A stretch of DNA of 64,000 bases from a virus (Duplodnaviria; Caudoviricetes): the IMG/VR virus record IMGVR_UViG_3300025141_000018; one strand, given 5' to 3'. The position numbers were made by a program, and so were the translations under genes. The notes below the pieces were generated by a model that did not search any database, was not told the origin of the DNA, and saw only the letters and a program-made list of their open reading frames with translations. Of this stretch, positions 1 to 64,000 are shown in pieces; positions within the stretch are counted from its first letter, which is position 1; each line of letters opens with the position of its first letter.

Positions 1-6604: not shown

Positions 6605-8809
6605 TTATGCTTCCATTAGTTTAAAAAATACGGACCACTTCACGGACTGTCCTGTTTCACCGTAAAGCATAACTTTTAATTTGTGAGAGGATGTATCAGC
6701 AATAATATCTGCATTCCAATGAGTTGCTGAATTTTGGTATGTTGTTTTTGCATTTGAACCAACAATAGATAATGTACCAGCAGTATTATCGGCTACGCCT
6801 TCTACTTTAAATGCATTTTGTAATGTACCGCCTATTTGACGTCCGATAAAGCGAACATCAAAATACCATGCTTTATCACTAGCAGGTCCTATTTGAGCTC
6901 CGCCAAACACTATTTCTTCGCCAGTATTACCTGTTGTTGTGTGTGTAGCCGTATAAACTTGTCCGTCTGGATTTTGTGTTTGAGTTAAAGTCCAAGGTGC
7001 TCCGGTTGGAATTTCTATGTAATCAATTTGATCTACTAAACTTGCACCAGTACCTTGTTTAAGCCTTTTTAGTGTTACATCACCAGAAACATTGCTTTTA
7101 ATTAAACTAATAGCACCCGATGTTCCGGTATCACTAAATGAATGAGTAACAGTTTTCCAGTCCGTAGATCGAAACTCAAGAACACTTGTATCTGTATTAT
7201 AACGTAACGTACCGTTATTAGTTATTGTACGTTGTGCATCAGTTCCACTAGGAATAACTAACCCGCCTGTTCCTGGTATCCATGTATTATCTGTAAGACC
7301 AATAGTTGGATTACCGGCAGTACCGTCGCCTTGATTAATTGTAATTTCATTTGGTGTTCCGGTTAACGTTCGATATAATGGAGTATCGCCGGATCTTGCA
7401 AGTATACCTGTACCTGATGTAGAACTTAAATTTTCAATCCATGTTGTTGGTATAATGCTAGTTACTGTCCAAGCACCATTAAGATATACATATAATGTCA
7501 AGTTATCTTCACGTAATGCTAATGCACCTTCTAGTACTGTTAATGCTTCTAAACCTGCTTGTGAAGAAACAACAATTACGTTTGCAGTAGAACTACCCGA
7601 ACCTCCTCCGCTACTTGATCCGCCACCACTGCTTGAACCTCCGCCTGGTGATGTTGATGCACCCGAATCTTCGCCACCTGCGGCAGTAGTTTCACCAATA
7701 CTGCCTGTTGCACCTGGTGCAGTTTGTGATACAACGGTTGTACCTGACGTTGGCGTTGCTTCGCCATGTAATGTAGATGTTGAGTAGCCTGTTATATTAC
7801 CACAATAATCATATATGGCTGTTTTATCTTGTATTAGTGCATCATAGTTATTACCTTTTTTAAGTAATGCAATCATTTCGGGTTCTACAAGAACTTCAAA
7901 AATATTATTAAACTCTTGCCCTGCCATGCTTGTACCTGCGGCACCAGTAACAGGATAACCTCCTAGTTTATCAAATGTTGCAGATAAGTTACCAGCAACA
8001 TTTGTTGCATCTTTTACTCCACCTTTAAATGAAGTTCCAATTCCTTGTGACCTTGGTAATCCTAAAGAAGCACTACATTCGCCTCCATGTAAACTACTTC
8101 CGCCATTACTATATGCACCATTTAGTAATCCTTCTAAACTAATTAAACTTTCTAAACTACTAATATTAGAATTAACACTTGATATTAACGAATCTAAACT
8201 TGGTGTCGCAAAACTACCATCTAGGATAGCCGTCATGTTATCGCTTATTGATTTTAAAGCACCACTATTTAAACTAGAAAAATTAAACTTACCATCGAGT
8301 CCTACACAGGCACACATATTATCAGGACCTATTGCTCCAATAGCATTTATTATATCTGCACCTTTTCCTAAGAATGAGCCAAATGCACCTTCAAGCATGT
8401 TAGGAATACTTTTTGGATTTACTGGATCGGCACAAAAGTTAATCATGCTACCAATTGCGGCAACTTCACTTATAACACCATTGAGATTTTTAAGTACACT
8501 ATCAATGCCCGTATGGTCATTAAACGAATCCATAGAATCACGTAATGATTCTAAAACATCTTTTAATTCACCTTGTAATGGATTTTTTAATAGTTCGTCT
8601 AATGCAACCGTTAGACAAATTTGGAGGTTAGGTAAGAGTAAGCCTTGTCCTGCGAGCAAGGCACATATCATATCTTTTAAATTGTAACTATATTCGGCTT
8701 GTACACCAATTAAGTCAGAATCACCGAGTAAATTTGTAGTATTGTTTACTGTCGGGGATATATAATCATTAAATGATGATAGTCCGTTACTAAAGTCGTC
8801 GAATGCCAT
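6605..8809 (-). CDS. Virion structural protein (baseplate/tail-fibre-like, with Ser/Gly linker)
   Basis: Gly/Thr/Ser-rich; PGGGSSSGGGSSSGGGSGSS linker; fibre-like segments (RTLTGTPNEITI..GDGTAGNPTI, IPSGTDAQR...GTLRYNTD); follows the PAAR gene. Confidence 0.65.
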   Translation of the reverse strand: MAFDDFSNGLSSFNDYISPTVNNTTNLLGDSDLIGVQAEYSYNLKDMICALLAGQGLLLPNLQICLTVALDELLKNPLQGELKDVLESLRDSMDSFNDHTGIDSVLKNLNGVISEVAAIGSMINFCADPVNPKSIPNMLEGAFGSFLGKGADIINAIGAIGPDNMCACVGLDGKFNFSSLNSGALKSISDNMTAILDGSFATPSLDSLISSVNSNISSLESLISLEGLLNGAYSNGGSSLHGGECSASLGLPRSQGIGTSFKGGVKDATNVAGNLSATFDKLGGYPVTGAAGTSMAGQEFNNIFEVLVEPEMIALLKKGNNYDALIQDKTAIYDYCGNITGYSTSTLHGEATPTSGTTVVSQTAPGATGSIGETTAAGGEDSGASTSPGGGSSSGGGSSSGGGSGSSTANVIVVSSQAGLEALTVLEGALALREDNLTLYVYLNGAWTVTSIIPTTWIENLSSTSGTGILARSGDTPLYRTLTGTPNEITINQGDGTAGNPTIGLTDNTWIPGTGGLVIPSGTDAQRTITNNGTLRYNTDTSVLEFRSTDWKTVTHSFSDTGTSGAISLIKSNVSGDVTLKRLKQGTGASLVDQIDYIEIPTGAPWTLTQTQNPDGQVYTATHTTTGNTGEEIVFGGAQIGPASDKAWYFDVRFIGRQIGGTLQNAFKVEGVADNTAGTLSIVGSNAKTTYQNSATHWNADIIADTSSHKLKVMLYGETGQSVKWSVFFKLMEA

Positions 8810-8814
8810 TCATG

Positions 8815-9105
8815 TTACCCGTCTGCAAATACATCTGGGCTTCCATCAATACGTACATGACCACAAGAATCAGGATCTCCTTGCCTATTAACAGGAATAT
8901 TGTTTGCAAAAACAGTTCCACTTCCGCTTGTAGTTTTCCATACCTTGTCCTTGTGTGGATAAGTCCACGGATAATGAAATGTTCCCATACTACCATCAAC
9001 TGCTACTTCTAAATTATTAGCAAAAACAGTTGCTTGAGGTATTAAATCTATTATACCCGGAGGCGTTGCATTATTTTTATCTGATTTTCGTTGTACTTGT
9101 GGCAT
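8815..9105 (-). CDS. PAAR-like baseplate spike tip protein (T4 gp5.4-like)
   Basis: TVFANNLEVAVDG...H...GSGTVFANNIPVNRQGDPDSCGH..IDGSPDVFADG. Confidence 0.85.
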   Translation of the reverse strand: MPQVQRKSDKNNATPPGIIDLIPQATVFANNLEVAVDGSMGTFHYPWTYPHKDKVWKTTSGSGTVFANNIPVNRQGDPDSCGHVRIDGSPDVFADG

Positions 9106-9380
9106 TAGAGCACTATCCCAGTTGTTGCTTCAATATATTTATCGGCTAATTCTTTAACCGCCGGAGCCATTGCAACAATTTGATCTTTGTTAATCCAAAC
9201 TTTACTATTATCGCCTGTTGCAGGCCATTTAACCATTGCTACACCTTGCGTTGTTCCTTGCAAAGTCATTGAATTTTTTATATACTGAGCTCCATCTTCT
9301 GTAGACAGGCGGCCTATAACTTCATTGCCGCCTGCTAAACTTATAGACATTACTTGATCTTTGTCTTTACTTACTAGCAT
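9105..9380 (-). CDS. Hypothetical protein, possibly Sm-like beta fold
   Basis: 91 aa; pattern SISLAGGNEVIGRL...INKDQIVAMAP...KYIEATTGIVL. Confidence 0.6.
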   Translation of the reverse strand: MLVSKDKDQVMSISLAGGNEVIGRLSTEDGAQYIKNSMTLQGTTQGVAMVKWPATGDNSKVWINKDQIVAMAPAVKELADKYIEATTGIVL

Positions 9381-11367
9381 ATTCCTCGTTTTGAGTAGGT
9401 ATATCCATTAATTCTGTTAAGTCAACAGATTCGCAACCACCAGTATCAGCAGAACAGGCTAATTCCTGCGACCCTGCTGTAAAATCGCTTTTTTCAAAAT
9501 TTGAAAGTTTAGTCCAATCAACGCCTTTAGGCATATTAATTAAACCTGCTTTAAATTCTTTTTCATTGCAATCTTGATACGGTGCTTGTCTATATGTATG
9601 TTCGCTAAATGGCAAGAACGAAACGCCACTTACCGAATCGAAGTGTTCCCAAACCCAATTACCAACTTCCATCCATTCGTCTTCTTTAACAGAGATAGTT
9701 ACAGATGGTTTGTGTTCACACCAATGAGTTTGATACGTCATCCAAAGTTTTAATTGATCTACTGCCGACATATCAGTTCTAAATACCGAATCTTTTGGTG
9801 CTGACATTGGAAAACTAAAAACAGTTGTATGATTAGGTTTCATAACATCGGGTTCATTTGGAAAGCCTTCATCCATCATGAATTTACATAATGGATCTTT
9901 ATTGTCTGCTCTTACAGTACGGATATAATAAGGATTATGACGGGCATGAATACCAGAAGCAGAATCAACGAGCTGAGACACAGTACCACTAGGTTTGACA
10001 CAAGTAACACTGGCTGACTGATTAATTCCGAGTCTTTCTGCCCATTCTTTGTTTGTTCTGACAGCGACATTTCGTAATCCTTCCAATAGTGATTCTAATC
10101 CTTTTTTCTTTCCATTGGTTAACGGACTATCCATTATTCCTGTGAGGCTAACTCCAAGAAGTCGTTCCTCCTCGCAATTTCTGTTCCATTCTTTTGTGAG
10201 GTATTTAAAGTTAGTAAGGGTTGATTGAAAAGTTCCAAGGATAGTTGCAATTCGTACTTTCTCTTCCAGAGATTCAACATTGTCCCCTCTTCTGATAACG
10301 CATTCACTAAGGTTGCAGAATTCGCGGGACCGTAAAATGATTTCAGAGCACGGATTTGTGCCAAAGTCATGTCCAGGATCTCGTCGTTGTCCTTCATCGC
10401 CGTTCCTTTCATTAATTCTTTGCACTTGTGTCTGTGCAGATTTTCCGTTATAAACACCACGTTCACCGGATTTACTGTCATATAAACTAAGCCATTCTCT
10501 CATGAATGTGCCTATGTCTGGTTTGCCTTGATAGTTAACCGAATTATTTGCTAAAGCCCTCTGTCCATGTTGCTCCCACCAATTACCTGTTTTTGCAAAT
10601 CGTAATTCTCTATCATTTAGATCAGATAAACTAATTAATGCACTACGTCTAACACCGCCTACAACAACAATTTCTGCTGTCTTACATACAATGTCGTGTG
10701 CTTCTATAGGTTTTAACTTTCGTCCTGCCGCTTGTTTAAATGTAGCAACAGTAAAATGAAACAAGTCATTAAGAGGCGCCGGTCCTGACGCTCTTCCACC
10801 AAATGTTTTTAATGGTGCTCCTGCTTCTCTAATTTTAGACAAATCCCATTTTGGAACTTGGCCTGTCCATACTAAGCCTAGCAATTCTTTAAATGCTTTT
10901 GCCCAACCTAACTTACTATCAGCAACAACTATTGTTGTATCTGTTGGCCAAAATTCACTAGCAACCGCTGGCATTTTGTCTGTAAATTTACTTTCAACAC
11001 TAAAACCTACGCCTGTACCATTCATCAATATGTATAAAATCTCATCAAATGATCTTGGGTGATCTACTGCGACATATGAGCAATTATATCCTGCAACATT
11101 TTCTCGTTTTAATGCTTCTCCTGCAGTCATCATGCATCGCATACTCGGCATAACTTCTAATTTAAGAACTGCTTGTTCTAGTTCTTTACGTTCTTCTTTT
11201 TTTAATGTGTAGCCACATTCTTCTTTAATATGATTTTCAAAAAAATCAAAATAACGGGCAACAGTTTCGTTCCACGTTTCTCTTCTCTCTTTTTCATAGT
11301 CCCATCGTGCATACCTGGACAAATGAATAAATGATTGGTATTCGGTAGGTAAACCAGACATCAACAC
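9367..11367 (-). CDS. nrdJ: Ribonucleotide reductase, most likely class II (adenosylcobalamin-dependent)
   Basis: VMPSMR, YNCSY, TNPCSEIILR, FCNLSE, TCVKPSGTVSQL and C-terminal CSADTGGC motifs; no beta-subunit gene nearby. Confidence 0.85.
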   Translation of the reverse strand: MLMSGLPTEYQSFIHLSRYARWDYEKERRETWNETVARYFDFFENHIKEECGYTLKKEERKELEQAVLKLEVMPSMRCMMTAGEALKRENVAGYNCSYVAVDHPRSFDEILYILMNGTGVGFSVESKFTDKMPAVASEFWPTDTTIVVADSKLGWAKAFKELLGLVWTGQVPKWDLSKIREAGAPLKTFGGRASGPAPLNDLFHFTVATFKQAAGRKLKPIEAHDIVCKTAEIVVVGGVRRSALISLSDLNDRELRFAKTGNWWEQHGQRALANNSVNYQGKPDIGTFMREWLSLYDSKSGERGVYNGKSAQTQVQRINERNGDEGQRRDPGHDFGTNPCSEIILRSREFCNLSECVIRRGDNVESLEEKVRIATILGTFQSTLTNFKYLTKEWNRNCEEERLLGVSLTGIMDSPLTNGKKKGLESLLEGLRNVAVRTNKEWAERLGINQSASVTCVKPSGTVSQLVDSASGIHARHNPYYIRTVRADNKDPLCKFMMDEGFPNEPDVMKPNHTTVFSFPMSAPKDSVFRTDMSAVDQLKLWMTYQTHWCEHKPSVTISVKEDEWMEVGNWVWEHFDSVSGVSFLPFSEHTYRQAPYQDCNEKEFKAGLINMPKGVDWTKLSNFEKSDFTAGSQELACSADTGGCESVDLTELMDIPTQNEEYASK

Positions 11368-11433
11368 TCCTTTTAATTGTGTAATCTTGAATTGTATTTT
11401 ATGATAATGCTAATTGCATGTAAAAACTATTTA

Positions 11434-12105
11434 TTAGACTGATGTATTCCAGACCCGGATTTGGAAGAAAAACTCAGTTGCAGTGGCAACCGTATATTTT
11501 AAATCAACTATACTTGTCGCAATAACGGTTGAAAATGAAAATCCTAAGGTAGTTGATAAGTCCTCAAACGAATCGTGTAGACTTACTGCCGTTCCATCCG
11601 TAATAAATCGTAACGTACCAACTCTAAATGTTGAACCTTGTTTTAAAGAATAATCTAAAAACATGGTATTATAATATGAGGTGTTAAAACTGAAACCAGT
11701 ATTAACATTTGTACCGGAGGCTAAAGTTACATGGTGTGCTTGTTGAGCTCCACCAGTCATTCCAACTTCACTGTTATAACCTACTTTTACATTAGGGGAA
11801 CCTGTAGCAGTGACACCATTTACAAGTGTAACTTGGTTAGTTGCTAAGGTAAAATCTGTTGTTAATGCTAACTTACTGTAACCCGAGCCGGCATCGGCTA
11901 AAACAGTTAATGTATCAGGTTTAACAGTCTTATTGCTAAGAGTAAGAACTTGACTAGCACTTCCTGTACTTTGAAATGTTTCGTATGCATTGCCTATGAA
12001 TAGGCGTTGTGTATCGGTGGCGTATCCAAATTCACCTTCATTAAGTACTGGTAAATCGGCTTGGTTGCCTCGCCGTACCTGCATTCGTGCTGTCGTTGTT
12101 GCCAT
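11434..12105 (-). CDS. Tail-fibre/virion protein with tropism-determinant-like N-terminus
   Basis: RMQVRRGNQADLPVLNEGEFGYATDTQRLFIGN N-terminal motif; Thr-rich beta body. Confidence 0.7.
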   Translation of the reverse strand: MATTTARMQVRRGNQADLPVLNEGEFGYATDTQRLFIGNAYETFQSTGSASQVLTLSNKTVKPDTLTVLADAGSGYSKLALTTDFTLATNQVTLVNGVTATGSPNVKVGYNSEVGMTGGAQQAHHVTLASGTNVNTGFSFNTSYYNTMFLDYSLKQGSTFRVGTLRFITDGTAVSLHDSFEDLSTTLGFSFSTVIATSIVDLKYTVATATEFFFQIRVWNTSV

Positions 12106-12118
12106 TTATTATAAATCC

Positions 12119-12802
12119 TTAAAACGGGAGCTCTTCTCTACTTGTATTTAGCTCATAATATTTATCGACTGTTTTGGACCATTTATCTGCATATGATTCA
12201 AATTCCTCGCTTATATCAAACTCTTTAAAATTACCATCTCTATCCACCATTAAAATATAGCAATTTTTAATGTCTGTGTCAAACATTTTATTATGTGCTA
12301 ATGCATAGGCAGTACCTTGTAAAAAATAATTTTCTACCCATTCACGTTTCTTTATTTTTTTAGATGTTTTAAAATCAATTATTGCGGGTTCGCCTTTGTA
12401 TATACCAACTAAATCACTAGTACCAGCATAAAGTCCTGGATAAAAAAGAGTACATTCTACGCCCCAACATTCATCCATATTATCTTGTAAATTTGTTATA
12501 AGGGGCTTACTAATTTTTTCAGCCATTTGCCAAACCAAATTACCATTTGGTTTTGCCTCTACCTCTAACAAATAATTTTCAACAAGTTTATGAGTTGCAG
12601 TACCAAGTCCTGCCGCTTCTTTTTTAACTTTATTTGCTTCTTCTTTTCCTACACGTTTTTGCCATGCAAAAATTGCTGACTTATCAGATGTAGCATCTAA
12701 TATTGATGTTACACTAGGTAAGTTTTCGTCGCCAACTTCATATACGCGACTGCCTTTTACCATCGAACGTTGTGATGCTGGATAATCATATTTTGGTTTC
12801 AT
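12119..12802 (-). CDS. PD-(D/E)XK exonuclease
   Basis: LPSVTSIL, GTATHKLVE, YAGTSDLV...IIDFKTS and YFLQGTAYA motifs. Confidence 0.88.
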   Translation of the reverse strand: MKPKYDYPASQRSMVKGSRVYEVGDENLPSVTSILDATSDKSAIFAWQKRVGKEEANKVKKEAAGLGTATHKLVENYLLEVEAKPNGNLVWQMAEKISKPLITNLQDNMDECWGVECTLFYPGLYAGTSDLVGIYKGEPAIIDFKTSKKIKKREWVENYFLQGTAYALAHNKMFDTDIKNCYILMVDRDGNFKEFDISEEFESYADKWSKTVDKYYELNTSREELPF

Positions 12803-13371
12803 TTTACCCCGGTAATTAAGTTATATAGATAATTCGCCCATTCCGCGACGGCTTCTTCTTCATAATAACCATAACCACTAGGTTTAGGTTGCACCGTTCT
12901 ACATATATTATAGTATGTTTTGTAGCCTTTGTCAAGTTGAGATTTAATCTCGTATAACTTTTCTACTATATGAAAAACATAAACTTTATGTCCTCTATAT
13001 TCTAATAATTCTTTACATCTGTCTATTTGTATTTTTTGATAGTCTGATGCACTATTAATATCAAATTTATTGTCAAGCCATTGTTGATATATTTCATCAT
13101 CATCACTTGACTCTATAGATTTATTATTCCAGTACACTCTATCTGGAAATGTTGTCATAATAATAATTAATGATTTTTCAGTGGCAGGACTATTAGAAAG
13201 GGCAAGATGTATAATTTCTTCATTTGATCCAACTTCAACGCCATAATTTTCAACAGGCAAGTTTAATTTATTTCCTAGTAAAACAGGCCATGAGGAATTA
13301 TGATCTTTTAACATAGAACCTTTGGTATGTGAATCACCAAAAGTTTTTAATTTTACCAGTAAATTTTCCAA
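12799..13371 (-). CDS. SGNH/GDSL-like hydrolase, degenerate
   Basis: TFGDSHTKG block I and NYGVEVGSNEEI block II. Confidence 0.6.
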   Translation of the reverse strand: MENLLVKLKTFGDSHTKGSMLKDHNSSWPVLLGNKLNLPVENYGVEVGSNEEIIHLALSNSPATEKSLIIIMTTFPDRVYWNNKSIESSDDDEIYQQWLDNKFDINSASDYQKIQIDRCKELLEYRGHKVYVFHIVEKLYEIKSQLDKGYKTYYNICRTVQPKPSGYGYYEEEAVAEWANYLYNLITGVK

Positions 13372-13682
13372 TCGAAGGTGTTGGTTGTAACGGTGTCTGT
13401 TACTCTCTCAACTGTATAGCCAGCATCTACAAAATACTTAACTACACGGTCCATTTGATATTTTTTAGATCTATCTTCAACACTACCTTGCCATACGTTA
13501 TAGTAGGATTGTGCCGTTGCACCTGTGGTTGTCATTGTGGTGCCTGTAGCAATAGTCGATTCTAAATTCCCAGCGGCAACATCAGTAATAATTTGTGTTT
13601 CAATGGCTTTTATTTCACCATGTATAGTTGAATCTATTGATGTCTTTTTTCTTGCCTCTGCGGCATTCATATATGCACTCAT
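13353..13682 (-). CDS. Hypothetical protein
   Basis: 109-aa ORF overlapping its neighbours in the operon. Confidence 0.6.
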   Translation of the reverse strand: MSAYMNAAEARKKTSIDSTIHGEIKAIETQIITDVAAGNLESTIATGTTMTTTGATAQSYYNVWQGSVEDRSKKYQMDRVVKYFVDAGYTVERVTDTVTTNTFDWKIYW

Positions 13683-13999
13683 TTTTTAATCGCCTTTATT
13701 GCTTGTTTTTTTGCTGTCGCTTTCATTTTATCTTTTGATTTTTTTGCTGGACTCATTCCTAGTCCTGGGTCTAATGATATTTCGTGTTCATTAGCATCCG
13801 TAACTAAAGGAATAGAGCCTAATATTTCTATTAAGCTCACATTGTCTATATCAAAATTATCTTTGTGTAAATTGTTTTGAAGTGCTTGTAATGAAATTTT
13901 TGTGATGCCATTTAATTTAGCCATGCCCAAGAGATTAATGATAGTATCTCTTAGTGCTGATTCATAATCTGTGGCTTCTACCAAAGTTGCTAATTTCAT
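13679..13999 (-). CDS. Hypothetical protein, putative internal head protein
   Basis: MKLATLVE leader; Lys-rich C-terminus. Confidence 0.6.
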   Translation of the reverse strand: MKLATLVEATDYESALRDTIINLLGMAKLNGITKISLQALQNNLHKDNFDIDNVSLIEILGSIPLVTDANEHEISLDPGLGMSPAKKSKDKMKATAKKQAIKAIKK

Positions 14000-14013
14000 T
14001 CATTCCTGTCCTA

Positions 14014-14844
14014 CTACTTAACTTGCATTTTTAAATATGCGGCGGCTTTTTTAATTGCATCTACAGGAACTTTGCCATTTTCCATTTTATGTTCATAAAT
14101 GTAACGGCCGGCTTTTTCTAAAGATTCTTTAGGAATACGTCCGGTTGGTTCATCAATAGCACCTGATGCGGCTTCTGCTCCAGCAAAATCATCTTCAGTT
14201 GGAACATCCATACCCGGATCCATTGCTGGATCTGCTGGTGCCATACCGGCATCCATTGCCGGGTCCATTGCCATTTCAGGAGCAGGACCTTCACCCGACA
14301 TTCCTAATACTGCATTGTCCATTCCATCACGAGCAGACTTAACTGCATCTAATGCTGGTTGCAAAATACCTTCTGCTTGTTGGTTGAAACCATTTGCCAT
14401 TTCAATACCGAAACTTTGTTTCATAGCATCAACAATAGGCATTAATTCCTCTACTTGCATTTCTGCAAGATCTTCTGCCATACCTTGCAACTTATCAATC
14501 ATTGCTTTAGCGGCAAGAACAACTTCGGCTTGATCCAAATCTTGTTCCATAAGTGTAGCCAATTTCTGTGGCTTTGCACTTTCTTTGACTTTCTTTTTTG
14601 TTTTACGCATTGTGGGGCTCACTTCTCTTAGCACTTCTTCGTACAAACTAGCCTGCAATACATTTATTGCATATTCGGGAGTTGATTCAGACCCCGGATT
14701 GTTTCTTTTATCTTGTATATGTTCTTTTACTTTTTTTAACTTGCCTGAGGCATTAGTAAAATCTTTTATCTTTTTGCCAGTGAACGATTGCAATGCGGAA
14801 TTGATTGCCGTTGGCTCCGAGACAGTAATATCAAATAACTCCAT
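14014..14844 (-). CDS. Hypothetical head-assembly/scaffold-like protein
   Basis: Helical and acidic with Met-Asp-Pro repeats; late promoter at 14877; several xxES/xxEE sites. Confidence 0.55.
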   Translation of the reverse strand: MELFDITVSEPTAINSALQSFTGKKIKDFTNASGKLKKVKEHIQDKRNNPGSESTPEYAINVLQASLYEEVLREVSPTMRKTKKKVKESAKPQKLATLMEQDLDQAEVVLAAKAMIDKLQGMAEDLAEMQVEELMPIVDAMKQSFGIEMANGFNQQAEGILQPALDAVKSARDGMDNAVLGMSGEGPAPEMAMDPAMDAGMAPADPAMDPGMDVPTEDDFAGAEAASGAIDEPTGRIPKESLEKAGRYIYEHKMENGKVPVDAIKKAAAYLKMQVK

Positions 14845-14886
14845 GGTTAAATCCTGTATTTGTACGATGTTTTAATTATTTATCAA

Positions 14887-15480
14887 TTATAATGAGTTTA
14901 GTATCTTTCTTTTAATATCAGTAGCCTTCATTTTTACTTCAGTTAATTTGGCTTCATATATACCGTTTGGATTTGTTTTTACTCGTCGGCTTAAATTAGC
15001 ACCTTCGAATAATTTACCACCATACTCGTCGTCTAATTTAGCAACTACATTTGCTTTTGAATGGTTGTTTTCCATTAAATGTTTTACAATAGCAGATGCA
15101 GATGCATATAAACAGACATTTTCGTATAATATGTCTGTTCCTTGCATTATATTATAATACTTTTTCTTAATATTACCTATAGTACCTTGTATTTTTTCTA
15201 TAGAATATCCGTCTATTTGTATGCGATTTTCGGTTACTTGCATTGGTACTTCGGCTTTTACTGTTTCTACTGCATCATGTGTCGCATTTGTAAAATTTTC
15301 AAGTATTCGACGCATTTCAGGATCTTTACCTGCCATTGGTGCAATAGGTGTATCAGTTGATACCGTTGTTTGAGTTGTTGACGGTGTAGTACTTGCAACA
15401 GGTTGTCCACTTGAGGCGGCATTAAACTTGCTTAGTACATCCACCATACCTTTTCGTTCTTCGTCCGTAATTGCTTGCAT
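14887..15480 (-). CDS. Hypothetical protein
   Basis: 197-aa ORF in the late operon. Confidence 0.6.
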   Translation of the reverse strand: MQAITDEERKGMVDVLSKFNAASSGQPVASTTPSTTQTTVSTDTPIAPMAGKDPEMRRILENFTNATHDAVETVKAEVPMQVTENRIQIDGYSIEKIQGTIGNIKKKYYNIMQGTDILYENVCLYASASAIVKHLMENNHSKANVVAKLDDEYGGKLFEGANLSRRVKTNPNGIYEAKLTEVKMKATDIKRKILNSL

Positions 15481-15481
15481 T

Positions 15482-15673
15482 TTATACCTTTATAATTTGT
15501 CCGCCAATGTAATCAATAACTCCACGTGATCGCATTTTTTGCAATAATAACTTTTCACGTTCATCAATATCTTTATTTTCTTTTATGTTTGTATTAACAT
15601 ATTTAAAGAACACTTCGTGTTCTTCATTACTTAGCGGAATTGAAATCGCATTATCTAATTCTATAAGTTTCAT
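15482..15673 (-). CDS. Hypothetical protein
   Basis: 63 aa; MKLIEL leader; overlaps the upstream stop. Confidence 0.55.
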   Translation of the reverse strand: MKLIELDNAISIPLSNEEHEVFFKYVNTNIKENKDIDEREKLLLQKMRSRGVIDYIGGQIIKV

Positions 15674-17541
15674 GCCATGCCCCCTACTCTTTTGGCTCGT
15701 TGCATCATTTGACTTGCTACCATGTCATTAGTAACAAGAAATTCTTCTCCTGTATCAGGATTTGTAACTACTGCATTACGTTTAACTTCACTTCGTTTCA
15801 TTGTTGGAACAGGCTTCCTTGTTGATTGTGATGCTCCGGTTGGTGGTGCTTCTGGATTAGGATTGTTGCCAGCAATTCCGGGTTTTTGTTCGGGTGCAAT
15901 AGGTGCTAATTGTGTTGATTGTGTTTGTTGTGGGCTTTGCGGTTGACTAGGTCCTTTTTCTTTTTGTGCAGGAGTAATATATTCTTCAAGTTTTTGTTCT
16001 CCTAATTTTAATCCATAAAAATTACCAGAATGCATAGCCTGTTTAATGCTTATAATATCTGTAACATCAAGTTGATTCATAAATTTTTCTATTTGTTGTT
16101 CTGATGCATTTAGTTTTAAAACATTTTTAACAAATAAAGATATAATATCTTTATCTACATGATGATGTCCTTCTTCGTGACTGTATTCGGTTATTGATTC
16201 TTTTTTTAATTTGCTTGATTGCTCGCCACGTGTAGCATTGTTAAAAGCAGATTGTATTTTTGATGCCATAGTTGTTCCGTCTTTTTTAGGATTCCCAGAA
16301 GGTTCGTCAAGTGAAAATTTTCTTATTAAATCTTTTCCATAGCCTTTAGCCCATTCTTGAGCATCCCAAGATAATTGTTGTACTACTTGATCGGCAACAC
16401 CGGTTTGCCATTTTTCTTTATTTTTACGTTGAGCTTGGGTCATTTGATCTGTGTCTTTACCAAAAAGATACTGACCGTAATTCCTAGGATCCCATACAGA
16501 CGGACCTTTATTTGTTAGTCCGTCAAACGGATTAATATCAGTAGGTAAGGTATCTTTAAAGTCATCATGTTTATCGGTTATTCCTCTACTCCTTGTTAAA
16601 GGACTACTATGAATACCTATTGATGCTATTGAGGTAACATCCTTTATTGTATCTGCACGACGAACATCGACGAAATATTTTTGACCTTCTTTGCTATATT
16701 TGATTGCTCTTTTTCTTTGCTTGTTAAGACCCGGATTGTTTGTCTTAGTGTTCCAAAAATTAGCACCTCCATTATAACTGCCAAATGCACTTCCTCTTAT
16801 ATACTGGTCTGCTTCTATTTTTGCGTTCTTCTTTTCCCTCGTCATTGGTCCTATATCATAATTTCTCAACGCCTGAAGATGCCCTTGGTACCTTTTCCAT
16901 TCTTTAGTTCCTGGTTTTAAATTTGATTTTACTTGTTGTGTATAGGTTGGATCGCCTGATTTTAATTTTTCTTTCTTACTAATAAAATATAACATTCCAA
17001 TTCTAAATGGATCTATGCCGTCGCCCTTCCAGTTTACATCTTGTACTTCTATATTTGTATATCCTTTTGGTGCAGTTGGATCAACTGATTTTGTGTTTGC
17101 TGGTTCTACAAAATCTGTAACATTAAATTGAGTATCGTAGGCGGCCCATTTACGATTAAATTTCTTATCCTTTAACCATGAATTAACTGAATTTAAGCAG
17201 GTGCTCCGACATCCTATAGGACCATATGCTCGATCTTGCCAAGGACGTTCTTCGTAAGTTGCGTTACCATTTTTGTCATACCCGTTAATTTGAAAATTAT
17301 CTGCAACTTGATCTGGGTTCCATTTACTACCCATTTCCTGATTAATTAATGTAAGTGCCTCGGATCTAAAGTCAGCTCTAGAAGCCGCATCATTTCTAAT
17401 TAATTTTCTAGTAGTAAATTCATTTTCAAGTTGATCAATCCACCCCATAATAATTTTACCAGCCTTTTTTTGAAACTGTTTAGAGACTTTTGCGCCGACT
17501 TTTTTTGCTTTACTATACGTTTTTACTTCTTCAATACGCAT
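15670..17541 (-). CDS. Large basic hypothetical protein, putative processed internal head protein
   Basis: 623 aa; MRIEE leader; internal SITE and LEE sites; Gln/Pro-rich tail. Confidence 0.6.
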   Translation of the reverse strand: MRIEEVKTYSKAKKVGAKVSKQFQKKAGKIIMGWIDQLENEFTTRKLIRNDAASRADFRSEALTLINQEMGSKWNPDQVADNFQINGYDKNGNATYEERPWQDRAYGPIGCRSTCLNSVNSWLKDKKFNRKWAAYDTQFNVTDFVEPANTKSVDPTAPKGYTNIEVQDVNWKGDGIDPFRIGMLYFISKKEKLKSGDPTYTQQVKSNLKPGTKEWKRYQGHLQALRNYDIGPMTREKKNAKIEADQYIRGSAFGSYNGGANFWNTKTNNPGLNKQRKRAIKYSKEGQKYFVDVRRADTIKDVTSIASIGIHSSPLTRSRGITDKHDDFKDTLPTDINPFDGLTNKGPSVWDPRNYGQYLFGKDTDQMTQAQRKNKEKWQTGVADQVVQQLSWDAQEWAKGYGKDLIRKFSLDEPSGNPKKDGTTMASKIQSAFNNATRGEQSSKLKKESITEYSHEEGHHHVDKDIISLFVKNVLKLNASEQQIEKFMNQLDVTDIISIKQAMHSGNFYGLKLGEQKLEEYITPAQKEKGPSQPQSPQQTQSTQLAPIAPEQKPGIAGNNPNPEAPPTGASQSTRKPVPTMKRSEVKRNAVVTNPDTGEEFLVTNDMVASQMMQRAKRVGGMA

Positions 17542-17831
17542 TATCGTCTCTTATTCATTGCTTGAATTCGTTTACTAGCGGCATTATATTTTTTAGTTCT
17601 TAGAGCTTTTCTTATCAAACGGGGGCCATATTTTGCCTTAGTTTTTTTAAGTTGTAGTCGTTTTTTTAAATCGATTGGTGCGTTGCATTGACTGGGGGAA
17701 GAAACTGCTCTACCTTTACGCATTCCGTATGTACATCTATATTTTTTTATAACTTGATTTTTTCCTTTACGAGCCCAAACTACTTTGGTTTCGATAAGAA
17801 TATCATCATTTAGGCATTCTTCGAGAAGCAT
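17541..17831 (-). CDS. Small basic hypothetical protein
   Basis: 96 aa, Lys/Arg-rich after ILIE; late promoter at 17858. Confidence 0.65.
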   Translation of the reverse strand: MLLEECLNDDILIETKVVWARKGKNQVIKKYRCTYGMRKGRAVSSPSQCNAPIDLKKRLQLKKTKAKYGPRLIRKALRTKKYNAASKRIQAMNKRR

Positions 17832-17863
17832 ACAATGAACCTATATTAACTTTTTAGTATTTA

Positions 17864-18349
17864 TTACAACATGTGAGTTAGCCATGCACCTACAATAGAA
17901 ACAACAATACCTACTAATAGGCCCATTAACATTTTATGTTGGGAGGCTTGGTTTTCGTGCATTTTCATCATAATATCGTCTACTTTACGGAAAAGTATAT
18001 CAAATTTATGATCACTGGATTTTGATTCTTCTTCTATACGTTTACTCAAATTGTCTAATTTCTCATTCATTTGTTTGTACCTTTCACCGCATTTATCTAC
18101 GTGAAATTCAAGAGAAGTTTCCTCTCTCAGTGGTTCTATTTTTTTGGGTCTTGCGGCTCTAGGCATAATAAAACTAATCCTTAAAATAACAATTTGCCGA
18201 GTGGCTTTGAGTAAAGTATTTGTGGTGTTAGCCTTTGTTTGCCTCTGTCGGGGGATACCGTCCCCAGCACCCCCACAGTAGATACCCCCTTCGTTATTAA
18301 CATTTCCCAACAAAAGTTTAGGAAACATAACCTCCAGAGAGGGTTTCAT
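17864..18349 (-). CDS. Coiled-coil protein with C-terminal TM helix; start uncertain (18349 or the internal MPRAARPKK)
   Basis: C-terminal MLMGLLVGIVVSIVGAWL helix; the first about 60 codons look non-protein-like. Confidence 0.6.
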   Translation of the reverse strand: MKPSLEVMFPKLLLGNVNNEGGIYCGGAGDGIPRQRQTKANTTNTLLKATRQIVILRISFIMPRAARPKKIEPLREETSLEFHVDKCGERYKQMNEKLDNLSKRIEEESKSSDHKFDILFRKVDDIMMKMHENQASQHKMLMGLLVGIVVSIVGAWLTHML

Positions 18350-18368
18350 AATATATTTATGAAGTCAT

Positions 18369-18400
18369 AAAAAAAGGTAGGCGTTATAATACGCCTACCC
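18369..18400 (-). terminator. Rho-independent terminator
   Basis: GGTAGGCGT-attata-ACGCCTACC followed by a T run on the minus strand. Confidence 0.85.
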
Positions 18401-18431
18401 ATTGTTTCGGAAACAACTTAATTAATTAAAA

Positions 18432-18800
18432 TTAAGCGTGGTATCCTCTAAAGTCTGCTCTGTAAAAAACGTCTGCAGATGAAAGGTTGATTGAATCAAC
18501 TGTTCCTAATGCACGAATTGCTACTTGTAAATTCGCGGCGGTTACGTTGATTGGACCTTGTGATATAACGTGTACGTGTGATGTATCATCAGCAGGTACA
18601 GTTACAACAGCAATAGTCATATAATGCATGAAAGCATGTGCGATTGCAGGCACAGTACTTAAATCACCTGAAGAGTCAATTCCGGTTTTTGCATCAACTG
18701 CGGCTTTGCAGTCAACTGCCCAATAACCTAAATCAGCTCCGACCATTTCTTTAGCGGCGGTTCCACCATGTTGTTTCAATGTAATTGTTCCAGCGGCCAT
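18432..18800 (-). CDS. Hypothetical protein, probably an abundant virion protein
   Basis: Own late promoter, AGGAG SD and terminator; Ala/Val-rich. Confidence 0.65.
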   Translation of the reverse strand: MAAGTITLKQHGGTAAKEMVGADLGYWAVDCKAAVDAKTGIDSSGDLSTVPAIAHAFMHYMTIAVVTVPADDTSHVHVISQGPINVTAANLQVAIRALGTVDSINLSSADVFYRADFRGYHA

Positions 18801-18832
18801 AATATTTCTCCTAATGCTTCTGGTTGTTAAGT

Positions 18833-20281
18833 TTATTTATCAAAAGAATTAAAATATTTTTCTCTAACAGTAGAGAATATATCCATGATTCTTCCGTGTG
18901 TATTAAAATACCCATATAGCAATCTAAATAGTTTATGCTTTTCGTTGCTATGTAATTTATTATATCGTTGTGCTAAACTTAGTGCTTGTGAAACATTGCT
19001 ATTCTGTACACCAAATGTAGATTTTAACTTATAAAGAAACGCAATAGTATCTGAATTTGTCATGTTACCTGTGCTTATTTTAGTTAAATATTTTCGCATA
19101 TACCATGCCGGCAATGCTTTTGATTTAAGTAATTCGCATGTTTTATCATCTAGCATGTGAGTTTTAGTATAAAATGCAGATATAAGAGTATAGGTATCAT
19201 TCATTGAAATTGAAGTTTTATTAAATCCTGGATAAGCACTATAAATTTTTCTTGTATATTTTTTAGCATCTTCGTCGCCTTCTTCACCTAACACATATAA
19301 TAAAATTATACTACATGTTGTTAAATTAACAGCATCAACAGCAGATAATTGTTTGCTCCAACTTCTATTATGAAATGCTTTGCCTTCGGTTAATATATTG
19401 TCACGGAAAAACGTAAATCTTTCCATTGTATTAACCATGTCAATTGTTTCTTGTTTTCGTTCACCTTTAGCCGTGCCTACTTCGCCCGATTTAATAGATA
19501 CCATAGAATTAAACAATCCTTTAACCCTTTCTTTGCTTACAGGGTGTTTTAAAGACAATTTAACGTCATCTAACAGCTCTTCAAACGACTGTCGTAGGTT
19601 AAAATGACTTAATAAATTAACTGTATCAGCCCATTTATTTGATTGCCATAGTATTTCTCTTGTACCTTTTACTTCTCTACCGGCTTCATCAGCATCATAT
19701 GCTCGTAAACTTAAATTAACTCCACTTAAATTAAACTCTAATTTCTTATCTGTTTCTGGAACTTGTAAACCGACTCTAGCAAGTAAATCAGGTAATTTTC
19801 GTACATGTTGTGCTTCTTGTATTGCAATCTTAACAAGCCCTAAAACCAGTCCTTGTTTTTCAGCAGTCATATTAAGAAAGTTTTCTTTAAATGAACTTTC
19901 CTCGGGTGTTAATGCTATAATGTTATCAATTTGAACTGTTTTTTCTTGTCCAACTTGTGGGTAATTTACTGTTATAATTTCACCTGAATTGTAACTACGT
20001 CTACCAGTATATTTGTCGCTAGTAAATGGAAGTATCTCAGTATTTGGGCGAGCTTCTAAATATCGTTGTAAATCTTTTTTAATATCTTTCTTATTGTCAG
20101 CATCTAAATGTATAATTAAATCAATGTCACCAAAATCGTCTTTACCTGACGCATTAAAACTTCCACTGATTATAGCATCACGGAAAGGCGGAAAACCTTT
20201 TAAAACGTCATTTACATAACGATCTACTGTAGGCTTAACATATTCTCTATCAATTCTGTGTGATCCTGCTACACCGCTCAT
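18833..20281 (-). CDS. Pol-beta-superfamily nucleotidyltransferase domain plus C-terminal helical domain
   Basis: ISGSFNASGKDDFGDIDLII (GS...DxD) with third Asp in VQIDN; internal ILTE-G site. Confidence 0.8.
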   Translation of the reverse strand: MSGVAGSHRIDREYVKPTVDRYVNDVLKGFPPFRDAIISGSFNASGKDDFGDIDLIIHLDADNKKDIKKDLQRYLEARPNTEILPFTSDKYTGRRSYNSGEIITVNYPQVGQEKTVQIDNIIALTPEESSFKENFLNMTAEKQGLVLGLVKIAIQEAQHVRKLPDLLARVGLQVPETDKKLEFNLSGVNLSLRAYDADEAGREVKGTREILWQSNKWADTVNLLSHFNLRQSFEELLDDVKLSLKHPVSKERVKGLFNSMVSIKSGEVGTAKGERKQETIDMVNTMERFTFFRDNILTEGKAFHNRSWSKQLSAVDAVNLTTCSIILLYVLGEEGDEDAKKYTRKIYSAYPGFNKTSISMNDTYTLISAFYTKTHMLDDKTCELLKSKALPAWYMRKYLTKISTGNMTNSDTIAFLYKLKSTFGVQNSNVSQALSLAQRYNKLHSNEKHKLFRLLYGYFNTHGRIMDIFSTVREKYFNSFDK

Positions 20282-20490
20282 TAGTATTTCCTTTTCTCTA
20301 AATTACTACCTTTGTTATTTTCATCTACACATTGGTAGTAAGGTAAACTGGCATCTTTATTAAGAGCTCTAGTTCCTCTTTGAGGTCCTGGCCCTTTAAC
20401 CCAATGTCCAAAACACCCTGATGTACTTGTTCCACATCCAACAACTATCCATGTTGCCATCATTACGAAAAGTAATAATAGTCTCTTCAT
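20281..20490 (-). CDS. Small putative lipoprotein
   Basis: MKRLLLLFVMMATWIVVGC signal peptide with lipobox-like Cys. Confidence 0.55.
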   Translation of the reverse strand: MKRLLLLFVMMATWIVVGCGTSTSGCFGHWVKGPGPQRGTRALNKDASLPYYQCVDENNKGSNLEKRKY

Positions 20491-20499
20491 ATTTTACCT

Positions 20500-20685
20500 T
20501 TAAACTGCTTTATTACATTCATACCTAATATTATTTAAACAATTATTACATATGGTATTATTTTCTCGTTTTTCTTTCGTTTTTTCTAATACATGGTCTA
20601 ATGTTTTAAGTATTTTTCTTTTAGTATTTTTTATTTGGCTTAAAAGATAATTTTCAGAAAAGGTTATATATTTGTTTTTATGCAT
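20500..20685 (-). CDS. Hypothetical protein
   Basis: 61 aa; C-terminal CNNC..C. Confidence 0.4.
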   Translation of the reverse strand: MHKNKYITFSENYLLSQIKNTKRKILKTLDHVLEKTKEKRENNTICNNCLNNIRYECNKAV

Positions 20686-20705
20686 AATTTGCTCCTATTT
20701 TACCT

Positions 20706-21032
20706 TTAATTTGTTGGATACATTTGATCTGTATAATCAACTTTAAATTTCTTTTTCTTAGGTATAAAATCTCTAGCACGTTTTACACCTGCTTGCATTG
20801 CTTTTTGTATCTTTTTTCGTCGTCCAGGTGTTACCCATTTAAATCCTCTATCGGGGTGTTGGGGCGAATTCATTGCGGCAGTATGTAACCAACTACCTTT
20901 GGGTGCGGCAAGTGCTTTATTAAAATAATCTTGGCTATGAAAAAATGCACCACCTTTTAATTCCGGTCGTAAATCACCTCTAACCCATTGCTGAATTCCT
21001 GCACCTTCTGTCATTATCTCACTTGCTTTCAT
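20706..21032 (-). CDS. Putative internal head protein
   Basis: MKASEIMTE-G leader; basic mature part. Confidence 0.65.
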   Translation of the reverse strand: MKASEIMTEGAGIQQWVRGDLRPELKGGAFFHSQDYFNKALAAPKGSWLHTAAMNSPQHPDRGFKWVTPGRRKKIQKAMQAGVKRARDFIPKKKKFKVDYTDQMYPTN

Positions 21033-21991
21033 GCAGTCTCCGTTTGATACTTTGTTAGGTTACTATTATTTGGTAAAAACTTACCAGATAATCCCAATGC
21101 TTTTTGATTTCTAATCCAATATTTTTGTAAATCATCCGGAATATCTACTCGAGTTTTATCTAATATTTTTAAGTAAATTTGTATAACACTATCATAATCT
21201 GGATGATTTAAAATAGAATCATGTAATGTAAAATAATTATCTAATTCTGCTCGTGATAAACTAATACCAAATAATTCATTGAGTAAGTTTAATGCTTCCT
21301 CTGGTGTTCTTGCAACTACTTCTTTAGTTGCCTTATCTTTAACACCTACTTTATGATTAAATGAAAAATTCTTTGCTTGAAACATTGCTAACATTAATTG
21401 TGTTCTATGCAATCCTTTAATATTAGAATTTTCATCATACTCACTAGAGGAATAACTAAATTCTAACCAAGGTAAATGTCCTACCATCCAATCAATTTGT
21501 ATACCTATATTTAAATTATTACCTTCTTCATCAAATTGCGGAAACATTCCAAAAGCATTACCAGGAGTAACTTTTTTAGGATCCATATGTATAGTAGGTG
21601 CATGTTCATTAACATATTCGCTAATTAAAACTAATGCGGTTTTCATAGCAACTTGTTCGTCGCTTGATGTTCTTGCTCGCTTTTTAAACTGATCAAATCT
21701 TTGAACAAATTCTTCAGGTTTAATATTCCATTGTTGAACTGTTTGAGTAGAAATACCTCGAGGAAATAATTTTGTAGCATCTATTGCTAAATCAATATCA
21801 CCACTGGTACTTCTTTTACCTACCGAACCTGTAGGATGAAAATCGCTAGGATTTATATTTGCTCTAGGAAAAACTTGTTTTAATTCTGCAAAGTATCGTT
21901 CTAAGGTAGGCTGAATATTTTCTCGATTAATGCGGTCGGTATTACCTCCAAAGACGTTACCGCCTTCTAATATAACCTCCCTGACTAGCAT
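21029..21991 (-). CDS. Pol-beta-superfamily nucleotidyltransferase, putative internal head protein
   Basis: TGSVGKRSTSGDIDLAID motif and IQIDWM third Asp; MLVREVILE-GG leader. Confidence 0.82.
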   Translation of the reverse strand: MLVREVILEGGNVFGGNTDRINRENIQPTLERYFAELKQVFPRANINPSDFHPTGSVGKRSTSGDIDLAIDATKLFPRGISTQTVQQWNIKPEEFVQRFDQFKKRARTSSDEQVAMKTALVLISEYVNEHAPTIHMDPKKVTPGNAFGMFPQFDEEGNNLNIGIQIDWMVGHLPWLEFSYSSSEYDENSNIKGLHRTQLMLAMFQAKNFSFNHKVGVKDKATKEVVARTPEEALNLLNELFGISLSRAELDNYFTLHDSILNHPDYDSVIQIYLKILDKTRVDIPDDLQKYWIRNQKALGLSGKFLPNNSNLTKYQTETA

Positions 21992-22395
21992 TAAATTTCT
22001 CCGAATTGTTTTTTATATCTATTTTGTTTGGCAAGTTTATTGTATGCATTTACTAATGTTTCCATCTTGTCTTGAAACACCGGGTTGTCGTTATTGTATA
22101 ACAATTTATATGCTCGCCGTACCATAAACGGATCTGCAGGGTCATTAATATCTGCGGTTGCAATGCTTTTAGCAAGTTCCATTAATTGTCTAGCAACATT
22201 ACTTTGCAATGACTTAATATCATATGTTCCACCACTGCCAGGAAAAACGTCGGTGCTAAAAGGATCCTTAGGATCTTCTTTTAATCTATCAATTACATCT
22301 TTCTCAGTAAAAGCCTGTTGGATTCTACGTTTAGGTCGTGGACCTCGCATCACTCTTTTTCTAGTTCCTGCTATTTCAATTTCGGCTATTTTCAT
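21991..22395 (-). CDS. Putative internal head protein
   Basis: MKIAEIE leader. Confidence 0.6.
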   Translation of the reverse strand: MKIAEIEIAGTRKRVMRGPRPKRRIQQAFTEKDVIDRLKEDPKDPFSTDVFPGSGGTYDIKSLQSNVARQLMELAKSIATADINDPADPFMVRRAYKLLYNNDNPVFQDKMETLVNAYNKLAKQNRYKKQFGEI

Positions 22396-22398
22396 GTT

Positions 22399-22863
22399 TT
22401 ATCCCTGTATATCGCTTGCTTTGCCAAAAGTGGTCTTTTTAGATTGATGTGTTACTACCCCTGGTTTTGTTTTTTGTGTTGGGGTTTTGCGAGGATATCT
22501 TGCTCTCCAATCTTCTAAAGAACCTCCTCCGGAAGATATCTGTGCCATCGTTGCAACATCTGTTGGCGACATACCATATTTTTTTCTATGTGGCATCATT
22601 CTTTGAGCCATTTGGTCCATGTTTGGACTTCGACCAGCATAAGGTTGTCCTCCTGCGGCGGACCATTTACGTTGAGCATCATCTCTTGCACTTTGTTCTG
22701 AACTATATTTTCTGCCCCAATGACCTTGCTTATTGTATTGGTACCATTCTTTACCGGTCTTTTTATCTATGCCTTTTCTATAACGAGCAGACTGACCACT
22801 TGAATCACCTCTAGTAGGGGAAGTTATTAGTTCCGCTTCATTTATTATCTCAGATATTTTCAT
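22399..22863 (-). CDS. Putative internal head protein
   Basis: MKISEIINE-A leader; basic mature part. Confidence 0.65.
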   Translation of the reverse strand: MKISEIINEAELITSPTRGDSSGQSARYRKGIDKKTGKEWYQYNKQGHWGRKYSSEQSARDDAQRKWSAAGGQPYAGRSPNMDQMAQRMMPHRKKYGMSPTDVATMAQISSGGGSLEDWRARYPRKTPTQKTKPGVVTHQSKKTTFGKASDIQG

Positions 22864-23104
22864 TGCTTGGTGCCCTTTTCATTCCTGTTACGAATTTTTT
22901 TGGATCTTGATTTTTAATGCTAATCAACAGCCGTCGGTGTAGATCTAGTGCTACTTCTTTATCATATGTTTCATAAATCATATCAATCAAATTAGTTACA
23001 GTTGATACAATATGCTGTCCACGAGATTCAATAACCATGCCTTTATTCTTAGGAGGTATTACTTCGTTAATCTCTTGTAACAGACTTTTAGTTCTACGTT
23101 GCAT
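22850..23104 (-). CDS. Hypothetical protein
   Basis: 84 aa downstream of the palindromic late promoter. Confidence 0.65.
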   Translation of the reverse strand: MQRRTKSLLQEINEVIPPKNKGMVIESRGQHIVSTVTNLIDMIYETYDKEVALDLHRRLLISIKNQDPKKFVTGMKRAPSNENI

Positions 23105-23120
23105 ATTTTTTAGATCCTGT

Positions 23121-23133
23121 TATAAATATTTAT
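23121..23133. promoter_or_regulatory. Palindromic bidirectional late promoter (ATAAATATTTAT)
   Basis: 12-bp palindrome between divergent genes; the plus-strand ATG follows immediately. Confidence 0.65.
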
Positions 23134-23340
23134 ATGAAATTGACACATATTATTGAACAACCCGAAGGGCCTCCGCCCATTAATCTTCAAGCAATCGAAG
23201 GCATGATTGATCAAGTTGTCCCCGATCCTGCATATGCTGATGAAATCCGTCAAGCAATCGGTATGTTAGGAAGCGGACGACAATTAACTCGTGAACACAA
23301 CCAAGTAATATTGACATATCTTACAATGATATCTGGTTAA
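23134..23340 (+). CDS. Small hypothetical protein, probably on a leaderless mRNA
   Basis: MKLTHIIE leader; ATG 5 nt after TATAAATA; no SD. Confidence 0.55.
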   Translation: MKLTHIIEQPEGPPPINLQAIEGMIDQVVPDPAYADEIRQAIGMLGSGRQLTREHNQVILTYLTMISG

Positions 23341-24701
23341 TGTATCTTTTTAATTAACGATTTTAATCTATCTGTTTGGTCAACTGTTACTGCTTCTTTT
23401 GGTTCAGTATCACGCATTGTTGACGTCTTTTTTAGTTTTTCGTACAGATTTTCTTGCGGTGTTTCTTCCATATCATCTGCTAAATCTTGTATTCTTAGTG
23501 TATTAATATCAAAATCTAATTCTACTTTTTGTCCTACACCACTACTGGATCTAGTTTTCATAAATTGTATTTGCACTCTACCACGTTCTCGCATTATTCT
23601 ACTAGTAAAAATTGCAATAACATTATCTGCTGTTTGTATTTTACTAATACCACCTGCAATATGACTGTGATCAAACTCTATTTCATCTACTGCACCTCTG
23701 TTTAATTGTGATGCTGTGGCAAACAAATAATTTCCTTCTACTGCAAAGTTCCTAAGTTCTTCACTAACAAACTTATCTTTAATAAACAAATCACTTGGTG
23801 GTACTTTCCGTTGTGCTGGCATCATTAAATCTAGATAATCTACTAGTATGCATTGTGGTTCTATACCTGTTTGTGTTATGTACTCTTTAATGTATACTTT
23901 AATATCATTAACTGTACAACCATTTGGTAATTGTATAATTTGTAAATTACCTTTTTTCTTTCCGTGCATTTTAACTTTTAATTCAACATCGTCAATATTT
24001 TTAAATATTTCTCTTGTTGAATATCCTGTTATCATGCTGTCTAGTCGCATTGCAGTTAATCCTTCACTAAGTTCTAAACTCAAGTATATTACATTAAATC
24101 CTGCTTCGACCCAGTTAAGTGCTAAGTTTTGTAAGAATAAACTTTTACCTGCACCAGATCCTCCTGCAAATATACTAAGTTCTCCTCTATTAAATCCACC
24201 ATACAATTTGTCATCTATTGTTTTCCATCCTGTACTTGTACTACCATTTTTATCTCTTAACTCTGTTAACCGAGCAAGTGGATCTTGCCAATAATCTGTT
24301 CCTAGGTTTTTTGTTAAACCAATACTAACTGCTTCTTTAATTATACCTTCTACTGTACCATATTCTTGTGTTTCTAATAAATCTGCAGATTCTATAATTG
24401 CTTTTTCTAATGCCTTATGTTTACAAAATTGTTCAAACTCTCCTAAGAACCAATCTGTTTCATGTTTTGTAACTGGTACTTTTTCAAACTTTCCTTTTGT
24501 CTTTGCATTTAATATTTCAAACCCAGGCATAGCAGAATGTTCATCTGAATATTCTTGTATAAATTCTACACTTTCTCTAAGTGTGGCATCAAAGTATTCA
24601 GGTTGAACAATATTACTACATCTTGCATAAAGTTCTGGTTCTGTTACCAAAAATTCTATAAACATTTTTTGTAATTCGTATGTATAATCTACTTCAGCCA
24701 T
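23337..24701 (-). CDS. gp41: Replicative DnaB-like helicase (T4 gp41)
   Basis: Walker A AGGSGAGKS; ILVDYLDLM; TASQLNRG; MKTRSSSGVG. Confidence 0.95.
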   Translation of the reverse strand: MAEVDYTYELQKMFIEFLVTEPELYARCSNIVQPEYFDATLRESVEFIQEYSDEHSAMPGFEILNAKTKGKFEKVPVTKHETDWFLGEFEQFCKHKALEKAIIESADLLETQEYGTVEGIIKEAVSIGLTKNLGTDYWQDPLARLTELRDKNGSTSTGWKTIDDKLYGGFNRGELSIFAGGSGAGKSLFLQNLALNWVEAGFNVIYLSLELSEGLTAMRLDSMITGYSTREIFKNIDDVELKVKMHGKKKGNLQIIQLPNGCTVNDIKVYIKEYITQTGIEPQCILVDYLDLMMPAQRKVPPSDLFIKDKFVSEELRNFAVEGNYLFATASQLNRGAVDEIEFDHSHIAGGISKIQTADNVIAIFTSRIMRERGRVQIQFMKTRSSSGVGQKVELDFDINTLRIQDLADDMEETPQENLYEKLKKTSTMRDTEPKEAVTVDQTDRLKSLIKKIH

Positions 24702-25678
24702 TTTTTCTGCTTTAATTTAATTTTGATTTTGTTATATTCCTTAGCATACAGAATTGTAAGTAAGGCTTCGAGCCTGCCATAATATGCTACTGCATCACAA
24801 ATATCTTTAATACCTTCCGGCCATTCTGGCAAACTTATATGCCATCTATTCTCAACTGCAATATCCATTAAATTGGATTCTTTGCCGTCTTTATCTGGTA
24901 CTACAACTTTTATTGTTGGCAAGTGATTTAATAAATCTACTTGTCTACTATTACAATGATTACCGCAAACTGCAACACCATTTACCATTAGTGCATCAAA
25001 TGGGCCTTCGCATACAATCGTATATTTAACATTAGTTTGCTGATCATAATTAAATAAAAAACTTTGCGGAGACCTTGTAATATATTTTGGCGTATTTCTT
25101 GACTTTGGTCGTTTGCATAATCTAGCAGTATATCCAACAATTTTATTATTATACTCAAATGGTAAAATTATACGTTCATTAAAATTGTATACTTTCTCAC
25201 TTGTATAGTGCCAATTACCTGCTTCCAATAAACTACGTTTTTCTAAGTATTTTAATGCTTTAGTAAACTCGTCTGTAACTGAACAATCTAATACAGGTTT
25301 AGCATTAATTGGTAATTTCTCTTCTTTCCATTGTCCTGGTATTGCTAATGAATCAAATGTAACTTGTGTTTTGTCAGGCTCTATTTGCATTGAAGCAAAT
25401 ATAAGTTTTTTAATGTCATTATCTGTTGCTCCAAGATTAGTTAATAAAACCCTAAACTTAGATGTAATTTTTCTACCTGGAAGCCATGATGTTTTAAAGC
25501 CACAATTAAAACAATGATATGCTACTGAATCATTGTTAAAATTAAACCCTCCTCGTTTTCTTGTATCGGGTCGTGATTGTCCATTAAACGTACATACCGG
25601 ACAGTTCATGGTATGCCAGCCACTAGGACTAACTTTAGTATTGATTGGAAGTAATGTTTTTACGTAATCTAGTATCAC
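24689..25678 (-). CDS. gp61: DNA primase (T4 gp61-like)
   Basis: Zinc finger CPVC...YHCFNCG; TOPRIM VCEGPFDA and PDKD...DICD. Confidence 0.92.
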   Translation of the reverse strand: MILDYVKTLLPINTKVSPSGWHTMNCPVCTFNGQSRPDTRKRGGFNFNNDSVAYHCFNCGFKTSWLPGRKITSKFRVLLTNLGATDNDIKKLIFASMQIEPDKTQVTFDSLAIPGQWKEEKLPINAKPVLDCSVTDEFTKALKYLEKRSLLEAGNWHYTSEKVYNFNERIILPFEYNNKIVGYTARLCKRPKSRNTPKYITRSPQSFLFNYDQQTNVKYTIVCEGPFDALMVNGVAVCGNHCNSRQVDLLNHLPTIKVVVPDKDGKESNLMDIAVENRWHISLPEWPEGIKDICDAVAYYGRLEALLTILYAKEYNKIKIKLKQKKWLK

Positions 25679-26493
25679 GCTCGTATTAAAATTTTGGTTA
25701 ATGTTCCTGCATTACTTACATCTGGTACATGCTGAAATTTTATATACTTTGTTGCAATAGTTAAATTATACGGATCTAATTTTGTTGTAGCAGATGTATA
25801 ATCAACATAATCATTTACTGATCCTAATGGTATAGCAAACCATGCACTACTACCTGAAACTGTATCATCTAACGTTCCATATGCATATAGTTTACCAAAA
25901 TAAGCATCTAGGTATGCAACAAAAGTAATTAACCCGTGTTTATCTGCAACTTCATGTACTCTAATTGAAGAACTTTCAAATATGCCCGAACCACCACTAG
26001 TTTCATTAAATGTTGAAACTGTAATACTATCTTTTGGCGATGCTATAATTGAATCTTCAATTTCTACATTTAAATTACCAGTTCCTGCTAAGTTTGTAAA
26101 CAACGGTTTTTTAACTCCAATTGAATCTTCTGTATAAAAACCTAATCTATACATTCCTGGATCTGTGTGTTCAAAATCACCAGCGGCAGTAATCAAATCG
26201 AAGTTTCCTTCTGTTACAGTATTTTTAGAACACTTAATATTTTTTATTAATGTCCCGTCCGTATTCAATATATTAGCATATACAGACAAGTTATCAATCT
26301 TTACTGCTTTTCTATCTTTATCTTTAACTTGAAAATTAACCGTATTTGCTACGGACTTTATTATTTTAACATTTCCTGCTTGCATTGTCAAGGCACCTTT
26401 TGCGGGGTTATTTTCTAAATAGTACGTGTTGGTAAATGTATAAATATTCACAGTGAAGTATACCCCTTTATAATATTTATGGACTACGAACAA
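25675..26493 (-). CDS. Hypothetical beta-rich protein, possibly structural
   Basis: 272-aa Ig-like composition; late promoter near the 5' end; start uncertain. Confidence 0.55.
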   Translation of the reverse strand: MFVVHKYYKGVYFTVNIYTFTNTYYLENNPAKGALTMQAGNVKIIKSVANTVNFQVKDKDRKAVKIDNLSVYANILNTDGTLIKNIKCSKNTVTEGNFDLITAAGDFEHTDPGMYRLGFYTEDSIGVKKPLFTNLAGTGNLNVEIEDSIIASPKDSITVSTFNETSGGSGIFESSSIRVHEVADKHGLITFVAYLDAYFGKLYAYGTLDDTVSGSSAWFAIPLGSVNDYVDYTSATTKLDPYNLTIATKYIKFQHVPDVSNAGTLTKILIRA

Positions 26494-26844
26494 ATTTTAA
26501 AACGATTCCCTTTTTTAAGTATTATTAGATCTAACGATAAAGAATACTTAGGAATTATACAACAATGTGATTCTGCATATGTTATGTTTTTTGATTATAA
26601 TTCTATAAAGAACCCACAACTTAAAAAAGCATTCATCAGTTTAGGTGAAACTTGGTGGTGGGAATCTAATAGAAAAATTCCGATAACATTTTTTCTGTAT
26701 AACGACATGAAAGAGTTTTATCCATTCTTAATGGTTCTTTCGGCAAAAAATACAACAATTGACAGAGGTCACGAAATTAATTTATTTAATATCTCAGAAA
26801 AGCGGACTAAGCGTCGCACTATAGAATTAGTTAAAAAACAATAG
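26479..26844 (+). CDS. Hypothetical protein (WWWESNR motif)
   Basis: TATAAATA at 26439-26446 upstream; 121 aa. Confidence 0.7.
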   Translation: MDYEQILKRFPFLSIIRSNDKEYLGIIQQCDSAYVMFFDYNSIKNPQLKKAFISLGETWWWESNRKIPITFFLYNDMKEFYPFLMVLSAKNTTIDRGHEINLFNISEKRTKRRTIELVKKQ

Positions 26845-27385
26845 AATTTAACTGCATTACAATAAGTATTGCATAACTTATAGCATGAGATTTTTTAAAG
26901 TAATATGTTCCATCTACTGGTTTTTGCCACACTTTTTGTTCTATCTGTTGCCATGTTTCTTCCAATAGTTGTCGCTTTGCTGGCCTTATAATTGCTAGAA
27001 CTGCGGCTAATTGTTCAACACTTCTTGGTTGCAACTTTCGTAAAATATCAATATGATCGTGTATATGAAATAGTTTTTTAACTACTTTCTCATCTAATAA
27101 TAAGTCCCAATTTGGTTCTTTGGAAATCAGTTCTTCCAGTTTATTTGGATTAATATCTTTGTATGCACTATTATTAATCACATCTAGTTTAAAAAATCCA
27201 AGAGTATCTGCTGTTTTATAATCAACGGCACAAGTACCATTTAACCAATCGGCTGGTACATTATGAAAATAAACACCAGTCTTGTGCTTTTTATTATCTG
27301 TGAGTTTAGCAGGAACATGCTTGAATAATTCTAATACTTTATCTCTATCTGCTACATCAATATCAACATCTGTATTAAACGCCAT
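26831..27385 (-). CDS. Miniature DNA polymerase III alpha (DnaE)-like protein
   Basis: TDVDIDV, KHKTGVY, FKLDVINN, LAAVLAIIRPA and YFKKSHAISYA match DnaE motifs in order within 184 aa. Confidence 0.8.
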   Translation of the reverse strand: MAFNTDVDIDVADRDKVLELFKHVPAKLTDNKKHKTGVYFHNVPADWLNGTCAVDYKTADTLGFFKLDVINNSAYKDINPNKLEELISKEPNWDLLLDEKVVKKLFHIHDHIDILRKLQPRSVEQLAAVLAIIRPAKRQLLEETWQQIEQKVWQKPVDGTYYFKKSHAISYAILIVMQLNSIVF

Positions 27386-28061
27386 TAAACTTCATTTCCA
27401 TTATTACATTATTAGCCCAATTAATGTCATCTCTATTTCTATCAAATAACCGATTCCATTTTGGTAGATCGTCTCCAATCCAAGTATCTAAATGTTTAAG
27501 TTCGCTATCTTCCATTTTAGATAATAACTGCTTTCCAAAGTCTGTACCAACTGCAATCCATAAACTTAATTTACCATCACGTATAAGTTTTAATATCGTT
27601 GGCGAGTTAACATTTTTATAGAAGTCTTGCATTGGTTTATTTTGATCCTCTGCCCAATCTTGTGTACACAATACAAATTTTTCTAATGCACGTTGACACG
27701 ATTCTTTTAATGCATGTTGTTTAATAAATTTGTCATACGTTGTATCCTTTCTCCAATGATCAACTTTAACGTTATTATCACAGATCCAATCCATAAACTC
27801 TTGATAGTTTTTAATTTGTGCTTCTAACAAATACCTAGCAAATTTAATAAATTCCATGTAATGTCGTGATGATAAAAACTTTGATATATCTGCTTGTCTA
27901 TATGTATTTCTAGCAAGAAATTTATTATAACACCATAGTGCTATAATCATATACTTCTCATCTTTATCGTTGTTATATAATTTTTTTGGACAAGAATGCG
28001 ATGCTAATGTTGTTTCTTTTACAAATTCACGGTTACAAAAACTACATTTAAACTTTGCCAT
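27375..28061 (-). CDS. Zinc-finger-containing hypothetical protein
   Basis: N-terminal CSFCNREFVKETTLASHSC. Confidence 0.7.
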   Translation of the reverse strand: MAKFKCSFCNREFVKETTLASHSCPKKLYNNDKDEKYMIIALWCYNKFLARNTYRQADISKFLSSRHYMEFIKFARYLLEAQIKNYQEFMDWICDNNVKVDHWRKDTTYDKFIKQHALKESCQRALEKFVLCTQDWAEDQNKPMQDFYKNVNSPTILKLIRDGKLSLWIAVGTDFGKQLLSKMEDSELKHLDTWIGDDLPKWNRLFDRNRDDINWANNVIMEMKFNGV

Positions 28062-28476
28062 CTATTTCATTTATCATATTTTGAATTGCTTTTTTATCAT
28101 TTAGCAATATGTTTAATTCGTCTTGATTTAAACTTGGATACAACGAACTTAATCTATCTACAAGTTCGTCTTTTTTAGTTTTTTTACTAACACCAATCCA
28201 CGGATGAAATTGATTAGTGCCTATACCAATAACAGATGCTAATTGCCAAAATAGTTTTTTGTGTTTGTATAAAACTGAAAAGTTTTTGTTTAGCAATTCA
28301 TTAGCATATGTTAGATAATGTGTTTGTAATTCTTTGCTACCTTTAATACTACTAGTCCATCGTAACACCATAAACGGACTAAACTCTTTTTCTTGTTCTT
28401 CGGATAGTTGATCATAGAAGTCTTTATTGCGTCTATCAACTGCTCCTAACATTGATTTAAGATCAATCTTTTTCAT
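28048..28476 (-). CDS. Clamp-loader small subunit-like protein (T4 gp62-like)
   Basis: KEFSPFMVLRWTS, NELLNKNF and FHPWI pattern; replication gene context. Confidence 0.65.
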   Translation of the reverse strand: MKKIDLKSMLGAVDRRNKDFYDQLSEEQEKEFSPFMVLRWTSSIKGSKELQTHYLTYANELLNKNFSVLYKHKKLFWQLASVIGIGTNQFHPWIGVSKKTKKDELVDRLSSLYPSLNQDELNILLNDKKAIQNMINEIDGKV

Positions 28477-28571
28477 AATAAATATATATTACACTATTTA
28501 GGTTGTTTTCGCAACCTTTATTATGGGGCACCATCCCCGTAGTGGATAGAACCCACTTTAGGAGAAAACAA

Positions 28572-28970
28572 ATGGGAAGACCAATTAGTAAAAGACATAT
28601 CGGTACACCCGATGCTGGCAACGAATTAAAATGTCGGTATCATACCGGAGCCGCAGAAGTAAACGGCTGGATTGTTGCACAAAAAGGTACCAAGCGATAT
28701 AAATGCTACGATGGTTCCACTTATGCAACATGCTCATTAGTTGATAAAGCACAAGGTACATTAGCCGCTGGCGAAATGACTGTTACTGTTAAAGACGATG
28801 GCGGAACAGTTCGCCAGGTCACAAAAATTACAGGACATAGAGTTATGCTTGATTCAGGCACATCTCAGCCTTGGACATTTACAACAGATGCCGCTGATGA
28901 CAAAGTGGAAATTGAAGAAGCAGGTACGGACGATTCCTTTACCGGCGCAGACGATTTCGAAGCAGACTGA
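28572..28970 (+). CDS. Hypothetical protein, probably virion-associated
   Basis: Start moved to ATG 28572 (AGGAG SD); late promoter near 28478. Confidence 0.7.
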   Translation: MGRPISKRHIGTPDAGNELKCRYHTGAAEVNGWIVAQKGTKRYKCYDGSTYATCSLVDKAQGTLAAGEMTVTVKDDGGTVRQVTKITGHRVMLDSGTSQPWTFTTDAADDKVEIEEAGTDDSFTGADDFEAD

Positions 28971-28977
28971 TAATCTA

Positions 28978-29001
28978 AAAGGGGAACTCGTGTTCCCCTT
29001 A
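28978..29001. terminator. Hairpin terminator between convergent genes
   Basis: AAGGGGAAC-tcgt-GTTCCCCTT. Confidence 0.75.
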
Positions 29002-29502
29002 TACCCACAACTTTTCAAAATCTAATACCTCAGGAATTTTTTGTATATCTTTAACAAAAAATGCACAAATGTTAGTCTTAGGATTAACAGGTACTGCTAA
29101 TATATGCCCAACTCTTAACTTAGGTACATACCATTTTTTCTCAGTATAAACATTAACAACATCTAAATCACCAAAGTCTGGCATAATACTTGTATTACTC
29201 ATGTCCAAGCAAAATGCAGAAAAACGCCTGCCTGCACAATGAACTAATGTTAATATTTCACTTTCGCCTGTGAATCTATCAGCAATAATAATATGCCAAT
29301 CCAGTGGCATATGAAACCTGTTTCCTCCTATTTCAACTTCCAAACAAGGTGTGCTGAAACTTTCTAAAAATACTAATGGACAATATATAAAATCAGGAGA
29401 ATTTGGATCACTATAATCTAATACTCCGTAATAAACATCATCTATTTCTTCTGGTATACGATCTATGTCGTATACTCCGTGTTCTAGTGTGTGTAATAGC
29501 AT
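28999..29502 (-). CDS. Hypothetical protein coupled to uvsW
   Basis: 167 aa, starts directly after the uvsW stop. Confidence 0.7.
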   Translation of the reverse strand: MLLHTLEHGVYDIDRIPEEIDDVYYGVLDYSDPNSPDFIYCPLVFLESFSTPCLEVEIGGNRFHMPLDWHIIIADRFTGESEILTLVHCAGRRFSAFCLDMSNTSIMPDFGDLDVVNVYTEKKWYVPKLRVGHILAVPVNPKTNICAFFVKDIQKIPEVLDFEKLWV

Positions 29503-29503
29503 A

Positions 29504-30955
29504 TTACCATTTTATTTTTTCTATTGTGTAAGGGTATCGAGCTTCATTATAAAATTTCTTACGTGTGGTAAGATGTCTTTTAGAAAATTTAGCAGAAGAA
29601 GTTATATCCCAAATTTGGACAAAGTTCTTATCTTTTGCTTTTCTAATACCTCTACCGATTGACTGTATGACACGGACAAAACTTTTACCTGGCTCGATGA
29701 GGACCAAATTAAATATCCTAGGTATATCGATGCCAACAGATGCAACCCCGTAAGTAGCAATAATTGCTTTGTTGTCAGCGGTTTGAATTTCGTCGTATTG
29801 TTCTCTTCGGTCTGCTGACTTGACCGAACCTGATATGAAAACGCTCTCATCTCCTAATCCTTCTTGGAGTATTTTTCCTGCTTTAATACGATCAACTAAT
29901 ATTAAAGTATTACCACCTTTTACTATATCTTTTAATAACTCTGTAACGTACTCCATGCGAGTTTCATTTGTGGTAAGATATGATAACTCGCTTGCATAGT
30001 TATTATACTGTATTGTGTCCTGTAATTGCAAGACATTTACTTTGCAGTCTGCAAGTACTCCTTGATCTTGCAAATCCGACGCTTTTAAGCGGTTTACAAC
30101 ACCACCTAAACTAACAACTAATGAAACATATGCCCAATCCTCTTTTGGTATTGTGCCTGTTAGTCCCCAACGGATTGGTACCTTTGCAAATGGTCCTGTA
30201 AGTAATCGTTTAAGTACATCTGCTTTTGCCATGTGTACTTCATCAACAATAACTGCACTAATACCATCTATTAAATCATGTAATCCTAATTCACTTTCAC
30301 CATCTTTAAATCGTTTATCTAATACATTAAGACTCTGCCAAGTGCATATCGTATGGGTTTTACCAATTTCCTTTCTATCCCCGTAATACACACCGGCATC
30401 GAGTCCCAAGTTGATATAATCCTTTTCGGTTTGGGTAACCAAATCCTTATTTGGTACAATAATTAATGTACCTCCATATTGTTCTACACGTTGGCTTAAT
30501 GTGGCAGTAACTAATGTTTTACCTGCACCTGTAGCAATTTCTTGTAGACATTGTGGTTGTGATAAAAATTGATTTATAATACTAACTTGATAATCTCTCA
30601 GTATAATTGGACTGCCGGCATCATTATGACCTTTAGGCCATTTTTTATCTTTGTGGGTTTCTTCTGTGACTGTTACAAAATCTAATGCAGTACCTTCGCG
30701 GCTATCTTTTATATCAATATGATAACCTTCGTTAATAAGTTCTGGAATAATATCTTCGAGGAGATTAAGGTAGGTAACGGCCCCAGGACTAAAATAACTA
30801 ACACATCCGTCCCAACGGCCTAATTTGTAAGCAGGTACATGATAAGCATAAGGCATAAAATACTTAAATTTCTTTTCTAATTTACGCCTTGTCATTAAGC
30901 CTAAATTATGTATCTTTACGTTGACTTCATCTTTTATTTCTATTATGCAATCCAT
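29504..30955 (-). CDS. uvsW: SF2 DNA helicase UvsW
   Basis: LRDYQ, ATGAGKT, VDEVH, GLTGT and QSIGRGIR motifs. Confidence 0.93.
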   Translation of the reverse strand: MDCIIEIKDEVNVKIHNLGLMTRRKLEKKFKYFMPYAYHVPAYKLGRWDGCVSYFSPGAVTYLNLLEDIIPELINEGYHIDIKDSREGTALDFVTVTEETHKDKKWPKGHNDAGSPIILRDYQVSIINQFLSQPQCLQEIATGAGKTLVTATLSQRVEQYGGTLIIVPNKDLVTQTEKDYINLGLDAGVYYGDRKEIGKTHTICTWQSLNVLDKRFKDGESELGLHDLIDGISAVIVDEVHMAKADVLKRLLTGPFAKVPIRWGLTGTIPKEDWAYVSLVVSLGGVVNRLKASDLQDQGVLADCKVNVLQLQDTIQYNNYASELSYLTTNETRMEYVTELLKDIVKGGNTLILVDRIKAGKILQEGLGDESVFISGSVKSADRREQYDEIQTADNKAIIATYGVASVGIDIPRIFNLVLIEPGKSFVRVIQSIGRGIRKAKDKNFVQIWDITSSAKFSKRHLTTRKKFYNEARYPYTIEKIKW

Positions 30956-30964
30956 TTAGTTGCC

Positions 30965-30993
30965 AAAAAAAAAGGCCCATCAAGGGCCTTTTT
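30965..30993. terminator. Bidirectional terminator
   Basis: A9-GGCCC-atcaa-GGGCC-T5. Confidence 0.8.
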
Positions 30994-31009
30994 ATAAACC
31001 CTTACTTGC

Positions 31010-32038
31010 TTATCCTCGCTTTATGCAAGTATTCTCAGCAAGTGTCATCCAGCGATGCTCTGACATCTTTTTAAGGTCTGCCAGTTTTGTTACCATTCTC
31101 AAACTAACTTCACGTAATCGATCGGTATTGGATTCCATAAAATTAACTACTTCTTCCTCACCGGCTTTACCGAAGTTATATGTATTAAGCATTCCGTCTC
31201 CGACAATCTGCTTTACACGAAGCATCTTATCGTGCATTGTATCAAGTGTCAAGTCCAAGTAATGACATCTTGAAAGAATCGCTTCCAAGTGATCCTTGAT
31301 CTTTCCTTTGACTTTATCAAACTTTAAGTTTGTAATAAAAATTACTGATCCGCAAAATTCAAATTTCTCCGGAACACCTTCTCTGCGTAATGCTGAACTC
31401 TCTGTGTTCCAACTAATCATTCGCTTAGTACTGGAATCAAGTGCCGCCTTCAACAAGTTCAAACTAACTTCGTCCCAAAGGATGCTATCACAATCATCAA
31501 GTACCAACACGCTTCCTGGATCTGCATACCTGTAAAGTAACTGGTACAAACCAATTGCACTTGCCGCACCTTTTTCAGTTCCAAACTTAATTGTGTTTCC
31601 GGCAAGTTTGTCAAACATACTATTCTTTTCCAGGATCTTTTCAACACCGTAACTTTTACCAACTCCTGGAGGTCCTGTTACAACCATTCCACGTACAATA
31701 CCATCAATTGATGCTTGTGCCATTTCGTCTAAAATATCGAAACGCTCTGCAATTTCTGCAATACGTTCTTCGTCTGTTTTTTCTGCTACAACTACTGGTG
31801 CTTCCTCAATCATAGTCTCTCCGTCTCCAAGGTTTACATAAGGTGCATAATTGTGACTGGTAGTTTTAACTCGAATGTTATTGTCAGCGGTGCGAATAGT
31901 AATAAAACCATCCCATCCGTCTTTTGGGGCGTTAAACGGCTGATATTCTTTTACAAGAACTCCTTCTGTTCCTTGCATTCCTTGTCCTCTATAACTTCCA
32001 CCTGTTAACGTTACCTGTGTTCCTGGCTGTATGTACAT
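31010..32038 (-). CDS. AAA+/P-loop ATPase with extra N-terminal domain
   Basis: GPPGVGKS Walker A, VLDDCD Walker B, FITN and AILSR. Confidence 0.85.
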   Translation of the reverse strand: MYIQPGTQVTLTGGSYRGQGMQGTEGVLVKEYQPFNAPKDGWDGFITIRTADNNIRVKTTSHNYAPYVNLGDGETMIEEAPVVVAEKTDEERIAEIAERFDILDEMAQASIDGIVRGMVVTGPPGVGKSYGVEKILEKNSMFDKLAGNTIKFGTEKGAASAIGLYQLLYRYADPGSVLVLDDCDSILWDEVSLNLLKAALDSSTKRMISWNTESSALRREGVPEKFEFCGSVIFITNLKFDKVKGKIKDHLEAILSRCHYLDLTLDTMHDKMLRVKQIVGDGMLNTYNFGKAGEEEVVNFMESNTDRLREVSLRMVTKLADLKKMSEHRWMTLAENTCIKRG

Positions 32039-32088
32039 GCTGTCTCCTGTTTGCCTGTGTTTGCCTGGTTGTTTAACTCAATATAATA

Positions 32089-32117
32089 ATTATACGCTCT
32101 CGAGACTAAAAGGTCAA
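32089..32117 (-). promoter_or_regulatory. Sigma70-type early promoter
   Basis: TTGACC-17 nt-TATAAT. Confidence 0.85.
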
Positions 32118-32160
32118 CCTTTTTGTTCAATTTCTTTCATTTTTTTTCTATTTTTTGTAT

Positions 32161-32361
32161 TTATTGAAGGTTTTCTATGTCAGGATCCACAAAAAGTTTA
32201 ACTTCCTTGTCAGTATTGGCCCAATCTGGATACATTTCTATTTCGAATCCATCATAGTGCCGTGATATAACTATTGTCTCTTTATAAAACTCAGCAAGTT
32301 TTTTTGCTTCGTTTTTAGCGGCCTTTAATGTTTGAAATAAACCCGACTCTTGTTCTATCAT
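32161..32361 (-). CDS. Hypothetical protein
   Basis: 66 aa, overlaps the uvsY stop. Confidence 0.55.
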   Translation of the reverse strand: MIEQESGLFQTLKAAKNEAKKLAEFYKETIVISRHYDGFEIEMYPDWANTDKEVKLFVDPDIENLQ

Positions 32362-32816
32362 AAAGTTATATCTTCTAATCCAGCGACTCTCAATTTAATA
32401 ACATTATTAATTTGAAATTGTTTGGCTTCAAGGGCCTTCATTAGCCCATGATATTTGTTACGAACAAAAGCAATCTCGTTTATTAGTCCTTGTAAGTCTA
32501 ACACGGATTGCTCTCCATCAACATATTTGTCAACATCTCTACTTGATAATGCTCTTTCGTAATGCTCTAAATATTTTCTAAAAAGCCTGCCACGTTCTCT
32601 TCGCATTTCAATATTGAGATGTTCTAATATACCTTCAAGTTCTTGTAATTGATTGAATCTGTATGCCACAATACCCGGCATCTCTCTTGAGGTTTTTTCA
32701 ACGTTGCCTTTCATAGAAACTTCAAGGCCAACATTTTCTAATTCGTTATTATAATAATCAATACAATCAGGAATTTTACTTAAATCCTTTTGTATTTGTA
32801 TAAACCAAGTTGACAT
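32358..32816 (-). CDS. uvsY: Recombination mediator UvsY-like protein
   Basis: YLEHYERALSSRDVDKYVDGE...KALEAKQFQINNVIKLRVAG; lies between uvsX and uvsW. Confidence 0.85.
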   Translation of the reverse strand: MSTWFIQIQKDLSKIPDCIDYYNNELENVGLEVSMKGNVEKTSREMPGIVAYRFNQLQELEGILEHLNIEMRRERGRLFRKYLEHYERALSSRDVDKYVDGEQSVLDLQGLINEIAFVRNKYHGLMKALEAKQFQINNVIKLRVAGLEDITL

Positions 32817-33068
32817 TTAATAATTAAAATCTTCAGGTTCTTCAAATGTGTCATCCAGTTCATCTTCATATCTAGTATCGATAACTGAATCTAATGTTTT
32901 GCTATAACCTCTGAGACTATGTAAACTATCTTCTATAGAATAACTATAATTTTCAAAAATTTCAACCAACTGATCGGTTGCTTCTTCTAATTCCTTTTTA
33001 TCCGTATATGTTTTTAACATGTCAAACATATCGTGAAAAAAAGCAACATCAATATCATTCATCTGCAT
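32817..33068 (-). CDS. Small acidic hypothetical protein
   Basis: 83 aa within the uvsX-uvsY operon. Confidence 0.65.
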   Translation of the reverse strand: MQMNDIDVAFFHDMFDMLKTYTDKKELEEATDQLVEIFENYSYSIEDSLHSLRGYSKTLDSVIDTRYEDELDDTFEEPEDFNY

Positions 33069-34164
33069 TCGGCAAATCCTCTTGTATTTCTTCGTTATTT
33101 ATAAGAGTCTCGGCCATTTTAACAATAGTATCTGCCTGAATTTCTCTATCACCGGTCTCATTAATTACTGTTTGTAATTTTTCGTGGCTCCAATATTTAC
33201 GGAACTCTTTAATTTCGTTACCATCTTTGGTTTGGTATTTTAACTTATTACCATCCTTTACAATGACGCCTGCTTTTTCAAACAAATCTAAACAACCACT
33301 GTAAGGATCCATTCCAGTATCGTATGGTATTTTAACTTGTACACTTTCAAACGGTTTTGCAAAACGTGTTTTCATTACTTTACAAGCCGCTCTAATACCA
33401 CGTATATCTGTAATTTTGTTTCCTGATTCGTCTTCTTTAAGTTTAAGTTTTTTCATTGCAACAACAATAGACGAAGCATATATAAATCCTTGTCCACCAC
33501 TAATCTTATCATCTGGATCAAACATATCTTGTGATGCATATGTGTGATTAGTAGCAACTATTCCGACTGGATGTCCTGCAATTAAATTAACACTATTACG
33601 AACAAGGGCAGTCAATGCTTTGGGTTTTCTACCCATGTCGCCTTTCATGTCGCCTCTTTCAAATTGATCAACATCAGTTGGTGTAAGTAACATGCCTAAT
33701 GAATCAGTTACAAACAAAACTTTTTGACGTTCTTCGTAAGGTACATCTGAATATTGTTCTTTATACCCTTTCATAAATTCACTTACAAATTTAGCAACTT
33801 CATCAATCATTGATACACCAAATCGCATAAGTTTATCATCGGCTGTATCAACACCAATTGCTTCTAGCCAATCTGAATCTAGGGCATTTTCTGAATCAAG
33901 TATAATAGGTAGAATACCTTGTTTTTGTGCCTGTTTTACTAAGTTACCGGAACATATATAACTTTTGCCGGATCCACTTTCACCTGCAAAACATGTAACT
34001 CTACCAAGCGGAATACCTTTACTAAAGTCTCCACTAATCAAATAATTTAAAGCATAGTTACCGGTACTAATCCAATCAACAGGATCGTGAAATCCTACTG
34101 CCATTCCCGGTACTGCTTTTGTAATACTATTTCTAAATTTAGAAATATCAAATGGTTTTGACAT
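33055..34164 (-). CDS. uvsX: RecA-like recombinase UvsX
   Basis: ISTGNYALN, GESGSGKS, DSENA, TDSLG and SGGQGFIYASS motifs. Confidence 0.95.
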   Translation of the reverse strand: MSKPFDISKFRNSITKAVPGMAVGFHDPVDWISTGNYALNYLISGDFSKGIPLGRVTCFAGESGSGKSYICSGNLVKQAQKQGILPIILDSENALDSDWLEAIGVDTADDKLMRFGVSMIDEVAKFVSEFMKGYKEQYSDVPYEERQKVLFVTDSLGMLLTPTDVDQFERGDMKGDMGRKPKALTALVRNSVNLIAGHPVGIVATNHTYASQDMFDPDDKISGGQGFIYASSIVVAMKKLKLKEDESGNKITDIRGIRAACKVMKTRFAKPFESVQVKIPYDTGMDPYSGCLDLFEKAGVIVKDGNKLKYQTKDGNEIKEFRKYWSHEKLQTVINETGDREIQADTIVKMAETLINNEEIQEDLPNADE

Positions 34165-34182
34165 TTAATTCCTCAAGAAAAT

Positions 34183-34202
34183 GCGGGGCATCTCTGCCCC
34201 GC
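34183..34202. other. GC-rich intergenic hairpin between gp32 and uvsX
   Basis: GCGGGGCA-tctc-TGCCCCGC; no clear U tract. Confidence 0.6.
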
Positions 34203-34216
34203 TGATTTAAGATATA

Positions 34217-35199
34217 TCAGGAATTCTTGCGTTCACGGATCATTGCAAGAATTTGATCGGCCGAAGGCTTACTGCCGTCAGTTGCCTCTTCAGTTGCCGG
34301 TTGCGGATCTGCTTTGGGCGTCTGTTCTTCTGCTTTGGGTTGTTCAACAGTACTTGCAGTTTCGCTTATAGTGGGTTCTGGAGTAGGAACTGTTTTGGCT
34401 TTACCCTCAGTTTTACTCATGCCGGCTGGTGTGTAATATGAACCCCATTTTGCTGGGTCATATAAATCGCCGGCTACCGAAGCCTCAAACATTTCAAAAA
34501 TTGCTTTAACTTCATCATCGTTTGGTTGCTTTGGCATAAAATCGTTAAGTGTATGCAGTCCGTTTGATTCAACTGCGGTTCTTTCAAACTCGTTTAATGC
34601 TCTTTCTTTACGAGCCCAATTAGATGTTGAATAATCTGCATACTGACCTTTTTGGGTCTTGGTAAGTTTAAAATCTGTACCATTTTCGTAATCGGTTGGA
34701 ATCTCTGGAAAGTCAGGATCCATTAATGCCGCCGATATAATTTTGTAAATTGACGGATTAATAATAAATCTACGAATTGGATTTTCTGGAGTTTCGTCGT
34801 CTTTAAGTGGATTTTCTACTACAAATCCTTGAAAGATATAAGACCGCTTTTTCCAATACTTACGAGCTTCGTTCTCTAAGGACGGGTCTTTAAACCAAGG
34901 ACGAATTTCTGCGTGGACTGGGCATTCTTTTCCCCACATCTCTACACAAGGTACTTGTACTAAAATATTTCGGGTCTCGTCTTGGCCTTTAACTCCCGGA
35001 AATGGAATCTTAATCATTTGGCGTTCTTGCCAAAAGAAGGTATTCTCTGCATCATTATCAGGTAAAAATCTTAATGTTGCGGTTGTGTTTTCTGGGATAT
35101 TCCAAAAGGGATATATTGCATTGTCGGTAGTAAAGTTACCACCGGATCTTGATTCTTTTTCGATCAACTTAGATCTGATTTCTGCTAAGGTAGGCATAG
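34217..35199 (-). CDS. gp32: Single-stranded DNA-binding protein (T4 gp32-like)
   Basis: MPTLAEIRSKL, LRFLPD, CVEMWGKECPVH and ADYSTSNW motifs, C-terminal ADQILAMIRER; start placed approximately at the MPTL ATG after an AGGAG SD; early promoter near 35267-35291. Confidence 0.92.
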
Positions 35200-35339
35200 T
35201 AATTCTCCTATATTTGCCGTTAATTGCCTGGATCATGATTGCTATTTGCATTCATAAACTATTATAACATAGAGCTTGTATTAAAGTCAACCTCTTATTA
35301 CAACACTATTTATTACGGATACTCCTATATCCGCTACTT

Positions 35340-35585
35340 TCATGCTGATAACCCGCCGCCTGCTAGTGCTCCACTTATTGTAGGTCCTGTTTTTGGACTT
35401 AATGATTTCTTTGGGGCCGGGGACGAGGATGGGGATTTTGCTATGTTTCCAATCTTCCCTGCTTTTGTCGTCTGCTTTTTTTTCTTTTTTCTTCTTCTAT
35501 GTTTGCCTTTTCTCTTATCGAGATCACTTCTGTCAATGTCGCCGCCGAGCCATACCGACTCGTCGATTATTTCTTGTATTTTCAT
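35340..35585 (-). CDS. Small, highly basic putative internal head peptide
   Basis: MKIQEIIDE-S leader; RRRKKKKK; C-terminal ALAGGG. Confidence 0.65.
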   Translation of the reverse strand: MKIQEIIDESVWLGGDIDRSDLDKRKGKHRRRKKKKKQTTKAGKIGNIAKSPSSSPAPKKSLSPKTGPTISGALAGGGLSA

Positions 35586-36499
35586 GGTGAAGTTCCCCTG
35601 CCCCCTGGTCCTGTTGTGCCTCCGCCTGCTAATGATACATTTGCAGTTGGTTTATGTTTTGGTCCACCTTTTGTTTTAAAGGGCTTGAGCGGCTTGCTCT
35701 TCTTGGGATATTTGTGTGCAGGCGCCCCCGACCGTTTCTTCTTTTGGCCTCCTACCCAAAAAGATTCGTCTATTTGCTCAATATATTCTTTAAGGGTTGT
35801 TGGTTTCTTTTTTACACTTTCAGTAACTACTTGTTTATTTGTTTTTGCATCATCTTCGGTAAGCACTTGTACTGATTTATTACCATTTGCAACAACCTCA
35901 GCAAAATGATTCATTGAGTTTTTAACAATTTCTCGTTTTGTTGCGTTATCACTTGCTCTTTGTGTTTCTGATGGCCAGCCACCAACTTTTTTACCGTGTT
36001 TTTTAAACCAATCTGGTGGCATTTTTTTAGTCTTTTTTGGATTTGCTGGCGGGGGGCCTTCTTTTTCCCATTTTGCTTGCAGAGCCGCGGCAAAACCTCC
36101 GCCTCCGCCTTCTTCAACATCAACACTTTCATCATAGGAACCATAATCTTCATCTGTGCCGTGTCCTGCAGAAGCCATAGCAGAATCAAAATCGCCATCC
36201 ATTGGCTCAGTAAATCCTTGTGAACCATATTCATCTTGTAGATATTCTTCAATCCATTGATCAGGATCACCATCTCTTGCTTTAGCAATACCATATGGCA
36301 TTTCACCTGAGTTAAGAAAGTAATCATATAGCTCATCATAAAATTCTTGATGATCATATAAACTAGTTTCGCCATTCATTACAGATGCCATTGCATCTGC
36401 ATGTTTGTCTACAATATCATCTAACTGAACACTTGTTTCTCTAAGTGCAAGTCCTGCTAATTTTCGTAAATCATTTTCAGTTTTAATTATTGGTATCAT
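35582..36499 (-). CDS. Mosaic acidic/basic protein, putative polyprotein
   Basis: Acidic N-terminal half and two Lys/Pro/Gly-rich segments that follow VEE and IDE sites. Confidence 0.65.
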   Translation of the reverse strand: MIPIIKTENDLRKLAGLALRETSVQLDDIVDKHADAMASVMNGETSLYDHQEFYDELYDYFLNSGEMPYGIAKARDGDPDQWIEEYLQDEYGSQGFTEPMDGDFDSAMASAGHGTDEDYGSYDESVDVEEGGGGGFAAALQAKWEKEGPPPANPKKTKKMPPDWFKKHGKKVGGWPSETQRASDNATKREIVKNSMNHFAEVVANGNKSVQVLTEDDAKTNKQVVTESVKKKPTTLKEYIEQIDESFWVGGQKKKRSGAPAHKYPKKSKPLKPFKTKGGPKHKPTANVSLAGGGTTGPGGRGTSP

Positions 36500-37983
36500 T
36501 TGTACACTCCTGCTAATTGTAATAACCTTGTATTCTCAACATCTTCTTTTGCTTTAACTTTTTTACCTTTAGGTTTTTCTTCTGTTTCGGATCCAGCAAT
36601 ATATGTATCACCTGCCCATTCACCACTTGTTTCGTTATCGGTTCTAAGTTCGCCTTTTTCTTTAGCGTCTCGACGCCAGGCTGGTACATATTGTCCTTCT
36701 ATGCCTTCGTTAAAAAAGATATCGTTACTTGTGTACTTGCTTAATTGCTGATTTAAACTTTCTTCAATAACTTCTGTTACATCTGGTTTTTCTTGGTTTT
36801 CAAAAGTAATATTTGCTTTAACCATACGAAGTGCTTTATTTCTATCGCCTACTTCCATGTCATTAAACCCTTCTGCTATTTCTGTAACTAATGCACTAAC
36901 GTTTGAGTTTATTGCTTTCTCACCAACATATGTTAACCAATGTTGGTTTTTTAATGTAACACTATCAAACTCAAAGTTACTAGGATTGTTTATATCGTCA
37001 TCTTCAAATAATCCAAGTTCAATTTTACCTTCAAGAAGTGCTAATTCAAGACGTTCTATAATTGTACCTTCAGAAACAAGAGTAGCAAGGTAAGGAAGCA
37101 CACCTGCAATACTCTCATCAAAAGTATGTTTGGTTAGAACTTCTTGTAGTTCGCCTTCAACTTCTTCATTTTTAATTTGTTCGTTATTAACACGCTGGAT
37201 TGCTTCATTGTAAGATCGTGAACTTTTAATTTTGGTAAGATTTTCTTTAATATTATTAACACGCATAATTGCTAATTCGTGCAATCCACTTACACTATCG
37301 TTTTCATTAAAATTTCGCCGAGTATATCTAACAAAATTCTTTAATTGTCCTAGTTCTTCGTCAAGTCCAATTATACCTTTACCACCATCATCAAACGGTG
37401 TTCCTTTATTTGCAATGTGTCTTGCCATTGCTCTAGCGGGTAATAAATTTTTGCTAGGAAATTTAAATCGTTCGCCCTCGGCATTTTCAATATAAATGGA
37501 TTTTATATTGCGGGCTCTACTGCCTCGTTGTTCTTCATTAACAGGTGCGGCATGTCTTACTACTAATCTAGTATTACCTACATCCTGATATGACGATTTT
37601 GAAGAACCATATGTTTTAGAGAATGCACTCTCTTGTATACTGTTCATGTCTGCTTCCTTTGTTAAATCAAAAACGTAATCTTTTGGTTGTAATGTATGAC
37701 CGAATTTTTTAATATTAAAATCCATCATATACTTTTTTGCTAATTGTTTTATAGTGTCGATAGTATCTGTTGCTTCCTCAAAGGTAATACTTTTACCTAA
37801 ATGTACTTTAATTTCTTCGTTGGAGCATGTTACAACTATATTTGCATCCGTTAGAAAAAACCGCCTAGCATCATTGGGCGTTATAACTTTTTTTCCAATA
37901 TCATCAAACATGCGAATAGTATATCCATACCCCTTGAGTATCGCAAATATATTTTCGCCTATAGTTCCTGTATCAACAGCCAT
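36496..37983 (-). CDS. Hypothetical protein in the head-assembly cluster
   Basis: 495 aa; late promoter at 38003; adjacent to terminase. Confidence 0.65.
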   Translation of the reverse strand: MAVDTGTIGENIFAILKGYGYTIRMFDDIGKKVITPNDARRFFLTDANIVVTCSNEEIKVHLGKSITFEEATDTIDTIKQLAKKYMMDFNIKKFGHTLQPKDYVFDLTKEADMNSIQESAFSKTYGSSKSSYQDVGNTRLVVRHAAPVNEEQRGSRARNIKSIYIENAEGERFKFPSKNLLPARAMARHIANKGTPFDDGGKGIIGLDEELGQLKNFVRYTRRNFNENDSVSGLHELAIMRVNNIKENLTKIKSSRSYNEAIQRVNNEQIKNEEVEGELQEVLTKHTFDESIAGVLPYLATLVSEGTIIERLELALLEGKIELGLFEDDDINNPSNFEFDSVTLKNQHWLTYVGEKAINSNVSALVTEIAEGFNDMEVGDRNKALRMVKANITFENQEKPDVTEVIEESLNQQLSKYTSNDIFFNEGIEGQYVPAWRRDAKEKGELRTDNETSGEWAGDTYIAGSETEEKPKGKKVKAKEDVENTRLLQLAGVYK

Positions 37984-38008
37984 AAATCACAACCCTTTAT
38001 GATATTTA

Positions 38009-39562
38009 TCAAAGAATGCCGATTGGCATTGGCATATCCAGCGGATCATCTCCCAAAGGATCGACTAATTCTTCGAATGCTTCTTTATCGTGCTTTGTAA
38101 TTAGTTGTACAATTCGTATACATAATACGGCGGCCATTACTAAATCATCATGGGCTCCGTCTTTTGCCGCATACGATCTACCTCTTGCAATAAATGTTTT
38201 AAGTTCTTGTATTAAATTTCTACTATATATTTGTACTTTTTTCTCTTCTACAAAGTATTTTAACTTAGAACATGCTTCTAATTTGTTTTTATGTGTGGTA
38301 ACCATTCCTCTAGTAAATGTTTGTCCTTTAGTTTTTGGTTCATTTACTAAATTACCATAAAAATTAACAGGACCTAATTCTTCATATGCCATTAATGATG
38401 CTTTACCTATTCCGTTATTTTCAATACTATAATATATGTTTTCTTCGTTTTGTACTTTATTTTGTATTTCTTCTAGTATACTTTGAAGTATAAGCATCTG
38501 ATTACGTACATCTGTTTTATTGTGTTTCCATTCTGCTACTTGTGAAAATTTAGGTAAACTAAAAACTTGTATAGCCGCATAATCACTTCCTGTACCCATT
38601 GAAGGATCTAATCCTACACAATATGTAGAATTTTTATTAATTTCTTGATACCAACGAACTTGTCCTTCTGTGCGAATTGGAAGGTGTTCTTCTAATAATA
38701 CAAGTTTTAGCGGTGCTATAAGTGTCTCGTCAGCAGTAATAAATTCACATTCGTGTTCTCGTCTAAAACGTTCGTCACCTATTTTTCCACGTTCCTCGCT
38801 TGCCCATTTTTCATCACGATCAGGATGATCTTGCCAACGTGATCTAAATGCCCTAAATCCGTTTTTACCCAATTCTTGCTCATTACCAAAATCATCAACA
38901 TTATCAACTGCTGATTTCCATATTTGTGCAAACTGATCATTGTCTTGATTAGGTGTGCTAGTAATAATACATTTACCGCCTGTTGCTAATGTAGGTGATA
39001 GTGATGTCCAAAATTCTTCTGCTACTCTCGGAGGAACAAATGCAAACTCGTCTAAGTATACAAGTGTTAAACTCATACCTCTACCAGTATTCTCTGTTGT
39101 TGCTTGTGCTACAATTCTACTACCATTGTCAAATTCTATACTTCCTCTATTATAACTTGTACAACCTGCTTTAATCCATTCTGGTAATGTTTCATATATA
39201 TAACGTAATCGTTGCATTATTTCTTGGGCACCTGCATATTTGTGTGCCGCAATTAATATTGTAGTATCAGGTTTAAACATTGCATACCATAACAAGTATG
39301 CCGCGGCCGCGGTAGACTTTCCTGTTTGTCTAGGAAGCATTGCAATCGCATATCTGTAATTATCGTATGTTTCGATTAACCCTTTTTGATATTCAAATAA
39401 ATCAAAACTAACTTTACCTTTTACAGGATGTTGTATATAAGCATAATTTTGAATGAAATGTATCGGATCCTCCATGGCAAGGCCAAGTTCATCAATTTGT
39501 TCTTGCGACCATTTTTGAGACTTATGGGGTTTTTTAACTAATACTTCGTCCAGTATCTGCAT
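38009..39562 (-). CDS. gp17: Terminase large subunit (T4 gp17-like)
   Basis: LPRQTGKST, YLDEFAF, STPN, GLDPSMGTGSD and HDDLVMA motifs. Confidence 0.95.
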   Translation of the reverse strand: MQILDEVLVKKPHKSQKWSQEQIDELGLAMEDPIHFIQNYAYIQHPVKGKVSFDLFEYQKGLIETYDNYRYAIAMLPRQTGKSTAAAAYLLWYAMFKPDTTILIAAHKYAGAQEIMQRLRYIYETLPEWIKAGCTSYNRGSIEFDNGSRIVAQATTENTGRGMSLTLVYLDEFAFVPPRVAEEFWTSLSPTLATGGKCIITSTPNQDNDQFAQIWKSAVDNVDDFGNEQELGKNGFRAFRSRWQDHPDRDEKWASEERGKIGDERFRREHECEFITADETLIAPLKLVLLEEHLPIRTEGQVRWYQEINKNSTYCVGLDPSMGTGSDYAAIQVFSLPKFSQVAEWKHNKTDVRNQMLILQSILEEIQNKVQNEENIYYSIENNGIGKASLMAYEELGPVNFYGNLVNEPKTKGQTFTRGMVTTHKNKLEACSKLKYFVEEKKVQIYSRNLIQELKTFIARGRSYAAKDGAHDDLVMAAVLCIRIVQLITKHDKEAFEELVDPLGDDPLDMPMPIGIL

Positions 39563-40274
39563 AACACTCTACATGATTTTCCATATATTTGTCGCCGTTA
39601 AACCATAGTAATTTTTTTTCGTCAAAAAACGGCTGATGTTCGTTATCTATTTTCCAGAGGTCAGGCATAAACAATTTTTCTTTACTTTCTTGAAGTGTCA
39701 ATGCGGCATGATTCCAGTTACCTGGAGAAACATCATCTGTTTTTATTATTCCCTTACCAATAAGAATAGAACAAATAAATTTATTTTTATGTGTATTTGA
39801 AACTAGTTGATTTGGACTTCCGGGACCATTAGCACATGTCAAAAATGACGGATCATATCCTTGGGATAATGCAAAGGCACATATCGAACCTAATGCTACA
39901 CCGATATCTAGATGTACTGCTCTACTAAACGATTCATGGGTTTCCGCGCCCATAGCATCATCAAATTTAAAAAAATGGTCTTTTTTCTGCATATCAGCAA
40001 AGAATAATATGTGTATAGGTGCAAATACACATCCAAATCTAAGTGGCTGTTCATCCATAAAAACATCATCAAATAACCAACGTTTTATATCAGGTGATCT
40101 CCAATCTACAATCACAGTATCATATAATCTAAAATTTTGTTTACTGGGTATTAACTTGATAAAGTCAACGAATGGTTGTACTCTAGGTTGTTCTGTATTG
40201 TCGTATGCGAGCACTTGATGTCTATTTTGAAAATTGTCTGATAATTGTTGATAATTTGGTTTGGAAAATAACAT
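39534..40274 (-). CDS. Nitroreductase-fold protein
   Basis: IPSKQN, APIHILF and DIGVALGSICAFALSQGYDPSFL pattern. Confidence 0.6.
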   Translation of the reverse strand: MLFSKPNYQQLSDNFQNRHQVLAYDNTEQPRVQPFVDFIKLIPSKQNFRLYDTVIVDWRSPDIKRWLFDDVFMDEQPLRFGCVFAPIHILFFADMQKKDHFFKFDDAMGAETHESFSRAVHLDIGVALGSICAFALSQGYDPSFLTCANGPGSPNQLVSNTHKNKFICSILIGKGIIKTDDVSPGNWNHAALTLQESKEKLFMPDLWKIDNEHQPFFDEKKLLWFNGDKYMENHVECYADTGRSIS

Positions 40275-40280
40275 ATATAT

Positions 40281-40631
40281 CTATTGGTTATCTAATGTAA
40301 TTCTTCCGGAGCCTTGTAATTCCCTACTAGATTTTTGTCGACTACTTTTACGAATCGCGTTGTTCTGTTTACTTGATTTACTAGTTTGATTATCACTAGA
40401 TCGCTTCTTTTTACTCCATTGGCCTAAATCATCTGTGCCAATACTCATCGACGGACCATGTTTTCCAAATGGTTTTGCACTAAGATTACCACCTAATCTT
40501 CGATTACCTTGTGAATCAGTACGTAAATTAAGGCCTCCAAGGAAATTTCCTAGTTTAAGACCTCCTAAACCTATATTCCATCCGCCTTCGTCAACAGGCG
40601 TATCTAGTCTTTTTTTTTGAATTTTTTCCAC
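40281..40631 (-). CDS. Basic Gly-rich hypothetical protein; may be a frameshift extension of the upstream gene
   Basis: GTG start without SD; overlaps the upstream gene across an A9 run. Confidence 0.5.
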   Translation of the reverse strand: MEKIQKKRLDTPVDEGGWNIGLGGLKLGNFLGGLNLRTDSQGNRRLGGNLSAKPFGKHGPSMSIGTDDLGQWSKKKRSSDNQTSKSSKQNNAIRKSSRQKSSRELQGSGRITLDNQ

Positions 40632-41005
40632 TCTGTCATGAGTTCTTCTTCATTGAGTGGGTTATCACCGTATTTGTTATCAGACTCTGAATCACCGCGA
40701 GTTTTTCCAAACCCTCTAAATGACATGTCATCAATATCACCATGTGCGTCATTTGGTGTTCCGCTAAATTCTGGTGATGCATTTTCAAAATCATCTGAGT
40801 CGTGTTCTTTTACCTTAACGGCTTCTTTTGGGGATGCCAGCACGGTAAGCATATCTCGCATGTCTTCAGTTCCAGTTGGGGGTTCGCCACCGCATCCACT
40901 GTCTGCTGGCATTGGTTCTGCCATTGGCGCAGGCATTGGTGCTGGTTCTGCATGTTGCATACCGGCTAACCTAACTAAATCTTCTAATTCAACTGAAACT
41001 TTCAT
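40604..41005 (-). CDS. Acidic hypothetical protein, head-assembly cluster
   Basis: AAGGAAG SD; DLVRLAGM motif; PAPM repeats. Confidence 0.65.
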   Translation of the reverse strand: MKVSVELEDLVRLAGMQHAEPAPMPAPMAEPMPADSGCGGEPPTGTEDMRDMLTVLASPKEAVKVKEHDSDDFENASPEFSGTPNDAHGDIDDMSFRGFGKTRGDSESDNKYGDNPLNEEELMTEWKKFKKKD

Positions 41006-41006
41006 G

Positions 41007-41630
41007 TTACTTCCTTGCTGTCTGCTTGTTTACCCCAGACATTTTGCTGGGATTAGGTATAGAATTTTGACCGCTCAACGGGCTCGTTTTATTGCCCTCT
41101 GTGGTCTCCATTTGTGGTGCCGAACTCTCGCTACTTGCATATTCGAACTTCCTGTTCTCTAACCCTTTAAGAAAATCAACATTATATTCGCCACCATAAT
41201 ATCTGCCATTATTTTTTGCCTCGTCTCCTGAATAATCAGTTCCCATAATGGCCTCTTTAGGACTTTCGTCCTCAGGTTCATCAAGCTCATTGAGCGGATC
41301 TGCCAAATTTCTAACTTTTAATTTATATTCTGGAATGCTAAGATATTCTACTAGTTGTTGTTGTAATATGTGTGGTGCAATAGGTAAATTTAATTTTGCA
41401 TCCACAATATAAACATCTATAGCAGTACCTTGGTTAGCAAACTCTAATGGGTTGGTTTGCGTCATTAATTTTCTTGCGGAAGAAATGCTATCAGGGGAAT
41501 ATCGCTTTAAGAATACATCCATCTTATCATCAATTGCGGAGTCAAGTGTTTCTCCCAAAGGGATGGCCATCTTAATACGTAAGTCGTATTGTTTCTTAGA
41601 TTCGGTTAAGTATTCATTTAAACGTTTCAT
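41007..41630 (-). CDS. Hypothetical protein, putative processed head protein
   Basis: Start moved to ATG 41630 (GAGGA SD); MKRLNEYLTE-S leader. Confidence 0.7.
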   Translation of the reverse strand: MKRLNEYLTESKKQYDLRIKMAIPLGETLDSAIDDKMDVFLKRYSPDSISSARKLMTQTNPLEFANQGTAIDVYIVDAKLNLPIAPHILQQQLVEYLSIPEYKLKVRNLADPLNELDEPEDESPKEAIMGTDYSGDEAKNNGRYYGGEYNVDFLKGLENRKFEYASSESSAPQMETTEGNKTSPLSGQNSIPNPSKMSGVNKQTARK

Positions 41631-41631
41631 A

Positions 41632-42027
41632 TTATTCCTCGTCTTTTTCTTCGCGAACTTCGTCTTCTTCTTTGTCTTTTTTCTGTGCTTCAGCAACCAT
41701 ATTAGCATAACTACGTAATAAATCTTGTGTAGTTTGTGGTGCTGGTGTGTCTGTAGTTTCCTCGATTTGCTCGCCTTCATCGACTTGCTCGTCGTCTTCG
41801 TCTACTTCTTCTTCTTTTGCTTCTTCAACTTCTTCTTTGTCGTCATCATCGTCTTTTGCTTCGGCAACGGTTTCTTCATCTTCAGTTGCTTCTTCTTTAA
41901 CTTCCTCAGTTGCATCCTCTTGAATTGCTTGATCGGATACTTCTTCAGTTGACTCTTCGACAGGCTTTTGATCTGTTAAAAGATCAGCATAAGCTCGAAG
42001 TTGTTGTGCAGAATTGGCATATTCCAT
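41632..42027 (-). CDS. Highly acidic scaffold-like protein
   Basis: Glu/Asp-rich linker flanked by similar helices QLRAYADLL and LLRSYANMV; late promoter upstream. Confidence 0.65.
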   Translation of the reverse strand: MEYANSAQQLRAYADLLTDQKPVEESTEEVSDQAIQEDATEEVKEEATEDEETVAEAKDDDDDKEEVEEAKEEEVDEDDEQVDEGEQIEETTDTPAPQTTQDLLRSYANMVAEAQKKDKEEDEVREEKDEE

Positions 42028-42055
42028 AATATTATCCTTGGATTTCTAGTTTATT

Positions 42056-42592
42056 TTATTTATCTTTATTTTGAGATAAAGCACTCAACATACTATTTCT
42101 ATCTGAAACAACATATTCAGCGTCTTGTTCTATTACTTTAGGCATTTTGTGTATGTTTTGATCCAAACGCATCTTTTTAAGTTGCATTTCGATTGCTTTT
42201 AATTTTCTATCTGCTTTAGCATTTTTTGCATCTACCGCTGTCTTTAATACACTAGATGCGGCTTCAAATATCTTTCCTGCATTGCGATCTTCTACATTAA
42301 ACCCTAAATCCATTAAATCTTCAAATGCTTTTTCTGCTTTATCAGCATATCTATCCATATCTGGATCACTTGAGTGTATATCATCAACGTGAGTTAATGA
42401 TGTGTTAATGCGATCGCTCATATCAACAACATTTGTTACTGGGGCTTCTGCTATAACTTGCTGTTCTTCAACAACAGGCATAGGAGCAACATCTTCAATA
42501 ACTGGAGTTGCTTTTTTATCACGTGATTCGTAGAACTCTTCTGCTTCTACAGGATCTGCTAAATCAAATAAATCTTCTAATTTTTTAGTCAT
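42056..42592 (-). CDS. Terminase small subunit-like protein (T4 gp16-like)
   Basis: MTKKLEDLF, KAFEDLMDLG, AGKIFEAAS and DRNSML helical pattern; near gp4 and terminase. Confidence 0.65.
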   Translation of the reverse strand: MTKKLEDLFDLADPVEAEEFYESRDKKATPVIEDVAPMPVVEEQQVIAEAPVTNVVDMSDRINTSLTHVDDIHSSDPDMDRYADKAEKAFEDLMDLGFNVEDRNAGKIFEAASSVLKTAVDAKNAKADRKLKAIEMQLKKMRLDQNIHKMPKVIEQDAEYVVSDRNSMLSALSQNKDK

Positions 42593-43035
42593 CGTTTGCT
42601 TCTGCCGTAATTATTAAATATTTCTTTTTCTGTTACAATACGAAAATTAATTCCTTTACGTTTGCACCATTCACTTGCGGCTGTCCATTTAGCATGATTT
42701 AATGCAACCGCCGCCTTATCAGTTCTTGACTTTGCTTCAGTAAGACTTGATTGTGTACTTGGTTTTATTTCAACCATTTCCATACGTTTTTGACCTTTTT
42801 TGTTTTGATAAACAATCATAAAATCTGGTACATAAACAGTATGTTTTCCTGTAAAGGGATTCCTATACGGAATTGAATGACCTTCACTTGCCCAACCTAT
42901 AACACTTGGATGACCATCACACATTCTCATAAAAACTAATTCCCAACTACTTCGATAATGCGGTGTATGTTTACCAAAATATTTTCCGGGATTTTTACAA
43001 GTATATTTTCCTTGTTCGTATTTTCGTCTTCGCAT
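42589..43035 (-). CDS. gp4: Head completion nuclease (T4 gp4, TnsA-like)
   Basis: KNPGKY, YRSSWE, WASE, IPY, YVPDF, EIKP and KWTAA motifs. Confidence 0.9.
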   Translation of the reverse strand: MRRRKYEQGKYTCKNPGKYFGKHTPHYRSSWELVFMRMCDGHPSVIGWASEGHSIPYRNPFTGKHTVYVPDFMIVYQNKKGQKRMEMVEIKPSTQSSLTEAKSRTDKAAVALNHAKWTAASEWCKRKGINFRIVTEKEIFNNYGRSKR

Positions 43036-43047
43036 CTATCATCCTCA

Positions 43048-43809
43048 TTAAGCGGTAATAATATCGGTCATTGAATCTGCAATATTTAAACTGTTAGGAG
43101 TAGATTTGTCCTCATCATTATTTTCTTCATCACCGACTTGAGCAAGATATTTTACTTGTTCAAACGATACATTCATTGTCCATTGGATTGGCCCTGAATC
43201 ACCATAATTTAAAGTATCATGTGCAATACTATTAATTGTTGGGTTATATAATACTACTGGATCAAGTTTCTTTATATTTTCTAGTGTAAGTTCGTCCGGC
43301 CAGCCCCTGGTAATCATAATCCATTTTATAAAATTCTTTTGATAAGCATATGGTGGAGGACTAAAACCAAAGCCACCGCCATGCTGTCCGCTTGCTGATA
43401 TGTCACTTACAGGATCATATAGTCCTTGTATTGAAGATGGAAGCATTCTGTCTTTGTAATAGTATCTAAAATAATTTTGATATACTGATTGAAATGTATT
43501 ATCAACAGTATCATAGAAAACTATGCTGATAGGATTATACGAATGCCCTGTTTGTATAATTCTTTTCCTGTTATATTGATTTACTACTTGAGTATCAAAT
43601 TGTATAGTAGGAAGTTCTATTTGAACCGCTAGCGGATGAGGCACCGACCTTGTGGTATCTCTTTGATCATCGTCCCCGTCGTCCTTGGAGAGTTTGGCAA
43701 AATCAAACTGGACATAAAAGTTAAACTTTTGCCGGGGCCTTAATTCCATAGGCTCCCCGTAAGGAGCCATTACATTAAATTCTTTTTCCGCTAACGTATA
43801 TGCTGACAT
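43048..43809 (-). CDS. Tail tube-like protein (gp19/gp54 paralogue)
   Basis: ELPTIQFDTQVVNQYNRKR...YNPISIVFYD and DTLNYGDSGP..WTMNVSFE. Confidence 0.75.
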   Translation of the reverse strand: MSAYTLAEKEFNVMAPYGEPMELRPRQKFNFYVQFDFAKLSKDDGDDDQRDTTRSVPHPLAVQIELPTIQFDTQVVNQYNRKRIIQTGHSYNPISIVFYDTVDNTFQSVYQNYFRYYYKDRMLPSSIQGLYDPVSDISASGQHGGGFGFSPPPYAYQKNFIKWIMITRGWPDELTLENIKKLDPVVLYNPTINSIAHDTLNYGDSGPIQWTMNVSFEQVKYLAQVGDEENNDEDKSTPNSLNIADSMTDIITA

Positions 43810-44444
43810 TAGTTACTAGACGTTGCGCCGACATTAAGTCTAGATGGTGCCCGACTTAGAATTGCCAAGCCGTTTGCTCCAGTTTGTTCGGCATTGTCGT
43901 ATCTAATTGTCATCGTTACTATTTGTGCATCATTATTAGCATAGTTACTCTCACCATACTGTATTTGCGACAAATAACATCCACTTAAACTCCAGGCATC
44001 TAAAATATTTTCATCTGCTACTGGGTTTGCTCCATCCAATGTTTCGATTAAAGTTGAAAACTTGTAATTGACAGCGGCTATTGGTGCACTCTGTGCTGAG
44101 TGATCCATTTGGTTTTGAACTTGTGAACCAATTGCTTTAATTACATGTCCATCAACGTCGTCTCTAATTATACATTGAATTGGATTCCAGGTATGTTTAC
44201 CTGCTAGATATACTCTTGAATTATATACTTCAAGAGTAATGTCATCGTGTTGCAAGTCAGGCCGACCAACACTAACTAAGTTTCTTGTGAGCCTGATTAA
44301 ACTATCAGTGGCGTTACTACCACCTAAGTTTTGAAATGTAACCCTAAACCTATATTGCAATTTAGGCATTAGAGTTGTACCTTCGGGTTGTGTCCCGTCA
44401 ACAGGTACTTTAAAATTGCTTAAAACAGCCATTATACTCTCCAA
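43809..44444 (-). CDS. gp19: Tail tube protein (T4 gp19-like)
   Basis: PKLQYRFRV, LAGKHTWNPI..IRDD, ESNYA...VTMTIRYDNA; follows the sheath gene. Confidence 0.88.
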   Translation of the reverse strand: MESIMAVLSNFKVPVDGTQPEGTTLMPKLQYRFRVTFQNLGGSNATDSLIRLTRNLVSVGRPDLQHDDITLEVYNSRVYLAGKHTWNPIQCIIRDDVDGHVIKAIGSQVQNQMDHSAQSAPIAAVNYKFSTLIETLDGANPVADENILDAWSLSGCYLSQIQYGESNYANNDAQIVTMTIRYDNAEQTGANGLAILSRAPSRLNVGATSSN

Positions 44445-44491
44445 GTCGTTTCTAGTATTTATTAAATTTAGACAAATTTTGAGAAGCGGTT

Positions 44492-44522
44492 TGCAGTGGC
44501 CCCCAAATTAGGCGCCACTGCA
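44492..44522. other. Intergenic hairpin between sheath and tube genes
   Basis: TGCAGTGGC...GCCACTGCA inverted repeat. Confidence 0.6.
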
Positions 44523-44528
44523 CGAAGA

Positions 44529-47252
44529 TTAACTAGAACCGGAAAGTTTACCGGTATTAAGAATTCTTACAGGTATGTAAATAAATTCTGCGGCTTTTGT
44601 TGGCTCAACGCCAATATCAATCCAAAGTTCATTTCGATCAATTCTTGCAGATGTATTATTGCTTGTATCACAAACTACTGCAAAGTCATACAATCCACGT
44701 TTTGCTTGTATGTCTCCTAAGAATCTTTCAATCATATCTTTGATGTTTGCTCTTGTTAATGTATCATTAGGTTCAAAAATAAACGGTCTTACAATTTTAT
44801 CAAGACGTTCTCTTAGATAAATCATCAAACGAGAAACATTTATTCTATCTAATGCACTATCTGCGGCATAAAGAGTTTTTTGTCCCCAAACTATAACACC
44901 TTCACCTGGAAAGTTTGCTACTGGATTCACTTTTTTAGCATATAAAGTGTCTCGCAAACCTTGTGTTAGTGCTACTGCCTTAAATTCGCTTTCGCTGTCA
45001 ATATAGCCAACGTTTGTAGCATTTTGTACTGATCCTCTTGCAATACCTGCTGGTGCAAACCATGGATAAGAAACATTGTCATTGTATGCTAATGTTCGCA
45101 TAATTGTATGACTCATTGGCTGAGCTACTGTATAACCATCAACGTTTGTTGTTAATGCTACACCTGGATAGTAAACGCCCATTTTATCATTCTTAGGACT
45201 TACTAATCCATCTTCGCCATTTTCTACTGCGGCTGTACCATCAATCCATGTACTAATATTTGTTGCATTATTAGCAAGTCTCATTGGTGAATCAATAACA
45301 CAAAATGCAGTTTCTTTTCTATCAGTTGATAGAGTAGACATTTCGTCAGCACATTCAGGATAACCTGGTGCAGTAATTAAGTTAAAACTTAATGTTTCTG
45401 CTCTTAAGTCATCATCTGATAATGCGGCTTGCATTGCAATAACAACAACTTTTCTTTGTGCCGCTCTGCCAAAATTTCCTGATCCATCAGCGGCTGTTCC
45501 ACTTGCTGAACGCCATTTCCATGAAGTTGTTAATGAAGTATCATACTTTCTAACATTATATGAAGAACGACATAAGTTCATTGCAAGCATCCCATCCGGA
45601 TATAATGCTGGATTTGGTCCACCTGTTATAACTGTTGCACCAATGCTTGCATTTGTTGAGTCACTAGAGGTTTCAGTAATGTCTGCAAATACAACACCAT
45701 TTGGAGTTGACTGATCTGAACTATCACGTGATATCCATGCACTTGTGCCAGTATCATACATTTTAAATACAAGACCGCCACCTGTTGTGTCCATCCATAA
45801 ATCGTTATTACTTGGTCCAGTCGGTGCCGTAGTACCTACAGAGCTAATTGTTTTAGGAATCCAAAGTCCTGTTGCTTTAATATACATATCAAAAGAACCG
45901 ATTAATGTAGTACTATCATACCAGTATGTGCCGTCCGTTGTAGAACCTGTTAATGCAGTTGGACTACTTTGCAAATTACCTGATGCAGTACCTGGTGTAA
46001 TTGCAGTCCATACACCTGCTCCATCAGCAGTTTTAACACTCATTTCTGGATCGCCAGTATCGTGATCAATTGCATCAATATAAATTTCACCTGCGGCAGG
46101 CGTTGCTCCACCGTTAATATAAACAGTTATATCGCCTTGGACCAATCCTGTGTCGGCTGTTCCGCCTACTGTAATAGCGGTAATTTTACCTGACGAGTCA
46201 ACTGTTGCTGTTGCAGTTCTATTTGATGCACCATTCAATGTAATAGTTGGTAAATCACCTGAACTGTATCCTGATCCACCATCGTCTACTGTGATACTAG
46301 CAATATCACCGGCTGTAATAATAGCGGTTCCGTATGCTTGTGACCCAACACCAAAACGTCCTGGTGAATTCGCTTCATCATCAGAAAATAATACAGGTGT
46401 TGTTTTAGTTGTCCATCCAGCCGTTGTTGAACTGTAAGATTTCATAACAACATTCATTCCAGCATTTGCTGAAGTCATCTTAATCCATACATCGTATCTG
46501 GCTGGACTTGCTGGTACATTTGTATGTGGATCAACATATATATTTGTTGCCGCATACACTCCACCAAGTGCTTGCATATCTGTTTCTCTAATTTCTGTCC
46601 ATGTTGCTGATGAGGTCTTTTTGTAATATCTCCATCCTGCTAATGTTGATCCTCCGCTCCCTAAACTAACGATTGCATATGAATCAACTGGTAATGCCGC
46701 TACTGTACTGATAGCATTATTAGGAACTGCACTTGCGGCGGCTCCTGATATTTCGCCTGCTACTAATACAGTTGGTGTCTTACTTACCCAAGCACCAGCA
46801 CTATCGGCTTCAAAAATGCCCCATGATGTTGATGCTGTATCAAGCCATACTTGACCATTGTTAGGTGGTCCTTTTGGTTCTGTTGCAGATGCTTCTAATT
46901 CGGTAGTATTAATGCCTGCTCTTACAACATAAGCCCGACTTGCTATTCCTAGAAAGGAATATGCGGCCAATAAACCCCACTCGTTTGTTTCATGCCCGTG
47001 TACTGGAGTTCCGCTTGTAACTTTAAAAGTAGGATCTCCGTAACTATTAAGTAAGTCTCGTTGACTTGTAATAAGAGCTACGTTTCCAGCCTGGGCTGAA
47101 GTTGTATACGGTGCAGTGGTTGTGCCGTCCGTCAACGTTTTATCTTGCCCTGTTGCAATGATAAACATTGGTACTGTGCCAGTTCCGACGCTGGCATAAA
47201 ATGATTCGTCAGTTACCGAAACACTGACTCCTGGTGATACTAAAGTTGCCAT
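44529..47252 (-). CDS. gp18: Tail sheath protein (T4 gp18-like)
   Basis: MATLVSPGVSVSVTDES, PWFAPAGIARG, WGQKT, ALDRINVSRL, FEPND and AAEFIYI motifs. Confidence 0.96.
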   Translation of the reverse strand: MATLVSPGVSVSVTDESFYASVGTGTVPMFIIATGQDKTLTDGTTTAPYTTSAQAGNVALITSQRDLLNSYGDPTFKVTSGTPVHGHETNEWGLLAAYSFLGIASRAYVVRAGINTTELEASATEPKGPPNNGQVWLDTASTSWGIFEADSAGAWVSKTPTVLVAGEISGAAASAVPNNAISTVAALPVDSYAIVSLGSGGSTLAGWRYYKKTSSATWTEIRETDMQALGGVYAATNIYVDPHTNVPASPARYDVWIKMTSANAGMNVVMKSYSSTTAGWTTKTTPVLFSDDEANSPGRFGVGSQAYGTAIITAGDIASITVDDGGSGYSSGDLPTITLNGASNRTATATVDSSGKITAITVGGTADTGLVQGDITVYINGGATPAAGEIYIDAIDHDTGDPEMSVKTADGAGVWTAITPGTASGNLQSSPTALTGSTTDGTYWYDSTTLIGSFDMYIKATGLWIPKTISSVGTTAPTGPSNNDLWMDTTGGGLVFKMYDTGTSAWISRDSSDQSTPNGVVFADITETSSDSTNASIGATVITGGPNPALYPDGMLAMNLCRSSYNVRKYDTSLTTSWKWRSASGTAADGSGNFGRAAQRKVVVIAMQAALSDDDLRAETLSFNLITAPGYPECADEMSTLSTDRKETAFCVIDSPMRLANNATNISTWIDGTAAVENGEDGLVSPKNDKMGVYYPGVALTTNVDGYTVAQPMSHTIMRTLAYNDNVSYPWFAPAGIARGSVQNATNVGYIDSESEFKAVALTQGLRDTLYAKKVNPVANFPGEGVIVWGQKTLYAADSALDRINVSRLMIYLRERLDKIVRPFIFEPNDTLTRANIKDMIERFLGDIQAKRGLYDFAVVCDTSNNTSARIDRNELWIDIGVEPTKAAEFIYIPVRILNTGKLSGSS

Positions 47253-47317
47253 TTAGTTTTCCTTAAAATTATAGGTCTCTTTTACATATTTATGTGGTAT
47301 TTGGTATATAGTGGTGT

Positions 47318-48067
47318 TTAACCGATGACAAAATGGAGCGGATCGCCACCATCTTGGTAAGTTACAAGTTCTTGCTCGAGCTTGTCCATTGATGCCTGTG
47401 CATCTGTACGTAATGCCTCGCCATTTAATGTAGTACCACCTTGTGGTCCTGCAATTTGGCTAAATTTACTTCTTGCTTCTGCTATAATTAATTTTGCTTC
47501 TGCTACTGCCCAACTTCGACACCAAAATCCAGCATATGTATCGCTTAATAAATCTGCTTCAGGTCTATAGTTATAACAATGTAGAATAACATTTTCATCA
47601 TTACTTTTTACTTTTCGTTGTATTGATATTGTTTTGCTACTAGGCTTCCATGTAAACATATATTCACTACCAAACATTCTACCAAGCATTTCTCTATGTT
47701 GAGAATATGCTTCAAAGGTCATAAGGCCACCAGCCCGTCCTGAATGCAACAAATATGTATTAAGATATGCCGCCTCGAAAGGCTCAACATCATTTCCATA
47801 TGTTGTTCCAGAAATACCTGTTACTGTTCTATAGATATCTTTAACTTCGATTATTTCGTCAGGTAAGACATAATCACTAACTTCCTTTGTTAATGAGAGT
47901 ATTGCGAAACTTTCTTCTGTTGCATTTGATGAACGTTGTCTATAACGGTCTAATGCGTGATCAATGCTTAAATTATAATGATCAGCATCTAATTCAACAT
48001 CTACAATACCTCCACCGAGGCTAAGTTCTATATCTTTAATTAATTTCTGTCGTTGAGACTGGGCCAT
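47318..48067 (-). CDS. gp13: Neck/head-tail adaptor (T4 gp13-like)
   Basis: LSLGGGIVDVEL, ARSKF...GPQGGTTLNG; late promoter at 48085. Confidence 0.88.
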   Translation of the reverse strand: MAQSQRQKLIKDIELSLGGGIVDVELDADHYNLSIDHALDRYRQRSSNATEESFAILSLTKEVSDYVLPDEIIEVKDIYRTVTGISGTTYGNDVEPFEAAYLNTYLLHSGRAGGLMTFEAYSQHREMLGRMFGSEYMFTWKPSSKTISIQRKVKSNDENVILHCYNYRPEADLLSDTYAGFWCRSWAVAEAKLIIAEARSKFSQIAGPQGGTTLNGEALRTDAQASMDKLEQELVTYQDGGDPLHFVIG

Positions 48068-48128
48068 ACAACTACCTTTTACAATATTTATGAAAAAGGA
48101 GACTAAGGTAGTTGCATGGACTTGGGAT

Positions 48129-49337
48129 CTATTTAAATACTTTGAGGATTACAGTATCATCACCAAATCGCGGAGTTAACCGGGTTTCTACTGCATTTAT
48201 GCCTGTAAACCATTTATCAAACTTAGTTTTGCTAAGTCCTTTACATTCTTTTAATTGTTCCTTAGGTTTACGAAGTGTTTTCCTAACACTTAGGTTTTCG
48301 TTCACATTTAGTATGGTTGTACCTTTTGCTTTAAACCCCATACTGTCATCGGCAATTAAAACACCAATCTTTCTAAATTTACATTGATAAATCACTGCCG
48401 CAGTTGCACCAATTAATGATAATGGTTTTTCGCTTACAATTCCTAAATCATCATTTTTAGGAGAGTATTTTAATTTAGCAACTTGCTTTTCAGCACTCCT
48501 TGGTTTCTTTGTACGTTGTTTTCTATTAGCAAGTGATTCACCAATAATCATATCACATGCATCAATAACATCTTGTAAAAACGTTACAAAACGATGTTTA
48601 TCCGAAGTTGACATATGTGAATAACCTTCAACCATATCTTCGTCAGTTTTAAGAATTGCATGATTAATTTCAGCAAGTTCTGCTTCGTAGTCTTTTTTAA
48701 TAACTCTTGCATGAGCTTGGTTACAGTTATTACCACGCAAATACTCAAGTGGTTTGTTTTGTAAGGAAACTAATGCCCATGTACTTTCGTTACTTGTACA
48801 CATGTCTTTCCATTTTTCTAATTCGGCACCAATATCCCATGCTTGTTCTTTAACACGGTCTTGTATTGTTGGACCTACTTGGCGTTCTTCTTTCTTTTCG
48901 TCCCTTTTTTCTAGTTTATTAAATCCATGAGTACAAAGATAATCAACATGTCTATCTAATTTCTCTTGTACTGTTTCTTCAAACTCTGCGCCTTTCACTG
49001 CCATTCGTGCAAGCCAACCATAAGTTGGAAGAACAAATACATCTGGACATGCTTTTACCATTTTAGAATCATCAGTGCGATTTCGTTCAACTAGATACTC
49101 TGCTAAGTATTTTTTTGCATCTTTAACATTACTATGATAATTGTAATAATTAAACCCCCGTGCTAATTCCATATCCTTAACTGGTCCATAAAATTCGGGC
49201 TCTGGTCCAGTATATTGTTCGTCAAGACCTCTTTGTGATAATCGTTTTTTCTTTTTAGGAGCAACTTTTAATAAACTACCATCAGTTTTCTTTTTTTGCT
49301 TTGGCATACTGTTCCTTTGTTTAAGTTGGCAGACCAT
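48129..49337 (-). CDS. Hypothetical protein
   Basis: 402 aa; C-terminal KTLRKPKEQL pattern; no function assignable. Confidence 0.7.
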   Translation of the reverse strand: MVCQLKQRNSMPKQKKKTDGSLLKVAPKKKKRLSQRGLDEQYTGPEPEFYGPVKDMELARGFNYYNYHSNVKDAKKYLAEYLVERNRTDDSKMVKACPDVFVLPTYGWLARMAVKGAEFEETVQEKLDRHVDYLCTHGFNKLEKRDEKKEERQVGPTIQDRVKEQAWDIGAELEKWKDMCTSNESTWALVSLQNKPLEYLRGNNCNQAHARVIKKDYEAELAEINHAILKTDEDMVEGYSHMSTSDKHRFVTFLQDVIDACDMIIGESLANRKQRTKKPRSAEKQVAKLKYSPKNDDLGIVSEKPLSLIGATAAVIYQCKFRKIGVLIADDSMGFKAKGTTILNVNENLSVRKTLRKPKEQLKECKGLSKTKFDKWFTGINAVETRLTPRFGDDTVILKVFK

Positions 49338-49348
49338 CTAGGAATGGC

Positions 49349-49864
49349 CTATAAGTTCTGCGTATGAGTACATTTTGGATAATTTGAGCATCCAAGAAAA
49401 TTTTTCTTTGTACGTTTCGCAGTTCGTTTAACAAGTAAACTTTCACACTTTGGACAAACATGATTTCCATCTGCTACATATTTCCAAAGTTCCTGTGCCC
49501 GCTCTTTCATATTACGAAAGGCATTTATTGTTCTATTTACTCTGCGTTCTGCTTTAACAGGTCGATCTTGTTTAAGATCAAATAAAGTAACACGAATTGC
49601 ATCAGATCCAATTTCTCGTGTTCTTTTAGTTTTTCTATCTACGGATGAAAAAATACGGATGGAATAACGGAAGTTGTCGCCTTTTAAGGCTTTCATAAAA
49701 TCGTCTGCGTTGTCATTCTTTACTACACGTTCAAAAACATACTCGTTTGCATTAATGCCAAATCCTTCTGAGTTTGGATCAACATCATTAATACATTTAA
49801 AACCCATATCTTCAACTAGCACTTGCTTTGCTTGATCGTATGTAAATTCAACGTATCCTGACAT
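49349..49864 (-). CDS. Protein with C-terminal topoisomerase-type C4 zinc ribbon
   Basis: CPKCESLLVKRT...FLGCSNYPKCTHT. Confidence 0.75.
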   Translation of the reverse strand: MSGYVEFTYDQAKQVLVEDMGFKCINDVDPNSEGFGINANEYVFERVVKNDNADDFMKALKGDNFRYSIRIFSSVDRKTKRTREIGSDAIRVTLFDLKQDRPVKAERRVNRTINAFRNMKERAQELWKYVADGNHVCPKCESLLVKRTAKRTKKNFLGCSNYPKCTHTQNL

Positions 49865-49902
49865 AAACCGCCTCTTTGTTAGTGTTTTAATGTTATATAA
49901 AT

Positions 49903-49930
49903 ATTATACTATCATATAGCAAAATGTCAA
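49903..49930 (-). promoter_or_regulatory. Sigma70-type early promoter
   Basis: TTGACA-16 nt-TATAAT. Confidence 0.7.
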
Positions 49931-50718
49931 CCGAAAAAAAGAACCAAATTATTTATGTATTAAATCGAGCAGGTCATTGTGGAGTCTGGTTCTCTTGGGC
50001 ATTGCATAATGCTCTAGGCTATAATTATTATGAATCTGATTGGTTAGGATACGAATATAATTTAAATGGTAATCCAAATGGAAATAAGGAGTTAGGTGAA
50101 AAGTTACGAATGATATCGTATTTTCTATCTGAAGCCGGTCAACATGGATCATATAATACAAAAAACCATACACACAATGCTACCGATAAAATATTAATTA
50201 ACAATAGCGACGATGGTATGGCTGATAACGAGCTAATAGAATGGGCATTTGTTATTAGAGCAGTTAATCAAATACTAAAAGAGGATAAAATGTTATTCTC
50301 TAAAAAAAATTCTACAATAGTTATTCAAAACGAATTTAGATACAATTTACCAATCCAGTCAAATGATCCAAATAATTTAGTATTTTATACAAACGGAGAT
50401 ACATATTTTAAACGTACCGGAGTTTGGCGTAAAGGATTAGAAAGTATTAATGAAGATTTAGAAATGCAACCCGAAGAACCGCAAGTATTTGATCCTCTAA
50501 CTGGTGCATGTCATAGTTCTGTTCCTTCTAATTTTAGATGGGAAAACATATTAAGCGAATATTCTATTATACTAAATTTAGAAGATATGATTTTTAATAA
50601 AAATTATGATTTTGTAAAATATATATACGAAGATGTTGATATAGATGTATTGCATAATAGTATGTTACAATGGCACCATCGCATGTTAGATACACATAAA
50701 GGACAGGAATATTCATGA
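49924..50718 (+). CDS. Hypothetical protein, paralogue A (degenerate P-loop/sulfotransferase-like start)
   Basis: IIYVLNRAGHCGVWFSWAL; clear similarity to the next gene. Confidence 0.65.
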   Translation: MSTEKKNQIIYVLNRAGHCGVWFSWALHNALGYNYYESDWLGYEYNLNGNPNGNKELGEKLRMISYFLSEAGQHGSYNTKNHTHNATDKILINNSDDGMADNELIEWAFVIRAVNQILKEDKMLFSKKNSTIVIQNEFRYNLPIQSNDPNNLVFYTNGDTYFKRTGVWRKGLESINEDLEMQPEEPQVFDPLTGACHSSVPSNFRWENILSEYSIILNLEDMIFNKNYDFVKYIYEDVDIDVLHNSMLQWHHRMLDTHKGQEYS

Positions 50719-51317
50719 AACAATTAATTTACGTATTCAATGCTATTGGACATTGTGGCCATTTCTTTTCTTGGGCATTGCATGATGCATTAGGTTACAA
50801 TTATTTTAGCATAACTAAAAAAGATAAAGAATTCCAACTAAACGGTAATTTAGATGTTGGACGATTTTCTCGTGTAACATCTTGGTATCTAGCAAATTGT
50901 ATGTCCCAAGATGAATGGAATTATGTAATTACTACTACCAATATGATGAAGGATAACGGAAAGCATATGTTTCATTCACAGAAAATTAACACACTAATTG
51001 TTCAAAACGAATTTAGAAGTAACTTTTTTGTTAATAGCAACGATCCGTCTATTGTATGTTTACTACCAAATGGCAATACATATTTTGACCGTGTAAACAT
51101 TACACGATTTGATAGACAGGAAGTATTTGAACCACCAGTTGCAATACCTGTTTTAAACAAACATTGTATTGAAATAAACTTAGAAGATATGATTTTTAAT
51201 AAAAATTATGATTTTGTAGAATATCTAACGGAACCTGTAGACATAGATAGGTTACATACAAACATGTTATACTGGCATGACTTTATTCTTGAGAAAGGGG
51301 ATTCTACTTCCCCTTAG
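50715..51317 (+). CDS. Hypothetical protein, paralogue B
   Basis: LIYVFNAIGHCGHFFSWAL; shares QNEFR and NLEDMIFNKNYDFV with paralogue A. Confidence 0.65.
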   Translation: MKQLIYVFNAIGHCGHFFSWALHDALGYNYFSITKKDKEFQLNGNLDVGRFSRVTSWYLANCMSQDEWNYVITTTNMMKDNGKHMFHSQKINTLIVQNEFRSNFFVNSNDPSIVCLLPNGNTYFDRVNITRFDRQEVFEPPVAIPVLNKHCIEINLEDMIFNKNYDFVEYLTEPVDIDRLHTNMLYWHDFILEKGDSTSP

Positions 51318-51771
51318 GTACTCTTTTACTAAAATCAAATTTGTAAAACTCTAAAGATCCTTTGTTGGTGTTACTACCATCGCTTGCATCTTCAGGCTCA
51401 ATAAATTCACCTTCAATTATTTCACCTTCGCTCATTGATTCACTTGCTTTTTCTTGTTTCTTGTGTTCGGGTTCTGTGTATGGAACCTTATATGCAATAG
51501 GATCAATGTCTCCGTCGTGTACAACCCAATAATAAACCCAATCTGGTTCTTTAACAGCCGATGAAATTAATATAAACTTCTTTGACTTTATATTTTTGGT
51601 AGGATATCCTAATAATCCTTGTACTGTAATATATGTTGTTACAGTAAGCAAAAGAGAAGCAGGAATTAAAATAAACATATAAAGTTTATTTTGTCCTTTT
51701 TGTATTAGATCCCATAATATTATTGCTAATAAAAGTACCCATGCTACAATTAAAAAACTAAAAAATACCAT
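51304..51771 (-). CDS. Two-TM membrane protein, third gene of the MotA/MotB-like cassette
   Basis: Two N-terminal TM helices, then GYPT and EPDWVYYW; coupled to the upstream gene. Confidence 0.7.
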   Translation of the reverse strand: MVFFSFLIVAWVLLLAIILWDLIQKGQNKLYMFILIPASLLLTVTTYITVQGLLGYPTKNIKSKKFILISSAVKEPDWVYYWVVHDGDIDPIAYKVPYTEPEHKKQEKASESMSEGEIIEGEFIEPEDASDGSNTNKGSLEFYKFDFSKRVPKGK

Positions 51772-52574
51772 TAAAATCCTCCTTCGGGTTCCTCATCATA
51801 ATCATACGTAAGTCTACCTTCTTGGTCAACTGTTGCCGATGTTGGGCGTGATTCGCCTCGATGTTCCGTGCTTTCTAAACCTGGTGGACTACCTATATTA
51901 GTGCCCTGTGAACTGGCGCCATGAGTTAGGGGCTCCGCCGCGCCGTGCGAGTGCTTTCCCGCAAAACGTTTTTGTAATTTGTTTTTAGAAATTACCTCCC
52001 CAGCATCATTTACTTTAAATCTAACGACAGTTTCCTCCTGTCCATTATTTTTAAGAGTAAGAACATCGTTATGTACTTCGCCATACGGATTTATTTTTAG
52101 TACCTGAACAGTAACATCAATAGGACCATGTCTTCTATTCTTCTTTGAATACAAATGTACATTAACAATATACTCACCAGGTGCGGTTCCTCGAATTGTC
52201 ATTATTTCGCGATTTAGAAATATTGTCTTTTTTTGACCATTTGCTAGTTGAATAGTATCATTGCTTGAACCCAGGTCGTCTTTATCTAAATGTAACCACC
52301 CACCTTCTTTATTAGGAAATCCGACTATTGTTTTTAAAGGATCTTGCATCCATAAATCTACATCGTATACGGATTTATGATCCCACTCCATTATAATCAT
52401 AAATTCTGCTTTCGCTTCTATGTTTGCTTCTTTTGTTATAGGATTAATTAAAATAAATGCAATAATAAAAAGGAAGGCAAAACCTATTAGAACATTAAAC
52501 AATAGGTCAGTAAATGCTAAACTACTTCTATATTTTGAATCACTGTCCATCTTGTTTGTTCTCATTTTCGACAT
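51771..52574 (-). CDS. MotB/ExbD-like single-TM protein with periplasmic Ig-like domain
   Basis: AFTDLLFNVLIGF TM helix with an Asp; DVDLWMQDP...LDKDDLG...GEYIVNVHLYS domain. Confidence 0.7.
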   Translation of the reverse strand: MSKMRTNKMDSDSKYRSSLAFTDLLFNVLIGFAFLFIIAFILINPITKEANIEAKAEFMIIMEWDHKSVYDVDLWMQDPLKTIVGFPNKEGGWLHLDKDDLGSSNDTIQLANGQKKTIFLNREIMTIRGTAPGEYIVNVHLYSKKNRRHGPIDVTVQVLKINPYGEVHNDVLTLKNNGQEETVVRFKVNDAGEVISKNKLQKRFAGKHSHGAAEPLTHGASSQGTNIGSPPGLESTEHRGESRPTSATVDQEGRLTYDYDEEPEGGF

Positions 52575-52998
52575 TAACTAACTGGATTTTTAATGTTAAA
52601 GAACAAATGAGACCTACTAAGGTAGTGTATAATGCAGTACTCATACCTAGGGCCATTTTTGTAAGTGAGTTCTGTATTGTGCTAGTATTGGATAAGTCAA
52701 TGTCTGCAAATGCACCACTGAGCATTAATAAGAATCCTGTTACAGTTCCTATCATACCCAAGGCAAGGCATGCTTCGGCTGTAAACCAGCCCACACCAAC
52801 ATCTTGCTTTGTATCTTCGGTTAACTTAGTTTTCCACCCAATCCAAAGCGACGTCATTGTAAACACTGACAGTATTAAAAAACTTATTTTGGTCTGATCT
52901 GCATGGTATAGGTCAATGTGCAAATTGAAATATACTGCGATTCCACCTGCTAGGATCGAGAGGCAAAATATAAGCCACCATCTCAATAGTGCTTTCAT
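52540..52998 (-). CDS. MotA/TolQ/ExbB proton-channel family protein
   Basis: ALGMIGTVTGF and GMSTALYTTLVGL motifs. Confidence 0.85.
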   Translation of the reverse strand: MKALLRWWLIFCLSILAGGIAVYFNLHIDLYHADQTKISFLILSVFTMTSLWIGWKTKLTEDTKQDVGVGWFTAEACLALGMIGTVTGFLLMLSGAFADIDLSNTSTIQNSLTKMALGMSTALYTTLVGLICSLTLKIQLVNVENENKQDGQ

Positions 52999-53005
52999 TT
53001 AACCT

Positions 53006-53443
53006 TTAATTTAATAATTTATCCTTAGTATTTATTTCAAAATCAAATGGATCGTCCTTTTGGGGTCTGGTGCTAAGTAGATCGTGCTGTAACTGTTCTA
53101 GTTGTTTCTTTGCAACCATTTCTGTTACTTTTAAAGCATCAAATGGGCTTTCGTTAACTATTCGTTCGCCGGCTAGTAGTCCTTCTTCAGCAGTATCATA
53201 CCAAGTGGCTTCCCAAACACCTTTTACATTAGTGTGTCTAGGTTTGTCGTATACTATGCCGTTATCTTTATTAACCCAATGTAAATGGAGAGTACCTATA
53301 TATTCTTCTACAAAACCAAAGCCTTGTAGAATGTCTCGAATACCTAAACTAGGAAAAAATGGAAAGGCAGGATCGTTATATAATTTATAACGGTATTGTG
53401 TTTCTAAACTGAATCGAAGTTCTTTTTTGTCCTTGTCGTTCAT
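53006..53443 (-). CDS. Hypothetical protein
   Basis: 145 aa; no family recognised. Confidence 0.6.
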   Translation of the reverse strand: MNDKDKKELRFSLETQYRYKLYNDPAFPFFPSLGIRDILQGFGFVEEYIGTLHLHWVNKDNGIVYDKPRHTNVKGVWEATWYDTAEEGLLAGERIVNESPFDALKVTEMVAKKQLEQLQHDLLSTRPQKDDPFDFEINTKDKLLN

Positions 53444-53460
53444 GCATATATTTAAACAAG

Positions 53461-53650
53461 AAAAAAGCGGATGGGTTAAAGATGGCTAATCAACGAACAA
53501 TGGTCAATAAACAAAAAACAACAATAACGCCTGCATCCTAGCATCAACAAGCATCTGTTTTTCTAGGATCAAAGCCTTGGCGTTCCAGTAGTTCGTTTGG
53601 GGAATGTCGACTAAAAGCCGAAATGAAGCCTCTTTTAATAGCATCCGCCT
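53461..53650 (-). ncRNA. Candidate structured RNA in the 3' region of the 53660-54223 gene
   Basis: Closing stem GCGGATG/CATCCGC extended by TTAAAAGA-GGCT/AGCC-A-TCTTTAA; inner stems AACGCC/GGCGTT and ATCCTAG/CTAGGAT; T6 tail. Confidence 0.55.
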
Positions 53651-53659
53651 AACGCCGAA

Positions 53660-54223
53660 TTAGAGTAAACCCTCGTTAATAAGAATCTGTTCTTCATCGG
53701 TAGTTAATTCTATTGCTTTCTTAACATTAAGTTCAAGCAGTTTATCGTTGGCTTGTTGTCTCGTCTTTTTAAGACCTTTAACGGTCTCTTTAAAATTTGA
53801 GACTTGTTCTTTGTCAAACAATCCAACAGTTATAGTGTCGCGACTAGAAAAAGAATCGTCTGAACGTCTACTTAATTTTTCAAGTCGTCCTTCAATTTCA
53901 TCGTACTTTATACGAGCCCTATTCCTGCTAAGTTCCGTATACTGCCGTATCTCGTGATCAAGACGAGCTTCCTCGGCGAGTAAACCAGACACACCGCACT
54001 TTGCATTCATTTGAGCAGTCTTTGCTCTCATTGAATAAAGTGTAGTTAAAAGATTGGTTCGCAGTTGAATGTTCTCTACTGCTTCTTGTAATTTGTTGGT
54101 AACCGCTTCCTTCGGTTTGATGAATTCATCTACTTCAACAGTAGAATCGATTTGTATCTCAGCAATCCTGGATTGGAGTTCTTTCTGGATTGCCGCGGAT
54201 TTACGCAGGTTAATTTTAGCCAT
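53660..54223 (-). CDS. Helical coiled-coil hypothetical protein
   Basis: 187 aa; strong AGGAG SD; own promoter. Confidence 0.75.
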   Translation of the reverse strand: MAKINLRKSAAIQKELQSRIAEIQIDSTVEVDEFIKPKEAVTNKLQEAVENIQLRTNLLTTLYSMRAKTAQMNAKCGVSGLLAEEARLDHEIRQYTELSRNRARIKYDEIEGRLEKLSRRSDDSFSSRDTITVGLFDKEQVSNFKETVKGLKKTRQQANDKLLELNVKKAIELTTDEEQILINEGLL

Positions 54224-54273
54224 GTTATTTCTCCTATGTTAGCCAAAGTGTTTAAAAGCCTTTATTAGTATAT

Positions 54274-54302
54274 ATTATATGCGATATTTATCGTAAGGTC
54301 AA
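54274..54302 (-). promoter_or_regulatory. Sigma70-type promoter with an embedded late promoter
   Basis: TTGACC-17 nt-TATAAT; the spacer contains GATAAATA inside the inverted repeat CGATA-tt-TATCG. Confidence 0.8.
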
Positions 54303-54303
54303 C

Positions 54304-55317
54304 CTATTTTTTACAATTCTCTGCACATAACCTGTTTATTTTTGGTTTATCAAATGTACTTACAAGTTCATACATCTTTTTATGCTTTAGTACATCTTCT
54401 ACAGAATATTTGGTTAAATCGTTCCAATTACCATCTTCATTAAACCAATCATAAAACTCTTCATAATTATCTGAACTACAATAATATGTATTACAACATG
54501 GAAAAAATCGTTTATCTGATGATACATAAAACCAGCCATCTCTAGTACATTCAGGTTCTAGTTCTACTCTATCTATCCATAATTGTTTAGGCTGTTTATA
54601 TCCGGGTTTCCCATTCTGCAATCCTGAAACTTGTTTAAATTCTTTTACTAACTTAAAATTTGTTTTCCATAGTTTTTGCAACTTTTTTTCTGCTACTTCT
54701 TTTGTCATTAAATTAGAGTTTATTCTAAAATTTTTAAACCCTAAATCATCTGCCAATTTTTTTGCCTGTGTTATTTGATGTTCATTATGTTTAAACACAA
54801 TATATTTCCAACATGCCGCACCTCCGGCATTAATATATGCTTTTACATTATGCATTAATCGTTTCCAAGATACACCTGCACGATATAGATGATTTGTATC
54901 TTCTAAGCCATCTATTGAAAATATAATACCACTTCTACGAACTGTGAGTATTTCTGCTAATTCTTCAAACGTTTCAGTTTTACCTAATGAACCATTTGTA
55001 TGCATAGATAATTCTAAATCGCCACCATACTTCTTTGCCTCTCGATATATTTCAGCAATACCTGGGTGTGCCATTGGATCGCCATTATTACCAATTGAAT
55101 ATAATGATTCAACATCCTTAAACCAAGGTTGGTAAAAGAACTTTTCTTGTAAAAATTTTAAGTCTAAATTTAAATCCCTAACTCCAAACGGATTATAATA
55201 CATTACTCCGTTGTCGTCGTCTATATCGACTCTAGTACAACTAACACATTTTGCATTACAATTAGAACTTAGTTCTAGTTCTATACGTTTAGGAAAATAT
55301 ATCATTTTTATTACCAA
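54304..55317 (-). CDS. Radical SAM protein with SPASM/Twitch-like C-terminus
   Basis: CNAKCVSC; GNNGDP; TNGS; FSIDG; C...PCC...C. Confidence 0.9.
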   Translation of the reverse strand: MVIKMIYFPKRIELELSSNCNAKCVSCTRVDIDDDNGVMYYNPFGVRDLNLDLKFLQEKFFYQPWFKDVESLYSIGNNGDPMAHPGIAEIYREAKKYGGDLELSMHTNGSLGKTETFEELAEILTVRRSGIIFSIDGLEDTNHLYRAGVSWKRLMHNVKAYINAGGAACWKYIVFKHNEHQITQAKKLADDLGFKNFRINSNLMTKEVAEKKLQKLWKTNFKLVKEFKQVSGLQNGKPGYKQPKQLWIDRVELEPECTRDGWFYVSSDKRFFPCCNTYYCSSDNYEEFYDWFNEDGNWNDLTKYSVEDVLKHKKMYELVSTFDKPKINRLCAENCKK

Positions 55318-55913
55318 ATTAGTCTAGACACCCAGATAATTCTATTAAACTCATGTTTTTGTTTAGGCACCGAGTGGTGACTGATTTCGGAATTTACATA
55401 CGCAAAATAAGTTCCTGGTAAACATTTTATTTGCTTAACAGGTACTATTATAACACTACCAATTTCAATATTTTTTTGTTCTTTATGAAATATAGCACCT
55501 GTCTCTGGATATTGGTTAGTATCGGGTAGATAAAAGTGCTGAGTTATACTATGTATTACCCCATCTAATTTTAATTCTTTTTTATAATCATTATATGCAC
55601 TTTGATTATAATCTGTATGTATATCTAGTTGTCCACCTTTCTTTTGTAATTGAAAAACAGAAACAAACCTATGTTTTTTAGGAATATCAATTTTAAATGT
55701 GTTAAATAGATATTCTGCTTGTTCCTTTGTTTCAAACTCGGCAAGAATACGGCGATGCCATTTAGTATGTTCAGCATGATATATTTCAGGACATAAATCG
55801 GGCTGGGGATCTGGAATCCATTTAGATGAACTATATATTTTTTTACTGAGCTCTATTGGATTTTCAATAGCATTCTCTTGTATAATATGTAAAAAGGGTT
55901 CTGCAAATATCAT
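55311..55913 (-). CDS. 2OG-Fe(II) oxygenase
   Basis: LDIHTD (HxD), SHHSV distal His and terminal R. Confidence 0.8.
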   Translation of the reverse strand: MIFAEPFLHIIQENAIENPIELSKKIYSSSKWIPDPQPDLCPEIYHAEHTKWHRRILAEFETKEQAEYLFNTFKIDIPKKHRFVSVFQLQKKGGQLDIHTDYNQSAYNDYKKELKLDGVIHSITQHFYLPDTNQYPETGAIFHKEQKNIEIGSVIIVPVKQIKCLPGTYFAYVNSEISHHSVPKQKHEFNRIIWVSRLIW

Positions 55914-56149
55914 TAATTTAGTGTATACGACGGCATATCATTGCCTGATGCTTCGGGTGTTATTTCGCCCATTTTCATTATTACTGCATGTAATTCGTCA
56001 ACCATATCTTCGTCCTCAGGATAAAATAGTGCTTCTTGGGCATTAATAGATTGCAAATACTGTTTTGATTCAAGTAACTGATCGTGTTCAAACGTTATAC
56101 CATTAATAACTAACTTTCCATTTACTACTGTAATAATAGGATTATTCAT
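55913..56149 (-). CDS. Hypothetical protein
   Basis: 78 aa, coupled to both neighbours. Confidence 0.6.
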   Translation of the reverse strand: MNNPIITVVNGKLVINGITFEHDQLLESKQYLQSINAQEALFYPEDEDMVDELHAVIMKMGEITPEASGNDMPSYTLN

Positions 56150-57399
56150 TTTAAAGGAGGTGTGTAAAGTAGACCGCCATCTTTGTACAATTTATTGTAA
56201 CCTCGACTTAAGCCTAGTCGTGTGTCTTTGCCTAAATGTAATTCAAATATTTCTTTATAGTTTCCTACTTCAGTAATTATATCAACTGCAAAGGAGTCTT
56301 TAATACCTAATTTTGCACCAAGGTCTCCCCTTTCTCCCATAAAGATTTGGATTATAGGATCTCTATGACTACTAAAGTCATCAATATTAACTTGGTCTAT
56401 TCCTAATTCTTCTGCAAGAAATAATACATATATTGCCCATCTAGCAATATCCGAAAATTGTTGATCACCATATTTTACTGCCGGACCTAACGGCTCTTTT
56501 GAAATAACTTCTGGTAATATTACATGGGCATTAGGATTAGAAAATGTAGATTTTTTGCCTGCTAACGACGACCGATCTGTTCCGTACATATCACATTTGC
56601 CATCAATGTAAAAATCTGCCGGAGTTTGTCCTGCTTTTAATGGCACAGGAATAAAGTCTACATCCCAAAGTTCAAAGAAATCTTTAATATTTTGTGCGGC
56701 AGTTCCTGCGTCACTATAACATACCCTTGCACCGGTTAAGTCTTTAGCACTTTTGACACCTAAACTTCTACGTACAATAAAACCTTGTCCATCGTAATAT
56801 GTTGTAGGCATAAACTCAATACGCCATTCAACATCACGTGAAAATGTAAAAGTTGTTGTAGCGGCAATGATATCTATAGATCCGTCATATAATTTTTCGA
56901 ATCGAGTTTTGCCATTAACCTTGACTGTTTCCATTTGCCAGTCTTCACCTAAAACGGCAATAGCAACTGCCTTACAAATATCTATTTCAAACCCTTCCCA
57001 ATGATCACCTGCTTGGCGGTCACTAAAACCAGGAACATTATCATATGACCCACATAATAATTTTCCACGTTCACGAATACGTTCTACTGTTTGTCCGTAA
57101 CTTGGACTATATTCGTTACCTATTTGGTAAGGAGGGGGCTCGTGTTTGGCGTGTTTTTCTTTTAAAATTTCAAGTTGTTTTTTAGCGTCTTCGTATTTGT
57201 CTTTATAGTAATTTGTATTTGTAGCAGAGGGATGTCCACCAACACTAATGCCGTCTGCAACATCAGCCGGGTTTGCTACATTTGCAAGGAAACCTGGATC
57301 GATTGTAGTCGAAATAGCCTGCTTTGCTTCAGTAATGCCAAAGCCAGTAATTAACCAGAAACATATTCCTGCTAATATTTTCCCTACGGGTATCCACAT
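56146..57399 (-). CDS. aapJ: General L-amino-acid ABC transporter substrate-binding protein (AapJ/BztA family) with N-terminal extension
   Basis: RGKLLCG, GFEIDICKAVA, YDGQGF, ISKEPLGPAV, GNYKEIF and GGLLYTPP motifs. Confidence 0.92.
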   Translation of the reverse strand: MWIPVGKILAGICFWLITGFGITEAKQAISTTIDPGFLANVANPADVADGISVGGHPSATNTNYYKDKYEDAKKQLEILKEKHAKHEPPPYQIGNEYSPSYGQTVERIRERGKLLCGSYDNVPGFSDRQAGDHWEGFEIDICKAVAIAVLGEDWQMETVKVNGKTRFEKLYDGSIDIIAATTTFTFSRDVEWRIEFMPTTYYDGQGFIVRRSLGVKSAKDLTGARVCYSDAGTAAQNIKDFFELWDVDFIPVPLKAGQTPADFYIDGKCDMYGTDRSSLAGKKSTFSNPNAHVILPEVISKEPLGPAVKYGDQQFSDIARWAIYVLFLAEELGIDQVNIDDFSSHRDPIIQIFMGERGDLGAKLGIKDSFAVDIITEVGNYKEIFELHLGKDTRLGLSRGYNKLYKDGGLLYTPPLK

Positions 57400-57857
57400 T
57401 ATTTCAACGTCCTATATATTTCCATTAATTCTGTGTCGGCCATAGGAGTTGCCATAGTGAAATATTTTTGATGGCCAACAGACATAAATCCTTTTAAATC
57501 TGCGAAACTTGGATAAGTTGCTTGTAAACCTGAAATCAAATGATCAGGATCTAAATGACATCCTGCACATGCATTACCTTTTGACATAACTCTTGTTGCC
57601 GCTTTGTAACGCTCACTTTGTACTAATACTGAGTTTAGGTCTTTCTCAATCCAGTCAACTTTTTCTTGCAGATCAGGAATAACCATAAACACCATATAAG
57701 CCAAGAGGGCAATAATAACATAATCAAATGTTTTAATACCTTTAACTGCTTCAAAGGTATCAGATTCAATTTGCTTAATTGGTTCAAATTTCACTTCTTC
57801 TTCACCATTTGTCGTTACTGTTTGTTTTACAGTATCTTTTGTTTTTTGTTCTGCCAT
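57399..57857 (-). CDS. Membrane-anchored monohaem c-type cytochrome
   Basis: TM helix, coiled coil, CAGCH haem motif, candidate axial Met and C-terminal helix (PMADTELMEIYRTL). Confidence 0.75.
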   Translation of the reverse strand: MAEQKTKDTVKQTVTTNGEEEVKFEPIKQIESDTFEAVKGIKTFDYVIIALLAYMVFMVIPDLQEKVDWIEKDLNSVLVQSERYKAATRVMSKGNACAGCHLDPDHLISGLQATYPSFADLKGFMSVGHQKYFTMATPMADTELMEIYRTLK

Positions 57858-57874
57858 GTTACCTTAAACTAAGT

Positions 57875-58219
57875 TTACTTTGCTTTTCCGATTTGCGATA
57901 GTTTTTTAGTTATTTGTTGTTGAAACCATTTCAAAACTATAGGTATACTTACATTAGATGTTAATCCAAACAAATATCCAACCGGATACTTATAACTTGC
58001 GTATGATGCTAGTTGTGGTATATTTGAAAACACTATTGAAATGAGTAAGTAACCCGTTACCGCCATACCAAGGTTTATGAACCAATCAAAAATAATCAGG
58101 CCTGTATGTCCTGAATATTTGTCTTTATTATCTTGTCTATAATTAAATAAAAATATGAATGTTGATGAAAAGGTAACTACGCCCATCATCACTAATTCAT
58201 CTACTGCAAATAAATCCAT
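57875..58219 (-). CDS. Three-TM membrane protein with basic tail (holin-like topology)
   Basis: Three hydrophobic helices; C-terminal KKLSQIGKAK. Confidence 0.6.
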   Translation of the reverse strand: MDLFAVDELVMMGVVTFSSTFIFLFNYRQDNKDKYSGHTGLIIFDWFINLGMAVTGYLLISIVFSNIPQLASYASYKYPVGYLFGLTSNVSIPIVLKWFQQQITKKLSQIGKAK

Positions 58220-58244
58220 AAAACCTCTAACTATAACTGTACCA

Positions 58245-58265
58245 ATTGATTACAAATCAATTGCT
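58245..58265 (-). repeat. 21-bp exact copy of the tRNA-Thr anticodon arm (second copy at 59436-59456)
   Basis: ATTGATTACAAATCAATTGCT occurs at both positions. Confidence 0.85.
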
Positions 58266-58271
58266 TTGTAT

Positions 58272-58763
58272 TTAGTATTCAAAGTTATTGGTTGTTTCGT
58301 TTTCTTGCAATAAACGGGCGCCATTACGTAAATGAAATCGTTTTGCCATTTCAGTTCTAGGACTTAAAGTAACAAACCTGTCAACAATAGTTTCCCTTTC
58401 GGTTTTTAATTGTCTTGTAACATCAAAAATGATGTTTCTTCCGGCACCTTTTCGGTTAGACCATACAGTATAGAATATTGCATTTGGGCCAGAAACATCG
58501 GACTGTAATAATTCTTCTTCTGAGGTAGGAATATTATTTAAAAGGGATACACATAATACAGCATCTATTGATGAACGGTACTGCTCTTCTGTTGCATTAA
58601 AACAACAAAATTCTGTAATGTATATTCGGCGATTAGGGGGTTGGGTCCTCCACCAATAAGGTATATTTGGTCTTACTGGATCCTGCGTACATATGTCTTT
58701 TGCCTCTTCAAGAGTAGCCAATCTTAAATTCATAGTCGTATTTAAGTAAGCGTTTAGTGCCAT
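58272..58763 (-). CDS. Hypothetical protein, possibly a degenerate GNAT fold
   Basis: IFYTVWSNRKGAGRNII...VTLSP..EMAKRFHLRNGA resembles the acetyl-CoA-binding motif. Confidence 0.55.
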   Translation of the reverse strand: MALNAYLNTTMNLRLATLEEAKDICTQDPVRPNIPYWWRTQPPNRRIYITEFCCFNATEEQYRSSIDAVLCVSLLNNIPTSEEELLQSDVSGPNAIFYTVWSNRKGAGRNIIFDVTRQLKTERETIVDRFVTLSPRTEMAKRFHLRNGARLLQENETTNNFEY

Positions 58764-59002
58764 TTTACAATCCGGTAAAAGTGTGTGGCACTTTTTCTTA
58801 CTGTTCGAAAAAATGCCTTTGCTACCTTCTTATTGTCAAAATGTTTTTCGTGTCTAACAAAACCATCTTTCCATTTTACTACATAATGTTGAGGGGGGAT
58901 ATGAGCAAAGATATCATGCTCTATAATACCGAAGTTATCTACCCATGTATGTCTTGCATACCAACTTAAACGACGATATTGATGGTGCCTGAGTTCACGC
59001 AT
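58754..59002 (-). CDS. Small basic hypothetical protein
   Basis: 82 aa; GAGG SD. Confidence 0.55.
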   Translation of the reverse strand: MRELRHHQYRRLSWYARHTWVDNFGIIEHDIFAHIPPQHYVVKWKDGFVRHEKHFDNKKVAKAFFRTVRKSATHFYRIVKWH

Positions 59003-59086
59003 TTATCCTCTAATATAAGAAGTTTTTGGTTACTACTTATATTATTGCATGAACTATGCAAATCTTACATTTTTTTGGAATTTTTT

Positions 59087-59163
59087 TGGCGGTCCCAACG
59101 GGATTCGAACCCGTGTCGCCAGCGTGACAGGCTGGTGTCCTAGGCCGCCTAGACGATGGGACC
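59087..59163 (-). tRNA. tRNA-Asp(GTC) with encoded CCA
   Basis: GGTCCCA...CCAGC-CTGTCAC-GCTGG...GGTTCGAATCC...GGGACC-G-CCA cloverleaf. Confidence 0.97.
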
Positions 59164-59402
59164 GTTATATAAGGCATTGGTGTACCTAATTTGGAGCCAA
59201 TGCCTTATACGAAGAATAAAGTCCTTAGTTCGGGCCTCAGGGCGACCCCATCTATTGTGCCGGCTAAGGATTACGATATTCTGTCGGCGTGACGCTATCA
59301 CACCCCGCAAGGGTCGAAAAAACCTTATTCGTTGTAAGGGGAAACACCCTATCACGTTTCATTTTCATGCGTAGGATCATAGTGAGAGCCTACTGCATTC
59401 TT
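59164..59402. ncRNA. Candidate structured RNA between tRNA-Thr and tRNA-Asp
   Basis: Perfect 13-bp stem 59168-59180/59197-59209, stems at 59222-59270 and 59367-59398, and several small hairpins. Confidence 0.45.
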
Positions 59403-59478
59403 TGGAGCTGGTGACAGGAATTGAACCCGTGACCTATTGATTACAAATCAATTGCTCTACCGACTGAGCTACACCAGC
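59403..59478 (-). tRNA. tRNA-Thr(TGT) with encoded CCA
   Basis: GCTGGTG...ATTGA-TTTGTAA-TCAAT...GGTTCAATTCC...CACCAGC-T-CCA cloverleaf. Confidence 0.97.
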
Positions 59479-59480
59479 CG

Positions 59481-59807
59481 CTATTCAACACATCCTAATG
59501 TTTCGTATTTTATTTGCTTCCACGACTTTTTTTCTTCATTATATTTTAATCGTATCATGTTGCCGTGCTTATCACAGTGATGAGAATATATTGAATTTTG
59601 CATAGTAAAAAACCCAGCACTTGTTAATCCTTGTAATTTCTCTCTAGGCAAAAACTGTGAAGCAACTACCCACTTAGGTGGATATTCTTCTTCCATTGGA
59701 GCACATGCAATTACAAATAATACTCCGCTAATTATTAAGGTACTCTTCCAATTCGTTAAATTGACCAATGTACTTACCATCCATAATAATTTGTGGCAAT
59801 TTGCCAC
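59481..59807 (-). CDS. Putative lipoprotein; start uncertain
   Basis: LIISGVLFVIAC lipobox-like segment; two further Cys. Confidence 0.5.
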   Translation of the reverse strand: MANCHKLLWMVSTLVNLTNWKSTLIISGVLFVIACAPMEEEYPPKWVVASQFLPREKLQGLTSAGFFTMQNSIYSHHCDKHGNMIRLKYNEEKKSWKQIKYETLGCVE

Positions 59808-59970
59808 TCTTTGTTACACGAAATAATTCACCAAATAATTTTTTATCAGACTCAATTAGTGTATATGGTATTTCTTTTTCATCTAATAATTCTTTAGCCT
59901 TATCGCACCATTCACATTCTGGTACTTTCTTATGTTTTATTATTACGTTTCCTGTTATTTTTAAATCCAT
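59728..59970 (-). CDS. Glutaredoxin/NrdH-like redoxin
   Basis: CEWC active site and LPQIIMDGKYIG motif. Confidence 0.92.
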   Translation of the reverse strand: MDLKITGNVIIKHKKVPECEWCDKAKELLDEKEIPYTLIESDKKLFGELFRVTKSGKLPQIIMDGKYIGQFNELEEYLNN

Positions 59971-59987
59971 TACAATCTCTTTAAAGT

Positions 59988-60071
59988 TGGTGGGCAGGGG
60001 TGGAGTCGAACCACCACAGCATTAAGCGGCAGATTTACAGTCTGTTGAGCTCACCTATGCTCAGCCTCCCC
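59988..60071 (-). tRNA. tRNA-Tyr(GTA), long variable arm, encoded CCA
   Basis: CAGA-CTGTAAA-TCTG anticodon arm; GGTGG-TTCGACT-CCACC T arm; G4:G69 mismatch and C at position 8. Confidence 0.9.
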
Positions 60072-60122
60072 ATTACTATATAGTATATGATATTTACTAA
60101 TATATGTCGACCGAATTATGTA

Positions 60123-61127
60123 TTAAGTGAAATTGATATTGTGGATTGCATCCATTTTATCTGATTCGCATCCACAATTCTTTTTGCATAACATGTTAGG
60201 TTTAAATTTTATTAAATGATCTATTTTTTTAAATTTGTTGCCGTTAATTATATCATAAAACGAATGATGTTTAAGACTTATTTCATCTGATTGGCTTGAT
60301 GTTACTAATGATGCTAACCGTCGTACCCGCGGATCATCTTCTACCATATCGCCCCATAAATCACAACATGGATACACTTTTGAATCGCATCCAATAAAAT
60401 AATATTGCTCCCCGTCACTATTAAGATGTCTACATTCAACAGTTTTATAATGTTTAAAATGTGAGACATAATCAGTTTTAAAATCAACATGTGGTTTTGG
60501 TTTATATTCTTTTGGTATTTTAAAAATAGCAGTTCTTGATTCTCTTTCTGTTACTCTATTAGGATGGATAAAGAAGGATACAAATCCTAACCGTCTTGCA
60601 AGTTTTTCCATATTTCTATAATCACCCATATTTTTTTCAAAGAAAACTACTTTCCAAACTGCTTTTCCTCCGCTCTCAGTAAATGCTCTCATATTTCCAA
60701 TAATTTTTTCCCAATCAGTACCTCGACGATATATAGCATTACGATTTCCATATGCATCAACCGAAAAAAACATTTTTCGATTTTTTGTATTCAAATACTT
60801 TGCTAATTCTTTATAAAGTTTCTCGTGCTTTAATGATCCATTTGTTTTAAGTTCAACTTCAGCATTTTCAACTTGTGCGGCAGAAGTTATAAGTTTTAAA
60901 ATATTTGGATGAGCCATAGGATCACCATATGATCCTTGAAAATCAAATTTAATCTTAGGCTCTTTAATTGAACGACAAAGTTTATCAAACGCTTTAATAT
61001 CTAATATTTCTTTAGATAATACTGGAGCTCTATTATATATTTCTAAGCGACCTTGATCAAATGTAAACTTAGAACAAAAAGGACATTGTGCATTACAAAT
61101 TCCTGTTGTTTCTATTTCTAGTTCCAT
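60123..61127 (-). CDS. Radical SAM protein, paralogue of 54304-55317
   Basis: CNAQCPFC; GSYGDP; TNGS; FSVDA; C...PCC...C. Confidence 0.9.
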   Translation of the reverse strand: MELEIETTGICNAQCPFCSKFTFDQGRLEIYNRAPVLSKEILDIKAFDKLCRSIKEPKIKFDFQGSYGDPMAHPNILKLITSAAQVENAEVELKTNGSLKHEKLYKELAKYLNTKNRKMFFSVDAYGNRNAIYRRGTDWEKIIGNMRAFTESGGKAVWKVVFFEKNMGDYRNMEKLARRLGFVSFFIHPNRVTERESRTAIFKIPKEYKPKPHVDFKTDYVSHFKHYKTVECRHLNSDGEQYYFIGCDSKVYPCCDLWGDMVEDDPRVRRLASLVTSSQSDEISLKHHSFYDIINGNKFKKIDHLIKFKPNMLCKKNCGCESDKMDAIHNINFT

Positions 61128-61945
61128 ATTTCTTTTAACTTATTTGCAACAAATTTATGTACAACTTCGTTTTGATGTCCGCACGAACATGTTTCTGTGT
61201 CCCACGATTCTTTACTAAAATCATTAAAGTAAGATTTTTTAACACTTGTAAGTAAACTAGATGGAACATGTTGTTCTATAATAGATTGCCATCCTGGAAG
61301 TATATTACTTCTAAAATCGCCATGCCAACCAAAAAATATAAATTTACAATTATGTTTATCACATATTGCTTTCATCATACAAATTAATGCAAATTGATCT
61401 ACAACAAAACTTGTGCTAAAAATCCAATGTTTAGAAGCACCTTTTGCTAATCGTTCTGCTTCATCAGTGTATTCTTTAAGTCCTCGTTCCTCCATGTGTC
61501 CTCTAACACGTTTATTAATACTATTTGGAGAACCATAACCGGTATTCCACCATGAAGGAGCAATAGGAACATAAAATCCTGGTAAGTTATTATTCTCAAA
61601 AGGATAATCACCTGATTCGTATAACTCTCTTGTTACTAGTTTTTGATTATCTAGTTCTTCATGTAAATCTGTAATGTTTTTAGGAGAAGATAATCCATCA
61701 AAACTTATACTTGCCCTAGGACGGGTTGGATGATTTAGTTCAATTATTACTGTACTATTCGGTTTAATGTAATAGTCCAACATTATTGCTAATTCTTGAT
61801 TTGTAATAGCAATACATGATAAATTTTCTACATCTACATTTTTTTGTTCTGCAAGTACATATGGCCATGTTTTTTGTATGTCCATGGCTACGTAATCACC
61901 ACAACAACCAAACGTATTACTAGTACCAAATGCTTGTATTAACAT
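61118..61945 (-). CDS. SGNH-like hydrolase, degenerate
   Basis: AFGTSNTFG block I, ENLSCIAITN and C-terminal CGHQNEVVH. Confidence 0.55.
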   Translation of the reverse strand: MLIQAFGTSNTFGCCGDYVAMDIQKTWPYVLAEQKNVDVENLSCIAITNQELAIMLDYYIKPNSTVIIELNHPTRPRASISFDGLSSPKNITDLHEELDNQKLVTRELYESGDYPFENNNLPGFYVPIAPSWWNTGYGSPNSINKRVRGHMEERGLKEYTDEAERLAKGASKHWIFSTSFVVDQFALICMMKAICDKHNCKFIFFGWHGDFRSNILPGWQSIIEQHVPSSLLTSVKKSYFNDFSKESWDTETCSCGHQNEVVHKFVANKLKEIWN

Positions 61946-61967
61946 GATTCTTTAAGGGACAGGTTAC

Positions 61968-61980
61968 GATAAATATTTAT
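61968..61980. promoter_or_regulatory. Palindromic bidirectional late promoter (ATAAATATTTAT)
   Basis: Same 12-bp palindrome as at 23122, again directly followed by a plus-strand ATG. Confidence 0.65.
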
Positions 61981-63018
61981 ATGCCTAGATTAAGTTTATA
62001 TAAACCGACGAAAACGAACGATTACTATTTCATGGATAAAACCATCGCTGAGCAGTTTCTAATTGGTGGTACAGAAATACTTATCCACAAATATATTGGC
62101 GTTGAAGAAATACACGATGATGATCCTGTAATACAGAATCCTGGTGCGTTAGACAAAGCAACCAAAGAAACTATTATACAAGATTTGTTATTTTTAGAGA
62201 ATCGTGACAGAAAATACGACCAAGATATATATGATTTACGTGCGATTTATAATGTCGGCGATAACGACTTTGATTTAAGTCAGTTTGGTTTTTTTCTTAC
62301 TGCTGATGTATTATACATGAATTTTCATCTTAATACAATGGTAGATATTATGGGCAGAAAGATAATGCCCGGTGATGTATTTGAACTTCCTCATTTACGT
62401 GATGATTTATTGTTAGATGTTGATGCTAAAGCAATAAACAAATTTTATATTGTACAAGATGCTAACAGGGCATCTGAAGGCTTTTCACAAACATGGTATC
62501 CCCATATATGGCGTGTAAAATGTAGCCCACTGATAGATTCACAGGAATACAAAGATATATTAGGTACACACGACGACGATGATAGTCTTAAAAATATGCT
62601 TTCAACATATACAAAAGAAATCGAAATTAATGATGCAGTTGTAGCGGCGGCAGTAAAAGAAAACCCAGATAATGAACCGGCTAATAAACACCTAGCAAAT
62701 GCAACATATCCTGGTGAATGGAATGCAACAGATGATTGGGGTGAAGCAATATCCGAAGTTACCCAATTTCCTGCAAGTCCAGCAATGGGGGATATTGTTA
62801 TACGTTCTGATTTTTCACCAAAACGAATGTTTGAATTTACTGGACAAAAATGGCAACGAAGATTTGATAACGACGAAACTAATAAGTGGGAAAAATCAAC
62901 TTATCCGGCGTGGGATTTTACAAACAATCAAGAAGATCCAATCATCGATGGCGAAACTATTGAAGGGGCAGAAGGGCTTAGTCAAGCAATTAAACCTAAA
63001 GACACGGATCCAACATAA
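61981..63018 (+). CDS. Neck protein (T4 gp14-like)
   Basis: MPRLSLYK, IQDLLFLENRDRKY, DLSQFGFFL and GDVFELPHL pattern; precedes the gp15-like gene. Confidence 0.8.
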   Translation: MPRLSLYKPTKTNDYYFMDKTIAEQFLIGGTEILIHKYIGVEEIHDDDPVIQNPGALDKATKETIIQDLLFLENRDRKYDQDIYDLRAIYNVGDNDFDLSQFGFFLTADVLYMNFHLNTMVDIMGRKIMPGDVFELPHLRDDLLLDVDAKAINKFYIVQDANRASEGFSQTWYPHIWRVKCSPLIDSQEYKDILGTHDDDDSLKNMLSTYTKEIEINDAVVAAAVKENPDNEPANKHLANATYPGEWNATDDWGEAISEVTQFPASPAMGDIVIRSDFSPKRMFEFTGQKWQRRFDNDETNKWEKSTYPAWDFTNNQEDPIIDGETIEGAEGLSQAIKPKDTDPT

Positions 63019-64000
63019 TGCAATATTTTTACGACAAACAAATAAGAAGATATATACAACAATTTTTAAGGTTGTTTAATAACTTCTCTGTACAAATGGG
63101 ACATAACGATGTAGGCGAAGCCGAATACTTACGAGTACCTGTTAGGTATGCTAGTAAAGAACGCATGACATCTGCTATTTTAAAGAACAATAGTGAAAAT
63201 GTTGTTAATACTGTTCCTCTTATGGTAGGTTATGTTTCTAATATGCAAATGACTCCTGAAATGAGAATGTATCAAAACCATGAAGAAAAAGTTCAAGTAT
63301 ATGAAAAGAAATTTAACTATGGTACTGATGCATACGAAGATAAAGTAGGACAAACATATACAGTTGAAAGGCATATGCCTGTTCCATATAAGTTATTAAT
63401 GAACTTGGATATATGGACTAGCAACATGGATCAAAAGTTACAACTATTTGAACAAATAATGGTTATTTTTAATCCTACACTTAATATTAAATCTAGCAAC
63501 AATCCACTTGATTGGAGCAGTTTATCATATGTTCAATTAACTGAAGTTAATTTTACAACTCAAAGTATTCCATTAGGAACCGATGATGTTATTGATGTTG
63601 GAACACTAACATTTGAAATGCCTATTTTTATTAATCCTCCAGCGAAAATAAAAAAGCAAACAATAATTCATACTATTCTTACTGACATGGATGTGGTTGC
63701 AACAGGCGAATTAGAAGAATGGGAAGGTAGCAGTCCGGTATGGGATGCTTCAAATCAACATCAAACATATGTTATTGTCTCGGAAGAAAATTATCATGCT
63801 AAAGTTGCTGATAACGGAATACAGTTATTAGGTAGTGATTTAGCATCAACAGATGCAAGCGGTAATCCTTTAAGTTGGGCTACTGTACTTAAAGCATATG
63901 GTGAACTTAGTGCAGGTATAAGTCAATTAAGATTTAGAAATACAACAGATCCTGCTGATTCAAGTGCTGATATTTTAGGAACAATATCATTTAATAGCGG
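63018..64000 (+). CDS. Tail sheath stabiliser/tail completion protein (T4 gp15-like), truncated at the window end
   Basis: ATG at 63018 overlaps the upstream TAA; MQYFYDKQIRRY...VPVRYA...PVPYKL..NLDIWT...EQIMVIFNP; frame stays open to the end. Confidence 0.85.
   Translation, partial: MQYFYDKQIRRYIQQFLRLFNNFSVQMGHNDVGEAEYLRVPVRYASKERMTSAILKNNSENVVNTVPLMVGYVSNMQMTPEMRMYQNHEEKVQVYEKKFNYGTDAYEDKVGQTYTVERHMPVPYKLLMNLDIWTSNMDQKLQLFEQIMVIFNPTLNIKSSNNPLDWSSLSYVQLTEVNFTTQSIPLGTDDVIDVGTLTFEMPIFINPPAKIKKQTIIHTILTDMDVVATGELEEWEGSSPVWDASNQHQTYVIVSEENYHAKVADNGIQLLGSDLASTDASGNPLSWATVLKAYGELSAGISQLRFRNTTDPADSSADILGTISFNS

What the first reader, a model, noticed from the sequence alone, without database searches (positions are those of the whole stretch)
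51304..52998. Phage-encoded three-gene MotA/MotB-like ion-motor cassette
A MotA/TolQ/ExbB-family gene is coupled to a single-TM partner with the characteristic intramembrane Asp (AFTDLLF) and a periplasmic Ig-like domain, then to a third two-TM protein. Such 5:2 motors power flagella, Ton/Tol, gliding and the Zorya defence system. No TonB-like partner or TonB-dependent receptor is seen in the window. A phage copy could drive superinfection exclusion, modulate PMF or lysis timing, poison host Ton/Tol/Zorya motors, or power uptake (all inference).
Basis: partly seen in the sequence, partly recalled or inferred. Interest (0 to 1): 0.7.

Follow-up and report, generated by a model that had tools for sequence, protein, structure and literature searches.

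The report
Phage copy of undescribed MotA-type trio
A large marine phage carries three coupled membrane genes that look like a stripped-down proton-driven motor of the Tol/Ton/flagellar-stator kind with two partner proteins of undescribed type; the same trio is kept in many phages and about 3% of sampled Proteobacteria, and nobody has described what it does.

Summary
On the minus strand lie three overlapping genes. gA (52540-52998) passes Pfam's MotA_ExbB cut-off. gB (51771-52550) has one membrane helix with an invariant Asp. gC (51304-51771) has two helices.

The reading is partly right. This is not a phage oddity or a recent capture. The same gA-gB-gC order occurs in all 94 loci I fetched where the DNA allows: marine and rhizobial phages and 80 bacterial chromosomes with housekeeping flanks. 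gB is found in 13 of 400 sampled Pseudomonadota. The marine phage copies form their own clade and are under purifying selection.

Added here:
- The gB ectodomain is a TerD-like, probably Ca-binding, beta-sandwich (Z 10).
- gC has a periplasmic OB-like domain.
- gA keeps both pore threonines of TolQ (T145/T178) but neither kink proline, and has no cytoplasmic domain.
- The cassette sits behind an ATAAATA box of the kind that precedes this phage's structural genes.

The best reading is a proton-driven Tol/Ton-like inner-membrane motor of an undescribed family that works in the periplasm, made late in infection. Its task is unknown; links to lysis are weak leads.

This scan has met the trio before on other DNA (at least 27 notes). 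I found no paper describing it.

The parts
53029..53035 (-). ATAAATA box, T4-type late-promoter-like, 37 nt upstream of the gA start
   Evidence: 25 copies on the minus strand of the window. 19 lie 5-70 nt upstream of a minus-strand ORF start (2.1 expected from density), including tail sheath (47252), head-tail adaptor (48067), a virion structural gene (37983) and gA (52998). A promoter function is inferred, not shown.
52540..52998 (-). gA: minimal MotA/ExbB/TolQ-family channel subunit, 152 aa, probably four TM helices, almost no cytoplasmic domain
   Evidence: Pfam PF01618 is above its cut-off. A family profile against PDB gives TolQ 1.8e-4, ExbB 2e-3, MotA 5e-3. T85 and T126 align with TolQ T145 and T178 and are nearly invariant and invariant respectively (PMC12215075). 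About 80 cytoplasmic residues present in soil-bacterial forms are absent here.
51771..52550 (-). gB: single-TM partner with invariant membrane Asp, short linker, TerD-like beta-sandwich ectodomain and a disordered C-terminal tail (ORF open to 52574; likely start at 52550)
   Evidence: D23 is invariant, as are W64, D71, D73, D99, G102, N121 and E123. Model pLDDT 82: helix 18-43, sandwich 58-198, tail disordered. TerD is the top match by Foldseek (E 1.5e-4) and by VIA-align (Z 10.0 and 9.3, next 6.9). The family has 1763 clusters at 50% identity with E up to 1e-3.
51304..51771 (-). gC: two-TM hairpin (N-out, loop-in, C-out predicted) with a periplasmic OB-like domain whose last strand is a conserved C-terminal motif
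   Evidence: TAATG overlap with gB. Model pLDDT 78: helices 2-25 and 29-54, then b1-b2-b3-helix-b4-b5. The loop between the helices is net positive in 74 homologues (KR 1.62 against DE 0.26). G55, W82 and P91 are invariant across phage and bacterial forms. BFVD top hits are the Rhizobium phage counterparts (E 3e-6).

Best explanation
The three genes encode a working, phage-adapted copy of an undescribed family of MotA/ExbB/TolQ-type ion-driven inner-membrane motors.

Inferred by analogy with solved Tol, Ton and stator complexes:
- gA forms the ring whose two C-terminal helices line a pore with a threonine ring.
- Two gB helices sit in that pore. Protonation and deprotonation of their invariant Asp, driven by the proton (or sodium) gradient, turns ring against axle.
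- gA has almost no cytoplasmic part, so the work must be delivered on the periplasmic side.

The periplasmic parts:
- The gB ectodomain is a TerD-like, probably Ca-binding, beta-sandwich held close to the membrane by a linker of about 12 residues.
- gC is a two-helix membrane protein with a periplasmic OB-like domain. It occupies the gene position that TolA or TonB hold in their operons, and probably acts as adaptor or output.

Timing and purpose:
- In this phage the cassette has its own late-type promoter box, so it is probably made together with virion proteins.
- I therefore place its action on the host envelope late in infection: keeping or changing envelope state, or the timing or execution of lysis.

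Shown: family membership of gA, the invariant Asp, the folds, conservation of the unit, purifying selection, and enrichment of the promoter box.
Inferred: stoichiometry, rotation, gC as a subunit, and the task.
For: - gA passes Pfam MotA_ExbB. Its family profile finds TolQ, ExbB, MotA and a ZorA-like chain in PDB.
- gA T85 and T126 align with TolQ T145 and T178. PMC12215075 describes these as the polar ring next to the essential TolR Asp23.
- The gB Asp is invariant in 40 divergent representatives.
- gA-gB-gC keep order and strand in 94 of 94 fetched loci wherever the DNA suffices: 12 marine phage contigs, 2 rhizobial phages and 80 bacterial genomes. The same holds in further phage contigs.
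- Flanks differ in phages and are housekeeping genes in bacteria. The trio therefore behaves as a self-contained unit.
- The genes overlap one another.
- dN/dS is 0.05-0.49 for all three genes among phage copies.
- In three bacterial genomes the trio's gA is an extra paralogue beside 3-11 canonical family members, including in a 1.1 Mb marine alphaproteobacterial MAG.
- Periplasmic placement: gB has the N-in single-TM layout of ExbD. The gC loop is net positive.
- The late-type box is enriched ninefold upstream of ORF starts, including structural genes and gA.
Against: - No assembly was modelled or measured, so 5:2 stoichiometry is by analogy only.
- gA lacks both kink prolines conserved in TolQ, ExbB and MotA (the alignment read against PMC12215075).
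- The gB and gC ectodomains resemble none of the known output parts. No peptidoglycan-binding, TonB_C or TolA_C domain was found.
- Nothing shows that gC binds gA or gB beyond gene order.
- The late box directly upstream of gA is seen only in this phage and its close relative L003, not in other phage lineages.
- No expression data exist for this stretch.
Confidence: 0.6

Rival explanations
1. Lysis clock or depolarising channel. Late in infection the gA/gB channel conducts ions without doing mechanical work. It lowers the membrane potential and so sets the time at which holins or membrane-tethered endolysins fire, or it helps the endolysin reach the wall through gC.
For: - A late-type promoter box lies upstream.
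- In one marine phage lineage (L008-L013) the trio follows a LysM protein, an M15 peptidase scored as endolysin (phrog_894, E 1.7e-46) and a BolA-like gene.
- The ESM Atlas holds an 86-member viral cluster whose N-terminal half has the shape of gC and whose members all carry Phage_lysozyme (TM 0.68 over 146 residues).
Against: - The trio is kept in bacterial chromosomes with housekeeping flanks, where a lysis role makes no sense as the ancestral function.
- The most conserved residues are in the periplasmic domains of gB and gC, more than a leak would need.
- Lysis neighbours occur in only one of at least five phage contexts.
- No M15, LysM or BolA homologue lies in this window.
- The lysozyme fusion is a shape match between predicted models, and I could not retrieve it.
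Confidence: 0.15
2. Exclusion or defence module. Like Zorya, the trio senses envelope disturbance by an incoming phage and blocks it. The phage carries it to keep rivals out of an infected cell.
For: - Patchy distribution: gB is in 13 of 400 evenly drawn Pseudomonadota, a frequency typical of accessory systems.
- It moves between unrelated phage backbones.
- PADLOC ZorA models hit gA (best E 6e-6) and ZorB1 hits the gB helix (E 0.027).
- From memory, the TerD-bearing ter operon of plasmid R478 is reported to inhibit phages. This was not checked here.
Against: - The ZorA hits cover only the shared channel helices.
- gA has no ZorA tail, gB has no peptidoglycan-binding domain, and no ZorC/D/E-like effector or any nuclease lies beside the trio.
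- Bacterial flanks are housekeeping genes, not defence islands.
- The gB tree follows bacterial classes, which suggests mostly vertical descent.
- Late expression is a poor fit for excluding early superinfection.
Confidence: 0.12
3. Host-function stand-in (auxiliary gene). The host has the same trio, and the phage supplies a minimal copy to keep that envelope function running after host gene expression stops.
For: - Marine Alphaproteobacteria, including a 1.1 Mb Pelagibacteraceae-labelled MAG, carry the short form of the trio.
- The window carries a permuted tmRNA, a type known (from memory) chiefly from Alphaproteobacteria.
- Rhizobial phages carry the trio, and Rhizobiales genomes do too.
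Against: - The host of this phage is unknown.
- The phage clade is not nested in any sampled bacterial clade, so the copies have long evolved apart.
- This reading does not say what the function is. It is compatible with the best explanation rather than a true alternative.
Confidence: 0.1
4. Recently captured, inert host operon.
For: Homologous trios exist in bacterial chromosomes.
Against: - The marine phage copies form their own clade (SH-aLRT 93), separate from all 80 sampled bacterial loci.
- All three genes show dN/dS well below 1.
- The stretch is near-identical in at least 20 marine metagenome runs from 15 studies.
- Base composition matches the rest of the phage.
Confidence: 0.02

Closest known systems
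TolQ-TolR-TolA (Tol-Pal inner-membrane motor)
   Same: - Three-gene order: channel, then Asp-bearing single-TM protein, then third membrane protein.
- TolQ is the best PDB sequence match of the gA family profile (E 1.8e-4).
- Both pore threonines (T145/T178) and the axle Asp are kept.
- The output must be periplasmic.
   Different: - gA has an extra N-terminal helix, no cytoplasmic domain and neither kink proline.
- gB carries a TerD-like sandwich instead of the TolR domain.
- gC has two helices, no SHLS motif, no long helical domain and no TolA C-terminal domain.
- No TolB/Pal-like genes are nearby.
- Carrier genomes keep canonical TolQ/ExbB paralogues as well.
ExbB-ExbD-TonB (Ton motor)
   Same: - Same superfamily and the same Asp/threonine logic.
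- ExbB is hit at E 2e-3.
- A third membrane protein is encoded in the operon.
   Different: - No ExbD periplasmic fold.
- No proline-rich spacer or TonB_C domain in gC.
- No TonB-dependent receptor is linked in any locus examined.
MotA-MotB / PomA-PomB flagellar stators
   Same: - Four-helix topology of gA.
- Weak hits to PomA, MotP and MotA models.
- Partner with an Asp at the cytoplasmic end of its helix.
   Different: - No cytoplasmic torque-generating domain in gA.
- No plug helix or OmpA-like peptidoglycan-binding domain in gB.
- It corresponds at best to the heterogeneous 'generic ion transporters' of PMC12505986.
ZorA-ZorB (Zorya anti-phage defence)
   Same: - The channel helices match ZorA models (best E 6e-6).
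- Sporadic distribution.
   Different: - No ZorA tail (gA is 152 aa against 400-700).
- No ZorB peptidoglycan-binding domain.
- No ZorC/D/E partner genes.
TerD (tellurium-resistance, Ca-binding beta-sandwich; PDB 2qz7, 2kxt, 3ibz)
   Same: - Best and clearly separated fold match of the gB ectodomain: Z 10.0 (134 residues, rmsd 3.8) and Z 9.3, with the next match at 6.9. Foldseek gives E 1.5e-4.
- gB has invariant acidic columns (D71, D73, D99, E123; D100 and D106 nearly so), reminiscent of TerD's acidic Ca sites.
   Different: - No sequence-level membership: no Pfam TerD hit at E up to 0.1, and none in five genomes that carry gB.
- TerD proteins are soluble and cytoplasmic, whereas this domain is membrane-anchored and periplasmic.
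- Ca binding is untested.

Membership tests
MotA/ExbB/TolQ proton channel family (Pfam PF01618) | Score above the curated Pfam cut-off | tested here: met
   gA scores 32.4 bits against a cut-off of 22.9, E 8.8e-8. Phage and bacterial counterparts also hit.
MotA/ExbB/TolQ proton channel family (Pfam PF01618) | Two conserved pore threonines facing the partner's Asp (TolQ T145/T178, ExbB T148/T181) | tested here: met
   gA T85 (at least 90% conserved) and T126 (invariant) align with TolQ T145 and T178. Their role is described in PMC12215075.
MotA/ExbB/TolQ proton channel family (Pfam PF01618) | Kink prolines in the two pore helices (TolQ P138/P187, ExbB P141/P190) | tested here: not met
   In the profile alignment to TolQ both positions are Leu or other non-Pro residues in the gA family (proline numbering).
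MotA/ExbB/TolQ proton channel family (Pfam PF01618) | Pentamer around a dimer of the partner (5:2) | not testable with these tools
No solved structure of this family was found in PDB by sequence.
ExbD/TolR/MotB partner | Single N-terminal TM helix with an essential Asp near its cytoplasmic end, encoded directly after the channel gene | tested here: met
   Helix 18-43. D23 is invariant in 40 representatives. gB overlaps gA. ZorB1 model hit on residues 4-51, E 0.027.
ExbD/TolR/MotB partner | Periplasmic ExbD/TolR fold or OmpA-like peptidoglycan-binding domain | tested here: not met
   No Pfam hit at E up to 0.1. No PDB sequence hit with the family profile at E up to 10. The fold is a TerD-like sandwich.
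TonB/TolA force transducer | One N-terminal TM helix with the SHLS motif | tested here: not met
   gC has two helices. Invariant and nearly invariant columns across phage and bacterial gC all lie outside the helices.
TonB/TolA force transducer | Long periplasm-spanning region and a TonB_C or TolA_C terminal domain | tested here: not met
   No Pfam hit. The model shows a small OB-like barrel of about 90 residues.
Zorya (ZorAB plus effectors) | ZorA with a long C-terminal tail; ZorB with a peptidoglycan-binding domain; ZorC/D or ZorE alongside | tested here: not met
   gA is 152 aa, and PADLOC hits cover only the channel helices. Neighbours in the window, phages and bacteria show no such genes.
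TerD domain (Pfam PF02342) | Sequence match to the family model | tested here: not met
   No hit at E up to 0.1. The TerD model finds nothing in five genomes that carry gB.
TerD domain (Pfam PF02342) | TerD beta-sandwich fold | tested here: met
   VIA-align Z 10.0 (134 aligned, rmsd 3.8, 18% identity) and Z 9.3, with the next match at 6.9. Foldseek ranks TerD entries first.
TerD domain (Pfam PF02342) | Acidic Ca-binding sites | tested here: inconclusive
   Acidic columns are invariant. No residue-level superposition or coordinates were available to place them on TerD's sites.
OB fold (gC ectodomain) | Five-stranded barrel with a helix between strands 3 and 4 | tested here: inconclusive
   The order of secondary structure fits. 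The best matches are OB domains but weak: eIF5A Z 6.9 over 70 residues, Foldseek E 0.2 or worse.

The most novel reading that the evidence does not exclude
The trio is a new kind of ion-driven envelope machine. Its periplasmic Ca-binding sandwich (gB) and OB-domain partner (gC) convert proton flow into mechanical work on the cell wall or outer membrane. Phages deploy it late in infection as an energy-dependent device that times or drives envelope disruption. That would be a motor-assisted step in lysis, unlike the known holin, endolysin and spanin steps.
Probability: 0.15. Interest if true: 0.85.

Novelty: new variant of a known kind. Interest (0 to 1): 0.64.

Why it matters
The few known jobs of 5:2 ion-driven motors are flagellar rotation, Ton uptake, Tol-Pal division, gliding and type IX secretion, and Zorya defence. 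Each was a landmark when found. This looks like a further branch, with new periplasmic parts.

- It is stripped down to about 150 residues in the channel subunit.
- It is kept as a unit in many unrelated phages and in roughly 3% of sampled Proteobacteria, including a 1.1 Mb marine genome.
- No function is known and I found no paper on it.

If it is a motor, it would be the smallest natural version, which makes it attractive for structural and mechanistic work. It would also be the first one known to be routinely carried by phages.

Culturable carriers exist: Sinorhizobium phage 16-3, Rhizobium phages such as P10VF, Comamonas badia and Chelativorans sp. J32. The question can therefore be tested directly.

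Tried and rejected
- **Complex prediction.** gB ectodomain (44-210) against gC ectodomain (50-155): no verdict, score 0.00 against a mark of 0.32. This is evidence neither way. A 5:2 model could not be sent because of the six-chain limit.
- **Sequencing runs.** No RNA holder is listed for the stretch. I did not lay reads.
- **DNA similarity.** blastn of the region against the phage collection found no match.
- **PDB by sequence.** gA alone gave nothing meaningful. The gB family profile gave nothing at E up to 10.
- **Fused forms.** Search for longer forms of gB: none at E up to 1e-3. This is weak evidence.
- **First genome scan.** It was repeated with A3.
A full TTAA-N7-TTAA box lies near gA in 1 of 17 alphaproteobacterial loci, with 0.86 expected. 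The lead is not supported in this sample.
- **Lysis-gene homologues.** No homologue of the M15 peptidase, LysM or BolA-like neighbours of the L008-type phages is in this window.
- **Lysozyme fusions.** A second viral scan with the gC alignment found only the same marine clade and one further trio.
- **DUF4811.** Atlas feature search for gC gave a score of 0.79, too weak to use.
- **VWA-FHA gene.** It follows gC in about 29 gammaproteobacterial loci. It is no better conserved there than the neighbouring tilS and accA, so synteny alone does not link it to the trio.
- **Two literature searches failed on syntax**. Later searches found nothing on this trio.
Full report
**What is there**

The window is a large tailed phage. 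It has a tail sheath, large terminase, head-tail adaptor, helicase and ribonucleotide reductase. Its terminase is 53% identical to that of the Pseudomonas jumbo phage PA5oct group. No whole genome is held for it. The identical gC protein is on record on a 231 kb contig. The stretch occurs almost unchanged in at least 20 marine or seawater metagenome runs from 15 studies.

At 51304-52998 three minus-strand genes overlap one another.
- gA is 152 aa.
- gB is a 267-aa ORF. Its likely start is the third Met at 52550, where homologues and the Atlas record begin.
- gC is 155 aa and starts in a TAATG overlap with the gB stop.

**gA**

gA passes Pfam's MotA_ExbB cut-off (32.4 bits against 22.9). It gives weaker hits to ZorA, PomA, MotP and TolQ models.

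A profile of phage and bacterial gA sequences finds these chains in PDB:

| PDB chain | E-value |
|---|---|
| TolQ | 1.8e-4 |
| ExbB | 2e-3 |
| MotA | 5e-3 |
| ZorA-like | 6e-3 |

In that alignment gA T85 and T126 fall on TolQ T145 and T178. PMC12215075 describes these as the polar ring next to the essential TolR Asp23. Both are conserved in the gA family. The two kink prolines of TolQ and ExbB are not kept.

gA has three clear hydrophobic helices and a probable fourth. That gives a MotA-like four-helix layout. The cytoplasmic loop is only about 15 residues. Gamma-, Beta- and soil Alphaproteobacteria carry about 80 extra residues at that point and a C-terminal extension.

**gB**

gB has no Pfam family, and its family profile has no sequence relative in PDB. 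The family is nevertheless large, with 1763 clusters at 50% identity. In 40 divergent representatives the membrane Asp is invariant. So are W64, D71, D73, D99, G102, N121 and E123.

The model (pLDDT 82) shows a helix at 18-43, a short linker, a beta-sandwich at 58-198 and a disordered tail.

Two independent structure searches put TerD first.
- Foldseek gives E 1.5e-4.
- VIA-align against 48,161 chains gives Z 10.0 and 9.3, with the next match at 6.9.

The ESM Atlas adds DUF2135 domains at TM 0.4-0.6. This is likeness of fold only. The TerD Pfam model does not hit gB.

**gC**

gC diverges faster than the other two genes; a word-based search found 37 clusters. It is still recognisably the same protein in bacteria. 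G55, W82 and P91 are invariant. The motifs LGWP, EP, PRAYxLPY and a C-terminal LPxPxxPxK are shared.

The model (pLDDT 78) is a helical hairpin followed by strand-strand-strand-helix-strand-strand, which is the OB order. Matches to OB domains are weak. The best viral structural matches are the Rhizobium phage counterparts. The loop between the helices is net positive in 74 homologues, so the domain should face the periplasm.

**Distribution**

tblastn of gB finds 29 isolate records, all Rhizobium or Sinorhizobium phages. In these, genes of matching size and family flank it.

I fetched 94 loci: 12 marine phage contigs, 2 rhizobial phages and 80 bacterial genomes. Iterated searches on their ORFs recover gA, gB and gC in the same order and strand wherever the DNA is long enough.

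- Bacterial flanks are unrelated housekeeping genes: NnrS, pyrF and a PQQ dehydrogenase; tilS and accA; SufBCD, aspartate dehydrogenase and IspG.
- Phage flanks fall into at least five types.
- NCBI names the bacterial gB 'hypothetical protein'.
- In three carrier genomes the trio's gA is the weakest of 4-12 MotA_ExbB matches. It is therefore an extra system, not a replacement for Tol or Ton.
- gB occurs in 13 of 400 evenly drawn Pseudomonadota.

**History**

On a gB tree the bacterial sequences group by class. The marine phage copies form their own clade (SH-aLRT 93), nested in none of the sampled bacterial groups. The tree is unrooted and the bacterial sample is the best 80 of many.

Among phage copies dN/dS is 0.05-0.49 for all three genes. 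dS is saturated, so the values are rough. A recent, inert capture is thus very unlikely.

**Timing**

ATAAATA occurs 25 times on the minus strand of the window. Nineteen copies lie 5-70 nt upstream of an ORF start, against 2.1 expected. These ORFs include the tail sheath, the adaptor and a virion structural gene. One copy lies 37 nt before gA. This resembles the T4-type late promoter (from established knowledge of T4; not tested here).

The box directly before gA is shared only with the close relative L003.

**Leads on the task**

All of these are weak.
- In the L008-L013 phages the trio follows a LysM protein, an M15 peptidase scored as endolysin and a BolA-like gene.
- An 86-member viral Atlas cluster combines a gC-shaped N-terminal half with a phage lysozyme domain. 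I could not retrieve it.
- In about 29 gammaproteobacterial loci gC is followed by a protein with a signal peptide, a periplasmic VWA domain, a TM helix and a cytoplasmic FHA domain. In the Atlas, DUF2135 is often fused to VIT and VWA domains. But tilS and accA are as well conserved in the same loci.

**Reading**

The parts that define a Tol/Ton/stator-type channel-and-axle pair are present and conserved. The output parts are new. gA has no cytoplasmic domain, so any work must be done in the periplasm, through the gB sandwich and probably gC.

I rate this motor reading at 0.6. Its purpose in infection is open. A late envelope or lysis-related role fits the promoter and the weak leads. Exclusion and host-function stand-in remain possible.

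The single complex job gave no verdict. No paper describing the trio was found. The 'generic ion transporters' of PMC12505986 are the nearest published category.

**Earlier notes of this scan**

Earlier notes describe the same trio on other DNA in at least 27 genomes and reach similar conclusions. I confirmed the roughly 3% prevalence and the late box. I did not confirm the CtrA-box lead.

Noticed in passing
window 5542-5811 (-): Phage-borne permuted (two-piece) tmRNA. Rfam RF04321 scores 78.4 bits, E 4.9e-15. ARAGORN calls a permuted tmRNA at 5451-5849 with tag peptide ANNAEYSPNYAMALAA. From memory, permuted tmRNAs are known chiefly from Alphaproteobacteria and a few other groups, so this may hint at the host.
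   Followed up: partly
window, minus strand, e.g. 47293, 48091, 44462, 38009, 53035: ATAAATA boxes are strongly concentrated 5-70 nt upstream of minus-strand ORF starts (19 of 25 copies, 2.1 expected), including structural genes. This is a usable late-promoter map for this phage.
   Followed up: partly
window 49924-50718 (+) and 50715-51317 (+): Two overlapping tandem paralogues (264 and 200 aa, shared N-terminal and C-terminal motifs) run convergent to the trio and overlap the gC 3' end by 14 nt. They have no Pfam or PHROG family and are shared with the close relative L003.
   Followed up: no
window 51297-51313 (-): A short hairpin GGGGA-AGTAGAA-TCCCC spans the gC stop codon and is followed by TTTCTC. 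It may be a weak terminator. I read it from the sequence; the terminator scan did not call it.
   Followed up: no
L034:6334-7932 and about 28 other gammaproteobacterial loci: A bitopic protein with a signal peptide, a periplasmic VWA domain, an acidic linker, a TM helix and a cytoplasmic FHA domain lies directly after gC in one gammaproteobacterial clade. It may be a partner or mere synteny.
   Followed up: partly
L008:224-3499 (also L009-L011, L013): In one marine phage lineage the trio follows an 808-aa LysM protein, an M15 peptidase (endolysin family phrog_894) and a BolA-like gene. It is followed by endonuclease V.
   Followed up: partly
window 54304-55913 (-); L096 446-9989: Radical SAM genes lie near the trio in this window (337 aa). 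Several lie near it in an unrelated phage contig. This is probably coincidence in plastic genome regions.
   Followed up: no
L033, L075, L077: Trio-bearing contigs are labelled Nanoarchaeia, Parcubacteria and Sphaerisporangium MAGs. They sit among proteobacterial or Desulfobacterales sequences on the gB tree and are probably mis-binned.
   Followed up: no

What the first reader, a model, noticed from the sequence alone, without database searches (positions are those of the whole stretch)
53461..54302. Self-contained unit: dual promoter, coiled-coil protein and a 190-nt structured 3' RNA
The 187-aa helical gene has its own consensus sigma70 promoter with a late promoter nested in the spacer. 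It is followed by about 190 nt of non-coding sequence whose ends pair over roughly 20 bp (GCGGATG...GGCT with AGCC...CATCCGC). This encloses nested stems (AACGCC/GGCGTT, ATCCTAG/CTAGGAT) and a U/G-rich tract, then ends in T6. That is far more structure than a terminator needs. The layout suggests a protein plus cognate RNA, such as an RNP, an RNA antitoxin or decoy, or a 3'-derived sRNA, expressed throughout infection.
Basis: partly seen in the sequence, partly recalled or inferred. Interest (0 to 1): 0.7.

Follow-up and report, generated by a model that had tools for sequence, protein, structure and literature searches.

The report
Heptad-repeat phage RNA with partner protein
The gap behind this marine phage gene encodes a real, folded, roughly 225-base non-coding RNA with a row of evenly spaced 7-base units, and this RNA and the small helical protein gene beside it travel together in hundreds of large phages, so they are most likely an undescribed protein-RNA pair of unknown function.

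Summary
On the minus strand, a 187-aa helical gene (53660-54223) has a conserved TTGACC-N17-TATAAT promoter. It is followed by a 184-nt closed, multi-helix RNA (53466-53649).

- **Structure:** eleven close relatives show compensatory changes in P1, P4 and P5.
- **Expression:** three metatranscriptomes from two studies each hold a separate 222-227-nt contig over the RNA. Its depth is 3-6 times that of the coding-region contigs.
- **Heptads:** the U/G tract is five UUG units at exact 7-nt spacing (0 of 2000 shuffles).
- **Family:** the protein family is large and viral, and usually sits inside phage tRNA arrays. A 250-290-nt RNA with the same closing helix, P4/P5 core and in-phase UG heptads lies beside the gene in 77 of 80 distant loci and in four cultured phages.
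- **Reverse test:** all 53 true RNA-motif hits with room on the contig have the gene adjacent.

Rfam, Pfam and the PDB give no family or function.

My best reading is a dedicated RNP in which an oligomeric protein reads one triplet per 7 nt, as HutP does. Binding is not shown.

This scan earlier reported similar heptad-RNA and protein modules in T5-like and Bacillus phages. I found no detectable homology to the T5 pair.

The parts
54274..54302 (-). Sigma-70-type promoter TTGACC-N17-TATAAT. An A-rich tract lies upstream. The spacer holds a conserved NATAAATA-like box, GATAAATA, at 54285-54292.
   Evidence: It matches 11 of 12 consensus positions. Both hexamers and the spacer's TAAATA core are conserved in all close relatives. 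Function was not tested.
54224..54273 (-). Conserved 5' leader with the Shine-Dalgarno sequence AGGAG (54231-54235).
   Evidence: Alignment of upstream regions; coordinates.
53660..54223 (-). Gene for a 187-aa helical protein of a large viral family with no Pfam assignment. Invariant residues include R7, R66 and N166.
   Evidence: 828 clusters at 50% identity; pLDDT 93; BFVD relatives at TM 0.8-0.94, including CcrColossus gp272.
53707..53736 (-). Possible internal promoter for the RNA, TTGAAC-N18-TAGAAT, inside the last codons of the gene. The predicted start is near 53700.
   Evidence: It matches 9 of 12 consensus positions. It is kept in close relatives but overlaps the conserved LLELNV...IEL codons. 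RNA contigs begin at 53691-53696. This is inferred, not shown.
53466..53649 (-). Structured core of the non-coding RNA (184 nt), with helices P1, P2, P3, a long-range helix, P4a, P4b and P5.
   Evidence: A model built only from distant relatives hits this position and strand (E 0.021).
53467..53696 (-). Extent of the discrete RNA seen in metatranscriptome assemblies (about 225 nt). It comprises about 45 nt of the gene's end plus the core, and ends where the T-run starts.
   Evidence: separate contigs at 53472-53696, 53467-53693 and 53470-53691, in three runs of two studies. Their depths are 17.6, 22.9 and 9.5, against 3.5-5.7 or none for the coding-region contigs.
53542..53562 (-). P5 loop carrying the conserved motif xUG-N4-UUG-N-UG, as in AUGCUUGUUGAUG. 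It matches position for position the loop of the larger relatives.
53491..53525 (-). Heptad array of five units with UUG at exact 7-nt spacing: AUUGUUG, UUUUUUG, UUUAUUG, ACCAUUG, UUCGUUG. The last unit can also pair with 53591-53599.
   Evidence: run of 5 at period 7, reached by 0 of 2000 shuffles; runs at periods 4-10 are 1-2; the family consensus for the unit is W-U-U-G-Y-N-N.
53461..53466 (-). T6 run directly after P1. It is terminator-like only in this subclade.
   Evidence: relatives have TTTCT. The scan finds no canonical terminator.
53006..53443 (-). Next gene (145 aa, unknown function). It is syntenic in the close clade only and is not part of the conserved pair.
   Evidence: 41-48% identity between subclades. 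It is absent behind the RNA in L024 and in distant loci.

Best explanation
The 187-aa gene and the RNA behind it form a conserved two-gene module that most likely makes a protein-RNA particle.

Shown:
- The RNA is a real structured non-coding RNA.
- It is a reduced member of a large, uncatalogued phage RNA family. The family is defined by a long closing helix, a P4/P5 stem-loop core, and runs of UG (mostly WUUGY) spaced exactly 7 nt apart in unpaired regions.
- In metatranscriptome assemblies it appears as a separate contig with higher depth than the coding-region contigs. This hints at a discrete species more abundant than the mRNA.
- RNA and protein gene are co-inherited next to each other, in either order, across very divergent large phages, usually inside tRNA arrays.

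Inferred:
- The protein binds this RNA.
- It does so as an oligomer that reads one UUG per subunit at a 7-nt pitch, in the way hexameric HutP reads UAG-N4-UAG-N4-UAG.

My odds:
- Real structured RNA of this family: about 0.95.
- Functional partnership with the protein: about 0.8.
- Direct periodic binding: about 0.45.

What the particle does is unknown. The tRNA-array setting suggests a role in phage RNA or translation biology.
For: 1. **Structure.** Compensatory changes occur among 11 close RNAs.
   - P1: A-U changes through G-U to G-C.
   - P4a: CGCC/GGCG changes to CACC/GGUG or CCCU/AGGG.
   - P4b: G-C changes to A-U in two subclades.
   - P5: CCUAG/CUAGG changes to CCCAA/UUGGG or CCGGG/CCCGG.
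   - Many G-U pairs would be A-C mismatches on the other strand, which places the structure on the gene's strand.
2. **Family.**
   - The model of the close clade (R1) finds full-length matches directly behind the homologous gene in L024, L105, L028 and L039.
   - In 39 distant RNAs, 24 of 28 consensus pairs show double changes, and the only invariant columns are the phased UGs.
   - A model built from those RNAs only (R2) hits the window RNA, L008 and L022 at the right place and strand. It also hits CcrColossus and CcrPW at E around 1e-7.
3. **Linkage.**
   - The RNA lies within about 1 kb, on the same strand, in 77 of 80 distant loci.
   - Starting from an RNA 18-mer, 53 of 53 genuine sites with room on the contig have the gene within 465 nt.
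   - Four cultured phages have an unannotated 273-292-nt gap with UG heptads right after the gene.
4. **Periodicity.**
5. **Discrete RNA.**
6. **Precedent.** HutP recognises UAGNNNNUAGNNNNUAG with sequence-independent spacers (PMC2425495).
Against: - The complex predictor was closed, and it does not take RNA anyway.
- The protein has no recognisable RNA-binding domain. Its only full-length structural match is an uncharacterised protein, 3kdq.
- Linkage alone could reflect co-regulation or a cis role.
- In many relatives the RNA lies only about 30 nt in front of the gene's start codon, which would also suit an autoregulatory leader.
- The family link between the window RNA and the large relatives rests on several marginal E-values (0.02-0.04), on intermediates, and on shared architecture. 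No single strong score supports it.
- Contig evidence cannot fix RNA ends or levels rigorously.
Confidence: 0.55

Rival explanations
1. The RNA acts without the neighbouring protein. It could be a sponge or decoy for a host factor that binds single-stranded U/G-rich heptamers, such as a cold-shock-domain protein, RNase E or an anticodon-directed nuclease. It could also be a stand-alone functional RNA like other orphan RNAs of phage tRNA arrays. On this reading the protein gene is merely co-located and co-expressed.
For: - 71 of 80 loci lie in tRNA arrays. These arrays also hold other orphan RNAs: GOLLD and a second unknown RNA that starts at the stop codon in 36 loci.
- The heptads are unpaired and repeated like sponge RNAs.
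- The protein has no RNA-binding signature.
Against: - The RNA-gene adjacency is far tighter than for any other element of the arrays. It survives changes of order (RNA before or after the gene) and moves out of tRNA arrays, as in the window, CcrColossus, CcrPW and Gurke.
- tRNAs and the other RNAs come and go around the pair.
Confidence: 0.2
2. The RNA is a cis-acting part of the gene's transcript. It could be an autoregulatory operator bound by the protein, or a 3' stabiliser or terminator that also insulates the next gene.
For: - In many relatives the RNA ends about 30-260 nt upstream of the gene's start.
- In the window, P1 is followed by T6.
- There is no terminator between gene and RNA, so they can be co-transcribed.
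Against: - The same RNA sits 5' of the gene in some phages and 3' in others, which a leader or a terminator would not tolerate.
- The T-run is not conserved.
- The RNA region assembles as its own contig at 3-6 times the depth of the coding-region contigs.
- 180-290 nt of covarying structure with invariant repeats is far more than a terminator needs.
Confidence: 0.15
3. The pair is a type III-like toxin-antitoxin or abortive-infection pair, in which the repeat RNA neutralises a toxic protein.
For: A protein gene lies next to a tandem-repeat RNA.
Against: - The repeat unit is 7 nt, not about 34-45 nt.
- The repeats are embedded in a larger covarying fold instead of being a plain tandem array.
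- Gene order is variable.
- The protein is an all-helical coiled-coil type with no match to endoribonuclease toxins.
- The module lies in lytic jumbo phages inside tRNA arrays.
Confidence: 0.04
4. The conservation reflects something other than RNA structure: a DNA-level element (iterons, an origin, a promoter cluster) or a small protein encoded in the gap, for example the antisense mini-ORF MANQ(K/R)T...
For: - The repeats could be protein-binding DNA sites.
- An antisense ORF of 19-49 aa starts in the conserved AGCCAU box in most close relatives.
Against: - Strand-specific G-U pairs and compensatory changes argue for RNA.
- A 7-nt period fits neither the DNA helical repeat nor codons.
- The antisense ORF varies from 19 to 49 aa and loses its start codon in L022. 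The sense ORF is broken by 1-nt and 10-nt indels.
- The motif is not enriched elsewhere in the window.
- RNA contigs cover exactly this stretch.
Confidence: 0.03

Closest known systems
HutP with the hut terminator RNA of Bacillus subtilis (PMC2425495). The TRAP-(G/U)AG system is of the same type (TRAP from my own knowledge).
   Same: Both have unpaired triplets repeated at a fixed pitch. HutP reads UAG-N4-UAG-N4-UAG, a 7-nt period with free spacers, arranged in two groups. Here the unit is UUG-N4, in groups of two and of four to six.
   Different: - HutP is an alpha/beta hexamer that regulates one operon by antitermination. This protein is all-helical and unrelated in sequence and fold.
- The triplet differs.
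- Here the repeats sit in a closed 180-290-nt fold that accumulates as its own RNA.
- Binding is not shown.
GOLLD and ROOL RNAs (Rfam RF02032, RF03087; PMC12286853)
   Same: They are phage or prophage non-coding RNAs of unknown function that sit next to tRNA genes. GOLLD occurs in the same arrays as this module (L084, L031).
   Different: They are 400-800 nt, form RNA-only multimers, have no heptad array and have no dedicated neighbouring protein gene. Rfam models do not match this RNA.
Heptad-repeat RNA plus coiled-coil protein modules of T5-like, Bacillus and Klebsiella phages. These are earlier unpublished notes of this scan: e1-5355777, e1-5390134, e1-128593 and e1-134527.
   Same: The layout is the same: a helical protein of about 190-212 aa, then a structured RNA with about 10 units of 7 nt, by tRNA arrays, and absent from Rfam as a whole.
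   Different: - I tested T5.085 against this protein family's profile and got hhalign probability 0.1.
- The RNA model R2 finds nothing in 30 kb of T5.
- The T5 units are A-rich, not UUG.
- The two are analogous or very remotely related. Homology is not shown.
Stable RNAs of unknown function in phage tRNA regions: T5 RNAI, RNAIII, RNAX and others as annotated in AY543070, and T4 species 1 and 2 RNAs (from my own knowledge).
   Same: They are small stable phage RNAs encoded among tRNA genes whose function has been unknown for decades.
   Different: No sequence or model match was found. No partner protein is known for them.
CsrB/RsmZ-type sponge RNAs and type III antitoxin RNAs such as ToxI (from my own knowledge)
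   Same: They have many copies of a short protein-binding motif, or tandem repeats, in one small RNA.
   Different: - CsrB motifs (GGA) sit in hairpin loops at irregular spacing, and the csrA gene is not adjacent.
- ToxI repeats are about 36 nt and are cut by the toxin.
- Here the unit is 7 nt at an exact pitch, and the partner gene is adjacent.
PDB 3kdq (uncharacterised Corynebacterium diphtheriae protein) and Pfam DUF6847. The DUF6847 link is a lead from the ESM Atlas only.
   Same: 3kdq is the only full-length structural match of the protein (Foldseek probability 1.0, E 6e-3; VIA Z 10.2 over 142 residues). An Atlas feature search places DUF6847-bearing viral clusters nearby.
   Different: The rmsd is 6-9 A and identity is 14-19%. 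There is no Pfam hit by sequence, and no function is known for either.

Membership tests
Any Rfam 15 family | The covariance model scores at or above the family's gathering threshold. | tested here: not met
   - Window at gathering threshold: no hit in 53380-53720.
- Search at E up to 10: only a chance snoRNA hit inside the coding region.
- Large relative L048: 0 hits at E up to 10.
- 20 distant loci: only tRNA, GOLLD and freshwater-2, elsewhere in the loci.
UG-heptad phage RNA family (defined here from 39 distant sequences; model R2) | A long closing helix that encloses the whole RNA. | tested here: met
   P1 and P2 give 18 bp, with 97-99% of cells paired among close relatives. The equivalent helices covary in the distant family.
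UG-heptad phage RNA family (defined here from 39 distant sequences; model R2) | A P4/P5 stacked stem-loop whose loop ends in UG-N4-UUG-N-UG, followed by the GCAGGC-type 3' strand. | tested here: met
   The loop matches position for position (AUGCUUGUUGAUG against CUGUCAUUUGCUGAU), and the GCAGGC strand is shared.
UG-heptad phage RNA family (defined here from 39 distant sequences; model R2) | A run of unpaired UG at exact 7-nt spacing, 5' of the closing helix's 3' strand. | tested here: met
   Five units lie at 53525-53491, reached by 0 of 2000 shuffles. The same is seen in L024, L105, CcrColossus, CcrPW and Gurke.
UG-heptad phage RNA family (defined here from 39 distant sequences; model R2) | A significant score to a model built without the window's clade. 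| tested here: inconclusive
   - R2 scores: window 18.3 bits (E 0.021), L008 E 0.037, L022 E 0.039.
- All are at the right place and strand, but each is marginal.
- Bridging sequences L105, L024 and L028 are hit by R1 at E 1e-4 to 3e-3, and L105 is also hit by R2.
UG-heptad phage RNA family (defined here from 39 distant sequences; model R2) | It lies next to a gene of the 187-aa helical protein family, on the same strand. | tested here: met
Simple intrinsic terminator | A short G+C-rich hairpin with a 3-8-nt loop, directly followed by a U-run. | tested here: not met
   The scan finds none in 52900-54500. P1 encloses about 165 nt, and the U-run is not conserved.
Type III toxin-antitoxin (ToxIN, CptIN, TenpIN) | A plain tandem array of about 34-45-nt repeats upstream of an endoribonuclease toxin gene. 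| tested here: not met
   The unit is 7 nt and sits inside a larger fold. The RNA lies 3' of the gene here, and the order varies among relatives.
Type III toxin-antitoxin (ToxIN, CptIN, TenpIN) | A toxin with a ToxN/AbiEii-type nuclease fold. | tested here: inconclusive
   The fold searches list no such chain among the best matches of an all-helical model. The absence of a listed match is not proof.
HutP / TRAP-type periodic triplet readers | Homologous protein (HutP or TRAP fold). | tested here: not met
   There is no Pfam hit. The model is all-helical. It may work like HutP or TRAP but is not a member.
T5-type heptad-RNA module (earlier notes of this scan) | Protein homologous to T5.085, and RNA homologous to the T5 gap RNA. 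| tested here: not met
   hhalign probability is 0.1. R2 gives no hit in T5 positions 20000-50000. The repeat composition differs.

The most novel reading that the evidence does not exclude
The pair may be the first glimpse of a widespread, undescribed class of viral ribonucleoprotein. In it, a helical protein assembles at a 7-nt pitch on a UG-heptad array held out by a closed RNA scaffold. The module is carried by hundreds of large phages; weaker structural look-alikes of the protein in giant viruses were not followed up. The T5-type heptad-RNA and coiled-coil pairs would then be the same invention. It would serve the phage's own tRNA and translation apparatus, for example by organising or protecting the untranslated tRNA-array transcripts or by countering host attacks on tRNA.
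Probability: 0.3. Interest if true: 0.9.

Novelty: categorically new. Interest (0 to 1): 0.78.

Why it matters
Phage tRNA regions have held stable RNAs of unknown function since the 1970s, and the large ornate RNAs GOLLD and ROOL still have no known job.

This finding adds a compact RNA with an unusually legible feature: invariant UG every 7 nt. It also has a dedicated partner gene, so a concrete hypothesis can be tested directly.

The module occurs in cultured phages with a tractable host (Caulobacter phages CcrColossus and CcrPW), in a Brevundimonas phage and in a Vibrio jumbo phage. Genetics, pull-downs and cryo-EM are therefore feasible now.

The gap is unannotated in the four cultured-phage records examined here. 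Recognising it would fill a 200-300-nt hole in annotation in these and probably many related phage genomes.

If the protein reads the heptads, this would be a new RNA-recognition mode for a helical protein and a new viral RNP.

Tried and rejected
- **Cultured-phage search with the window.** DNA (blastn) and the window's protein (tblastn) found no match among 50,697 cultured-phage records. Only distant family members reach cultured phages.
- **Protein family libraries.** Pfam, PHROGs and the PDB by sequence gave nothing usable. The results were chance coiled-coil hits, phrog_25230 of unknown function, one weak 'small terminase' hit in 1 of 53 members, and marginal potyvirus coat and Ku80 hits at E 0.03-0.3.
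- **First fold model.** The 6-sequence model (pLDDT 66) gave meaningless matches and was replaced by the 53-sequence model.
- **Repeat motif as a promoter or operator.** TGCTTGTTGA and TTGTTGAT are not enriched elsewhere in the window, so this was rejected. A T4 MotA-box reading was considered and dropped because no -10 element lies at the right distance.
- **Sense 46-aa ORF and antisense mini-ORF.** Neither is conserved.
- **Homology to the T5 module.** Not detected.
- **Pattern scan for the RNA alone.** In viral and metagenome contigs it found only close relatives, always with the gene.
- **Broad alignment for locus search.** A narrower alignment worked.
- **Literature.** The searches found no description of this RNA or protein. 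Whether it is among the 8,495 unnamed IMG/VR candidates of PMC10690425 could not be checked.
- **Metatranscriptome gaps.** Parts of the locus without RNA-contig cover (upstream of 54261, downstream of 53467) are not used as evidence.
Full report
**What is there**

All features lie on the minus strand.

- The ORF at 53660-54223 encodes a 187-aa protein.
- Upstream lie TTGACC (54302-54297), a 17-nt spacer and TATAAT (54279-54274). This matches 11 of 12 consensus positions.
- A conserved leader follows, with the Shine-Dalgarno sequence AGGAG.
- In every relative of 68-100% protein identity, the two hexamers, the 17-nt spacing, an A-rich tract upstream and a TAAATA core inside the spacer are kept.
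- The spacer box reads GATAAATA here and AATAAATA or GGTAAATA in relatives. It is late-promoter-like, not the canonical T4 TATAAATA. I could not test whether it works.
- Ten nucleotides after the stop codon, a 184-nt region begins (53649-53466).
- Inside are a small hairpin (P3), a long-range helix (53599-53591 with 53498-53491), P4a (AACGCC/GGCGUU), P4b (GC/GC) and P5 (AUCCUAG/CUAGGAU).
- A T6 run follows P1.

**Is the structure more than chance?**

Folding energy alone is weak evidence (z = -1.87; 6 of 200 shuffles fold as well). Comparison decides the question.

- The protein has only six close clusters, all marine.
- Their contigs, plus pattern scans, gave 12 distinct versions of the gap. 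Each is 171-188 nt long and always lies right behind the gene.
- The helices change in a compensated way:
  - P1: A-U (window), G-U (L018), G-C (L003).
  - P4a: CGCC/GGCG (window), CACC/GGUG (L022), CCCU/AGGG (others). The innermost pair is U-A in L008 and A-U in L020.
  - P4b: G-C changes to A-U in L022 and in L003.
  - P5: CCUAG/CUAGG (window), CCCAA/UUGGG (L022), CCGGG/CCCGG (others).
  - Long-range helix: CGAAC/GUUCG (window) changes to CUGAC/GUUAG (L022).
- On an alignment refitted to my structure (R1), the pair count gives the following:
  - 81.3% of cells are paired, against 75.7 +/- 0.8 in shuffles (0 of 500 reach it).
  - 11 pairs change on both sides (1 of 500).
  - The covariation score is 0.235 against 0.152 (0 of 500).
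  - Only 34-50% are paired when partners are slid by 1-3 columns.
- That alignment leans towards the structure, and the sequences are few and related. The numbers are therefore supportive, not final.
- Many one-sided changes give G-U pairs. These would be A-C on the other strand, so the fold belongs to the gene's strand.
- No ORF is conserved in the gap on either strand.

**A discrete RNA**

- Six RNA libraries hold parts of the locus. I laid four of them.
- Three of these, from two studies, each contain one separate contig of 222-227 nt: 53472-53696, 53467-53693 and 53470-53691.
- Their k-mer depths are 17.6, 22.9 and 9.5. The coding region is on other contigs at 3.5-5.7, or absent.
- Contigs cannot prove ends or levels. 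The repeated breaks at the same two places, one at the foot of P1 just before the T-run, hint at an RNA of about 225 nt that outlasts the mRNA.
- Its 5' end lies about 45 nt inside the gene. A TTGAAC-N18-TAGAAT match (53736-53707) would start transcription near 53700.
- That match is kept in close relatives but coincides with the conserved LLELNV...IEL codons. An own promoter and processing both remain possible.

**The U/G tract is a heptad array**

- From 53525 to 53491, the RNA reads AUUGUUG UUUUUUG UUUAUUG ACCAUUG UUCGUUG. UUG recurs five times at exactly 7 nt.
- None of 2000 dinucleotide shuffles reaches that run. Periods of 4-10 nt other than 7 give runs of 1-2.
- The sister subclade keeps a G every 7 nt, with one UG replaced by AG (and my reading).
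- The P5 loop carries two more phased UGs.

**The family is much larger than the close clade**

- A profile search finds 828 clusters at 50% identity (448 below E 1e-10). Nearly all are 184-194 aa and unannotated. 301 relatives occur in IMG/VR.
- With 53 sequences, AF2 gives a confident all-helical model (pLDDT 93).
- Its only full-length PDB match is the uncharacterised 3kdq.
- In BFVD it matches uncharacterised proteins of uncultured phages and CcrColossus gp272, and other phage proteins not followed up.
- In 80 distant loci the gene sits inside phage tRNA arrays. 71 of the 80 have tRNAs within 2 kb, up to 14 on one side, and GOLLD RNA is present in two.
- A 250-290-nt RNA lies on the same strand within about 1 kb of the gene in 77 of the 80:
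  - directly behind the gene in about 18 loci;
  - directly in front of it in most;
  - after one more element in the rest.
- Its 39 non-redundant versions give a consensus with 28 pairs, 24 of which have compensatory changes. The only invariant columns of the whole alignment are the UGs of the heptads, which are unpaired.
- The unit consensus from 259 heptads is W-U-U-G-Y-N-N.

**Does the window's RNA belong to that family?**

- The architecture is the same: closing helix, P4/P5, a P5 loop matching position by position, the GCAGGC strand, and the heptad run before the 3' closing strand. The window's version lacks the 5' domain and the variable hairpin.
- Model R1, built from the close clade, finds full-length matches behind the gene in L024, L105, L028 and L039 at E 2e-4 to 4e-3.
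- Model R2, built from distant RNAs only, gives the following:
  - CcrColossus and CcrPW at E around 1e-7;
  - L105 at E 5e-3;
  - the window (53453-53589, minus strand) at E 0.021;
  - L008 at 0.037 and L022 at 0.039.
- Each score is marginal, but all fall at the expected place and strand. I take membership as very likely, not proven.

**Linkage in both directions**

- I started from an 18-mer of the RNA's 5' strand and scanned IMG/VR. This gave 59 sites:
  - 53 have the protein gene on the same strand within 465 nt;
  - 3 are at contig ends;
  - 3 are coding-sequence false positives.
- In cultured phages, the homologous gene is followed by an unannotated 273-292-nt gap holding phased UGs and a closing helix. 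The phages are Caulobacter phages CcrColossus and CcrPW, Brevundimonas phage Gurke and Vibrio phage 2.275.O.
- The pair stays together in two situations. One is when the order flips. The other is when it lies outside tRNA arrays, as in the window, where the tRNAs are about 5 kb away. This argues for a functional pair over shared neighbourhood.

**How it may work**

- The best precedent for triplets at a 7-nt pitch with free spacers is HutP. This hexamer reads UAGNNNNUAGNNNNUAG in two groups (PMC2425495).
- I therefore propose that the helical protein, as an oligomer, reads the UUG units presented by the closed scaffold.
- This step is inference.
- The rivals are a host-factor sponge, a cis leader or 3' element, a type III-like antitoxin, and a DNA element or small ORF. 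They are weighed in their own sections of this report.

**Relation to earlier notes of this scan**

- The scan reported similar modules on other DNA. These were a coiled-coil protein of about 212 aa followed by a roughly 230-380-nt RNA with about ten 7-nt units, in T5-like, Bacillus and Klebsiella phages.
- I tested the T5 case. T5.085 does not match this protein profile (hhalign probability 0.1).
- R2 finds nothing in 30 kb of T5.
- The T5 units are A-rich.
- The two modules are therefore analogous. Remote homology is open and needs a structure comparison.

**Verdict**

- The reading 'protein plus cognate RNA' is supported by comparative genomics. The specific role and the timing of expression are not.
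- Neither partner belongs to a described family.

Noticed in passing
L030-L107 (for example L045:2572-2797, L088:1384-1605); not in the window: A second unknown G+C-rich RNA of about 225 nt starts at the first base after the stop codon of the same protein gene in 36 of 80 distant loci, and lies elsewhere in 4 more. It carries the motif GGACAGGGUAAC...AGUCUAGGGC...GGCUAGACAC. In those loci the order is heptad RNA, gene, this RNA. It has no Rfam match at E up to 10.
   Followed up: partly
L084:3649-4117 and L031:1-345: GOLLD RNA (Rfam RF02032, 192 and 157 bits) lies in the same phage tRNA arrays as the module, within 1-2 kb of the gene.
   Followed up: no
window 53444-53460 (minus strand): A late-box-like UUAAAUA (CUUAAAUAC in relatives) sits only about 8-12 nt before the ATG of the next gene. 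That gene has no Shine-Dalgarno sequence, so its mRNA may be leaderless or nearly so if the box is a promoter.
   Followed up: no
window 28500-28574 (+) and L074:3432-3504: The freshwater-2 RNA motif (RF02980) occurs in this window. It also occurs about 600 nt downstream of the heptad RNA in an unrelated contig that carries the module.
   Followed up: no
window 51304-52998 and 54304-55913: In the close clade the pair is flanked by a radical-SAM gene and a 2OG-Fe(II)-oxygenase-like gene upstream. Downstream lie a 145-aa unknown gene and a MotA/ExbB-like membrane cassette. This synteny is kept in L003, L007 and L022 but not in distant relatives.
   Followed up: partly
L167 (phage T5, AY543070) 23143-23505, minus strand: The 363-nt gap after T5.085 (212 aa) is annotated only with a promoter. 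It holds A-rich 7-nt units and is the T5 counterpart described in earlier notes of this scan. The same record lists nine 'stable RNAs with unknown functions' among the tRNAs.
   Followed up: partly
BFVD hits of model mcfe907b70ecb: Structural look-alikes of the protein (TM 0.63-0.64, probability 1.0) occur in the giant viruses Catovirus CTV1 and Yasminevirus. I did not check whether a heptad RNA lies beside them.
   Followed up: no
L131 (IMGVR_UViG_3300026566_000199): One 6.9-kb viral contig carries two copies of the RNA-plus-gene module, 2.5 kb apart on the same strand.
   Followed up: no
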